Position numbers and translations under genes: made by a program
IMG/VR virus record: IMGVR_UViG_3300021560_000029
Span: 1-40,552 of that record
DNA length: 40,552 bases
Strand: one strand, 5' to 3'
Source of the DNA: a virus
Lineage: Duplodnaviria > Caudoviricetes
Shown: in pieces, positions 1 through 40,552 of the stretch
How the letters are laid out: each line of letters begins with the position of its first letter
How positions within the stretch are numbered: the stretch's first letter is position 1
Notes under the pieces: model-generated
What the model saw: only the letters and a program-made list of their open reading frames with translations
Told to the model about the DNA's origin: nothing
The model's database searches: none

Positions 1-758
1 GGAGTGAACGCCGGGTAAGCCACGCTCCCGTTGCCGAACCAGATATTGTCACCGGCCACGCCGCCGGGCTGCACGACATGCAGCGGAGCGCCGGGCGCCG
101 CAGTATTGACGCCGATGCTGGCAGCGTTCAGCAGCCGGAACTGGTGGGCGTCCTCGTCCTGAAGCCACGGTGTCTGACCACCCGCTCCCGCCCCGAGGCC
201 CACGCCGTTGATGCGGAACGTGCCGGTGACATTTACGTCGCCGACCACATCGACACCGTAAGACGCCGCAGCCTTGCCTACCGCAAGCGACAGGAGGTTA
301 TAGAGCCGGTAGTTCGCCGCGTTGACATCCTGAAGCCACGGCGTCTGCGCGAACGGCGTGCCGGGGCCGGATACCACGGGCGCCGAAGGGGTGGCGACCC
401 CCGCCGTGAATGTAACGCCGCCCGTTGTTGAGTCATCCCACAGGAGAACGAAATCGGTCCCCAGCTGATTGACGTCCGGGTAATCGCTGGCGGTATTGCT
501 GACCTTGATGACAAACGCGGAGCCGATGCCGAGGTGCTGCCATGCCCCGAGGATATTGGCGGCGGGCCATACGCCTGTGATCAGCGGGACGCTCGCCAGC
601 AGCAGATTCCCCAGCTGATCCGAGATGTCCATGACCCAGAAACCGGACATCTCGTTGAAGCGCACCCACAATTGCAGCGAGATGTTGTAGCCGTTCACCT
701 GAACGGTTACGGAAAGCGTCTGGTTCGGACCGCTTGTCAGCTGAACGATCTGGGCCAT
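1..758 (-). CDS. Baseplate plug-like protein fused to a tail-fibre-like extension (partial, runs off left edge)
   Basis: Not in the ORF track because it has no stop in the window. Manual translation from ATG at 758 gives MAQIVQLTSGPNQTLSVTVQVNGYNISLQLWVRFNEMSGFWVMDISDQLGNLLLASVPLITG...LGTDFVLLWDD, a typical small baseplate protein. It continues open with two QTPWLQD repeats and GDVNVTGTFRING. It lies after the baseplate gene 771..1574. Confidence 0.75.
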   Translation of the reverse strand, partial: MAQIVQLTSGPNQTLSVTVQVNGYNISLQLWVRFNEMSGFWVMDISDQLGNLLLASVPLITGVWPAANILGAWQHLGIGSAFVIKVSNTASDYPDVNQLGTDFVLLWDDSTTGGVTFTAGVATPSAPVVSGPGTPFAQTPWLQDVNAANYRLYNLLSLAVGKAAASYGVDVVGDVNVTGTFRINGVGLGAGAGGQTPWLQDEDAHQFRLLNAASIGVNTAAPGAPLHVVQPGGVAGDNIWFGNGSVAYPAFT

Positions 759-770
759 TTTTTGTGTTTG

Positions 771-1574
771 TCAGAGCAGATGAAGGCCGCCGGGGAGAAT
801 GTTGCTGGACCATGCGCCGCTGTTCGGGACATTCGATCCGGCGCCGACCGGAAGGCCGGGCACGCTGAGAATATTGTGCTGATTGGCGACTACATCCGGT
901 ATCGGGGCGGTCGGCGTAAAGCCGCTCGGCGTAAGGGCAATAGTATTGCTGCGCGGGCTGGTATGAAGCGCGGCAGGCATGACCTGCACGCTGGCCTGAA
1001 TGATTTCCTGAAATGTGACGAAGAATGAGCCGCCGCCGAGCGTCTGGTGATTCTGCTCGGATTCGAGCGACGTAATCATCATGTTGTCGTAAGCCATCAT
1101 GCGGGTGGCAACCTGGACAATGACGCGGTCGCGCGCGAGCGACCGCAGCGTCTGAAAGGCCGACACGCTGCGGCTTTTGTCGCCCGAAAACTGCTCGTGG
1201 TAATAAGACTGCATCGAATCGCTCATCAGGATTTCGATGGTCAGTTTCGCCGGGAGCGCATAGGCGTGATCGTTGATGGCCGCGCCGGTCTGCACCGGAT
1301 TCTCGGTGATAATCACGCGCTGTTCGTCCTGCGCCCGCATCACGGCGTCGAACACATAGATCGTGGATGACGAGTTGTACTGCGCGTCATGCGCGGCCAG
1401 CGCGCTCGAATCCGCCGGGACGGTGAGCGTGAACGTGGCCGGTCCCTTGCTGGCCCATTGCGGCGGCCGCCAGCGGTAATCGACGGGCAGCTTCGCGCCC
1501 GGCGTAGCCGCAAGCGCATCCAGCGCGCCCGGCCCGAGCGACATACCGGGGAGAACCGGCGCGAGATCACCCAT
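771..1574 (-). CDS. Phage baseplate/tail-tube initiator (Dit-like) protein
   Basis: Motif FDAV...ITENPVQTGAAINDHAYALP...AFQTLRSL...V.T....YDNMMITSL. Immediately downstream of the tape measure gene, with a 1-bp stop/start overlap. Confidence 0.7.
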   Translation of the reverse strand: MGDLAPVLPGMSLGPGALDALAATPGAKLPVDYRWRPPQWASKGPATFTLTVPADSSALAAHDAQYNSSSTIYVFDAVMRAQDEQRVIITENPVQTGAAINDHAYALPAKLTIEILMSDSMQSYYHEQFSGDKSRSVSAFQTLRSLARDRVIVQVATRMMAYDNMMITSLESEQNHQTLGGGSFFVTFQEIIQASVQVMPAALHTSPRSNTIALTPSGFTPTAPIPDVVANQHNILSVPGLPVGAGSNVPNSGAWSSNILPGGLHLL

Positions 1575-3970
1575 TAACGCTGCCCCATTCCGGCGAGGTC
1601 GGTGGCCACGATGTTCTTGAAGTTGGTATGGAACTGGTCACTGAAAGCCTGCGCGATTGCCTGCGGCGAGGCGTTGGTCTGGCTCACCCGGATCGTTACC
1701 GGGGCCGTAATTGTAATCTGCTGCTGTACGTCGCCGCCGCCCGAGTCGGCGCGCGGCGCGAATTCCGCGCTGAGTCCGTAGTTGCGGCCCGGCATTGCGT
1801 CGCCGCCCATATAGCCGGTGACTTTGGCGAGGTAGTCCATCGTCTCGCCGGGCTTGCCGCCTGCCTTTGTGGGCAGATACTGCGCCCACGCGTCGCCGCG
1901 TTTCTGTATGAGTTTGTCGAGCGCGCCCTGCCCCATGTTGTAAGCCGCGATGGCTTTGGACGTGTCTCCGCCGTACTGGCCGAGCAGCTTGTCGAGATAC
2001 TTGACGCCGCCTTTGATATTGCCAGCGGTATCGTACGGGTTCACGCCCATGTCGGCCGCCGTGCCTTTGAGCAGCTGAAATATCCCGAGCGCGTGCGCTG
2101 AGCTTTCGAGAGTTCCCGTGCCCATGCCCGCCCGGAATTCCTGCTGATGAAATCCCGACTCCTGCCTCGCGATGGCGAGCGCGAGCGCCGGACTGACCTT
2201 GGTTCCTTTGGTGGCGTTTATGATCTGATTCATAATGCCCGCCTGATCCTGCGTCACCGGCCCCGATGGCGCAGGTCCCTCATCGCCGCTGCCGCCGTAC
2301 GTGAACAGAGGCGTATCGTCATCGTTAAAGAAGCTGGCGGACTCCGATGCCCGCCGCGACGGCGGGTGAAACTCTTCCAGCTTCGGCATCGGAGCTTTTT
2401 GAAAATCCGCAAAGCCGGGACGCATTTTACCGAAAGCGTCCATGCTTTCGTCCAGATAATCCTGTGTGACTTTTATCTTGCTGTCTTCGGCCTTGTCGAG
2501 TTCGTCGAGGTGGGCCAGCGTCTTTTTCGCTGCTTCCACCGTTTTCGTGTCCACCGAATGCAGGTCCTGCTCGGCCTGTTTCCGCTGCGCCCTTCGCTGC
2601 GCCATTTCGGCCTGCCGCGCGGCGGCTCTCTGTTCTTCGACGTCCTGCTTGTGGCTCTCGGCCCACATGTTGTAGACGCCGCCGACCGGCGTCACATCGA
2701 AGACGGACTTGGCCCCGTGCTTCGACAGGTCCCAGCCGGACTTCAGGCCCGCCACCGCCTCGCTCCCGGCCGCTTTGAGCTTCGCGGGATCGTGCGTCAT
2801 CATCGCTGTCCCGAGATTCTGGGCGGCCTTCAGGCCGTGGCTGGCGAGTCCGATTACATCGCCAGCGGCCTTAATCAGGTCTTGCAGGGTGGTGACGAAT
2901 GGCGCGAGCGCCACCATCACGATGTCGACCGCGTGCTTGATATGGCCGATAGCTAAAGCGAGATTCTCAAAACTCAGCGTGCCCTTTTCGAGTTTGTCAT
3001 CGCCGAAGACCGTCCCGATGAAGCTCAGCATTGACGAGAGAGCGTATTTACTCCACTTGTAAATGCCCTCCATCGCGCCTTCGATGATTTCGAAGACGGG
3101 CGGCGCGTACACCGCCGCGAGCCTGCCGATGTTGGTTTCGACCACCAGCAGATAATCCGCGAAGTCCGCCGCCTTGTTGCCGACGTACAGCAGCGCGTCC
3201 CCCATCTTGGTGAGGTCCGCCGTCTCGCTTGCCATTGACGAGTCGCCGGAAAACGCCGCGATGATATTGGCGAATGCGCGGCCGAATTCGACCGCCATCT
3301 TCCAGCAGTCTTCGAGCAGATGCGCCGTGATTTTCAGGACCGGGACCGCGTAGGTTGCCAGCTGGTCGGCGATGTGCGGCGCGTTCTCCGTCAGGTAGGC
3401 GATGAGGTGCTGTAGCTTTTCCTCGACCGGCCCGAGCACCGGCCGCAGCTTTTCCCACAGCGCGGAAATAAAGCCCTTTTCGAGCATCTTTCCGGCCACT
3501 TCGAGATCGAGAATCTCGGCGCGGAGATTCCGGATTTCGCTCATATTCCGCTGGAAGTTCGGGCCGAAGCCCTCGTTCATCTTCTGGATCATGGCGTCCA
3601 TCACGGCCGCCTGATTCGCCAGTTCCGGGTCGTTCCAGATTTCCTCGATGGACGCGCCGAGCGCGTCGGTAATCATCGTGGTGCGCTGCGCGACGTCCTT
3701 GGTCGTGAGCATGCGCTCCGCCAGCAGCCGGTAATGCTGGTCGGCCATCGCGACGTTCTCGCCCATCGCCACGATGCCTGCCGATACGGCCGTGAACGCC
3801 CCGATAATGGCGCCCTGCGCTTCGAGGATTTTCTTTGTCCACCCGCCCGTGTGGGACACGACCGCCTTCTCGGCGTCCATGAGCGTGTTCTTGAATCCAC
3901 GCACGGACATCTGGTCGGTGCTGAATCCAAGGCTTACAAGGTATTCCTCAATAATGTTGGCTGCTGCCAT
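1574..3970 (-). CDS. Tape measure protein with C-terminal lytic transglycosylase (SLT) domain
   Basis: N-terminal IIEEYLVSLGF, long Ala-rich helical body, and SLT motifs IARQESGF, GIFQL..GTA, NIKGGVKYL and AIAAYNMG. Position follows the tail chaperone. Confidence 0.88.
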   Translation of the reverse strand: MAAANIIEEYLVSLGFSTDQMSVRGFKNTLMDAEKAVVSHTGGWTKKILEAQGAIIGAFTAVSAGIVAMGENVAMADQHYRLLAERMLTTKDVAQRTTMITDALGASIEEIWNDPELANQAAVMDAMIQKMNEGFGPNFQRNMSEIRNLRAEILDLEVAGKMLEKGFISALWEKLRPVLGPVEEKLQHLIAYLTENAPHIADQLATYAVPVLKITAHLLEDCWKMAVEFGRAFANIIAAFSGDSSMASETADLTKMGDALLYVGNKAADFADYLLVVETNIGRLAAVYAPPVFEIIEGAMEGIYKWSKYALSSMLSFIGTVFGDDKLEKGTLSFENLALAIGHIKHAVDIVMVALAPFVTTLQDLIKAAGDVIGLASHGLKAAQNLGTAMMTHDPAKLKAAGSEAVAGLKSGWDLSKHGAKSVFDVTPVGGVYNMWAESHKQDVEEQRAAARQAEMAQRRAQRKQAEQDLHSVDTKTVEAAKKTLAHLDELDKAEDSKIKVTQDYLDESMDAFGKMRPGFADFQKAPMPKLEEFHPPSRRASESASFFNDDDTPLFTYGGSGDEGPAPSGPVTQDQAGIMNQIINATKGTKVSPALALAIARQESGFHQQEFRAGMGTGTLESSAHALGIFQLLKGTAADMGVNPYDTAGNIKGGVKYLDKLLGQYGGDTSKAIAAYNMGQGALDKLIQKRGDAWAQYLPTKAGGKPGETMDYLAKVTGYMGGDAMPGRNYGLSAEFAPRADSGGGDVQQQITITAPVTIRVSQTNASPQAIAQAFSDQFHTNFKNIVATDLAGMGQR

Positions 3971-3990
3971 GTATTATTCTGGTATTACAG

Positions 3991-4731
3991 ATGCCATCGC
4001 GTATTGATCTTACTGGAAAAATCTTCGGCCGCCTGACCGTGATCAGTCCCGATGCCGCCGGAGAAACACTTTTCTGGCGCTGCCTGTGTGAATGCGGAAA
4101 TCACAAAAGTATCAATGGCGCATCACTCAGGAGAGGGGCAACGGTCAGTTGCGGCTGCCGGATGCGCGAAACCGCCGATCAGACGAGTCATGGGAAATCA
4201 GGCACTAAAACTCATCACATCTGGAATCACATTAAACAGCGATGCGGCAATCCGAATAATCCGGCTTACAGAGATTACGGCGGTCGCGGCATTCGCGTCT
4301 GCCAGCGATGGATGGAATCTTTTCAGAACTTCCTCGACGACATGGGCGAATGTCCGCCCGGCCTGACGATTGATCGTTACCCGAATAATGACGGCGACTA
4401 TGAGCCCGGCAACTGCCGGTGGGCAACCATGAAAGAGCAATCCAATAACCGTCGTCACCGGCGTGATTTCCAGCCGATCACCTTCAATGGCGAAACAAAG
4501 CATATGGCCGCCTGGCTGCGCGACCCGCGAATTGCCGCCCTGGGTATCAGCGCAAGGACGCTGTCAGGCAGACTGTTTAATGGCTGGAGCGTGGAGCGCG
4601 CATTCACGACGCCGAAGCAGCAGCATGGTGAGTTTTGGGCCGATGTTCCCGCTGATAAGCGCAGGCTGAATGTCCGGAAGGCTGTTAAGGCGCATATCCG
4701 GAATGCTAAAGCCCGCCGAAGAAAAAAGTAA
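3991..4731 (+). CDS. Free-standing HNH-type homing endonuclease (antisense to structural operon)
   Basis: DLTGKIFGRLTV..WRCLCECG..SCGC N-domain, then W..IKQRC.NP..Y.DYGGRGI.VC.RW..SF.NFL.DMG..P.G.TIDR..NND..Y.P.NCRWAT. Confidence 0.85.
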   Translation: MPSRIDLTGKIFGRLTVISPDAAGETLFWRCLCECGNHKSINGASLRRGATVSCGCRMRETADQTSHGKSGTKTHHIWNHIKQRCGNPNNPAYRDYGGRGIRVCQRWMESFQNFLDDMGECPPGLTIDRYPNNDGDYEPGNCRWATMKEQSNNRRHRRDFQPITFNGETKHMAAWLRDPRIAALGISARTLSGRLFNGWSVERAFTTPKQQHGEFWADVPADKRRLNVRKAVKAHIRNAKARRRKK

Positions 4732-4736
4732 AACCG

Positions 4737-4988
4737 TTACCGCTGCTGGCGCTGGCGGGCGACGTATTCGTCGTGGCGGAACTGGTTCTCGTCGCGGACG
4801 TCGAGCACGCGGTTCACCTCAACGAGGTCATGGAAATCATAGGTGCCGTCGCCCGTTTCATGCTGACGCCACAGTCCCGCAAGAACCGGACGCCAGAGAT
4901 ACGCGCTTATGCCTGGAGGGAGGGTAGCTGGGGTGTATCCAGGGCTTCGCCTTCTTGCGGCTTTTTGGTTCCCAGCTTCCTGAAAAAA
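4737..4988 (-). CDS. Tail assembly chaperone C-terminal (T) segment reached by -1 frameshift
   Basis: The -1 frame opens at T TTT TTC (4988-4982), right after an in-frame TGA. It encodes ..AYLWRPVLAGLWRQHETGDGTYDFHDLVEVNRVLDVRDENQ..* and has no ATG of its own. Confidence 0.75.
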   Translation of the reverse strand, partial: FFQEAGNQKAARRRSPGYTPATLPPGISAYLWRPVLAGLWRQHETGDGTYDFHDLVEVNRVLDVRDENQFRHDEYVARQRQQR

Positions 4989-5335
4989 TCAGCGAAGTTA
5001 AAATCGATGGCCTCGTTGAACAGATTGCTGACCGTCCAGATATCGTCGGCGAGATCGGGGATGAGCCACCGCCGGGATGCCGCGTCATAGCATTTGACCG
5101 GCATGGTCTGCGCCGCCTGCGCCGCGCCGCCTGGCATCATTCCGTTAGGCGGCCCGCCCACCGGCTTCATACGGAAGCAGACGTCGAACATATACGCCTG
5201 CACGGTCGGGAATACCGACTCCTTGCGGAAGTCGCCGTTCTGGAACTGCCATACAATCCAGTTGCCCAGATCGGCGCGAACCCTGCCGATGCGGAACGTA
5301 TGGTCGCCGATTACAACGTCTTTCGTTTTCTCCAT
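4907..5335 (-). CDS. Tail assembly chaperone (G protein)
   Basis: Lies between tube and tape measure genes. Likely start MEKTKDVVIGDHTFRIG (ATG at 5335). Ends with NFADFF followed by the slippery site. Confidence 0.78.
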   Translation of the reverse strand: MEKTKDVVIGDHTFRIGRVRADLGNWIVWQFQNGDFRKESVFPTVQAYMFDVCFRMKPVGGPPNGMMPGGAAQAAQTMPVKCYDAASRRWLIPDLADDIWTVSNLFNEAIDFNFADFFRKLGTKKPQEGEALDTPQLPSLQA

Positions 5336-5381
5336 GATGATTTCGGTGATCCTTTTGAAAAAACCGGGATATGCTTCTGCG

Positions 5382-6056
5382 ATGGCGAATCCGCGCATCC
5401 CGCTGGATGGCAGGACATTCGGAAGGTTGATGGTTTTGTCTTATGAAGGCGGCTTGCGCTATCTATGCCGCTGCGTCTGCGGCACGGAGAAAATCGTGCC
5501 CGCCAAAAATCTGAAGACAGGGACGGCGATCAGTTGCGGCTGTTTCCGGGCCGAACTGCTGAAAGGCAATCAGCACGGCCTTAAACACGGCCACGGAAGC
5601 CGGAAGGACGGACGAGCCAAGTCCGTCATGATGGCCACCTATACGAGCATGAAGCAGCGGTGTTGCAACCCGCGCTGCAAAGGCTTCCCGTTTTACGGCG
5701 GCAGAGGCATAACCGTTTGTCAGCGATGGCTGGATTCCTTCGAGAACTTTCTCGCGGATATGGGCGAACGCCCGCCCGGTATGGAACTGGATCGCATCGA
5801 CAACAACGGGAACTACGAGCCTGACAATTGCCGGTGGGCTACCCGCCAGCAACAGCTTGCAAATCGCCGTCGCCCGGTCGATTCCATCGTGCTTACTTTC
5901 TGCGGCGAGAGTAAAACCCTGGCTGAGTGGTCACGCGATGAACAGACCGTGGCGAAAGGCCTGACCTACACCACGCTTCAAAGCCGGTTTCACATGGGCT
6001 GGTCGCATGGCCGAATCCTTACTGAACCGCCTGGACCACAAGGAAAGTATAAGTAG
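5382..6056 (+). CDS. Free-standing HNH-type homing endonuclease (paralog of 3991..4731)
   Basis: Likely start MANPRIPLDGRTFGRL at 5382. Motifs CRCVCG, SCGC, MKQRCCNP, YGGRGITVCQRW and LDRIDNNGNYEPDNCRWAT. Confidence 0.85.
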   Translation: MANPRIPLDGRTFGRLMVLSYEGGLRYLCRCVCGTEKIVPAKNLKTGTAISCGCFRAELLKGNQHGLKHGHGSRKDGRAKSVMMATYTSMKQRCCNPRCKGFPFYGGRGITVCQRWLDSFENFLADMGERPPGMELDRIDNNGNYEPDNCRWATRQQQLANRRRPVDSIVLTFCGESKTLAEWSRDEQTVAKGLTYTTLQSRFHMGWSHGRILTEPPGPQGKYK

Positions 6057-6072
6057 TTGATTTTAAACCACT

Positions 6073-6534
6073 TCACTCATTCGCGATGTTCGCACACCTG
6101 AGAACCCAATTCACGGTCTGCGCCTCGGTAGAATATGACTTGTCAGGCACCTTTACGGGCACCACGCCGGTCATCGTGTGCGACGTGCCGTCGATGGTGT
6201 TCTGAATGAACATCGTTCCGGCGGCGAACAGCGACACATCGCCGGTCTGCGCGGCCGCGATGATCGCGTTGTACCAGTTCAGGAAGTCATGATGCAGTTC
6301 GCTGACCTGCCACACCTGAATTTCGATCTCACCCTGTTCGCCGGGAATGTATGAGATCACCACCGCGCCGTCCATGCCCACCTTGAGGCTCGCGTGGTCG
6401 GTCGCCATGCGGACGTGAAGTTCATTCAGGCCCTTGCCTGCGATGCCCGAAAGAATGATCGTGCCGGTCAGCGGATGTTGGAACGAACCGTTTGTGTCCT
6501 GACCGCTGTACGTCACCGGTATGACATTGTTCAT
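6073..6534 (-). CDS. Tail tube protein (DUF3277-like)
   Basis: 153 aa, TYS..D N-terminus, VGMDGAV, P.KSYS..A....W.L. Directly follows the sheath in gene order. Confidence 0.8.
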   Translation of the reverse strand: MNNVIPVTYSGQDTNGSFQHPLTGTIILSGIAGKGLNELHVRMATDHASLKVGMDGAVVISYIPGEQGEIEIQVWQVSELHHDFLNWYNAIIAAAQTGDVSLFAAGTMFIQNTIDGTSHTMTGVVPVKVPDKSYSTEAQTVNWVLRCANIANE

Positions 6535-6569
6535 TTGTTTTCAATCCTTTCTATTGATATGATCGGGTG

Positions 6570-7472
6570 ATGCCACCACTCAAAGATTTGACCGGGATGA
6601 CCTTCGGTCGATGGACCGTTCTGCGCCCTGAAAAGGGCCGGATGCATTTATGCCGGTGCGAATGCGGAACCGAAAAGCTGATACAGTCCGGCTCTTTGCA
6701 GACCGGGAAATCTCAAAGCTGCGGCTGCCTAAACAGAGATGCTCATGTCGCGCGGCGCAAGGACATCACGGGCCGGGTATTCGGGCGATGGACCGTGCTT
6801 TCCTTTGCCGGGAGCGATGACGGCGCCTTATGGCTTTGCCGATGCGCCTGCGGCGCTGAAAAAATCATCAGGGCTACTCAGCTGGCCGCAGGGCTTACCA
6901 AAAGCTGCGGATGCCTTCGGGATGATGTGGCGAAAGTCTTTCACCTGAAGCATGGCCGATCACGAAATCGCGGCGCGCATGGCGCAGACCGTCGTGGAAG
7001 AAGCCGTGCATACAGGGCATGGGGCGACATGCTTCAGCGTTGTTCCAATCCGAATTTCCGGCAGTTCAAAGACTATGGTGGCCGGGGGATCACGGTCTGC
7101 GAAGAGTGGAAAAACTCATTTGAAAATTTTCTGCGGGACATGGGTGAACCGCCTGAAGGGCTGAGTCTGGACCGGATCGACAACGACGGTGGCTACAGTG
7201 CTGACAACTGCCGATGGGCGACACGCGCGCAACAGCAGCAAAACCGAAGACAAAAAGCCGCGACTCCAGCGAATCTCTCAATAAGCAGGTCATTTGAAGA
7301 CCTACAGATTGGCCGGAAGACTTTCGTCCGGGAAGTTATCACCGTCAACGGGCGAACGATGACCATCGAGGAATGGGCAGCGCGACTTCGCGTGCCGGTC
7401 ACTGTGGTTCGCAGAATGATTTCGCTGATGCCTGATAAAACGATCACCCCGGCGGACCGAGCCGCCGATTGA
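6570..7472 (+). CDS. Free-standing HNH-type homing endonuclease with duplicated N-terminal Cys domain
   Basis: Two copies of D(L/I)TG..FGRWTVL...CRC.CG.EK.I....L..G...SCGCL, then W.DMLQRCSNP..YGGRGITVCEEW..LDRIDNDGGY..DNCRWAT. Confidence 0.85.
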   Translation: MPPLKDLTGMTFGRWTVLRPEKGRMHLCRCECGTEKLIQSGSLQTGKSQSCGCLNRDAHVARRKDITGRVFGRWTVLSFAGSDDGALWLCRCACGAEKIIRATQLAAGLTKSCGCLRDDVAKVFHLKHGRSRNRGAHGADRRGRSRAYRAWGDMLQRCSNPNFRQFKDYGGRGITVCEEWKNSFENFLRDMGEPPEGLSLDRIDNDGGYSADNCRWATRAQQQQNRRQKAATPANLSISRSFEDLQIGRKTFVREVITVNGRTMTIEEWAARLRVPVTVVRRMISLMPDKTITPADRAAD

Positions 7473-7474
7473 CC

Positions 7475-8896
7475 TCACTGTTGCACGTTAATTACGACCA
7501 CAAGCGACTGCGCGGACTGCGCCTGAATGACGGCCACGGTGATCGGGGGCAGGCGGCGCGCGGCGCGGTCGGCCTGCGAGAGTGTGCTCACCGAAGGCGC
7601 ATACACGTAGAAGCCCTTGGGCAGCGGGCTGCCCGCGCTGATGGAGTTATTGCCCGTGCCGATGGTCTGTCCCTGCCAGAATCCCGAGGGCGCGATGAAG
7701 CCGATTTCCTGCACCTTCGCGCAGGCCTCCGTAACGGCGTTCTGCATCATGGCGACGCCGCCGTTGGTAATCGGCACGGCCGGGAGCGCGACCAGTAGAT
7801 TCATGCAGTTGACCTGAATCAGGTTCGCGAGGATGTCCATGAAAATGACCTGATCGACAAACGTCCCGTCCGACATCGTGCCGTTCTGAATGAACTGGTA
7901 TGACCCGTCCGCGTAGTCGAGGTAGACGTTGCCGTTGTAGCCCTTGACCGAGCGGTCGGGACTGCCGGAGATGGTGAGCACTTCCGTGGGCGACAGCGGT
8001 TCGGTATAGATCCCGCTGATGGGCTTGAACATCAGATTGAAGTAAGTCCCGGCGGCGAAGCTGGTGCGGCCCGCGACCACGCCCATCGGCGCGGCCGCCG
8101 CATAAGCCTGCGACGGATAAAGCCCGCCCTGCGTGGTGGCGTATTCGCAGTAAGTACGGCGGAAGGCGCCGGACTTGAGCGAGTCCAGAAGATTCGGCGT
8201 CGTTCCGGCCGGGATCTTCGGGTCGCTCGCGGAGGCGAAATAAAGCGAATAGGGGATCGCCCCTTCGACGTAAGTGGCGATATCCAGCTGCTGCTGATCG
8301 GTGACGGTCCCGACGAATATGCACTCATACCAGATGGAACTTCGCTGGCGGCACGCCATGATGGAGCCTGCGGGCGTTTCGCTGACTGTCAGGATGTTGA
8401 TGGTGCAGCCGGTGCCCGTCGCGGGAGTGACGGCGGAGGTAACAAGAGCCGACGCGACCGTATACATCGTGCCGGTTCCGACCAGCTGAACTCCGGTTAC
8501 GGCGGAACTGCCGTCAACGGATGTGACCTTCACCTGCCCGCCGGAGGCGCCGGACTGAATGATGTTCAGGATGTCGCCCACGGCGTAGCCGTTTCCGCCG
8601 CTGCCGACAGCGACGGTGCCGATGGCGGTGAGATCCTGCATTCCGACCCAGACCGTGCCGGGCGCGGGCTGCTGCCCGAATACGATGGAGGCCGCCGTCA
8701 GTTCCGGGCTGTTGGGCAGGAACCCGTCCGCCGTCATTTCGGACGTGGACGTGTAAGCGCGAATGCGCTCAGAGTTGGGAATGATCGTGCTCGGACCAAC
8801 AATCAGCGGCTGATTGAACGAAGCGCCGGGAGAGCCGGGGGACTGGAGCGAGATGGTTACATTGACAATCGGCTGAAGCGACAGAGTGTTGCTCAT
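7475..8896 (-). CDS. Contractile tail sheath protein (DUF3383-like)
   Basis: 473 aa. IVNVTI..., R.Y.S..EM..DGF..SPE..AA..F.Q.P.P, LMFK.I.G, G.M.DG.F.D, GFYVYAP.V...SQADRAAR..PPI.VA. Confidence 0.88.
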   Translation of the reverse strand: MSNTLSLQPIVNVTISLQSPGSPGASFNQPLIVGPSTIIPNSERIRAYTSTSEMTADGFLPNSPELTAASIVFGQQPAPGTVWVGMQDLTAIGTVAVGSGGNGYAVGDILNIIQSGASGGQVKVTSVDGSSAVTGVQLVGTGTMYTVASALVTSAVTPATGTGCTINILTVSETPAGSIMACRQRSSIWYECIFVGTVTDQQQLDIATYVEGAIPYSLYFASASDPKIPAGTTPNLLDSLKSGAFRRTYCEYATTQGGLYPSQAYAAAAPMGVVAGRTSFAAGTYFNLMFKPISGIYTEPLSPTEVLTISGSPDRSVKGYNGNVYLDYADGSYQFIQNGTMSDGTFVDQVIFMDILANLIQVNCMNLLVALPAVPITNGGVAMMQNAVTEACAKVQEIGFIAPSGFWQGQTIGTGNNSISAGSPLPKGFYVYAPSVSTLSQADRAARRLPPITVAVIQAQSAQSLVVVINVQQ

Positions 8897-8913
8897 GTGC
8901 GAAATTCCTTTGC

Positions 8914-9609
8914 TCAGGGAGTCGGGGGATTTTGAAGGTGGACGGCCTGTTCGTAGCCGGTCTCGGTGATGATGTTGATGTCGAGGGCGGCCGCCGCTTG
9001 CACGGTGGTGTCTTCGATGACGAGTTCGTAAAACTTCAGATCAAGATCGGCGCGCTTCCACCACTGCCCGGCGTGTAATTCGGGCACGTACGTCGGCGGG
9101 TGCCATTCCGGGACGGTGTAAATCTGCGACGTATAGGGCGGCGGAAGCTGCGCGAGCGCCGTCCTCACCCAATCGAACTGGAACGCGCCCAGAATTCTGC
9201 GGGCGTTGCTCATGCAGTTCGGGCCGTAGACCGACCAGTGGGTGTTCCACACGGCCGTGTACCACCGCTGGTCGATATTGGTCGAGCCGTCGACCGGATT
9301 GAATTTGTAGTTGTTGTCGTTCGTCCGCGCGAACGGGGTGTTGATCGTGGTACAGCGGATAATCGCCAGATCCTCGTCAATCGCCCATGCGGGCTGGCCC
9401 TGCCGCTGCCATCCCACGCGCACCTGCCGGTATGCCCCGCCCCCTTCCGGCTTCGTATCGTCGATCCGGATACCGAGCATCGGGCACGTCAGCCGCTGCA
9501 TCAGCGCGTGCATGTCGTCGGGCGTCAGCGCGCCGGAATTGAGCGTCTCCCCGGTGGGAAACGGCCATGACGGAGGATTGGGCGTCGGAAAAACAGCAGA
9601 AAAAGGCAT
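8914..9609 (-). CDS. Neck/tail terminator protein
   Basis: Immediately upstream of the sheath. YGPN..SNARRI and PEL..GQWWKRADL.L.F motifs. Likely start at ATG 9609. Confidence 0.65.
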   Translation of the reverse strand: MPFSAVFPTPNPPSWPFPTGETLNSGALTPDDMHALMQRLTCPMLGIRIDDTKPEGGGAYRQVRVGWQRQGQPAWAIDEDLAIIRCTTINTPFARTNDNNYKFNPVDGSTNIDQRWYTAVWNTHWSVYGPNCMSNARRILGAFQFDWVRTALAQLPPPYTSQIYTVPEWHPPTYVPELHAGQWWKRADLDLKFYELVIEDTTVQAAAALDINIITETGYEQAVHLQNPPTP

Positions 9610-9714
9610 CGCGGAAAAGGTCCCGGCCCGGAAGGGAGAATGAACGAAGAAGCTCTCCGGGCCGGTCGCCCGGCCGTTCAGGAGCAATGAACGCGGCGCG
9701 GACGGGAAATCGCG

Positions 9715-10059
9715 TTAAAACTCGCCGTCGTCGTCTTCGACAATCACGGCGCCAGCGGGCGCGGCGGTTCGGGCAGCCTTGCGCCGGTCTTCTTCTTCGA
9801 ATACCTGCGCGAGCGTGAGCGGCGGCCCGCCGCTCGCTTCCGGCGCCGCCCGTATCAGGTCATAGCGCGAGTCATAGAGCGCATGGATGCGCCCCTCGTG
9901 ATTCCATGTGAGCGGCAGAGCCGAGCCGAACGAATCGGCGACGAACCCGAACCACATCCCGTCCTCGCGGAATGAAATCCGGGCGATTCCGCCGTCGCGT
10001 GTTTTGAAGTAGCCTTCGCGGACGTTCAGCGTCATTGGCCCCGCCATAAGATCGAACAT
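9715..10059 (-). CDS. Hypothetical phage protein
   Basis: Plausible small globular ORF (YFKTRDGGIARI..W..EG..YDL) in operon orientation. Confidence 0.55.
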   Translation of the reverse strand: MFDLMAGPMTLNVREGYFKTRDGGIARISFREDGMWFGFVADSFGSALPLTWNHEGRIHALYDSRYDLIRAAPEASGGPPLTLAQVFEEEDRRKAARTAAPAGAVIVEDDDGEF

Positions 10060-10061
10060 CG

Positions 10062-10664
10062 ATGCCGTTCAACCGCACATGCCGCCAATGCGGCCGGGAT
10101 TACAGCAGCCCTGGACGTACGATCCGGATTTACTTCTGCTCTGCGGCCTGCTGGAAGGCCAGCACAAAGCGTCAGTACCTGATTGACTCGGTGAAAGCGC
10201 ATGGCGATTCTGACGAGTGCCTACTTTGGCCGTTCTCCAAAACCAAGGAGGGCTATGGAAAAGTGGGAGTCGGCAGCGACGTTTTACTCGTTACACGCTT
10301 CGCTTATGAAACCTTTGTCGGCCCGGTCGGCGATAAATGGGTCCTGCACCGCTGCGATAATCCGGCCTGCTACAGCCCGCGCCATATGTTTCTGGGAACC
10401 CATGAGGACAACATGGCGGACATGACGAAAAAAGGTCGTCAGGCTAAGACAGGCAAGGCGCATGGAGAGACGCATCCGTGGAGCAAACTAACGCAGGAGC
10501 AGGTGGACGAAATCCGGCGTGTTTATGATCGCACCAAATACCATACTGGAGCCACGGACCTTGCGCGCCGCTTCGGCGTCCACCCGAGCACAATTCGGAG
10601 CATTGCGGCGGGCAGAACATGGAAAGAGATTACTGACCGGGCATGCGTGCGAGTACAGCTTTAA
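10062..10664 (+). CDS. HNH endonuclease with C-terminal HTH (antisense insertion)
   Basis: N-terminal CxxC...CSxxC, then DECLLWP..K..EGYG, VLHRCDNPAC..P.H.FLGTH.DN..DM..KGR and LARRFGVHPSTIRSI. Confidence 0.88.
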   Translation: MPFNRTCRQCGRDYSSPGRTIRIYFCSAACWKASTKRQYLIDSVKAHGDSDECLLWPFSKTKEGYGKVGVGSDVLLVTRFAYETFVGPVGDKWVLHRCDNPACYSPRHMFLGTHEDNMADMTKKGRQAKTGKAHGETHPWSKLTQEQVDEIRRVYDRTKYHTGATDLARRFGVHPSTIRSIAAGRTWKEITDRACVRVQL

Positions 10665-11007
10665 AAAAGCCGAAGTCTCTCCAGGGGAAAACCTGCAACA
10701 CTTTGTAGGGAATGCCGCCCCAGAGCAGGATGTCGGATACCTGGTTACTGTCTTCGTTCGTCTGGTAGATCCGGACGGCGGTGTTGAATTCGAGCATCCC
10801 GGCCACGCGGTCGCCTTCCGGAATCTGTTCGAGCGTTTCCGGTTCGGCCAGCGTCACCACGCCCACCACGGGAATATTCGTCACCGTGGTTTCATAGCCG
10901 CCCGCCACGAATGCGCCCTGCGAACGCTGAATCATGAGCGGCTTCCCGTCGCTCGACGTGATACAGAGGTCCGGGTCGTTCATCAATTCCGTTACGGTGA
11001 ATGCCAT
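10630..11007 (-). CDS. Head closure / head-tail joining protein
   Basis: 125 aa. ELMNDPDL, LEQIPEGDRV.G, SDILLWGG..YKV..V.PW.DFGF.KA. Neck-module position. Confidence 0.7.
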   Translation of the reverse strand: MAFTVTELMNDPDLCITSSDGKPLMIQRSQGAFVAGGYETTVTNIPVVGVVTLAEPETLEQIPEGDRVAGMLEFNTAVRIYQTNEDSNQVSDILLWGGIPYKVLQVFPWRDFGFFKAVLARMPGQ

Positions 11008-11017
11008 ATACGCCCTT

Positions 11018-11710
11018 TCAAAGAAGAACGATCAGTTCGGCGGCTTCGGCGGCTTCGCCCGCAGCGGTGTCGGCGACCTCGGCCGCTTCGGCGGTAGCTT
11101 CCGCCGTCTCATTGCCCTGCTGCATTTCCTCGTTCTGCTGCTGGCGGGTTTCCGGACGCTCGCTGCGCTCCCTGTCGCGCCGTGCTTCCGGATCGCACCG
11201 CGCCATATCCGGCGGCGTCTCCACAACCCATGTGATCGCGCGCCTCAGCTGGCCGGTGTCGATCAGCGGGGCGTTGGACCCTTTGCGCGCGATGGTGGAC
11301 GGCGCGTTCGGCGCGAGCGGCGGCGACTGGCCGATGAGCCGTTTGGCGGCATTCGCGGCGACCATCCCGGCGCGGTCGAGATGGCGCGTCACATCTTCGA
11401 CGTTTCGCGCGAGGCCGGTTTCGTAGTCGATCATCGCCTTGGCAGCCGCCTCGAATTCCTTCTGGATCATCGGCTGAACGCTGGCGATTGCGGGACCGAG
11501 CACCGGCCGCGCCGGAATATTGCGGAGGTCCGAACCGTGCTCGTGGATATACATGAGCGACGCATTGTTCATCACGTCGCCGCCCCGCATGGCCTTCTCG
11601 GCGGGGATGCCGACCATTACTTTGCAGCGGCGCATCCTGTCCAGCGCGGCGGTAACGCGCTGCTCAGAATTGCCGCGACGGACTACGGTGACCGGCTGTC
11701 TGGTGGCCAT
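11018..11710 (-). CDS. Neck/tail-completion morphogenesis protein
   Basis: V.VGIP, IHEHGS...IPARP.L and PLAPNAPSTIARKGSNAPLIDTGQLRRAITWVV motifs. Confidence 0.78.
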   Translation of the reverse strand: MATRQPVTVVRRGNSEQRVTAALDRMRRCKVMVGIPAEKAMRGGDVMNNASLMYIHEHGSDLRNIPARPVLGPAIASVQPMIQKEFEAAAKAMIDYETGLARNVEDVTRHLDRAGMVAANAAKRLIGQSPPLAPNAPSTIARKGSNAPLIDTGQLRRAITWVVETPPDMARCDPEARRDRERSERPETRQQQNEEMQQGNETAEATAEAAEVADTAAGEAAEAAELIVLL

Positions 11711-11715
11711 AAAGA

Positions 11716-12498
11716 TCAGAACGCCAGCATTGGTCCGGCGCCGTAGCTGCGGGCCATCGTGGCGAGTTGCGATCCATAGGCGGTCTCATTCCAGGACCCC
11801 CAATCTTCCAGGCCGCCCATTACGGGCTGATAGCTGATGGATGCCCCGCCGACCGACTTGGACACCGCAATGCCGCGCGCGAGGCCTGCGGTGGCCGCCT
11901 GCCCCGGCGTCGAGTACACGTCGCCATCCGAGCGGAGATAGAGCGTGCAGTAATGCGCGATGAAAAGCGACATCGCGATGTACCACGCTTCGCACCACCG
12001 CATGGACTGGAGCGATACGCTCGCGAGGTAAACGTACATGTTGAGCACGTGCATGGGCACAAAGGGCTGCGTGTAGACCGCGAGCGACGTCCCGTCCTCA
12101 ATGGCGTTCTGATTGACCGTGAACTGCATCTGGCCGTCCACGGTTTTGACCGCCGCGCCCTGCCCGAACAGGCCGGGCGTCGTGCCCCATATGCCGGTGA
12201 GCGGGTCCGGGTCCGGCACGGCCGAGGCGATGTACGCTCCCGCGATAATGCCCTGCGACGATCCCTGCACCACCGGGCTGCCGGTGGTGATGACGGCGTT
12301 GTTCACCGTGACCGGCGCGCCGCCGAACTTGGGATACATCGCCAGAAAATCGTTCACCGAGTAGGGCGGGTTCGGCCCGACCACGACATTGGTGGCCGCG
12401 AATACCCACGGACCAACGCTGTCAACGGGCCAGCCCCACGCCTCGTTAATGAACTGGTTTAAGTCCGGAAAGTAACCATATCCGCCGTAAAGTGGCAT
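11716..12498 (-). CDS. Head-tail adaptor (DUF4054-like) with inserted beta-domain
   Basis: F.AMYPKF..., W..AMSLFIAHYCTL, SKSVGGASISY and W..T.YG.Q...ARSYGAG. Confidence 0.8.
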   Translation of the reverse strand: MPLYGGYGYFPDLNQFINEAWGWPVDSVGPWVFAATNVVVGPNPPYSVNDFLAMYPKFGGAPVTVNNAVITTGSPVVQGSSQGIIAGAYIASAVPDPDPLTGIWGTTPGLFGQGAAVKTVDGQMQFTVNQNAIEDGTSLAVYTQPFVPMHVLNMYVYLASVSLQSMRWCEAWYIAMSLFIAHYCTLYLRSDGDVYSTPGQAATAGLARGIAVSKSVGGASISYQPVMGGLEDWGSWNETAYGSQLATMARSYGAGPMLAF

Positions 12499-12510
12499 AG
12501 GAGCGGCGCG

Positions 12511-13056
12511 TCACCTGCGCTTGCCGCCGCCTTTGTGCAACAGGGGCGGTTCCGGCTCGGGCCGGTGGTGATGTTCCGCCGGGACATCGACGGTTTCCGC
12601 CTGCAAGCCGGACCTGTCCGGCTCCGCCTCTTTCGGCGGTTGCGGGGTGATGAGAACGGGAATCTTGCTGCCGATGGCCGAGATCGCTTCCTCTTCGGTA
12701 AGGCCGACCGCCATCAGGCTTTCCACTGTCGGCCCCGGCGGCGTGACCGAATTCGACCGGATCAGAGCGGCGCGCTTTACGAGGACCGCTTCCGCCTGCT
12801 GGCGCGACAGCCCGGCGGCGATCAATCCGTCGAGCGTTGGCGTAAGCGACGGCGGCGCGACCGACGCCACCGGCTCGTCCGGCAGCCGGAAGGCGAGGCC
12901 TGATTTCTCGGCTTCCAGATACGTCCGGCATTCGCCCACCCAATCGGGCAGGGTCTGCGCGCTCGTACTGGCCGCGATGGTGATTTCGGAGCGGCCGTCG
13001 AAGCCTACCTGACCGGGGTGGTGAAACGTAAGCGCGCGCTTCGCAAAAAGTCTCAT
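12511..13056 (-). CDS. Hypothetical virion-associated protein after the major capsid gene
   Basis: ORF in operon orientation with two PT(L/V)..L.A.GL(S/T)...A repeats. Confidence 0.6.
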   Translation of the reverse strand: MRLFAKRALTFHHPGQVGFDGRSEITIAASTSAQTLPDWVGECRTYLEAEKSGLAFRLPDEPVASVAPPSLTPTLDGLIAAGLSRQQAEAVLVKRAALIRSNSVTPPGPTVESLMAVGLTEEEAISAIGSKIPVLITPQPPKEAEPDRSGLQAETVDVPAEHHHRPEPEPPLLHKGGGKRR

Positions 13057-13057
13057 T

Positions 13058-13526
13058 TTGTGTATTAAGCTCCTTGTGTTTCTGGTGATGTTGATCGATT
13101 ACTTGATGAAGGCCGTGAGGGATCACGGCGATTCTGATGAGTGCCTGCTATGGCCGTACGCAAAGCACGGCCGGGGATACGGCGCCGTTGGAGTCGGTGG
13201 CAAGGTGCGACTCGCGCACCACGTCTCCTATGAAACCCTTTGTCGGTCCCATTGGCGATAACTTCGTTCTCCACCGCTGCGACGTTCGGGCGTGCTACAA
13301 CCCGCGCCATTTATTTCTTGGAACGCAGGCCGACAACATGACCGACATGGCGAAGAAGGGGCGCGGCGGAAAATCTTTAACCAGAGAACAGGTCGGGGAA
13401 ATCCGCCGCGTTTACAATCCGACGAAATACCACTCCGGGACCGCCGCACTTGCACGGCGGTTCGGGGTGGGGCGGAACACCATCAAGCGTGTTGCGCGCG
13501 GCATTACCTGGCGTATTGACGACTAA
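13058..13526 (+). pseudogene. Frameshifted HNH endonuclease (paralog of 10062..10664)
   Basis: Split over two frames. TATGAAACCCTTTGTCGG here versus TATGAAACCTTTGTCGG in the intact paralog, i.e. an extra C at ~13236-13238. The halves encode DECLLWP..GYG and VLHRCD..CYNPRHLFLGT. Confidence 0.75.
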
Positions 13527-14587
13527 ATGCCATCGAGGTACGTCATGGTCGTGTTCCTTTTGAAAAGAACGTGGCCAATGCAGCCGCGATAGAGGGTCTG
13601 GTATGCGCCGCCGTCCTTGGTTGTCGGGACGGTCATGCCCTTCTGCTTGCGTGTGGGAACGCGGAACATCAGGGACTCTTCGGCGTTGCGGTACAGAATG
13701 CCGCGATCCGAGCCGCCGAGGCCCTGCCCCGCGATCCAGACGTTGGGCAGCGGGAAGATGTTGAGGTCAACGCCGTAGGCGGCCGCCACGCAATTCTTCT
13801 TGATGTATTCGATTGCGCTTTGGTAGCCCACGCCGCCGATGACCATCGGATTCGAGAGCAGCGCGAACTGAGCGAACGGGAGCAGCAGGCTGTCCCCGCA
13901 TCCTTCGTTCATCGCATAGCCCGAATTGATGACCGTGCGGTTCACGGCCGCGTTGATGTCGTTGAGCCACTGCACCGGGGTCTTGTTGGCCCATGCGGTG
14001 CCGGTGCCCGCGTCGACCACGTAGGTCGCATCGACATCGGGGTTGTTGCAGAGGCCGAAGCCGCCGAGCCAGCCCTTATAGACCACGTAATCGCACGCCT
14101 TGGCGAAGGTGACTTCGATTGACGCGTCGTACAGGTCCTGTAGGGAGAAGGGCGCGCCCTGCCCGGTCCGTTCGGCGAATTCCAGCCGTTCGAGATCGAG
14201 CCATGTGACGGTCATGCCCTGCGCCCACAGGTACGTGGGCCAGGTCCCTTTTTGCACATCGACCTGCGCTTCGGGGATGTCGGTATTGTTCGTACCTTGC
14301 AGCCCGAAGAACTGCGTCGCCGTCGATGCGAGGTTAGACGCATACGCGCTCAGGACTTCGGGGAAGCCGCCGCCGGTCTTCACCGTGATATCCCTTGCAT
14401 GCGTCGTCGCCTGAAGCGGTTTGACGAGGTTTGGCTCGATCATTTCGAGCTGGCCGTTGAGGTATGCGAGGCCCTGCGAGCCTGCGGCATCGAAGGCTCG
14501 CGACATCGGCTGCCGTCGCGAATGCGCGCGATAGCTGGACCATGCATCTCCCTGGCGTCGCGCGGTAGCTAGACTTGTGCTTCTCAT
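13523..14587 (-). CDS. Major capsid protein (DUF2184 family)
   Basis: 354 aa. AFD|AA..G.AYL.GQLE.IEP, GL.N.P.V, W..KTP..W..DIN, Y.SAIEYIKKN, C-terminal M.YLDGI. Follows protease and cement genes. Confidence 0.88.
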   Translation of the reverse strand: MRSTSLATARRQGDAWSSYRAHSRRQPMSRAFDAAGSQGLAYLNGQLEMIEPNLVKPLQATTHARDITVKTGGGFPEVLSAYASNLASTATQFFGLQGTNNTDIPEAQVDVQKGTWPTYLWAQGMTVTWLDLERLEFAERTGQGAPFSLQDLYDASIEVTFAKACDYVVYKGWLGGFGLCNNPDVDATYVVDAGTGTAWANKTPVQWLNDINAAVNRTVINSGYAMNEGCGDSLLLPFAQFALLSNPMVIGGVGYQSAIEYIKKNCVAAAYGVDLNIFPLPNVWIAGQGLGGSDRGILYRNAEESLMFRVPTRKQKGMTVPTTKDGGAYQTLYRGCIGHVLFKRNTTMTYLDGI

Positions 14588-14614
14588 TTCTGGGTTCTCC
14601 TTTCTTTCCGCGCG

Positions 14615-15433
14615 TTACGCCGCGTGGCGCGACTTGATGGTGATTTCGGCCATGCCGTTCGCGTCGACACCGCCGATGCGGAACACAATCCACGGGTCGT
14701 TGGTCGCGCCGAGGATGACGGAATTGGTGCCGTCCGCTGCGGCCTCGAAGCCGCCGATGAACGTGCCGGGCAACGCCGCGTTGGCGGCGGTGCGGATGTA
14801 GACCGGGCCGCCCGCGAGAGGCGAGCCGTTCATGCAGGGCACGGTGATCGAGCCGCGTTCGAGCGCCTCGCACATCTGCCCCGGCGCATAGGTGCCGACT
14901 GCGGGAGAGTTGACGGAGGTGAAGGTAACGGCTCCGCCGCTCGGGATTCCCTGACCGACGAGGTTCTTCGAGATCGTGACGTTGAGCGCCGCGATGGAAA
15001 GGATGGAGGAACCGGACTGAACGCCGATGCCTTCCACGGTCTGGCCGATGGCGAGGCCAGCCGCGCTCGTCACCGCGAGCACGTTGGTCCCGGCGGCCGC
15101 CGCAGCGGTCGTGGTTGTGGCCACCGTGCTCGTGTTGCCGACCTGACTGTACGCGGTGTAGAGATTCGACTGCTTCACTTCGCGCATCGCCACGCCCGCG
15201 AAATCAGCGGGCAGGGTCGCGGCGTTGGCAGGTGTTGCGAGGTAGTCCGCAAGCGAGCGGAAGAATCCGGTCGTGGAATTGCGAACGACGATCACGCCAT
15301 CGCCGAAATTGATCGGGATGCCGGAAGGAGCGACCTGTTTCGCCGAGACGACTCTTTCACCGACGCGGCTTACATTGCCCGGAAATCCGTAGTTCGGGCC
15401 GAGGGGCGGAATGACTTGTCCAAATGTGTTCAT
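14615..15433 (-). CDS. Head decoration/cement protein with inserted beta-domain
   Basis: GFPG.VSR, I.FG.GV, FAGVA.REVK, L.RGSITV.C..G.P..GG.VY.R and G..DANG.AEI. Lies between protease and capsid genes. Confidence 0.78.
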   Translation of the reverse strand: MNTFGQVIPPLGPNYGFPGNVSRVGERVVSAKQVAPSGIPINFGDGVIVVRNSTTGFFRSLADYLATPANAATLPADFAGVAMREVKQSNLYTAYSQVGNTSTVATTTTAAAAAGTNVLAVTSAAGLAIGQTVEGIGVQSGSSILSIAALNVTISKNLVGQGIPSGGAVTFTSVNSPAVGTYAPGQMCEALERGSITVPCMNGSPLAGGPVYIRTAANAALPGTFIGGFEAAADGTNSVILGATNDPWIVFRIGGVDANGMAEITIKSRHAA

Positions 15434-15469
15434 AGTTTTTTTCCTCGTGAAAACGCGGTGTCAGAGCGC

Positions 15470-17179
15470 TTACGCGACGTTGACCTCCTTGGGGTTTTTG
15501 CCGCGATAGCGGGCGTAGATCGCATCGACCTCCTGCGGGGTCGTGAATCCGCGCGCGCCCCGGTGCAGGGATTCGCGGATGTTGTTCTCGTCCCGCGCGG
15601 CAGCGGACCGGGCGAAGTTCCCGTAGCTGCCCGTGGACGGGCGTGAGGTGCGGGTGATGCGGCGAATCTGCGCGTTGAATGCGTCGATGGCCCGCTGGTC
15701 CCCGCTGCGCCGGATGGCCCGCCGCATCATGTTCAGATCGCGGAGCGAATCGGCGGCGCGCGCCGGTTCTTCTTCCTCTTCCTCGTCGCCGATCTCGGAA
15801 TCGTCGGCTTCGATCAGTTCGCTGGAATCGCCGTTGCGGCGGTCCTGCGCGCCTGCTTCGAGAAGTTCGGGCGGAACTCCTTCATCGCCCTGATGCTCCG
15901 GTTCCGTTTGTTCTTCGTCGTAATACTGGCCGAGCAGGTCCTGAAGCTCTGCGAGGTCGGTATCGGACGCACGCCGGTCGCGGACGAGTTCCGGTTCCGG
16001 CTCCGGTTCGGGTTCCGCATCGCGCGTCCCCCGGTCCATGCACTCGTCGATGATGCAGTCGAGCGTGTCGTGCAGGCGCGCCCGGCGGTCATTCGCCGCC
16101 TGGTCGGCGACGGGCCGGTCGCCAACGCGGCGATCACCTGCGCGGCGGTCGCCCGTGCGGCGGTCGCCCGTGCGGCGGTCTGCGGCGCGTCGGTCGTCGG
16201 CGCGATCATCGGAACGGCGATCATCGGCGCGTTCTTCTTCTTCCTCTTTCGGAGGAAACTCGTCGCGGCCACGGCGGTCGGCCGCCTTCCTGTCTCTGGC
16301 CCTGCGGTCTGTGCCTTTTTCTGAAAAGCCGGGACTGACATCGTCCTGCTCTCCGGTATCTTTTGCGAGTTGGTCTTTGGCGTACTCTTCCGCCACCTTC
16401 GCAACGTCTTCGGGGTCGGCGTCCTTCGCGTAGATTTTGAAGCCCTCGCCGAAGATGCGCGTAAGCAATGTCTTCGCTGCCACTTTTTTCTCCTTGCTGT
16501 GGATTGGTTTGGGTGATGTTGCCGGGATTGCGGCCCGCGTGATGGTCGGTTCAGGGGAAAGTGGCTCAGCCCTGTCCTGCCGGACTACGGGCTGCTCAGC
16601 AACGTCCGCTGAATCGTTAATGCGGGCCTCGGCTCCTGCTCGGCCCTTCGGAACTACCGCGACGTGGTTGCCCACCATCGCGACCTGCAAAATCTTTTCG
16701 CCGTCGCGCGCGATGTTGAAGTCGTATCCGCAACTCAACTCGCGCTTGACGCCGTCCTCAACGCTCGATATGAGCGGCTCGGTGGTGATGACGAGGTCCC
16801 CGATGAGCGGCCATTCGCCGGACTCAAGCGGCTCCCATCCCTTCCGGATGTTCTGGATATGCCCGCAGGCAAGCTCGCGGTAATTGTCCGGGTTGACGAA
16901 TTCGCGGCCCGCCGGGTGATCGTCCACCACCGGCTTGCCCTCGTAGCTCGCCATCGTCTTCGGGTCGAAGACTTCGCTGGCCGGGCGATAGAGGTCGATG
17001 TCGGCGTCGGGATTCGACGTGTCGATACCGAGGTCTTCCGCGACCTGCTGATTCAGGTCCCGGACTTTGTAGGTCTGAAACCCCGTGCGCGCGATCACGC
17101 AGTCTTTGGCCACGAGGAAACCCTCTGGCGTGCGCCCGAGGTTGGGCGAAATGGTGGTGACGAAGTAGCCCTTTGCCAT
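15470..17179 (-). CDS. Prohead protease/scaffold fusion (DUF2213 family)
   Basis: TPEGFLV..C.IARTG.Q.Y, LYRP..EVF...MASYEGKPV.D.HP, G.RELSCGY and GNHVAVV.KGRAG...RI.D, followed by a long charged scaffold-like C-terminus. Confidence 0.9.
   Translation of the reverse strand: MAKGYFVTTISPNLGRTPEGFLVAKDCVIARTGFQTYKVRDLNQQVAEDLGIDTSNPDADIDLYRPASEVFDPKTMASYEGKPVVDDHPAGREFVNPDNYRELACGHIQNIRKGWEPLESGEWPLIGDLVITTEPLISSVEDGVKRELSCGYDFNIARDGEKILQVAMVGNHVAVVPKGRAGAEARINDSADVAEQPVVRQDRAEPLSPEPTITRAAIPATSPKPIHSKEKKVAAKTLLTRIFGEGFKIYAKDADPEDVAKVAEEYAKDQLAKDTGEQDDVSPGFSEKGTDRRARDRKAADRRGRDEFPPKEEEEERADDRRSDDRADDRRAADRRTGDRRTGDRRAGDRRVGDRPVADQAANDRRARLHDTLDCIIDECMDRGTRDAEPEPEPEPELVRDRRASDTDLAELQDLLGQYYDEEQTEPEHQGDEGVPPELLEAGAQDRRNGDSSELIEADDSEIGDEEEEEEPARAADSLRDLNMMRRAIRRSGDQRAIDAFNAQIRRITRTSRPSTGSYGNFARSAAARDENNIRESLHRGARGFTTPQEVDAIYARYRGKNPKEVNVA
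16085..16310 (-). repeat. Degenerate 15-bp tandem repeats encoding D-R-R-x-x pentapeptides in the scaffold region
   Basis: Protein reads ADDRRSDDRADDRRAADRRTGDRRTGDRRAGDRRVGDR. DNA has e.g. GCGGCGGTCGCCCGT twice. Confidence 0.8.
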
Positions 17180-17182
17180 CGC

Positions 17183-17701
17183 TCACGACCCCACGGCGAC
17201 GTTCATCACGGCGGGCGCGGACAGGCCGAATGAGGGCGCTCCGCCATCGCCCGTGAAGGCGAGCCAGGTATTGGTTCCGATGCCGATAAAGAGCGGCGTG
17301 CCCGGAATGACCGCGACTCCTGAATTCGGGCTGATCGGATTGAAGAACGTGATGGGCGTGGCGTTCAGCGCGGCGACAGTCGGCTGCGAGATCGTGACAG
17401 CCGTTCCGTTGACCGCCGTCACGGACGTTCCCGGCGGAATCCCGGCGGCATTCATGAACTGCCCGACAGCGAGCCCGGTGGCGGAAGCGACGTTGATGGT
17501 GGTCGAGCCCGGCGTCGCCTGCGTCGCCGTAGTCGTGAGGACCGGCGTCACGGGCAGGACTGATCCGGGCGTGCCGTAGCTCTGGATCATCGCTGTGGTT
17601 TCGCCGCCCTTGAGCGGCAGCAGAACGGCCTGCGGATAGGCCTGACCCGCGATGCGGATCGCGCCGGTCGGAGTGAAAACGGGTGCGGGTGTTGCGGCCA
17701 T
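17183..17701 (-). CDS. Probable virion decoration protein
   Basis: Thr/Gly/Pro-rich beta protein containing GSTTINVASATGLAVGQ..AGIPPGTSVTAVNGTAVTISQ, similar to the insert in the cement gene. Confidence 0.6.
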   Translation of the reverse strand: MAATPAPVFTPTGAIRIAGQAYPQAVLLPLKGGETTAMIQSYGTPGSVLPVTPVLTTTATQATPGSTTINVASATGLAVGQFMNAAGIPPGTSVTAVNGTAVTISQPTVAALNATPITFFNPISPNSGVAVIPGTPLFIGIGTNTWLAFTGDGGAPSFGLSAPAVMNVAVGS

Positions 17702-17736
17702 AGACGTGGATTTCCTCGGGCCTGTGGAAGGCAGGC

Positions 17737-17861
17737 GGGTGCTATGGGTGATGAGGGGTGATGGAGGGGATGCGAGGCTATGCAGACACTTGCGGGAAAA
17801 TCCGCAAATCTTTGCAGGCCTTCAGGGGATGGGGGTGATGGGGGTGATGGGGGTGATGGGG
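17737..17861 (+). repeat. G-rich GGGGGTGAT tandem repeats in an intergenic region
   Basis: ggggatgggggtgatgggggtgatgggggtgatgggg at 17825-17861 and a looser copy at 17737-17769. Confidence 0.8.
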
Positions 17862-17901
17862 TAAGCTGGAGCCGTCAGCGTTCACTGACGGGAGAGCGAA
17901 T

Positions 17902-18138
17902 TTGAATCTTTTACAGCAGCCGTTTTTTCAGGTCACATTGCCGTTGATGACCACCTTTGTCGCCGCAATCTGGGCTGCGCAGTGGTCGCAGAACAAGCGG
18001 TTTGAGGATTTAAAGTCCGACCTGAACCGCCGTCTTGATGAAATCGTGAAACGCCTCGAACGGATCGAACAGAAGCTGGATGGTCACGAACAGCGCATCA
18101 CGCGCCTCGAAGAACGCACCAGCCTGCTGCATCGCTGA
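17902..18138 (+). CDS. Small membrane-anchored coiled-coil protein (moron)
   Basis: Hydrophobic N-terminal helix followed by a heptad-like RFEDLKSDLNRRLDEI..RLERIE..LEERT. TTG start with GGAG upstream. Confidence 0.7.
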   Translation: MNLLQQPFFQVTLPLMTTFVAAIWAAQWSQNKRFEDLKSDLNRRLDEIVKRLERIEQKLDGHEQRITRLEERTSLLHR

Positions 18139-18229
18139 CCTCCACACTCCGCGCTATTCTCCGCGCGGCGGAGCGTCCCGGCTGAACACCGGGGCCGGGA
18201 TACGAAACTCCCGGATCAACCTTTTGAAA

Positions 18230-18580
18230 ATGACAAAAACCGCATTCCCGGACGAAGACCTTTTCCTCATGAGCAATCTGTCGCCAAAGAAGACCGGCCT
18301 GCCGTTTGTGGTCTGGATTTCGCCCAAAGGCGGCGCCAAACACGATATCCGGGTGAAGATTTCGCGCGGCCCCAATGCGACTCCGTCCGAAATGCGAACG
18401 GTCGCGCTCCGGCCGGACCTTCATGTGATCGGTAAGGGCGACCTCGCCCCCCGCGAACGGGACCTTCTGCGCGAATGGGTGAAGCTGAACTTCGACGCGC
18501 TGCTGGCCTTTTGGGAAGGCGGCATCGAATACACCGAAGACGTTCTCGATATCCTGCGGCCGGTGCCCGCGAAACCCTAA
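18230..18580 (+). CDS. Hypothetical accessory protein
   Basis: Likely start at ATG 18230. LFLMSNLSPKKTGLPFVVWIS..KHDIRVKIS..REWVKLNFDALLAFW looks like a real conserved small protein. Confidence 0.65.
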   Translation: MTKTAFPDEDLFLMSNLSPKKTGLPFVVWISPKGGAKHDIRVKISRGPNATPSEMRTVALRPDLHVIGKGDLAPRERDLLREWVKLNFDALLAFWEGGIEYTEDVLDILRPVPAKP

Positions 18581-18960
18581 CGGTCGAGGCGCGCGCAGAG
18601 CAGCCCGTAATGTTCGAGCGTGCGGAGTCCGCGACCGGTCCCGTCCTGAGGATGAGGATCGTGAATCAATTGCCGGTTGAGTCCCACGCAGGCATGCATC
18701 GCGCCGCGCGGGCTGATGCCTTCCATCGTGTGCCATACCGGGCCGATCTGAAACATGAGGTTCAGAATCGGATCGTCGGGTTTTAGCTGAATATAAAATA
18801 GACCGTAATCTTTGAGAAAAATGCCAAGATTTCGGTAGAACTCTTCATCTTCGTCGCCAAAGTACGGGACGGATTCGACGGGCAGTTCCAGAATCGACGC
18901 GATGCACGCCGACATGCAGGTGCCGCGCTTGCCGGTGCGCGTCTGGGTGACCGGGATCAT
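18577..18960 (-). CDS. Hypothetical protein with papain-like Cys-His-Asp pattern
   Basis: QTRTG..GTCMSACIASILEL...MHACVG....IHDPHP. ATGA overlap with the upstream gene. Confidence 0.65.
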   Translation of the reverse strand: MIPVTQTRTGKRGTCMSACIASILELPVESVPYFGDEDEEFYRNLGIFLKDYGLFYIQLKPDDPILNLMFQIGPVWHTMEGISPRGAMHACVGLNRQLIHDPHPQDGTGRGLRTLEHYGLLCARLDR

Positions 18961-19556
18961 CGCTCATAGTGGCGCGGCATCCTGTTCGCGCGCGCGGATG
19001 CTGCGCGAGCCGCCAATATTGCCTGCGGGTTGTTCTTGCCATTGCCGTACGAAGACGTCGCCGCGACCTCGTGAAGATCGGCGGCGTTGCGGTGCGCGGT
19101 TGCGGCCGCCCCGTTCAAAGCCCCGTCGGCCATATCTTCGTGATACCGGATTGCGCGCTGATGCATGTCGGGATTCCGCGCGTTCTCGGAGTCAACGCGG
19201 TCGCGGTCGTTGTGGGCTTCCCAATCAAAGCGGGCGTCCCGGCCGCCGTGCGCGTCATAAGCCACCGCATTGCGGATTGCGTCCGGCTCCAGATACGCCC
19301 CGTGCTTGACCCTGATCACGCCCGACACCGCGTCCAGCTTCGCGACCTTCAGGCGGAGCATGGTCCGCATAGCCTTCTCGGCTTCCGGCCGGGAAATCTT
19401 GCCGTGCCGCATGAGCGTTTCGATGAAGGCGGCTTCCGCGTTGTTCATGCGGGTCGCCATCGCCTGCGCGCCCTTGCTGATGTTCGGGGGAACCGCGTCA
19501 ATCATGCGGTCCAGCGCCCGGTGCATCCGGGTTCGGAATGAGGCGGCGGCGGCCAT
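18957..19556 (-). CDS. Putative internal-head (cargo) protein 3
   Basis: Start MAAAASFRTRMHRALDRMIDAV at 19556, with TAATG overlap to the upstream stop. Shares the RMHRALD motif. Confidence 0.7.
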   Translation of the reverse strand: MAAAASFRTRMHRALDRMIDAVPPNISKGAQAMATRMNNAEAAFIETLMRHGKISRPEAEKAMRTMLRLKVAKLDAVSGVIRVKHGAYLEPDAIRNAVAYDAHGGRDARFDWEAHNDRDRVDSENARNPDMHQRAIRYHEDMADGALNGAAATAHRNAADLHEVAATSSYGNGKNNPQAILAARAASARANRMPRHYER

Positions 19557-20677
19557 TACAGGCCCCACGGGCCAGCTTTACGGCCCGTCGCCTTGACGTG
19601 CACGATGTTCTGTTCGGTAGCGATGGCGGTAGTGCCATGCGCGCCGCCCATGTTCAACACCCACCCGTGCGGCCCTTTCATCACGGCCTTACCGCTGCGG
19701 GTCTGCCCCTGCGGGGTGGAGATCGTCACGATGTCGCCCGGCCGGATCGCCTCGCGCACCTGATCGCGGCCCGCCGCCCGGTCGAGCGCGGCGATGATCT
19801 TCCGGCGCGCCACCCGTTCTTCGTCTTCCGGCGTGGTCACGCGGACGCGCTCGCCGTGGCGGTTGTAGGCGTATTGCGGCTGCGGCTTCGGAGTGGTCGC
19901 CGTCCGGGTTTGTTTTTCCTGCCAGATTTTCTGCCCAAGCTGAGCGACAGTGATATCACGGGCGCGCGAATCACGGCCGCCGCGTCTGCGGTGTTCCTCT
20001 AACAACAAATTCAGGACCGGCGTATTGGAGGGCGACGGGCCAGCGTCGGCCAGCGTACGGATGAGAATGAGCAGCTGATCCGTGGGGATCGACCGAACAT
20101 TGGTCGGCAGTGCCGCGTCGCGCGCCTCTTTAACCAGATTGGCGTTGATTACCAGACGCTGGCCGTTGACGATGCCCGTGACGGAGGTGTCCTTCTCGTG
20201 CATGACGCTGCCGACCGCCGTGCCCTCCGGAATCCATACGTGCTTCCCGGTTTTGGCGTCAGGGTAGTATCCGCCACGGGCCACACGGTAAACGTCGGCC
20301 GCCCGCGAGTCGCGCGCGCCCGGCTCGGCCTCGCGCGTGCCGTATACCACCACCTCGCCTTCGTTCTGGTCGAGCCACCGTTCGAATTCGGCCTGATTCC
20401 TGAATACCTTCCGCCACGGGACATTGCGCAGGCCCTTCACGCCGTAGGCTTCAATCCCGGCGTCGCCGGTGCGCCGGTCGAATGCTGCGGCGATACTGGC
20501 GCGCGCATCTTCGCCGTGCGCGGCGCTGTGCCAGTGCCCGTCGCCTCTGGCGCGCGGATTCCATGTGCGCCGGTCATCTTTGACGCGGCCGACGAGCCTG
20601 CGGATATCGCCCACCCGGACGTGGTCGATCATTCTGTCGAGTGCCCGATGCATGCGGGCGCGATAGGTGGCTGGCAT
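19556..20677 (-). CDS. Putative internal-head (cargo) polyprotein 2
   Basis: Start MPATYRARMHRALDRMIDHV at 20677 with GGAAGAGG upstream. Short modules separated by RTGD, GARD-SRAAD, EARD and GGRD-SRARD. Confidence 0.72.
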   Translation of the reverse strand: MPATYRARMHRALDRMIDHVRVGDIRRLVGRVKDDRRTWNPRARGDGHWHSAAHGEDARASIAAAFDRRTGDAGIEAYGVKGLRNVPWRKVFRNQAEFERWLDQNEGEVVVYGTREAEPGARDSRAADVYRVARGGYYPDAKTGKHVWIPEGTAVGSVMHEKDTSVTGIVNGQRLVINANLVKEARDAALPTNVRSIPTDQLLILIRTLADAGPSPSNTPVLNLLLEEHRRRGGRDSRARDITVAQLGQKIWQEKQTRTATTPKPQPQYAYNRHGERVRVTTPEDEERVARRKIIAALDRAAGRDQVREAIRPGDIVTISTPQGQTRSGKAVMKGPHGWVLNMGGAHGTTAIATEQNIVHVKATGRKAGPWGL

Positions 20678-20682
20678 GGTCG

Positions 20683-21777
20683 TTACCTCTTCCTTCCCTC
20701 TGCCCATGCCGCGCGGGCACGATTCATTTCGGCTTCGTTCTCAGCGCTTGGGTCTTGTTTGTGTTTTGCAATGGCCTTCTCGTACGCGGCCAGCAGTGCC
20801 AGCCGGGCCTGAAGCCGAGGCCGTGGCGTATGAACGTAATTGGCGGATTTGGACCCGCTCATCACAACGTCCCGCGCGGTGGATTCATCAGGCGCCACCC
20901 GCGCGACGTTCGACCATTCTTTTTCGGCTTCCCGCCGCGCTTCCAGTTCGTTATTCGCCTCCACTACGCCTACGTGCATGCCGCGCCGGTCGTAGACGTC
21001 CCAATCAACCGGGTGCGCGTAAGTCTGGTAGTCACGGGCGCGCGAGGCGGGCACCTTGCGCAGTTTGCGTTCGTCATCGACCTTCAGGATTTCGTGACCA
21101 TTGCTGTCTTTGAAGATCGTGCCTTTATCCGATGAGCCGACGACTTCAAGGCGCTGACCGGCGCGAAGCCGAATATCCCTTTGAGCTGTAGTGTCCCAGG
21201 CGCCTACGTCGGATTTAACTTCCGCATAGATCGCATCCCGCGCGCGCGAGTCGCCCACGGCGTCGATCATGTGGTCGAGGGCGCGGTGCATGCGCGTCCG
21301 GTAGCTGGTCGCTGAAGCTGGCATGGAATCTCCTGCGTGTGCTTTTCGTGATGCCGCAATCTGCTGTTTCTGCCAGGTCATGCGGTTGATGCGGTCGATT
21401 TGCGGCCACGTCGTGCGCTTGCCGCAGATCGAACAGCGCGCGCCGTCTTTGCGGCCGACGTCGGCGACCCAATCGTGCTTGTGCGGCGGCGCCTGGGTTA
21501 TGTCGGTCGCGTAAAGGGGTGATGGCGGATTGCTGAATATCCGGTTGAGGGTTTCCTGCACGCCGCTCAGACTCCGCTGCTCCGGGCGTTCAAACAGCCT
21601 GCGCGCGACGAACAGCGCCGCAAGAATCTTAAGGCCCTTGCTCGTCAGGCCGTCCGCGCTGCGCCGCTTCTCGGACAAAGCAATCGCTACCGCCTGGCGT
21701 TGGGGTTTTCCGGCCTCGATTTCGCGCTTTATATTTCGGCTGACCACCGCCTGCGAAGTACCCTTTTCCAGCGGCAT
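20683..21777 (-). CDS. Putative internal-head (cargo) polyprotein 1 with N-terminal DUF6496-like domain
   Basis: N-terminus MPLEKGTSQAVVSRNIKREIEAGKPQRQAVAIALS, internal YRTRMHRALDHMIDAV, modules ending in SRARD and TARD. Confidence 0.72.
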   Translation of the reverse strand: MPLEKGTSQAVVSRNIKREIEAGKPQRQAVAIALSEKRRSADGLTSKGLKILAALFVARRLFERPEQRSLSGVQETLNRIFSNPPSPLYATDITQAPPHKHDWVADVGRKDGARCSICGKRTTWPQIDRINRMTWQKQQIAASRKAHAGDSMPASATSYRTRMHRALDHMIDAVGDSRARDAIYAEVKSDVGAWDTTAQRDIRLRAGQRLEVVGSSDKGTIFKDSNGHEILKVDDERKLRKVPASRARDYQTYAHPVDWDVYDRRGMHVGVVEANNELEARREAEKEWSNVARVAPDESTARDVVMSGSKSANYVHTPRPRLQARLALLAAYEKAIAKHKQDPSAENEAEMNRARAAWAEGRKR

Positions 21778-21789
21778 GCGCGTCAGACC

Positions 21790-22602
21790 TCACACAAACA
21801 AGCGGCCGTTTTCCTGTGCCCACTCATCGGGACGCTTCGTTGACTTTTTTCGATTGCATGTCGGGCAGAGAAGCTGTAGATTATCCGGGCCATTCGAACC
21901 GCCCTTACTGAGGGGCATGACGTGGTCCACATCGTAGGCGTCTCTGATGTTTTTTCGGCATGTCGCACACTTGCCGCCCTGCTTTGCGAACAGCGCCTTG
22001 ATGTCTTCATCAGTATGGGTTCCTTCGGCGGCGCGCCGCATGGCGCGTCTGCGCGTTACGCGGGCGCGATACGCTTCTGGATGCGCCTTGCGCCTTGCGC
22101 GGGCTTTTTCAGGATCATACGGATATGCTCCGGCAAGTCGTTTGGCTCTATGCCGAGCTTTGATTTTTTCAGCATTGCGACGGGCAGATTCCCTCTGTTG
22201 GCTGCGGACTTTGTCGGGATTTCGTTCTCGGCGGGCGCGGTGTCTCTCCAGAATCGCCGCGCGGTTTCGCGCATATACAGCCCGGCCGTCTTCGAGATTG
22301 CATTCTGTACATTGACCGTTGACCACGAACCGTGGAGCCAAATGCCCCCGTTTACATGGCCGACCGGTAGAATACTGAGACTCACCGGCCTCTCGCGCTA
22401 TCCGCTTTGCCTCTCTAATCGCGTTCGGCTTGTGTTTCTTCGTTTCCAGGAGGCAGGCGCAACAATTAGTGGTGGATACGTACCTCTCGCTGGTGTGCCC
22501 GGTTTTGCAGGGCCTGCCGGTGAAGTATCGTTTCAGCCCTTCGGCCCGCGCATTCTCGCGGCTTATGATTGGCCCTTCGTATGGGGTTATGCCTCGACGC
22601 AA
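21790..22602 (-). CDS. HNH endonuclease with duplicated N-terminal Zn-binding repeat
   Basis: Two A.E(A)G...Y(F/S)TGRPCK.GH...R(Y/F)V....C..C repeats, then Q.GKCA.C...YDVDHVMPLSKGGSN..DNLQLLCPTCN.KK. Confidence 0.88.
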   Translation of the reverse strand: MRRGITPYEGPIISRENARAEGLKRYFTGRPCKTGHTSERYVSTTNCCACLLETKKHKPNAIREAKRIAREAGESQYSTGRPCKRGHLAPRFVVNGQCTECNLEDGRAVYARNRAAILERHRARRERNPDKVRSQQRESARRNAEKIKARHRAKRLAGAYPYDPEKARARRKAHPEAYRARVTRRRAMRRAAEGTHTDEDIKALFAKQGGKCATCRKNIRDAYDVDHVMPLSKGGSNGPDNLQLLCPTCNRKKSTKRPDEWAQENGRLFV

Positions 22603-24809
22603 TGAGACAGCATATCTTCGGCGGTTGATGTGATCGCGCCATCCTGGTCATCAAGAAGTTCCATATAATCCGCCGCCGAATACTCTTTGATCCCGTCCAC
22701 GAACGGCTCCGGATACATCGTGAGGAACGCATCGCGCGCTTCCGCCGGGTCATTGAAGCCGAGGAATACCTTGTCCTCGTCCTCGCGTTTGTCTTTGTCC
22801 GGCCCAAGGTCGCGCATGCCGATGACGAACACGCGCTGCGAGTCCGGGTCCGGCCCGCAGATCACGTCGATTTCGTCGCCGTCCCGGCCGACCGTATTCC
22901 GGATGAAGCCGTAGTCAAAGAGCATTTTCTTGTCGTAGACCGTTTCGCCCCGGTCGTTGGTGATGCGCCGCCGCACGCCCTTCGGGTATTCGACCGTGAT
23001 CGGGAAGCCCGCGAATTCCCGGTCGTCCATCGCCATCGGGGACGCGGACGCGCCATCGGCCGCCGTCTGCCGTGGCCGCGTGCGGTGCTCGCCGCGTTCC
23101 TCCCCCTTCGGTTTCGGCTCGAACTGCCGCACGAGTTCTCTGGCCTGATGCTCGCCGCTCGCCTGCGTGGTGGGCGACTTCACATGCCCGGCGCGCTTGC
23201 CGCTCTCCTGCACCAGCCCTTTGTTTGCGGGCACGTCGAGCGGCCCGAGCGGCCCCATGAGCGGTTTCTTCGGCGGCACCAATTGCGGCCCGGTTTGTTT
23301 CGGTTGGCCCGGCGCGGCGCCTTCCTGCTGCTCCTGCCCCGGCATTTCCGTCATCGGCGGCCCGCCCATTTCGCCCGCCATATCCTGTTCTTTTTCCGCC
23401 TCGGCAATATCCTCATCGGTAATGTTCGTAAACATGCCGGTGGACTCCGAGGCGTTCTGCAATTCGCGCAGCGCCATCGCTTTGCTGTACAGGCCCGCAT
23501 TGAACAGCCCGAGCACGTTGTCCGAGATGGTCTTGCCGAGGTCGGCCTTTTCCTCTTCGGTCAGGACGCGGACCGAGGGGAAGATGAGGTTCATGTCGTC
23601 GGGCACTTCGCCCAACTCGCTCATCGCGATGATCGGATAGAGCTTTTCCAGTTGCGGCCGCAGCGCCGTATCCTGCTGGAGCGCGATTACTTCCTCGTAG
23701 ATGCGCTCGTCCTGATCGTTGGCCTGCCCGAGGCCCGAAATGGTGCGCCCGAATAAGCGCGTGACCGGGATGCGCGCGGCCCCGGCGATGTCCATCTGAA
23801 ACTGCTGATAAACATCGGCCGTCCCCGAGAACGCATACTGCGTCGAGGACATCCCGCCATCCTTGCCGGTAATGAGCAGCGACTGATTGCTCATCAGATC
23901 GTTCAGCGCCTGCATGCGCGACTGGTACGCCTGCAGCGCCTTGCCGGTCATATTCAGCCCGGACAGCGATTGCGCGAGTTCCGGGTCCTGGATGGAAATC
24001 AGGTTCATGCGGAACGTGGCCATCAGGATGTTCCACGACATGTTGTCGCGCTTGCGCACTTCCTCGAACGCAGGCTCGACCACGCTGATGCCCCACCACT
24101 GCTGCGCCTGGTATTCGGGCGAGGGAACGGCCGGGCCTGCGAACCGCAGAATCCGGCTGGCGTGCACGCGGAAGCCGGTGCCCCCCATGCCGCCGCTGCC
24201 ATCGGGCGAGGTGACGGTGTAGTATTCCGGCAGATTGAACGCCACCGGGCGCCTTACATCCGTGCACACATTGCCGTCCGGCACGATACCCGACCAGCGG
24301 TCGAACGGGATGATGCCCTGAAAAGACCCTAATTCGATATCGTGCGGATCGAGCGGCTCATCCAGTTGATGCTCCTGCCCGTCGACCACGATCAATGCCC
24401 CGCCCCCGCCGAACAGCCGCGCGTAGCACAGGGCTTCGAGCACCCTGGCTTTGGTCTGGGTGCGCCGGATCGCTTTGTCGATCTTCGTCGCATCCTCGGG
24501 CGGCATATCCGACGTGAGGCGCGGCCATGCGCGCGTCATGTCCTGCGCCGGGATGTCCACGATGGCCCGCGTGATCCAGTGATTGCGGTAAAGCGTGATG
24601 AGCAGGAGGTAGTTGTAGGAAAGCCGGACGAGGTCGTAATCGGTCGCCTCGACCAGTGAGTTCGTCCCCCACCCGGTGCGCGCGGCGGCGTTTACGAAGT
24701 AATCGACAGCCGACATGCGGCCCGATTCCCCGGCGGTCAAACCGAGCGATTGGGCAAGCCCGCGCGTGGAAGGATAGGACCGGCCCCGGCGGGCGTGAAG
24801 GGTATTCAT
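22587..24809 (-). CDS. Portal protein (DUF1073 type) fused to a C-terminal inorganic-pyrophosphatase-like (InPase) domain
   Basis: LYRNHWITRAIVDIPAQDMTRAW, ARLFGGG, RVHASRILRF, WWGISV and IAGAARIPVTRLFG. C-terminal ITVEYPKG..R..DYGFI..T.G.DGDEIDV.CGP..DEDKVFLGF. Start uncertain, between 24926 and 24809. Confidence 0.88.
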   Translation of the reverse strand: MNTLHARRGRSYPSTRGLAQSLGLTAGESGRMSAVDYFVNAAARTGWGTNSLVEATDYDLVRLSYNYLLLITLYRNHWITRAIVDIPAQDMTRAWPRLTSDMPPEDATKIDKAIRRTQTKARVLEALCYARLFGGGGALIVVDGQEHQLDEPLDPHDIELGSFQGIIPFDRWSGIVPDGNVCTDVRRPVAFNLPEYYTVTSPDGSGGMGGTGFRVHASRILRFAGPAVPSPEYQAQQWWGISVVEPAFEEVRKRDNMSWNILMATFRMNLISIQDPELAQSLSGLNMTGKALQAYQSRMQALNDLMSNQSLLITGKDGGMSSTQYAFSGTADVYQQFQMDIAGAARIPVTRLFGRTISGLGQANDQDERIYEEVIALQQDTALRPQLEKLYPIIAMSELGEVPDDMNLIFPSVRVLTEEEKADLGKTISDNVLGLFNAGLYSKAMALRELQNASESTGMFTNITDEDIAEAEKEQDMAGEMGGPPMTEMPGQEQQEGAAPGQPKQTGPQLVPPKKPLMGPLGPLDVPANKGLVQESGKRAGHVKSPTTQASGEHQARELVRQFEPKPKGEERGEHRTRPRQTAADGASASPMAMDDREFAGFPITVEYPKGVRRRITNDRGETVYDKKMLFDYGFIRNTVGRDGDEIDVICGPDPDSQRVFVIGMRDLGPDKDKREDEDKVFLGFNDPAEARDAFLTMYPEPFVDGIKEYSAADYMELLDDQDGAITSTAEDMLSHCVEA

Positions 24810-24839
24810 GGAAACGGATCGCGATGGGACAATAGCCTG

Positions 24840-25148
24840 ATGTGCGCTGTTTTGCTCCGGACCGGAGAACGAATAAGAGTGCGGCCCGTCATCGGGCGCA
24901 GTGTGTGCGGTGATCAGATCGGCCACGGCGCGTGGTCGGAAGGGACCGTCGCGCTGGCATCAAAAAACGGCAAGTCGGTCGCCGTCGATCTTGATGAAGG
25001 CGCTGCCCGCACCGGCGACGGCGGAATGTTCATCGGGCCGCTGCTGCTCATGGTGGACTACGAACAGGAAACGGTCCAGGACCTGCGCGGCGGCCAGTGG
25101 GAAATCGAAGTCGCCGGGCAACAGGCGACATACAGCCCAACCGATTGA
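24840..25148 (+). CDS. Hypothetical accessory protein
   Basis: ATG at 24840 lies 6 nt after TGG-GACAAT. The product is a beta-rich, plausible protein. Confidence 0.5.
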   Translation: MCAVLLRTGERIRVRPVIGRSVCGDQIGHGAWSEGTVALASKNGKSVAVDLDEGAARTGDGGMFIGPLLLMVDYEQETVQDLRGGQWEIEVAGQQATYSPTD

Positions 25149-25184
25149 TTAAGCTGGAGTCAGCCACCAGACCACCACCCGAAA

Positions 25185-25502
25185 ATGGACAACGAACTGA
25201 AGACTTATCTCGAACAGATGGAAGCGCGGATCGAAGCCCAGATGCAGGGCGTTGAGAACCGCATGGCGGCGCTTATGGCCTCTGAAATCGGCAGCCTGCA
25301 TTCCGACATGCAGACCATCGAACGGCGCATTCTCGACCGTCTCGACGCGCTCGACAGCCGCCTGAAACTTCAGGCCGGGCTGATCCAGATCGGAATGCGC
25401 GGAATGGTGCGCTTTTCCGAATTCGCGGAGGCTTCCGAATCCCGCTGGCTCGATCTCGTCAGCCGCGTCGAGGCGCTCGAAAAGAAGGTCAGCGCGGCAT
25501 GA
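25185..25502 (+). CDS. Small coiled-coil accessory protein
   Basis: MDNELKTYLEQMEARIE...RVEALEKK heptad pattern. ATGA overlap with the next gene. Confidence 0.72.
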   Translation: MDNELKTYLEQMEARIEAQMQGVENRMAALMASEIGSLHSDMQTIERRILDRLDALDSRLKLQAGLIQIGMRGMVRFSEFAEASESRWLDLVSRVEALEKKVSAA

Positions 25503-26113
25503 ACACCGACGCCTTCACAACAGCCGAAGCCGTCCACGGCATCGAGGCCGTCGTGGAAATGGCCCGCCGCACTCTGCGGGACCGCATCGCCGTCAATTCC
25601 TGCATCGCATACTGCCGGGTGATCCTGGAACTGCTCCGGTTCACCGGCATCGAGGCCAAACCGTACGCCTGCAAGCTGATCGTGACAGACCACACGCTCA
25701 ACAAGGCCTATGCGGTCGGCTGCACAGACGAAGAAATGAGCACGGCGCAGGAGATCATCCCTGTGAAGGGCACGGGCGCCGGATGGCGCGGCCATCTGAT
25801 CCTCATCGCGGAAGGCGACATTCTGATCGACCCGACATTCGAAGCGGCCTCGCGTGCGCTGTACGGCGAGGATGAGGACGACCCGGCGGGCTACATGGTG
25901 ATCGCGCTTCCGGAAACGCCCGGTCAGTTCTTCGACGCCACCATTTGCGGCAAGCTGGATAACGGCGCTGAGATCGAGATCCGCTACATCGGCACCGGCG
26001 ATGAGACGTGGCTGGAGTCCGAAGCGTGGAACGATGAGGCGCTGCCGGTGTTCGCCAATGCCCTGAACACCGCCGTTACTGAACTCGCACACGCTATGCG
26101 AGCAACGCAGTAG
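25499..26113 (+). CDS. Hypothetical protein with transglutaminase/papain-like Cys-His-Asp pattern
   Basis: NSCIAYCRVI...WRGHLILIAEGDILIDPT. Confidence 0.65.
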   Translation: MNTDAFTTAEAVHGIEAVVEMARRTLRDRIAVNSCIAYCRVILELLRFTGIEAKPYACKLIVTDHTLNKAYAVGCTDEEMSTAQEIIPVKGTGAGWRGHLILIAEGDILIDPTFEAASRALYGEDEDDPAGYMVIALPETPGQFFDATICGKLDNGAEIEIRYIGTGDETWLESEAWNDEALPVFANALNTAVTELAHAMRATQ

Positions 26114-26130
26114 CCTCTACTTCAATCCTG

Positions 26131-27542
26131 CCCGAAGCCAAAGCCTGTGATGCTGTGATGGCGCTGGCAACCCGCATCCTACGCCGGTATCACCCGAAGC
26201 TGAACACCAAAACCCGAAGCCACCTGCGTCGCGTAGCCGAAGCGAACCAGTGATGGCGCTGGCAACCCGGATCACCCGACGCGACCTTCGACGTTTTCAC
26301 CCGAAGCGAACTTCGGCGGTTTCACCCGAAGCGACATCTGGCCGGGAATCAAGCATAGAACACCGAGCGAAGGGACCTTCATCCGAAGCGGCATCTGGTG
26401 AGGATCTCCCGCCGAAGCGATTTCACCTTGAGAGCACATTCAAGAGCGCCGAAGCGAAACACCTTCTCGCAAACCCGAAGGGAGCGCATCTGAGCGGCAG
26501 TGGCCCGAAGCGTTTCCGTCCGCCCGCGCCCGAAGCGAAGCAAAATCGAGCCCCGAAGCGATGTGTTGATAGAGCTTCCCGAAGCAAGCCCGTAATGTTC
26601 GCCCGAAACGATCCTAAGGTAACAGCGGATCGCTCCCGAAGCTGCCGAAATCGTCCTGCCGCCGAAGCGCATGAATCACCGGACATCCGCAGGTGAGCGA
26701 TACCGAACCGATCTGTTCTCGTGCCGATGCGATTCGCCCGCCCGAAACGACTGCGGTAGTGGTGCCCGATGCGATGTAAGCCCAGTCACCGAGGCGACCC
26801 ACGGATAAGCGACCGTCCGTTGAGCCGAAGCGACTCCGGAGTTGAGGCCGAAGCGCCAACATTGATCTGCGCCGCCGAAACGAAGGCCCCCGATCCGAAT
26901 CTTCCTGACGCGACCGATGCGACTCCGGCATCCTGACGCCGAAGCGAGAATGTGGCTATCGCCGAAGCCGAAGCCTTGGGGTAGCGGGCGTCCCGAAACG
27001 ACGCATAGTTTCCGGCCACCATCTTCAGATGTCAAATGATCGCTTCTGCGGCTGCGGCCCGAAGGCCCATGTATCGCAAGACCCTTACGTGCAGCTTCGA
27101 TGCGAGCAACGGGTCGGCAAGCGTTCCCGCGCCTTGTGTCATCCTGGGCCTGTCGGTGGCCCGAATCCGAGTGTACAGCAAATCGCGACCGGCAGTGATC
27201 GCGTATCTCCCGACGCGATCCCTGATGTACCGCTGCGGCTAACCCGACGCGAGCAAATCATCTGGAACCCGACGCGACCCATCATCGCGTTCCTGCGGCC
27301 CGACGCGATCAGACGATTCCCCATCGCGATCCGCACAGGTGGATCTCCCGACGCGATCAAAACCCTCTCGCCGATGCGGCCATATCTCGATGTGTTCCCG
27401 ACGCGACCAGCGTCATGTCCACCTCCCCGACGCGATCCCTCTTTCGATGCCCCGACGAGATCAATTGTCTCACCCGACGCGATCATTCTCCGGTCAGCGG
27501 CTGTTCGGCTTCCGCCACCTCAGCATCCGTCCCCGACGCGAT
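26131..27542. repeat. Array of ~40-45 direct CCGANGCGA repeats with variable spacers
   Basis: Motif starts at e.g. 26194, 26214, 26237, 26276, 26301, 26326, 26383, 26412, 26449 ... 26993, then 27210, 27244, 27269, 27300, 27348, 27398, 27427, 27474 and 27533. Nearly all on one strand, mostly 20-30 nt apart. Confidence 0.9.
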
Positions 27543-27719
27543 CAGCCTGAATTCCACCTGCGCGGCGTTGGCTTTCTCCGCGATCTTCGACCGCAGCATG
27601 AACCACGGGAATCCCGGCGCGAACGCCTGTACGGCGTCGTCGTATTCGATGACCGCGAACTTGCGGCGCGTGGCGTAGCCCAGCAGCATCATCGAGACTT
27701 CATGCGTGATCGAACTCAT
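27483..27719 (-). CDS. Small hypothetical protein coupled to the ParB-like gene
   Basis: ATGA overlap with the ParB-like stop. 78 aa. Confidence 0.5.
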   Translation of the reverse strand: MSSITHEVSMMLLGYATRRKFAVIEYDDAVQAFAPGFPWFMLRSKIAEKANAAQVEFRLIASGTDAEVAEAEQPLTGE

Positions 27720-28510
27720 GCGGTCCCGATTTCATCCCGCTGCGCCTGCGACTTGCGCGGCATGATTTCCGCGTACTCGAAAATGCGGTCCTTGCGCGGC
27801 AGCATGGGCGAGGCGGTTTCTTCCATGAACTGATACAACCGGTCCCGTTCCGCTTCATCCGGCAGGCGGTTCATCAGACGACGCAGCTTTTCCACATCGG
27901 CCTGAAGCCAGTCATCCGTTTGCAGCCATTGAAAACGCCCGGCCAGTTCGACGTGCTGCTCGGCCCGCTCCACGGTTCTGACCGACACCCCGACAGCTTC
28001 GGCGACAGCCCGTTCGGATGCCGGTGCTGTGGGTCGCCCGCCCTTCGTTCTCTTCTGATCCGGTTTCTCGGCACTACGCCGCAAAACCTCCCGCGCCTTT
28101 TTCGCGCTTTCGGCGACCTGCGCCGAAGCTCGGAACCTCTTGCGCCGTTCGGCCGCCGTCAGGCTCTTGCGGTTCTCGTTCTCTTCGAGTTCGATGTCCC
28201 GTCGTTCCTCTTCGGTCAGCGTGTCCAGCAGGCTGGCGGCGATGGTCTTCCATCGGAGGAGCCGGGCCGCCTTCAGGCGCCGAAAGCCCGCGATCAGTTT
28301 GTAAGGGCCGCTCCGTTTCTCACGGTCTACTATGATCGGCTGCAACAGCCCAACCCGCTTCAGTCCGAAGGCGAGCGTGGAAAGATCACCGGCGTCTGAC
28401 CGGCGACGTTCGCCGATCTCAATGGAGTTCAGGGGGATGTCAATAGTTTTCATGACTGGTATGGGTGATGGTTCTTCGTCTTCGTCGTCCTGCGGCAGGT
28501 CGTCATACAT
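27716..28510 (-). CDS. ParB/Srx-like N-terminal domain protein with HTH
   Basis: IPLNSIEIGERRR, GLLQPIIV, LIAGFRRLKAA (GxxR box), ELEENENRKSLT and HTH SERAVAEAVGVSVRTVER. Start at 28510 or 28453. Confidence 0.85.
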   Translation of the reverse strand: MYDDLPQDDEDEEPSPIPVMKTIDIPLNSIEIGERRRSDAGDLSTLAFGLKRVGLLQPIIVDREKRSGPYKLIAGFRRLKAARLLRWKTIAASLLDTLTEEERRDIELEENENRKSLTAAERRKRFRASAQVAESAKKAREVLRRSAEKPDQKRTKGGRPTAPASERAVAEAVGVSVRTVERAEQHVELAGRFQWLQTDDWLQADVEKLRRLMNRLPDEAERDRLYQFMEETASPMLPRKDRIFEYAEIMPRKSQAQRDEIGTA

Positions 28511-28659
28511 TTGGGCTGCCCTGCAAAGATTTGGCGCAGGTGTTTGCAGGCCTTTAACGCTTTGGTTTGATGAACCTGAATCCGGCCAGCGCCAGCAGCG
28601 CAAACAGGGCGATCAGCAGTCCGGGCAATAATCCGTCACGCATGGGAGATAATCCCGGC

Positions 28660-28857
28660 ATGCTCCATCGGCTTACGAATACGCTCTGGATTAATCCGGA
28701 TCAGATCGCCTGCGTCGAACTCACGAAAGATCCCGCAGGCGGCGAAGCGACCGCCAGCCGCCTCTGGTTTCTGGGCCGCGCCGATCCGGTGCTTCTGGGC
28801 GGGCAGGAAACCGCAAACCTGCTGGCGCTTATTGGTGGTGGTGGGGCGCCGAGCTAA
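28660..28857 (+). CDS. Small hypothetical protein
   Basis: MLHRLTNTLWINPDQIACVE... ATG lies 6 nt after GATAAT. Confidence 0.55.
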   Translation: MLHRLTNTLWINPDQIACVELTKDPAGGEATASRLWFLGRADPVLLGGQETANLLALIGGGGAPS

Positions 28858-29182
28858 CGGCCGCTTTCGGCGGTGGTGGCGGCGGGTGCGGAAGACTGCG
28901 GGCCGCAAGGTCGACCGCTGCCACTTTCGCGTCGCGGATCAGCGAGTATGATTTGCCGCCGACTACGCCGTAGACCTTCATCCCGCTCATCCCGTAGTCT
29001 TCCTCGACCTGAGCGACCTGCTTCTCGCCGATCATGGCGTTGTGCACCATGCCCCGGCCGAGATGCCCGGCCTGCCGTATCCAGCTGACCTTCGATCTGA
29101 CGGCTGATGGCGTCAGCGGCTCCGGTTCCGGCTTCGCCTGCGGTTTCGCCTGCGGTTTTGTTTCGTGCGTTTCGTGCTGCAT
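28829..29182 (-). CDS. Hypothetical protein
   Basis: AGGAG RBS upstream, plausible composition. Confidence 0.55.
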   Translation of the reverse strand: MQHETHETKPQAKPQAKPEPEPLTPSAVRSKVSWIRQAGHLGRGMVHNAMIGEKQVAQVEEDYGMSGMKVYGVVGGKSYSLIRDAKVAAVDLAARSLPHPPPPPPKAAVSSAPHHHQ

Positions 29183-29190
29183 TGCTTCTC

Positions 29191-29592
29191 CTACTGCGGC
29201 AGATTGCCGCCGCCGCCCGCGCTGCCGCTGCCATCGTCGCCGCTGCCGAAGCTGTCGATGGTCACTGGACCGATGGTGAACGTTGTGCCCGCGTTGTTTG
29301 CGAACGTGCCGCCGAGGTTGGTGATGCCGCCGTCACCGGCCTGCGCGACGGTGTAGCCGCCCGCGTCGTTATACCCGATCCCGCACGAGCCGTAAATCCA
29401 CGGCGTCGCGGGCAGGGGCGCATACCGGTAAGGAACCAGATGCGGATATACCGGCGGGTAATAGTGGTGATGGTGTACCTCCCGTGGTGAAAGCGCGACA
29501 CACTCGCAGTGTTTCAGTTCCGGAGAGCATCCCCGCTTGCAGATCGGGCAGATCCATCCCTTTTTCTCGTCCTTCTTCTTCGCGTCCTTCAT
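29191..29592 (-). CDS. Hypothetical protein with N-terminal Zn ribbon
   Basis: GGAGG RBS before MKDAKKK, and GWICPICKRGCSP..KHC.C. Confidence 0.55.
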   Translation of the reverse strand: MKDAKKKDEKKGWICPICKRGCSPELKHCECVALSPREVHHHHYYPPVYPHLVPYRYAPLPATPWIYGSCGIGYNDAGGYTVAQAGDGGITNLGGTFANNAGTTFTIGPVTIDSFGSGDDGSGSAGGGGNLPQ

Positions 29593-29602
29593 ACTAACCT
29601 CC

Positions 29603-29914
29603 ATGAGCGGGTTCAGACGCCCGAAGCCGCCATCAGCGGCATTCTGGGCAAAGCAGTCGCGGCAGTTCACCGCGCTTCATGAAAAGCACGGCAAGCCACA
29701 GGTCCACGTCCGGAAAACGGAGAACGGGCGCTGGCAGTTGTACGGCGACGAACTGACGCCGGATCTCATTACGGATCTCAACCGGATGCATGCGAAGTGC
29801 GCGCGCGCCTGCGGCTTCGCCGGATCGGATGAGGACGCGGCTCAGTACTGGCTGAACCGGATCTACGCGAGCAAGCTGCGCGGGTCCGACGCCACCGCCA
29901 CGAGGTTGATGTGA
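29603..29914 (+). CDS. Hypothetical protein
   Basis: ATG at 29603 lies 7 nt after CATACT. GTGA overlap with the next gene. Confidence 0.5.
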   Translation: MSGFRRPKPPSAAFWAKQSRQFTALHEKHGKPQVHVRKTENGRWQLYGDELTPDLITDLNRMHAKCARACGFAGSDEDAAQYWLNRIYASKLRGSDATATRLM

Positions 29915-30144
29915 CGCCCGAAGATCCGCAGATTGCCTTCGGCGGCGATGACGACGACGATGAACGGCAGATCGACCTGATACTGCTCGCCATGCTGCGC
30001 GTGCTGCTCGTGCTCGTCGCGCTGGCCTCGATGTGGGTGTACTGGCTGGTGAACCGCGATACGCGCCCGGTTTATATTCCCGAAGGCTTACAATCGGCGC
30101 ATGCCACGCAAACTACCACACACCCGGATTCTGCGCCCGAATGA
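29911..30144 (+). CDS. Small single-pass membrane protein
   Basis: Acidic N-terminus followed by hydrophobic LILLAMLRVLLVLVALASMWVYWLV. Confidence 0.55.
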   Translation: MTPEDPQIAFGGDDDDDERQIDLILLAMLRVLLVLVALASMWVYWLVNRDTRPVYIPEGLQSAHATQTTTHPDSAPE

Positions 30145-30538
30145 ATGCTTCAGTTGCGGCAGGCCGCAAATGCCGGAAGGTCCGGGCCTGTTTGTCTGCT
30201 ATTGCGGCTGCTACATGATGGCGGATGTGCTGGAGGATCAGTCTTTCCTCCTGCGCAACCTCACCCATGCCGAAGGACGAGCATTGCAGGATCGCGTCCG
30301 CCGCCGTCTGCCGCTGGTCAAAGGCCAGCCAAAGCGCGTTTACAAAATCGCTCTGGGAAAAGAATTTCTGGACTGCCCGGATGCATTCGTCAGTACGGAC
30401 GGCGGCCGGACATTCCACCTCACGATAGCGGAGTTCGATGAGCGCGAAAAAGCCTTCCTGCGCCGTCAGGCGGCACGGGGAAGGAACCGCCGCTCGAAGG
30501 TAGCCCGCGTCATGCGGGTAATTGAACCGCCCGAGTAG
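30101..30538 (+). CDS. Hypothetical Zn-ribbon protein
   Basis: CFSCG...FVCYCGC. Continues the + strand cluster. Confidence 0.5.
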   Translation: MPRKLPHTRILRPNECFSCGRPQMPEGPGLFVCYCGCYMMADVLEDQSFLLRNLTHAEGRALQDRVRRRLPLVKGQPKRVYKIALGKEFLDCPDAFVSTDGGRTFHLTIAEFDEREKAFLRRQAARGRNRRSKVARVMRVIEPPE

Positions 30539-32235
30539 ACTTCTGCGGGCCACCGCACTTCATCGAGCGAAACGAGCGGCAAGGCAAGGCACCGGCAATT
30601 GCGTGATATGATGCCTGCCGATGTTACTGCATACCATCCGTCGTTGGTTTCCATCGTAAAGACATGGCCGCCCGACGATTTACAGACGCTTTTCTGTGTC
30701 ACGCGAATCAACGCCTGGTCGCCGGAGAATCCCTGCGCGATATCGCCGCCAGTGAAAGATGCGGGGCCGGTCACCTTTCCAATGCGCTCGCCAAAGCCGG
30801 ACTCCGCAGTAAGCAGGCGTTCGGCGCGGGAATGCGGCATATCATCGATCCGGCTGAACTTCGGCGGCTCTATCTCGATGACCGATGGAGCGAGCAAAGA
30901 ATCGCGCTGCATTTCGGAATACAGCGAGCAGTGGTGCGGAAAAATCTCATCGCCAACAACATCATGCCGCGAAACGGGTCCGAAGCCAATCGCATCCGGA
31001 TGGAGCGTCTGACCGCAGATGAACGCCGTCATCTGATCGGCAATGCGCGACAGATACGAACCGAACATCTGCAACGCGACGCCCGCTATAAGACCCCTAA
31101 TCCCGCCATCGGTCCCGGCGAGCATGAGATCGCCGAAGCCATGAACCGGCGCGGAATGACATTCGAGCGTCAGGTCATCTGCGATGGATACCTGATCGAT
31201 TTCGTCACGGATCACATCGCCGTGGAAATCAGCGCCAAATCGGCGGAGCGCAATATTCTGGTGGTCACGGGCCAGCGCCGCAAACATCTCCTCGAACGTG
31301 GATATTCCATCGCTCATGTCTGGCTCTACAGCGGAGCGCCCGGTATTCAGCAGGCGGACAAGATCGCAGCCTATATCGAGCGAGCCCGCAGCGCGCCACC
31401 CGTTCGCGGTCAGTATTGGGTGATTCGGTGTGGCCGTAAAACTGACGCCACCTTCGACATCGATACGGATGAGATCACCGCTGTAAGGTGCACGCCAGAG
31501 CGTCTTGACGCCTGACCGACTGAATGCTTCAACATCGCCGGTGAAACAGTTCCAGATCTCCCCCGGAGCGTATCGGCCAACCGGCCGCTCATGTACCAGC
31601 GCTTCCGGCGATGGCGGGTCGTTCCATGCCACCAGCACGTTGTGCATACGACGGTGCGACGGCCGCACGCGCTGATCGTGCGACGTTTCCCACTGATACC
31701 AAGGGATGTCGAGGCGTTCCGAACGCGCCCGCGTCATGGCGGTTTCGGCCTTTGAAACCTCCGTGCGCGCGATGAGCTTAATCCGCGAGGCCGCAAGGCG
31801 TGGGGCGCGCCGCCTCAGTTCGGCTTCGATTTCCCCGGCCCGCATTCCCTTCTGCTGCGCCCGCGCCGCAAACGCCGTGATCTGCTCGGCGACCGCCGTG
31901 GGGATCGATGTGATCAGCTGCGCGTTGTCGTTGACGATCTGGTCGATGACGTCGCCCGCCCCGGTGCGCCGCAGTTCCGTCCGCAGGTGCCGGTAGATTT
32001 CGCGGGACCGCGTGCCGCGCATCGCCGCCTCGCGCCACGACCGGGCGTTGATGCCCACGACCGACATCACCATGTCCCGCGCCGCAGCCCCGGCCGCCCG
32101 CGTGAATGCCGGGCTGTCGCCGATCTCCGCCAGCCGTGCGGGCGTCAGGCGGCCATAGCGCCGGAAGATTCCCATGATCGCCCGCTGGTAGGCGTTTATC
32201 ATCCGGCCCCACGGCGGGGGCGTTGAACGCGGCAT
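30466..32235 (-). CDS. MuF/SPP1 gp7-like minor head protein, intein-containing
   Basis: LITSIP, IARTEVSKA, YQWETSHDQRVRPSH and PGEIWN|CRC. The conserved N-C-R-C motif is split by an intein. Confidence 0.9.
   Translation of the reverse strand: MPRSTPPPWGRMINAYQRAIMGIFRRYGRLTPARLAEIGDSPAFTRAAGAAARDMVMSVVGINARSWREAAMRGTRSREIYRHLRTELRRTGAGDVIDQIVNDNAQLITSIPTAVAEQITAFAARAQQKGMRAGEIEAELRRRAPRLAASRIKLIARTEVSKAETAMTRARSERLDIPWYQWETSHDQRVRPSHRRMHNVLVAWNDPPSPEALVHERPVGRYAPGEIWNCFTGDVEAFSRSGVKTLWRAPYSGDLIRIDVEGGVSFTATPNHPILTANGWRAAGSLDIGCDLVRLLNTGRSAVEPDMSDGISTFEEMFAALARDHQNIALRRFGADFHGDVIRDEIDQVSIADDLTLECHSAPVHGFGDLMLAGTDGGIRGLIAGVALQMFGSYLSRIADQMTAFICGQTLHPDAIGFGPVSRHDVVGDEIFPHHCSLYSEMQRDSLLAPSVIEIEPPKFSRIDDMPHSRAERLLTAESGFGERIGKVTGPASFTGGDIAQGFSGDQALIRVTQKSVCKSSGGHVFTMETNDGWYAVTSAGIISRNCRCLALPLVSLDEVRWPAEVYSGGSITRMTRATFERRFLPRAA
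30598..31548 (-). mobile_element. Intein (317 aa) in the MuF gene
   Basis: Block A CFTGD after EIWN, block B TPNHPILT..GW..AG.L..G, block F/G HVFTMETNDGWY...GIISRN, followed by +1 Cys (CRC). Confidence 0.88.
30664..31515 (+). CDS. HTH plus Vsr/DUF559-like endonuclease encoded antisense inside the intein
   Basis: Two HTH-like segments (GESLRDIAA.., LRRLYLDDRWSEQRIALHFGIQRAVVRKNL), then GEHEIAEAMNRRGMTFERQVICDGYLIDF...IAVEI...RRKHLLERGYSIAHVW. Confidence 0.78.
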   Translation: MAARRFTDAFLCHANQRLVAGESLRDIAASERCGAGHLSNALAKAGLRSKQAFGAGMRHIIDPAELRRLYLDDRWSEQRIALHFGIQRAVVRKNLIANNIMPRNGSEANRIRMERLTADERRHLIGNARQIRTEHLQRDARYKTPNPAIGPGEHEIAEAMNRRGMTFERQVICDGYLIDFVTDHIAVEISAKSAERNILVVTGQRRKHLLERGYSIAHVWLYSGAPGIQQADKIAAYIERARSAPPVRGQYWVIRCGRKTDATFDIDTDEITAVRCTPERLDA

Positions 32236-32279
32236 AGGCTAAATATCCACAGGCAAAGGGAATAATCGCGGGAATATTT

Positions 32280-32477
32280 TCAGCCGATCTTGTCAAGCGC
32301 TTCCGAAAGCCCGCGCCGCATATGGCCCGCCCAATCTTCCGCTATGTCGGCCAGAACGCGCAGGGTCTGAGACTGAGGGGCCGCGTCCGCCGCGTCCCGC
32401 GCGACCAGCGCTTTCGCTTCGGCCTCTTCCACCCTTTTTCGCCATTGCAGAACCAGCCCGTCGCCCGCCAGCGTCAC
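32280..32477 (-). CDS. Small hypothetical protein
   Basis: GTGA overlap with the upstream gene, helical composition. Confidence 0.45.
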   Translation of the reverse strand: MTLAGDGLVLQWRKRVEEAEAKALVARDAADAAPQSQTLRVLADIAEDWAGHMRRGLSEALDKIG

Positions 32478-32779
32478 GCCCTGCGTTCGGCCGCCGCGTC
32501 CCCTTTCCATACCACCCAATCCTTCGGGAATAAAGTCCCGCCCTTTTTGTGCTGCCCGTAATGCAGCGCCGCGCCGCATGACGTGCACAGGGCTTCGAAG
32601 TACTCGTTGTCGTCTACCACCCGGCAACGGAAGGTGATTTCATGCTGGCCGCATTTGCCGCAGGTGTCGATGTCGAACACGTCCTGCACGGCCGCGATCT
32701 GGCGGAAGATGTCTTTTACCGTCTCGCCCGTGACTTTTATCAGCAGGCGGCCGTTGGCCGTTTTGTACGTGGCCTCCAT
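32474..32779 (-). CDS. Hypothetical Zn-ribbon protein
   Basis: CGKCG...FRCRVVDDNEYFE..C.SCGA.L.YGQHKKGGTLFPK. Confidence 0.7.
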   Translation of the reverse strand: MEATYKTANGRLLIKVTGETVKDIFRQIAAVQDVFDIDTCGKCGQHEITFRCRVVDDNEYFEALCTSCGAALHYGQHKKGGTLFPKDWVVWKGDAAAERRA

Positions 32780-32781
32780 TT

Positions 32782-32952
32782 TCAGTCCATCGGCAGCAGC
32801 AGCAGGATGCCCTTGCCGCCGCTACCGAAATCGTACTGCACCGCGTGTACGTCACGGTCGGCGAATATCCAGTTGTTGCCCCGGCCGTCATTGCCCGGAA
32901 ATCCAAGCGCCTGCGGACGGACGCAGACCTTACCCACCCGCGTAATCACCAT
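32782..32952 (-). CDS. Small hypothetical protein
   Basis: Fills the gap between the terminase stop and the next gene. Start uncertain. Confidence 0.35.
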   Translation of the reverse strand: MVITRVGKVCVRPQALGFPGNDGRGNNWIFADRDVHAVQYDFGSGGKGILLLLPMD

Positions 32953-32977
32953 CGGCACGCTGCGGGCCGCCGCCTGT

Positions 32978-34306
32978 TCAAGCTGCGATGCGCCAAACAT
33001 TGACGCGGGTGGCGATGAGGTAACGCAACGCGTCGCAGGCGTGATCGTTGGATTTGACCGGGAGTTCGACGCCGATTTTCGTTTTGGCTTCATCCCACGC
33101 ATAAATCTCCAGTTCCCTACGAAGATTTTTACACCGCTCGTGTATCCGGATGAGCCGCCGCGCCAGCATCGCCGAAACGCGCCGGATACCTTCGAGCACG
33201 TCATTGACGGCGTCCTGCGTCGCTATCCCGCGCGCCAGCAGTTCGACCTTGAAACTGGCCGCGCTCGGGTCAACGATTACCGAGGTCGGCCATGTGCGCT
33301 CCTGCCCCTCTATGCAGAATTTCGCCTGGAAATCGTCCGCGTATTCCCCGTTGGTCTTCTGCCGGTTCTCGACCTGCGAGTCCCAATAATACTCGTCATC
33401 GACCCACAGAACCTCGCCGTCGTCATAAACGTCGAGCATCGCCATCGCATTGACGGTGCCCACGTCAATCGGCACGTAACGCGCCACATGCCCGCCCGGC
33501 GAATGCAGCCCAATCGGCCGCGTGGTGTCGTTGTACAGGTTGGCGGGACTCATCACGTCCCGGTAGATGGCGCCTTCCGCGACCACCCACAGGCCCGCGA
33601 TATTGCGCTGCCAGAAGACCCCGGTGAACGATCGTTTCAGCTGCTCTTTTTTGTCCTCGTCAATGTTCGGGTTGTCATCGAGCGTGTAGGTTTCCGACCA
33701 CACGTCGCCCTTGGCGATCTTGTCCTCGTCATCGATCCACTCGTCTTTCAGGTAGTGGAGCGGCGACGCCGGGTTGGTCGTGAGCCATGCCACCGAGTCC
33801 GGCAGCGACAGGCGCGAAACCGCCATATTGAAGAACGATTCCGGCGTTTCCGTGACTTCATCGCCGAGCCACACGCCGACCGTGCTGCCCTTGATGAACT
33901 TGTACGACCGCTCATCCGACGCCCCGCATACGAGAAACGGATGCCCGAACAGCAGCAGCTGGCCCGACTGCGAATTGTACGAGTACAGATCATCGCCGAT
34001 CCACTCGAACATGAAGTTCAGCATGTTCGTGCGAATCGTGGTCTTCGATGCCCCGGTGATGAGGCCGATGCCGCCCGGCCACCAGCCGTACGCCATCCAC
34101 GTCAGCAGCTTGACGATTACAGCCCACGTCTTCGAGGACCGCACCGCGCCGTTCAGAATATTCACCAGCGCGTCCCGCGACGGATGCCGCCGGATAAACC
34201 GCGTGGCCTTCGGCCCGAACGGCTTAATCGTGCGCGGCGCCTGTAGCTCGTCGACGTCCACCCGGTGATGGCGCAGCGGAAGAATGGCGAGTTTATCCCT
34301 CGTCAT
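32978..34306 (-). CDS. terL: Terminase large subunit (PBSX-like)
   Basis: Walker A GAVRSSKT, Walker B VWLGDE, TTNP coupling motif, nuclease IDVG..N, VDPSAASF and PVK.NDHACDALRY. Confidence 0.93.
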   Translation of the reverse strand: MTRDKLAILPLRHHRVDVDELQAPRTIKPFGPKATRFIRRHPSRDALVNILNGAVRSSKTWAVIVKLLTWMAYGWWPGGIGLITGASKTTIRTNMLNFMFEWIGDDLYSYNSQSGQLLLFGHPFLVCGASDERSYKFIKGSTVGVWLGDEVTETPESFFNMAVSRLSLPDSVAWLTTNPASPLHYLKDEWIDDEDKIAKGDVWSETYTLDDNPNIDEDKKEQLKRSFTGVFWQRNIAGLWVVAEGAIYRDVMSPANLYNDTTRPIGLHSPGGHVARYVPIDVGTVNAMAMLDVYDDGEVLWVDDEYYWDSQVENRQKTNGEYADDFQAKFCIEGQERTWPTSVIVDPSAASFKVELLARGIATQDAVNDVLEGIRRVSAMLARRLIRIHERCKNLRRELEIYAWDEAKTKIGVELPVKSNDHACDALRYLIATRVNVWRIAA

Positions 34307-34913
34307 CGCCGATCTCCTGCTTCAACACGTCGGCCGCCGCCAGCGACGATTCCCTGCCCCCGCGCAGACGCGGACGCGGAATTGTGTCGTCGTCCGGCAG
34401 CGTCGGCGACTGCCGCATCGCCTCCGCCAGTTCCTTCAGCAGATTCCCCGCGATGGCCCGCGCCCCCTCGTCCTCGATCTTGATTCGCTCCGCGTACCGC
34501 TTCGGCGCGAGCTTCGACAGATACCACTTACGCGCGTCGAGCTTGAGCGTCGCCCGCGCCACGTTGTCCGTGGTCGTGATATTCACATGCCCCGCCACCT
34601 CCGCCTCAATCGAGCCGTCCGCCTTCCGTTTCGCCGACTGCGACACGCGCCGCTCCGGCAGCCGCTCATCGGAGATCTCGATGCATTCGTCGGCCATCGA
34701 GTCGAGGCCCATCTCCCTCGCGCGCGCGTAAAGCGGAAAAAAGCCGTTGACGTCGTTCACTGCCCACTTGCGAACGGTGGACTCGTCGGGCAGCGAGTCA
34801 TCGTCGCGGCAGATGGCGCGCAGCGTTTTGCCGGTCGCGAGCAGCGCGCAGATTTTGTTCGCGATTTTGCGCGAGTATCGCGAAGGCCTGCCCAGCGGCG
34901 CGGGTGCGGGCAC
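34293..34913 (-). CDS. terS: Terminase small subunit
   Basis: GRPSRYSRKIANKIC..LA.G.TLRAIC..LP..STVRKW, YARARE...ADE..EI.D and LDARKWYLSKLAPKRY. Overlaps the terL start. Confidence 0.88.
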   Translation of the reverse strand: MPAPAPLGRPSRYSRKIANKICALLATGKTLRAICRDDDSLPDESTVRKWAVNDVNGFFPLYARAREMGLDSMADECIEISDERLPERRVSQSAKRKADGSIEAEVAGHVNITTTDNVARATLKLDARKWYLSKLAPKRYAERIKIEDEGARAIAGNLLKELAEAMRQSPTLPDDDTIPRPRLRGGRESSLAAADVLKQEIGDDEG

Positions 34914-35120
34914 ATTACCGTACCGTGGTGACAGCCGCAGATGTGGGTGATGGTGATGGGGAAAACGAGAGCATGATTTGTTTGTTTATTCAAAGAAATT
35001 ACGGGCGCGGGCACACGCGCGTAAGCGTATGTTTGACCGGTGAAGCCTCGCGCCCGGTCTATCCGGAGTGGAAACGCCGGAGTATAGCCAGCGAGCGGTG
35101 GAGTATCCGTCGCCGGAAAA

Positions 35121-35318
35121 TCAGTGGTGCACCAGCCCCGCGCCGCCGCCGAGCAGGCCAACGACCACGTACAGAAGCCAGATACAAACGACGACGATGA
35201 CGATGATGCGGATCAGCCTCGCGATGGCGGGGTCCATCGGGATCTGCTGGATTACCCAGAGCGCAAGGCCGACGATGATGAGGCCGACGATTACCTGAAT
35301 CAGCCATAAGGGGAACAT
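35121..35318 (-). CDS. Small two-TM membrane protein (holin-like)
   Basis: 65 aa with two hydrophobic helices flanking IPMDPAI. Upstream of terS. Confidence 0.65.
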   Translation of the reverse strand: MFPLWLIQVIVGLIIVGLALWVIQQIPMDPAIARLIRIIVIVVVCIWLLYVVVGLLGGGAGLVHH

Positions 35319-35366
35319 GGGAGGGATTTACCTCACTTTCGGTGGTGATTGAAGGGAGAGGGGATT

Positions 35367-35401
35367 AAAAAAACGGGGGCAGGTCGCATCCTGCCCCGTT
35401 T
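35367..35401 (-). terminator. Intrinsic terminator (possibly bidirectional)
   Basis: AAAAAAACGGGGGCAGG-TCGCAT-CCTGCCCCGTTT. GC stem with a U7 tail on the minus strand. Confidence 0.7.
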
Positions 35402-35555
35402 ATTTTAGGAGTTGAATGGGTATTTGCTCACAACCGGCCGCCCTTCTTTCCCGCGCCCCTAAGCCCCCCCCGGAGCTATTAGCGCGGAAACAACGAAGCG
35501 CCGATTTGTCCTGAATTGTAACCCGAATTAAGCCGACCGGTACTGCGAAATATTG

Positions 35556-35801
35556 TTACTGCTGCGGCGGCCCGAACAGGCTCGTTTGTCCCTCGCGGCC
35601 CCTGCTCACGTTCTCGACGCAATGGCGGTGCGCCCAGCGGTTGGCGCGTTCCGGCAGCGAGACGCCGTGGCCACCGCCGCCCGCGCGCTGCATCACCCAG
35701 CCCGCCGTGTACTGATAAACGTTCAGCGCCTGGGTGTTGAGATCGATCTTGCAGAATTCGCAGGTCGCGCGGAACCGGTCCGGTATGTTGTCGCCCGGCA
35801 T
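35556..35801 (-). CDS. Hypothetical Zn-binding protein
   Basis: MPGDNIPDRFRATCEFC...AHRHC..GQTSLF. Confidence 0.55.
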   Translation of the reverse strand: MPGDNIPDRFRATCEFCKIDLNTQALNVYQYTAGWVMQRAGGGGHGVSLPERANRWAHRHCVENVSRGREGQTSLFGPPQQ

Positions 35802-35802
35802 T

Positions 35803-36006
35803 TCACGCGCCCCAATCGACGTCACGGTCCACATGCACCGTGTCGGCTTCGGTAAGCGCCGGAGCGGCTTTCGATACTGCGCCGGGGAGCGGAGCCGCTG
35901 TTGCGCGCGCGTCGAACCGGGTGTCAGCCTTCGGGCGGCGTTGTGCTTTTGGTGATGCCGGTGATTTTCTTGATGCGGCCCGGCGTTTCTTTCGCTTTAC
36001 GGCCAT
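35803..36006 (-). CDS. Small basic hypothetical protein
   Basis: GGAG upstream of MAVKRKKRR. Stops adjacent to the next start. Confidence 0.4.
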   Translation of the reverse strand: MAVKRKKRRAASRKSPASPKAQRRPKADTRFDARATAAPLPGAVSKAAPALTEADTVHVDRDVDWGA

Positions 36007-36457
36007 TGATGTACTCCGTGTAATGAGCGGCCGCCACGGCCCTCATGTCAATTGCGTAACGGGCTTCGAAGGCGGCGTGCGGGTCGATTGATTCGTTCGT
36101 GACCCGGCGGCGGCCGTCGAACTCGTCGTGATGATGCCGACACAACGGCGCGCACGTTGAATCCGGGGCTTTGGTCCCCATCCCGCCACGCTCGGTATGA
36201 GCGGGGTCGATGATGCCGAACAGGAACCTCCCGGCGGGTTCGTTGCGCCATTCGGCGAAACGCGGCGGGCCGCCATATTTCGCGCAGACCGCGCACCGGC
36301 ATTCCTTCGAAAGCCAGCGGCGGTATCGCGCGTCCTGCCCCGCTCGCTTCGGCGTGCGCCGGGGAGCAGGAATGCGGACCCTTTGATTGGTCACCCGGAG
36401 CCAACTTGTACGTCTGAGCGGCGTACGCCGCTTCAACTGCGCGGTTTGCCGCCTCAT
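35924..36457 (-). CDS. DUF968-like putative HNH-fold nuclease
   Basis: RYRRWL...CAVC...IDPAH...GGMGTKAPD..CAPLCRHHHDEFD...FEARY.ID. Likely start at ATG 36457. Confidence 0.72.
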   Translation of the reverse strand: MRRQTAQLKRRTPLRRTSWLRVTNQRVRIPAPRRTPKRAGQDARYRRWLSKECRCAVCAKYGGPPRFAEWRNEPAGRFLFGIIDPAHTERGGMGTKAPDSTCAPLCRHHHDEFDGRRRVTNESIDPHAAFEARYAIDMRAVAAAHYTEYINGRKAKETPGRIKKITGITKSTTPPEG

Positions 36458-36486
36458 TTGTGGTCGAAAAATGAGCAGTAAGTGAG

Positions 36487-36972
36487 CTATCGCCCGCTGT
36501 CGCCGCTCACGATCATTCCGAGGAATGCGCGCACGGACGGCGTCTGCGGGTTTACACCCGGCATAGGTCTTGACGGCGTCGGCAGCGTCACCACAACCGG
36601 AGCCGGTGGCGGCAGTCCGCGCGACGGCGCCGCCTGATCCCGCGTGATGTCCTGCGTCACATTGACCGCGCCGCAGAGCAGCGTCGTGATCCAGTTCGAC
36701 GGGCTGGTGATCTGCGCGTCCCACATGAAGGCCGTGCCGCGAAGCTGGCTCGACTGCGTATGTGGCAGGATCAGCGTGATGACGTTGCCGGAAATGGAGG
36801 CGTTGAACTCCGCCGTCACGGTCGGGGCGCTGTCGGCCACCGCCGTCCGGATCTGCGCTTTGGCCGCGTATCCGGTCAGGTCCGCAGGCGTGGTCCCGTC
36901 TTCGTACATCACCGTGATCTGGCAGATGTAATCGTCGCCTTCGTAAATGGCCAGATCGGCGGGCGTTGGCAT
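36487..36972 (-). CDS. BppU-like / fibre-attachment beta-sandwich protein
   Basis: LAIYEGDDY...TPADLTGYAAKAQIR...GNVITL.LP..Q...WD.QI...TLL.G.V.V..DITR. Confidence 0.65.
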   Translation of the reverse strand: MPTPADLAIYEGDDYICQITVMYEDGTTPADLTGYAAKAQIRTAVADSAPTVTAEFNASISGNVITLILPHTQSSQLRGTAFMWDAQITSPSNWITTLLCGAVNVTQDITRDQAAPSRGLPPPAPVVVTLPTPSRPMPGVNPQTPSVRAFLGMIVSGDSGR

Positions 36973-36973
36973 C

Positions 36974-37939
36974 TCAGTCGTACTCGATCCACGAAACGAT
37001 GGTCGGAGCGCCCTGCGTTACCACGCATTCGTAATAGTGCCCGGTGAGCACCATGAAGAAAATCTGCGTCGTGATCCCGCTGGAGTTCGAGGGATCGGAC
37101 ATCTGCGCCACCAGCGATGTCGGCGGATTCGAAGCATCCGTGTACACGTTAATCGAGGATGATTTGGCCTGAAGATTCCAGCAGCAGCTCACGAAGATGG
37201 TCTTGCCGGTGGTGTTCTGATACACCACGCCCGCTGCGCGGCTGCCGCTGACATCGGTCTGATTCGTGATGGCGAGCGAAACGCCGTTGCGCCTGTAAGC
37301 GCCGGTGACGTTCACATCGCCCTGCACCTGCATTCCTGTACCCTGCACGACGAGCGCAGGAGACGAGTCATCGGGAGCAAGGACCGTGACATGCCCTGCC
37401 GTATCCACCGTCAGGCGGTTCGTGTACTGAGTCTGAATGCCGAAGTCGCTGGACCGGCTGTTGATACTCAGCGCCTGAATGTTATTCCCGTTCAGCAGAT
37501 CGTGACCGGCCGCGTCGATATCCTGCACCCACGGCGTCTGCGATGCGCCGACAGTGTTCAGCGCCGCCGATGTCTGCACCGAACCGTCCGGAAACTGGAT
37601 GCCCGCGCCCTCGACGATGAGCGGCGGCGTGGCGTCATCGGTCGGATACAGCGTGAACTGCCCGTTCGTGTTCATATACAGGCGCCCGCGCCCGCCGCTG
37701 TTATAGAGGGTCAGGGCATCGCTGTATGAACTGATGAACGAGGCGTTGAAAACCAGAACGCCACCGGCCTGCGCGGTTATGTTCGACCCTGCGGCGACGA
37801 AGCTGAGGGTCATCAGGTTGGTGAGGTTGAACTCGCCCGCGTCGATATCGGATAGCCAGGGCGACTGCGCGCCGGGCGGTCCCGGCGGACCGGGTTGGGC
37901 GATGCTGACCGTGAATGCCGGTGGCAGAGAAGTGCTCAC
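36974..37939 (-). CDS. Tail-fibre/whisker-like protein
   Basis: Collagen-like QPGPPGPPG, Q(S/T)PW..DIDA repeats, GIQFPDGSVQTSA and a C-terminal R..GVVYQNTTGKTIFV domain. Confidence 0.7.
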   Translation of the reverse strand: MSTSLPPAFTVSIAQPGPPGPPGAQSPWLSDIDAGEFNLTNLMTLSFVAAGSNITAQAGGVLVFNASFISSYSDALTLYNSGGRGRLYMNTNGQFTLYPTDDATPPLIVEGAGIQFPDGSVQTSAALNTVGASQTPWVQDIDAAGHDLLNGNNIQALSINSRSSDFGIQTQYTNRLTVDTAGHVTVLAPDDSSPALVVQGTGMQVQGDVNVTGAYRRNGVSLAITNQTDVSGSRAAGVVYQNTTGKTIFVSCCWNLQAKSSSINVYTDASNPPTSLVAQMSDPSNSSGITTQIFFMVLTGHYYECVVTQGAPTIVSWIEYD

Positions 37940-38172
37940 GCTGCTGTTTCTTTCATGGCCGTGGAATCGGGCTGCACGTCATCGGCGTACATGCCCTTGG
38001 TGTTCTGGCGGGAGACGAAAGTGACGGCCTCGCCCTTTTCCGGCTTCCATCCCGAGAAGCCGATGCGGCTGGCGTGGAAGAAATGATCCGGCGAATTATC
38101 CGCCGTGAGGAAACCGAACCCCTTCGGACCGAACCACTTTACGGTTCCGCGAATTCGTTCTGCGCGTGGCAT
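37936..38172 (-). CDS. Cold-shock domain protein
   Basis: GTVKWF..KGFGFL (RNP1), DHFFHAS (RNP2) and G.AV.F....KG..A.DV. Confidence 0.88.
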   Translation of the reverse strand: MPRAERIRGTVKWFGPKGFGFLTADNSPDHFFHASRIGFSGWKPEKGEAVTFVSRQNTKGMYADDVQPDSTAMKETAA

Positions 38173-38179
38173 GACAGCT

Positions 38180-38557
38180 TCACGCCGCCCGCGCGGTGCA
38201 GGCGTCGACCCCACGGCCGAGCGCGCCCGAGTCCGCGTGCATGATCCGGATGGAGCGCGTTGTGTGTTTTATCAGCATTTCGTCCGGCGCAATGATCGGG
38301 ACGTGCTTCATGTCCGACCGGCGCGCGAGGCCCGATGCTACCGCCCGGTCGTAATTGACGCGCGGGTCGGCGGGCGTGAATTTGTACGGGCGCTTGAAGC
38401 GGCTGATCAGAAACACCGCCATCGGATGCTCGGCTGACGGGAAAGCTACACCCTGAAGGATGAGCGTGATAGCCGCATTAATGGAAAGCGGCCCCCTGAA
38501 CGTTCCCTGTGGATTGAGAACCGTAATCAGGTCTTGTTTCTTACGTTTTTTTGCCAT
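38180..38557 (-). CDS. Hypothetical protein (first gene of the leftward unit)
   Basis: 125 aa ORF with a basic N-terminus, after a long intergenic region. Confidence 0.55.
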   Translation of the reverse strand: MAKKRKKQDLITVLNPQGTFRGPLSINAAITLILQGVAFPSAEHPMAVFLISRFKRPYKFTPADPRVNYDRAVASGLARRSDMKHVPIIAPDEMLIKHTTRSIRIMHADSGALGRGVDACTARAA

Positions 38558-38575
38558 GTTGAAGTGATCGGGCAG

Positions 38576-38684
38576 TGCGGGCGCAGCTGTGGCGTGGGGC
38601 CGATGAGTTCGCTGTCCCTACTATCCGGGCAGCGCATCGGTGCCATCCGCGCGAGGCGGCGCCGCACAGGCTTGCGCCCGTGCA
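38576..38684 (-). other. Structured leader/ncRNA-like multi-stem element
   Basis: Nested complementary pairs CGGGCGCA/TGCGCCCG, CTGTG/CACAG, CCGATG/CATCGG and CGCTG/CAGCG. Confidence 0.5.
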
Positions 38685-38912
38685 AGGGGGGTGTTTCAGG
38701 GTGATGTGAGCGGGCCGGGTTTACTTCCGCTCGATTATTTGGTTGATTTTTAACAGAAACTCAACCGGAATTGCAAGCCCTGCTTCGGGGGTGTGCAAAG
38801 ACCCGACTGCCCATCATTGCACGGCCGCGCAAAAAGACTCGGTTTTCTTCGAAAAAGAGTTGCTTGTTCCAGGCGAAAAATCTGAAGGTGGTCCTGTCAG
38901 GAAAACCACCAC

Positions 38913-39128
38913 ATGACAACGCAGAACGCCAAAATCACCCTCGAAGATTCCCTGGACATCGCCTTTCGCGGCATGGCCCTCGACCTCGGTTACAAAACGC
39001 CGGACGATTATGCCGACGCCCTGCACGACGAGTCAGAACCGTATTTCAACGAAGAGTATGAATACGAGAAGGCGATGGATTACAAATATTTTCTCGCCCA
39101 CGGCGGCGATCCCTGGTGGGCGCAGTAA
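38913..39128 (+). CDS. Small acidic early protein
   Basis: AGGAAAACCACCAC leader before the ATG. Confidence 0.65.
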   Translation: MTTQNAKITLEDSLDIAFRGMALDLGYKTPDDYADALHDESEPYFNEEYEYEKAMDYKYFLAHGGDPWWAQ

Positions 39129-39162
39129 AAAGCGCCCCCGCCCGGAAAGGAAACCACCACCC

Positions 39163-39360
39163 ATGACGATCACATGCAGCTTTTGCGGAAAAGACCTCTC
39201 GAAGGCTTCCGCCTATACCCGCAATTTCACGGACGATACGCGCCGCTGCGAGGACTGCGAACCGCCCGCCGCCCGGCCCGCCGCATCGGAGACGATCCGG
39301 CGCAAACCGGCGCAGCTGGAATGGGTGGCCGCCCCGCCCCACCGCAGCGCGTACAAATAA
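39163..39360 (+). CDS. Small Zn-ribbon early protein
   Basis: Same AGGAAAACCACCAC leader, then MTITCSFCG...RRCEDC. Confidence 0.6.
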   Translation: MTITCSFCGKDLSKASAYTRNFTDDTRRCEDCEPPAARPAASETIRRKPAQLEWVAAPPHRSAYK

Positions 39361-39385
39361 AAGCGGGAAAAATTCAACGCGTCCC

Positions 39386-39414
39386 TTGCACAAAACAAGC
39401 CCCTTGGTGATACT
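39386..39414 (+). promoter_or_regulatory. Sigma70-type promoter
   Basis: TTGCAC-N17-GATACT upstream of AAAGGA RBS and ATG 39457. Confidence 0.55.
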
Positions 39415-39456
39415 GAAACAGACCGCACAAACCACCCGAAAAAAGGAACAACGAAA

Positions 39457-40552
39457 ATGACCACCCAGCAAGCCATTGTGAAATATGCCCACGCCGGATA
39501 CCCGGCGGTGGCAATCAATACCGCCGACGAGGACCGCGCAGTCGCGATCATGTCCGAGGCCCTCAACCGCCCCAATTCGTACCGCATCGCCGCCAAGGGC
39601 GGCCTGATCGATGTCCGTACCAGCGAGACGGTAAACGCCTCGGCGACATACGCGCAGGCATTCGAGCAGGCGGCCGCCGACGATACGGTGATCTTCGTCC
39701 TCGATTTCCAGCACCGCATTAAGCAGCCGGTCGATTACCGCAGCCTCCGCGATTCCCTCAACCGGATCAAAGCGGCGGGCGGGATGATTATCCTGGTCGC
39801 GCCCTCCTGGGTCATGCCCGCCGAAGTCGAGCACGATATCCCGGTGATGCAGGATTCCCTGCCGAGCCGCGAGGAACTGACCACGGCGCTGAATGTATGC
39901 GTCACCGCCACGGGCGCCGCCCTCGATGAGGAAACCCGCAACCGCATGCTCGACGCCGCGCGCGGCCTGACCCTTTCCGAAGCGGAAGGCGCGATGGCCC
40001 TTTCCTTCGACGGCCGCAAATTTGACCCGGCCGCCGTATCCGAGGAAAAGATGAAGCTGGTCCGGCAGTCGGGATACCTCGAAGTCCAGCCCCCGGCGAA
40101 TCCCGAGGACGTCGGCGGCCTCTACGGCGCCCGCGAATACATCACCAACGAAATCATGCCGGTCCTCGGCGATCCCGACCTCGCGGTGCGCGGCATGATG
40201 CTGGTCGGCGTGCCGGGCACCGGGAAATCCCTCCTCGCCCGCGCCCTCGGCGCCATGCTGAACCGCCCGACCCTGCGGTGCGATATCGGGTCGTTGAAGG
40301 GTTCATTGCAGGGCGAATCCGAGCGCAAAATGCGCGAGATGCTCAAACTCGCCGAGGCGGTCGCGCCGGTGGTCCTCTATTTCGACGAAATCGAAAAGGG
40401 CCTGAGCGGCCACGCCAGCAGCGCCCAGACGGACGGCGGCACGCTCAACACCATGATCGGCACCCTGCTCAACTGGATGCAGGAACACAAGAGCGACATT
40501 ATCGTGGTCGCGACCTGCAACGATTTCTCGAAACTGCCCGCTGAATTCACCC
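39457..40552 (+). CDS. AAA+ ATPase, Ycf46-like (partial, runs off right edge)
   Basis: Not in the ORF track. Manual translation gives MTTQQAIVKYAHAGYPAVAINTADEDRA...GLTLSEAE...DVGGL...GMMLVGVPGTGKS (Walker A)...GESE...VLYFDEIEK (Walker B)...VATCN. Confidence 0.88.
   Translation, partial: MTTQQAIVKYAHAGYPAVAINTADEDRAVAIMSEALNRPNSYRIAAKGGLIDVRTSETVNASATYAQAFEQAAADDTVIFVLDFQHRIKQPVDYRSLRDSLNRIKAAGGMIILVAPSWVMPAEVEHDIPVMQDSLPSREELTTALNVCVTATGAALDEETRNRMLDAARGLTLSEAEGAMALSFDGRKFDPAAVSEEKMKLVRQSGYLEVQPPANPEDVGGLYGAREYITNEIMPVLGDPDLAVRGMMLVGVPGTGKSLLARALGAMLNRPTLRCDIGSLKGSLQGESERKMREMLKLAEAVAPVVLYFDEIEKGLSGHASSAQTDGGTLNTMIGTLLNWMQEHKSDIIVVATCNDFSKLPAEFT

What the first reader, a model, noticed from the sequence alone, without database searches (positions are those of the whole stretch)
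30598..31548. Intein whose homing endonuclease is encoded on the opposite strand
Seen: a 317-aa intein (CFTGD...TPNHP...IISRN|C) splits the conserved NCRC motif of MuF. Its central region, where a LAGLIDADG or HNH domain normally sits, has no nuclease motifs and reads like antisense 'shadow' sequence. The + strand carries a 283-codon ORF (30664..31515) lying entirely within the intein in codon-to-codon antisense register. That ORF has two HTH-like segments and a Vsr/DUF559-like nuclease pattern (E..I...L......ERQ....Y.IDF.....AVEI...L..RGY....VW). Established: intein endonucleases are normally in-frame parts of the intein. Inference: an endonuclease gene inserted backwards into a mini-intein and was tolerated because this antisense frame rarely contains stops in GC-rich genes (it needs TTA, CTA or TCA). 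This gives ~850 bp of dual coding and a nuclease transcribed independently of the late gene.
Basis: partly seen in the sequence, partly recalled or inferred. Interest (0 to 1): 0.88.

Follow-up and report, generated by a model that had tools for sequence, protein, structure and literature searches.

The report
Intein with antisense Vsr-like homing nuclease
A self-splicing protein insert (intein) in a phage head-assembly gene carries a predicted DNA-cutting gene on the opposite strand, a layout already described in a 2025 preprint, and here the reverse reading of the nuclease's core likely also forms part of the intein's own splicing fold.

Summary
Confirmed. A 317-aa intein (30598-31548, -) splits MuF at N|CRC, and a 283-codon ORF (30664-31515, +) lies inside it codon against codon. 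Length alone proves little, because antisense runs of 281-421 codons occur elsewhere in this window. The ORF is nonetheless a real gene. All 76 non-redundant complete family inteins examined keep it in the same register, and selection flips strands between the intein ends and the insert. It folds as two HTHs plus a Vsr/I-Bth0305I-like nuclease (pLDDT 84; Z 10.8). Near-identical relatives have the site filled or empty.

The layout is known: Gosselin et al. (bioRxiv 2025) describe antisense VSR-like intein endonucleases, and this scan has 118 earlier notes with these keywords.

One point I did not find in print. These inteins lack about 25-30 residues between blocks A and B. Intein residues 81-122, the reverse reading of the nuclease core, are constrained in both frames, survive in all 7 shortened relatives, and dock on the splicing domain in a model (0.73 versus 0.00 for controls). 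The intein's closing codons also spell a likely -10 box for the nuclease gene.

Splicing, expression and cleavage are untested. The EDxHD His and second Asp are absent.

The parts
30466..32235 (-). MuF / SPP1 gp7-like head morphogenesis gene, 589 aa with the intein (N-extein 31549-32235, C-extein 30466-30597)
   Evidence: PF04233 E 1.8e-13; phrog_15127 and phrog_324
30598..31548 (-). Intein, 317 aa: Cys1, block B TPNH (40-43), block F HVFTM (295-299), terminal Asn317, then Cys+1; penultimate residue Arg rather than His
   Evidence: PF14890 matched by 62 of 64 family members; profile matches solved inteins; empty alleles read N|CRC
31345..31548 (-). N-terminal splicing region (intein residues 1-68); about 25-30 residues shorter between block A and block B than other inteins; conserved in the intein frame
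   Evidence: profile positions 25-68 align to Mtu RecA mini-intein 55-98; offset of 24 against the Lennon MuF intein; block-B Thr at 39-41 in 76 of 76
31183..31308 (-). Intein residues 81-122 (ISTFEEMF...FHGD...IDQV): reverse reading of the nuclease core, constrained in both frames and predicted to complete the splicing fold
   Evidence: codon freezing; kept in shortened inteins; model: score 0.73, best control 0.00
31216..31227 (.). Twelve bases read as FHGD (intein 108-111) on - and as IAVE (nuclease 185-188, including invariant E188) on +; nuclease wobble positions are frozen
   Evidence: GAA 75/76, GTG 68/70, GCC 74/75, GTC 52/54
30598..30726 (-). C-terminal splicing region (intein residues 275-317)
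   Evidence: conserved in the intein frame
30664..31515 (+). Antisense endonuclease gene, 283 aa; its start codon is the reverse complement of the block-F His codon
   Evidence: block-F His is CAT in 57 of 62 His codons against 153 of 377 in exteins
30685..30954 (+). Two tandem helix-turn-helix domains (residues 8-44 and 63-97), likely DNA binding
   Evidence: model helices with pLDDT above 90; HTH Pfam families in up to 22 of 62 members; 2lvs E 1.3e-8
31096..31395 (+). Vsr / I-Bth0305I / DUF559-like nuclease domain (residues 145-244) with invariant E153, Q170, D179, E188; no EDxHD His or second Asp
   Evidence: 3r3p Z 10.8 (rmsd 3.3, 94 aligned), 1cw0 Z 9.5, 3hrl Z 9.1
30604..30612 (+). Extended -10-like box TG-a-TATGAT, written by the intein's last codons (Ile ATC, Ile ATA, Ser TCA); candidate promoter of the nuclease gene, 51 nt before its ATG
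   Evidence: same position at least 5/6 to TATAAT in 35 of 76; rare ATA at this Ile in 32 of 47 against 209 of 1016 in exteins, and 10 of 218 Ile codons in eight long minus-strand ORFs of the window; not found by the -35/-10 scan

Best explanation
This is an intein in a phage MuF head gene whose predicted homing endonuclease (two HTHs plus a Vsr-like nuclease) is a separate gene on the opposite strand, and the two genes are likely interlocked, with the intein's end codons supplying the nuclease's start codon and likely promoter and the nuclease's reverse reading predicted to supply part of the splicing fold. Mechanism step by step. (1) The late transcript makes MuF with the intein; the intein would splice out by the class-1 route and restore N|CRC (motifs shown, splicing inferred). 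(2) An antisense transcript, likely from the -10 box in the intein's last codons, is translated from the ATG that mirrors block-F His (conservation shown, expression inferred). (3) The nuclease would cut intein-free MuF alleles of co-infecting or resident related phages near the N|CRC codons, and repair would copy the element in (fold and filled/empty alleles shown, cleavage inferred). (4) Selection acts on both strands. The insert evolves for the nuclease but avoids TTA/CTA/TCA codons, the ends evolve for the intein, and residues 81-122 evolve for both (shown statistically). (5) The intein lacks about 25-30 residues between blocks A and B, and residues 81-122 likely fill that place (shortfall shown, docking predicted).
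For: Same layout and register in 85 of 85 loci with callable intein ends among 93 fetched, 76 non-redundant, with antisense runs of 234-366 codons. Selection flips between strands. In close pairs (10 pairs, at least 70% nt identity), changes silent only in the intein or only in the nuclease are 68:15 in intein 1-68, 44:164 in 149-280 and 22:10 in 281-317. Window against all: the nuclease frame is better conserved in 75 of 75 pairs over 149-280 and in 0 of 75 over 1-68. The result is the same whichever frame is aligned. Conserved insert residues have free wobble positions. Model pLDDT 83.8; the best matches among 48,161 chains are I-Bth0305I, Vsr and NGO0050. Start codon bias: CAT 57:5. SD-like motif in 48 of 60. 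-10 box. Mobility: of 80 extein-found loci 65 are empty, 11 filled and 4 unresolved; L187 (filled) and L194 (empty) are 99.6% identical over 1.7 kb up to the site; the three filled lineages need 3 changes on the extein tree. The same Gordonia site holds different inteins in Angelicage, Sedona and Lennon. Interlock. Fragment model score 0.73, best of 3 controls 0.00; that mark was reached by 116 of 157 solved complexes and 2 of 215 mismatched pairs; runs agree in at least 75% of contacts; partner pLDDT 51-55. Pieces of one domain can pass by likeness to solved inteins.
Against: No splicing, expression or cleavage data. The window's copy has no SD-like motif before the ATG and has Ser at E+2, where 20 of 76 members, including its nearest relative L014, have Lys. 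The EDxHD His and second Asp are absent, so catalysis rests on fold and four invariant residues. Foldseek gave no match at E <= 0.001. Segment 72-128 shows no sequence similarity to the corresponding region of normal inteins. FHGD itself is not among the confident contacts of the model. The loci were chosen by similarity to the query (best 80 of 564), and they are related, so P-values are inflated. Filled and empty neighbours could also arise by precise loss or recombination.
Confidence: 0.75

Rival explanations
1. An antisense homing endonuclease simply nested in the insert of an ordinary intein, as the first reader and the preprint picture it; the intein-frame insert is a passive spacer, and the frozen FHGD codons reflect a DNA- or RNA-level signal, not intein protein structure.
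For: FHGD is spelled by almost one nucleotide string, so codon freezing alone cannot separate protein from nucleic-acid constraint. No sequence likeness of the segment to normal inteins. FHGD is not among the confident model contacts. The preprint's predicted inteins showed no recognisable structure in the insert.
Against: About 25-30 residues are missing between blocks A and B, whereas the Lennon intein at the same site, with an antisense LAGLIDADG gene, has them and lacks FHGD. All 7 shortened inteins keep the segment. L141, whose antisense frame has stops and no start, keeps FHGD with a synonymous TTC>TTT change that destroys E188. Helix 81-92 and strand 116-122 dock on blocks A and F in the model.
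Confidence: 0.15
2. The family is real, but this copy's nuclease is silent or dead, and the ORF stays open only because antisense stops are rare in a GC-rich gene.
For: No SD-like motif; Ser at E+2 and no His or Asp downstream; only about 1.4 opposing stops expected, and long antisense runs are common in the window; broken copies exist in the family (L110, L176, L141).
Against: ATG, extended -10 with a rare ATA codon, all four invariant residues and both HTHs are retained. The window's nuclease frame is better conserved than its intein frame in 75 of 75 comparisons over 149-280. Ser at E+2 occurs in 7 of 76 members.
Confidence: 0.07
3. The antisense protein is a DNA-binding regulator or has another phage function, not homing.
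For: The EDxHD catalytic His and second Asp are missing; Vsr-like folds also occur in non-homing proteins (RAP/FASTK, Bax1).
Against: It was found only inside inteins in the loci examined; acidic residues are invariant; the intein is patchily distributed, with near-identical filled and empty alleles, and the intein frame has no other nuclease.
Confidence: 0.03

Closest known systems
Full inteins with an anti-sense VSR-like homing endonuclease in actinobacteriophages (Gosselin, Arsenault, Gogarten; bioRxiv 10.1101/2025.01.02.630785; read: abstract, passages, first part of Results, sections 15 and 28; supplements closed)
   Same: Full intein, endonuclease on the opposite strand, long helical N-terminal part, Vsr match over the C-terminal half (their 1CW0 Z 10.6 at residues 144-267; here Z 9.5 at 144-257), likeness to 3R3P. 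They report that minor-capsid (IPR006528) inteins carry only non-canonical endonucleases. The window's protein hits MuF inteins of Gordonia phages Angelicage, Fosterous, Affeca, Vivi2 and Malisha on the opposite strand.
   Different: Here the family extends far beyond actinophages (99 phage records; hundreds of IMG/VR stretches). [quoted passage not shown] Start codon, promoter and per-strand selection are not treated in the main-text parts I read. I could not see their table to confirm which hosts carry their VSR-like cases.
EDxHD homing endonucleases, prototype I-Bth0305I (Taylor et al. 2011, PMC3239194, passages read; Dassa et al. 2009, PMC2677866, passages read)
   Same: N-terminal DNA-binding repeats plus a C-terminal Vsr-like nuclease; 3r3p is the best structural match (Z 10.8); associated with self-splicing elements of phages.
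   Different: HTH repeats instead of NUMOD repeats; no His general base or second Asp in this copy; encoded antisense and overlapping, not free-standing or intron-borne.
Antisense LAGLIDADG inteins of Gordonia minor-capsid genes, and the out-of-frame endonuclease of the cyanobacterial dnaX intein (Phillips et al., 10.64898/2026.09.14.751524, abstract and section 17 read; Gorbalenya 1998 only as cited there and in the Gosselin preprint)
   Same: Endonuclease in a frame other than the intein's, with frame-specific selection. The Lennon intein occupies the same MuF N|CRC site in the same codon register.
   Different: Different nuclease family; the Lennon intein has a normal-length region between blocks A and B and no FHGD segment.
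Canonical class-1 inteins with an in-frame LAGLIDADG or HNH domain (recalled; e.g. Mtu RecA intein)
   Same: Cys1, block B TxxH, terminal Asn, Cys+1; profile match to 2in0 and others.
   Different: No in-frame nuclease; about 30 residues fewer before block B; penultimate Arg; block-F position usually Asp is Thr or Asn.

Membership tests
Class-1 intein | In-frame insertion at a conserved site, absent from homologues | tested here: met
   65 of 80 extein-found loci are empty at N|CRC, 11 filled, 4 unresolved
Class-1 intein | Cys/Ser at position 1, block B TxxH, terminal Asn, Cys/Ser/Thr at +1 (motif definitions recalled) | tested here: met
   C1, T40-P-N-H43, N317, C+1; invariant or nearly so in 64 members
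Class-1 intein | Penultimate His (usual but not universal; recalled) | tested here: not met
   Arg in the window; His in 43 of 76 members
Class-1 intein | Complete Hint fold in the usual sequence order | tested here: inconclusive
   About 25-30 residues short between blocks A and B; a fragment model docks residues 81-122 on blocks A and F; the whole intein was not folded
Class-1 intein | Self-splicing | not testable with these tools
   needs a splicing assay
Inteins with anti-sense VSR-like endonuclease (Gosselin et al.) | Full, uninterrupted intein with no in-frame nuclease | tested here: met
   no LAGLIDADG, HNH or other nuclease family in 64 members at E <= 0.1
Inteins with anti-sense VSR-like endonuclease (Gosselin et al.) | Opposite-strand ORF with a Vsr-like fold and a long helical N-terminal part | tested here: met
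Inteins with anti-sense VSR-like endonuclease (Gosselin et al.) | Homology to the preprint's listed members | tested here: inconclusive
   Gordonia phage MuF inteins are homologous (E down to 1e-20), but the preprint's supplementary table could not be read
EDxHD homing endonucleases | Vsr-like catalytic fold with the metal-binding Asp | tested here: met
   3r3p Z 10.8; D179 invariant in 76 of 76; its equivalence to D196 is inferred from the 3hrl alignment
EDxHD homing endonucleases | His general base (H213) and neighbouring Asp (D222) | tested here: not met
   No His between E188 and R205 and no Asp between 188 and 231 in the window's protein; Asp at E+2 in 0 of 76, His within E+1..E+8 in 32 of 76
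EDxHD homing endonucleases | Cleaves the intein-free allele near the insertion site | not testable with these tools
   needs a cleavage assay

The most novel reading that the evidence does not exclude
The antisense reading of the nuclease's catalytic core has been recruited into the intein's splicing fold, replacing about 25-30 residues lost between blocks A and B. One stretch of DNA then encodes a nuclease active site on one strand and a needed piece of the splicing domain on the other, while the intein's C-terminal motifs write the nuclease's start codon, ribosome site and promoter. That would be a rearranged Hint fold born by antisense overprinting, and a lock-in that stops this intein from ever shedding the nuclease-derived DNA.
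Probability: 0.5. Interest if true: 0.7.

Novelty: new member of a known kind. Interest (0 to 1): 0.42.

Why it matters
The headline layout is already in print, so this copy adds a member, not a kind. It does show that the family is common outside actinophages and is missed by annotation: none of the 12 annotated phage records fetched lists the antisense gene. If the interlock holds, this is a rare natural case of two folded, unrelated domains on opposite strands of the same codons, with a known direction of origin (the nuclease has outside relatives; the intein segment has none found). It would make overprinting of a structural element directly testable, and it would show that the Hint fold can be completed by a segment placed after block B.

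Tried and rejected
ORF length as evidence: rejected, since long antisense runs are common in this window. GC-richness as the reason for tolerance: rejected at family level. Conserved YWVIRC and P245 at the nuclease's C-terminus as nuclease motifs: rejected; they mirror intein blocks (wobble entropy 0), and the tail has pLDDT under 50. Single-sequence fold failed (pLDDT 42). Foldseek gave nothing at E <= 0.001, though 3r3p, 3hrl and Vsr appear in weaker rows. Protein-database search with the antisense ORF found only 1 protein, as expected if gene callers skip it; single-protein viral scan found none. Segment 72-128 against PDB sequences: no intein; the only low E-value came from a repeat protein. 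The segment against the Lennon intein's first 45 residues: no match. The sigma-70 -35/-10 scan found 0 sites. No RNA holder listed; the one DNA run may be the window's source, agrees with the assembly and shows no empty allele. Literature searches for the rearranged fold or overprinting returned 0 papers; some searches found only the preprints named. Scan notes contained no 'FHGD' and nothing on a rearranged fold. Rows dropped: 8 of 93 loci without callable intein ends and 9 duplicates; unresolved and identical rows were left out of the extein tree.
Full report
Observation. The window is a 40.5-kb linear virus record, estimated 53% complete, with portal, major head, tail sheath and terminase genes on the minus strand. 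The MuF gene 30466-32235(-) (PF04233, E 1.8e-13) holds a 317-aa stop-free segment at 30598-31548 that begins with Cys, has TPNH at 40-43 and ends in Asn before CRC. The + strand carries a 283-aa ORF at 30664-31515. Its ATG is the reverse complement of intein His295 and its stop faces intein codon 12. The only sequencing run found agrees with the assembly but may be its source. Length is no evidence by itself: other long genes of this 62% G+C window have register-0 antisense runs of up to 421 codons.

Family. tblastn of the antisense protein against 50,697 phage records gave 99 records. The 12 I fetched all had the match opposite a MuF-type gene with an intein, in the same register, and unannotated. 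A scan of viral contigs with the intein alignment confirmed 564 stretches and kept the best 80. Of 93 loci (12 phage records, the window, 80 contigs), 85 had callable intein ends and all 85 had an antisense ORF in register 0. After removing 9 duplicates, 76 remained, with open runs of 234-366 codons. The intein has 2,870 representatives at E <= 0.001 in the 50%-identity library; I did not check their DNA. These loci were chosen by similarity to the query, which favours carriers.

Selection. In 10 close pairs, codon changes silent only in the intein or only in the nuclease were 68:15 over intein residues 1-68, 27:55 over 69-148, 44:164 over 149-280 and 22:10 over 281-317. Across window-versus-all pairs the nuclease frame was the better conserved in 0 of 75, 61 of 75, 75 of 75 and 1 of 75. 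Aligning on the other frame gave nearly the same numbers. Conserved nuclease residues in the insert use all synonymous codons (for example G213, G164, G150, A108, about 1.9 bits). Family exteins range from 29% to 73% G+C. Extein codon usage predicts about 434 TTA/CTA/TCA codons in the nuclease inserts of 74 loci and there are none. Zero follows from taking intact inteins, which is the point: selection, not base composition, keeps the intein frame open. For the window alone the expectation is 1.4.

Protein. With a 62-row alignment the antisense protein folds at pLDDT 83.8: two HTHs (8-44, 63-97), long helices (105-141), an alpha/beta domain (145-244) and a disordered tail. The best structural matches among 48,161 chains are I-Bth0305I (Z 10.8, rmsd 3.3, 94 aligned), Vsr (9.5) and NGO0050 (9.1). 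Foldseek gave nothing at E <= 0.001. The profile matches 3hrl at E 4.2e-6 and 3r3p at 0.009. E153, Q170, D179 and E188 are invariant in 62 of 62. Taylor et al. (PMC3239194, passages) define EDxHD by a metal-binding Asp, a His general base and a neighbouring Asp. The window's protein has neither the His nor the second Asp. In the family E+2 is never Asp; it is Lys in 20 of 76 and Ser in 7 of 76, including the window. So it works like an EDxHD enzyme by fold and context but is not a strict member, and its activity is inferred. The intein frame matched no nuclease family in any of 64 members.

Expression signals. The block-F His codon is CAT (antisense ATG) in 57 of 62, against 153 of 377 His codons in exteins. 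The block-F Leu is CTC/CTT (antisense GAG/AAG) in 52 of 64, against 590 of 1,656, although some N-terminal Leu columns are also CTY-rich. An SD-like 4-mer precedes the start in 48 of 60, but not in the window. The intein's last codons spell a -10 box (at least 5/6 to TATAAT) at one fixed place in 35 of 76. The Ile there is the rare ATA in 32 of 47, against 209 of 1,016. The window has TG-a-TATGAT at 30604-30612. An earlier scan note (e1-6472602) suggested this test. The loci are related, so significance is overstated. No RNA data were available.

Mobility. Searching with the N-extein gave 80 loci: 65 empty at N|CRC, 11 filled (three lineages, one being the window itself) and 4 unresolved. The filled lineages need 3 changes on the extein tree, which could also be one gain and losses. 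L187 (filled) and L194 (empty) are 99.6% identical over 1,695 nt up to the site and 86% over 123 nt after it. One Gordonia site holds three different inteins in Angelicage, Sedona and Lennon. This fits homing but does not prove it.

Block-B Thr lies at 39-41 in 76 of 76. Profile positions 25-68 align with Mtu RecA mini-intein 55-98, and the offset to the Lennon intein is 24, so about 25-30 residues are missing after block A. Four consecutive nuclease codons (185-188) have frozen wobble positions (GTC 52/54, GCC 74/75, GTG 68/70, GAA 75/76), which fixes FHGD in the intein frame. T84, F85, F89 and D118 also show intein-type conservation. All 7 distinct shortened inteins found (166-197 aa: P0023, P0082, P0117, P0154, L141, L155, L159) keep the segment and delete what follows. 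L155 and L159 still have an open antisense frame, so they are weaker evidence. L141 has antisense stops, no start, and a synonymous TTC>TTT that destroys E188, yet keeps FHGD. The Lennon intein, with an antisense LAGLIDADG gene, has normal spacing and no FHGD. A three-fragment model docks residues 81-92 and 116-122 on residues 2-20 and 295-310. The score is 0.73 against a best control of 0.00; that mark was reached by 116 of 157 solved complexes and 2 of 215 mismatched pairs; the runs agree in at least 75% of contacts; partner pLDDT is 51-55. The model supports this and does not show it, and pieces of one domain may pass by likeness to solved inteins. Against it: no sequence similarity to the missing region, and FHGD is not among the confident contacts, so its role (turn, catalytic helper or nucleic-acid signal) is unexplained.

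Prior art. Gosselin, Arsenault and Gogarten (10.1101/2025.01.02.630785; abstract, passages, first part of Results, sections 15 and 28) report LAGLIDADG and VSR-like endonucleases on the anti-sense strand of full phage inteins. They find only non-canonical endonucleases in minor-capsid inteins, a Vsr match over residues 144-267 and a likeness to 3R3P, and they propose invasion by a free-standing endonuclease. [quoted passage not shown] Their supplements were closed and may bear on both membership and the fold claim. Phillips et al. (10.64898/2026.09.14.751524; abstract and section 17) show frame-specific selection for an out-of-frame intein endonuclease. Dassa et al. (PMC2677866; passages) describe Vsr-like genes between split-intein halves. 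This scan holds 118 findings with the same keywords in at least 106 genomes. Searches for a rearranged fold or overprinting found nothing.

Verdict. Real, under selection on both strands, and a new member of a described kind. The added value is the evidence that the overlap reaches into the splicing fold itself, which I put at even odds. Interest 0.42.

Noticed in passing
window 3991-4731(+), 5094-6056(+), 6567-7472(+): Three free-standing HNH endonuclease genes of one family (phrog_374, E 1e-60 to 1e-88) lie on the + strand among the tail genes, against the late-gene direction.
   Followed up: no
window 21790-22602(-): Endonuclease VII/HNH-like gene directly after the portal gene (phrog_1035, E 6e-33).
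   Followed up: no
window 22587-24926(-): The 779-aa portal ORF has a C-terminal extension (about residues 600-770) that matches phrog_4660 'minor head protein' and domains of DarB-like and large virion proteins.
   Followed up: no
window 24960-30465: About 5.5 kb of small ORFs and a ParB-like gene (27716-28603) separate MuF from the portal gene; + strand ORFs at 29911-30144 and 30101-30538 converge on MuF, the last overlapping its 3' end, so read-through could also reach the antisense nuclease. Convergent small genes also sit there in L003 and L006.
   Followed up: no
L180 (Corynebacterium phage phi673) 1410-2057(+): The helicase intein holds a same-strand, out-of-frame ORF with a full DUF559/EDxHD-type motif (VEVDGGSH...D.RRD), not annotated in the record.
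   Followed up: partly
L179 (Gordonia phage Lennon) 1277-2359(-): MuF intein with an antisense LAGLIDADG-like ORF, also codon against codon, at the same N|CRC site; used as a control.
   Followed up: partly
L155 1462-2034, L159 1387-1935: Shortened inteins (191 and 183 aa) whose antisense ORF is still open from ATG and keeps one HTH plus Q-D-E but has lost the E153 helix.
   Followed up: partly
P0154, P0020, P0059, P0066, P0088: The family also occurs at other sites: P0154's flanks are not MuF-like (they resemble a uracil-DNA glycosylase-type protein, from recall), and several large proteins hold two family inteins.
   Followed up: no
L252 about 1301-1700: MuF allele reading N-DRC instead of N-CRC at the insertion site.
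   Followed up: no
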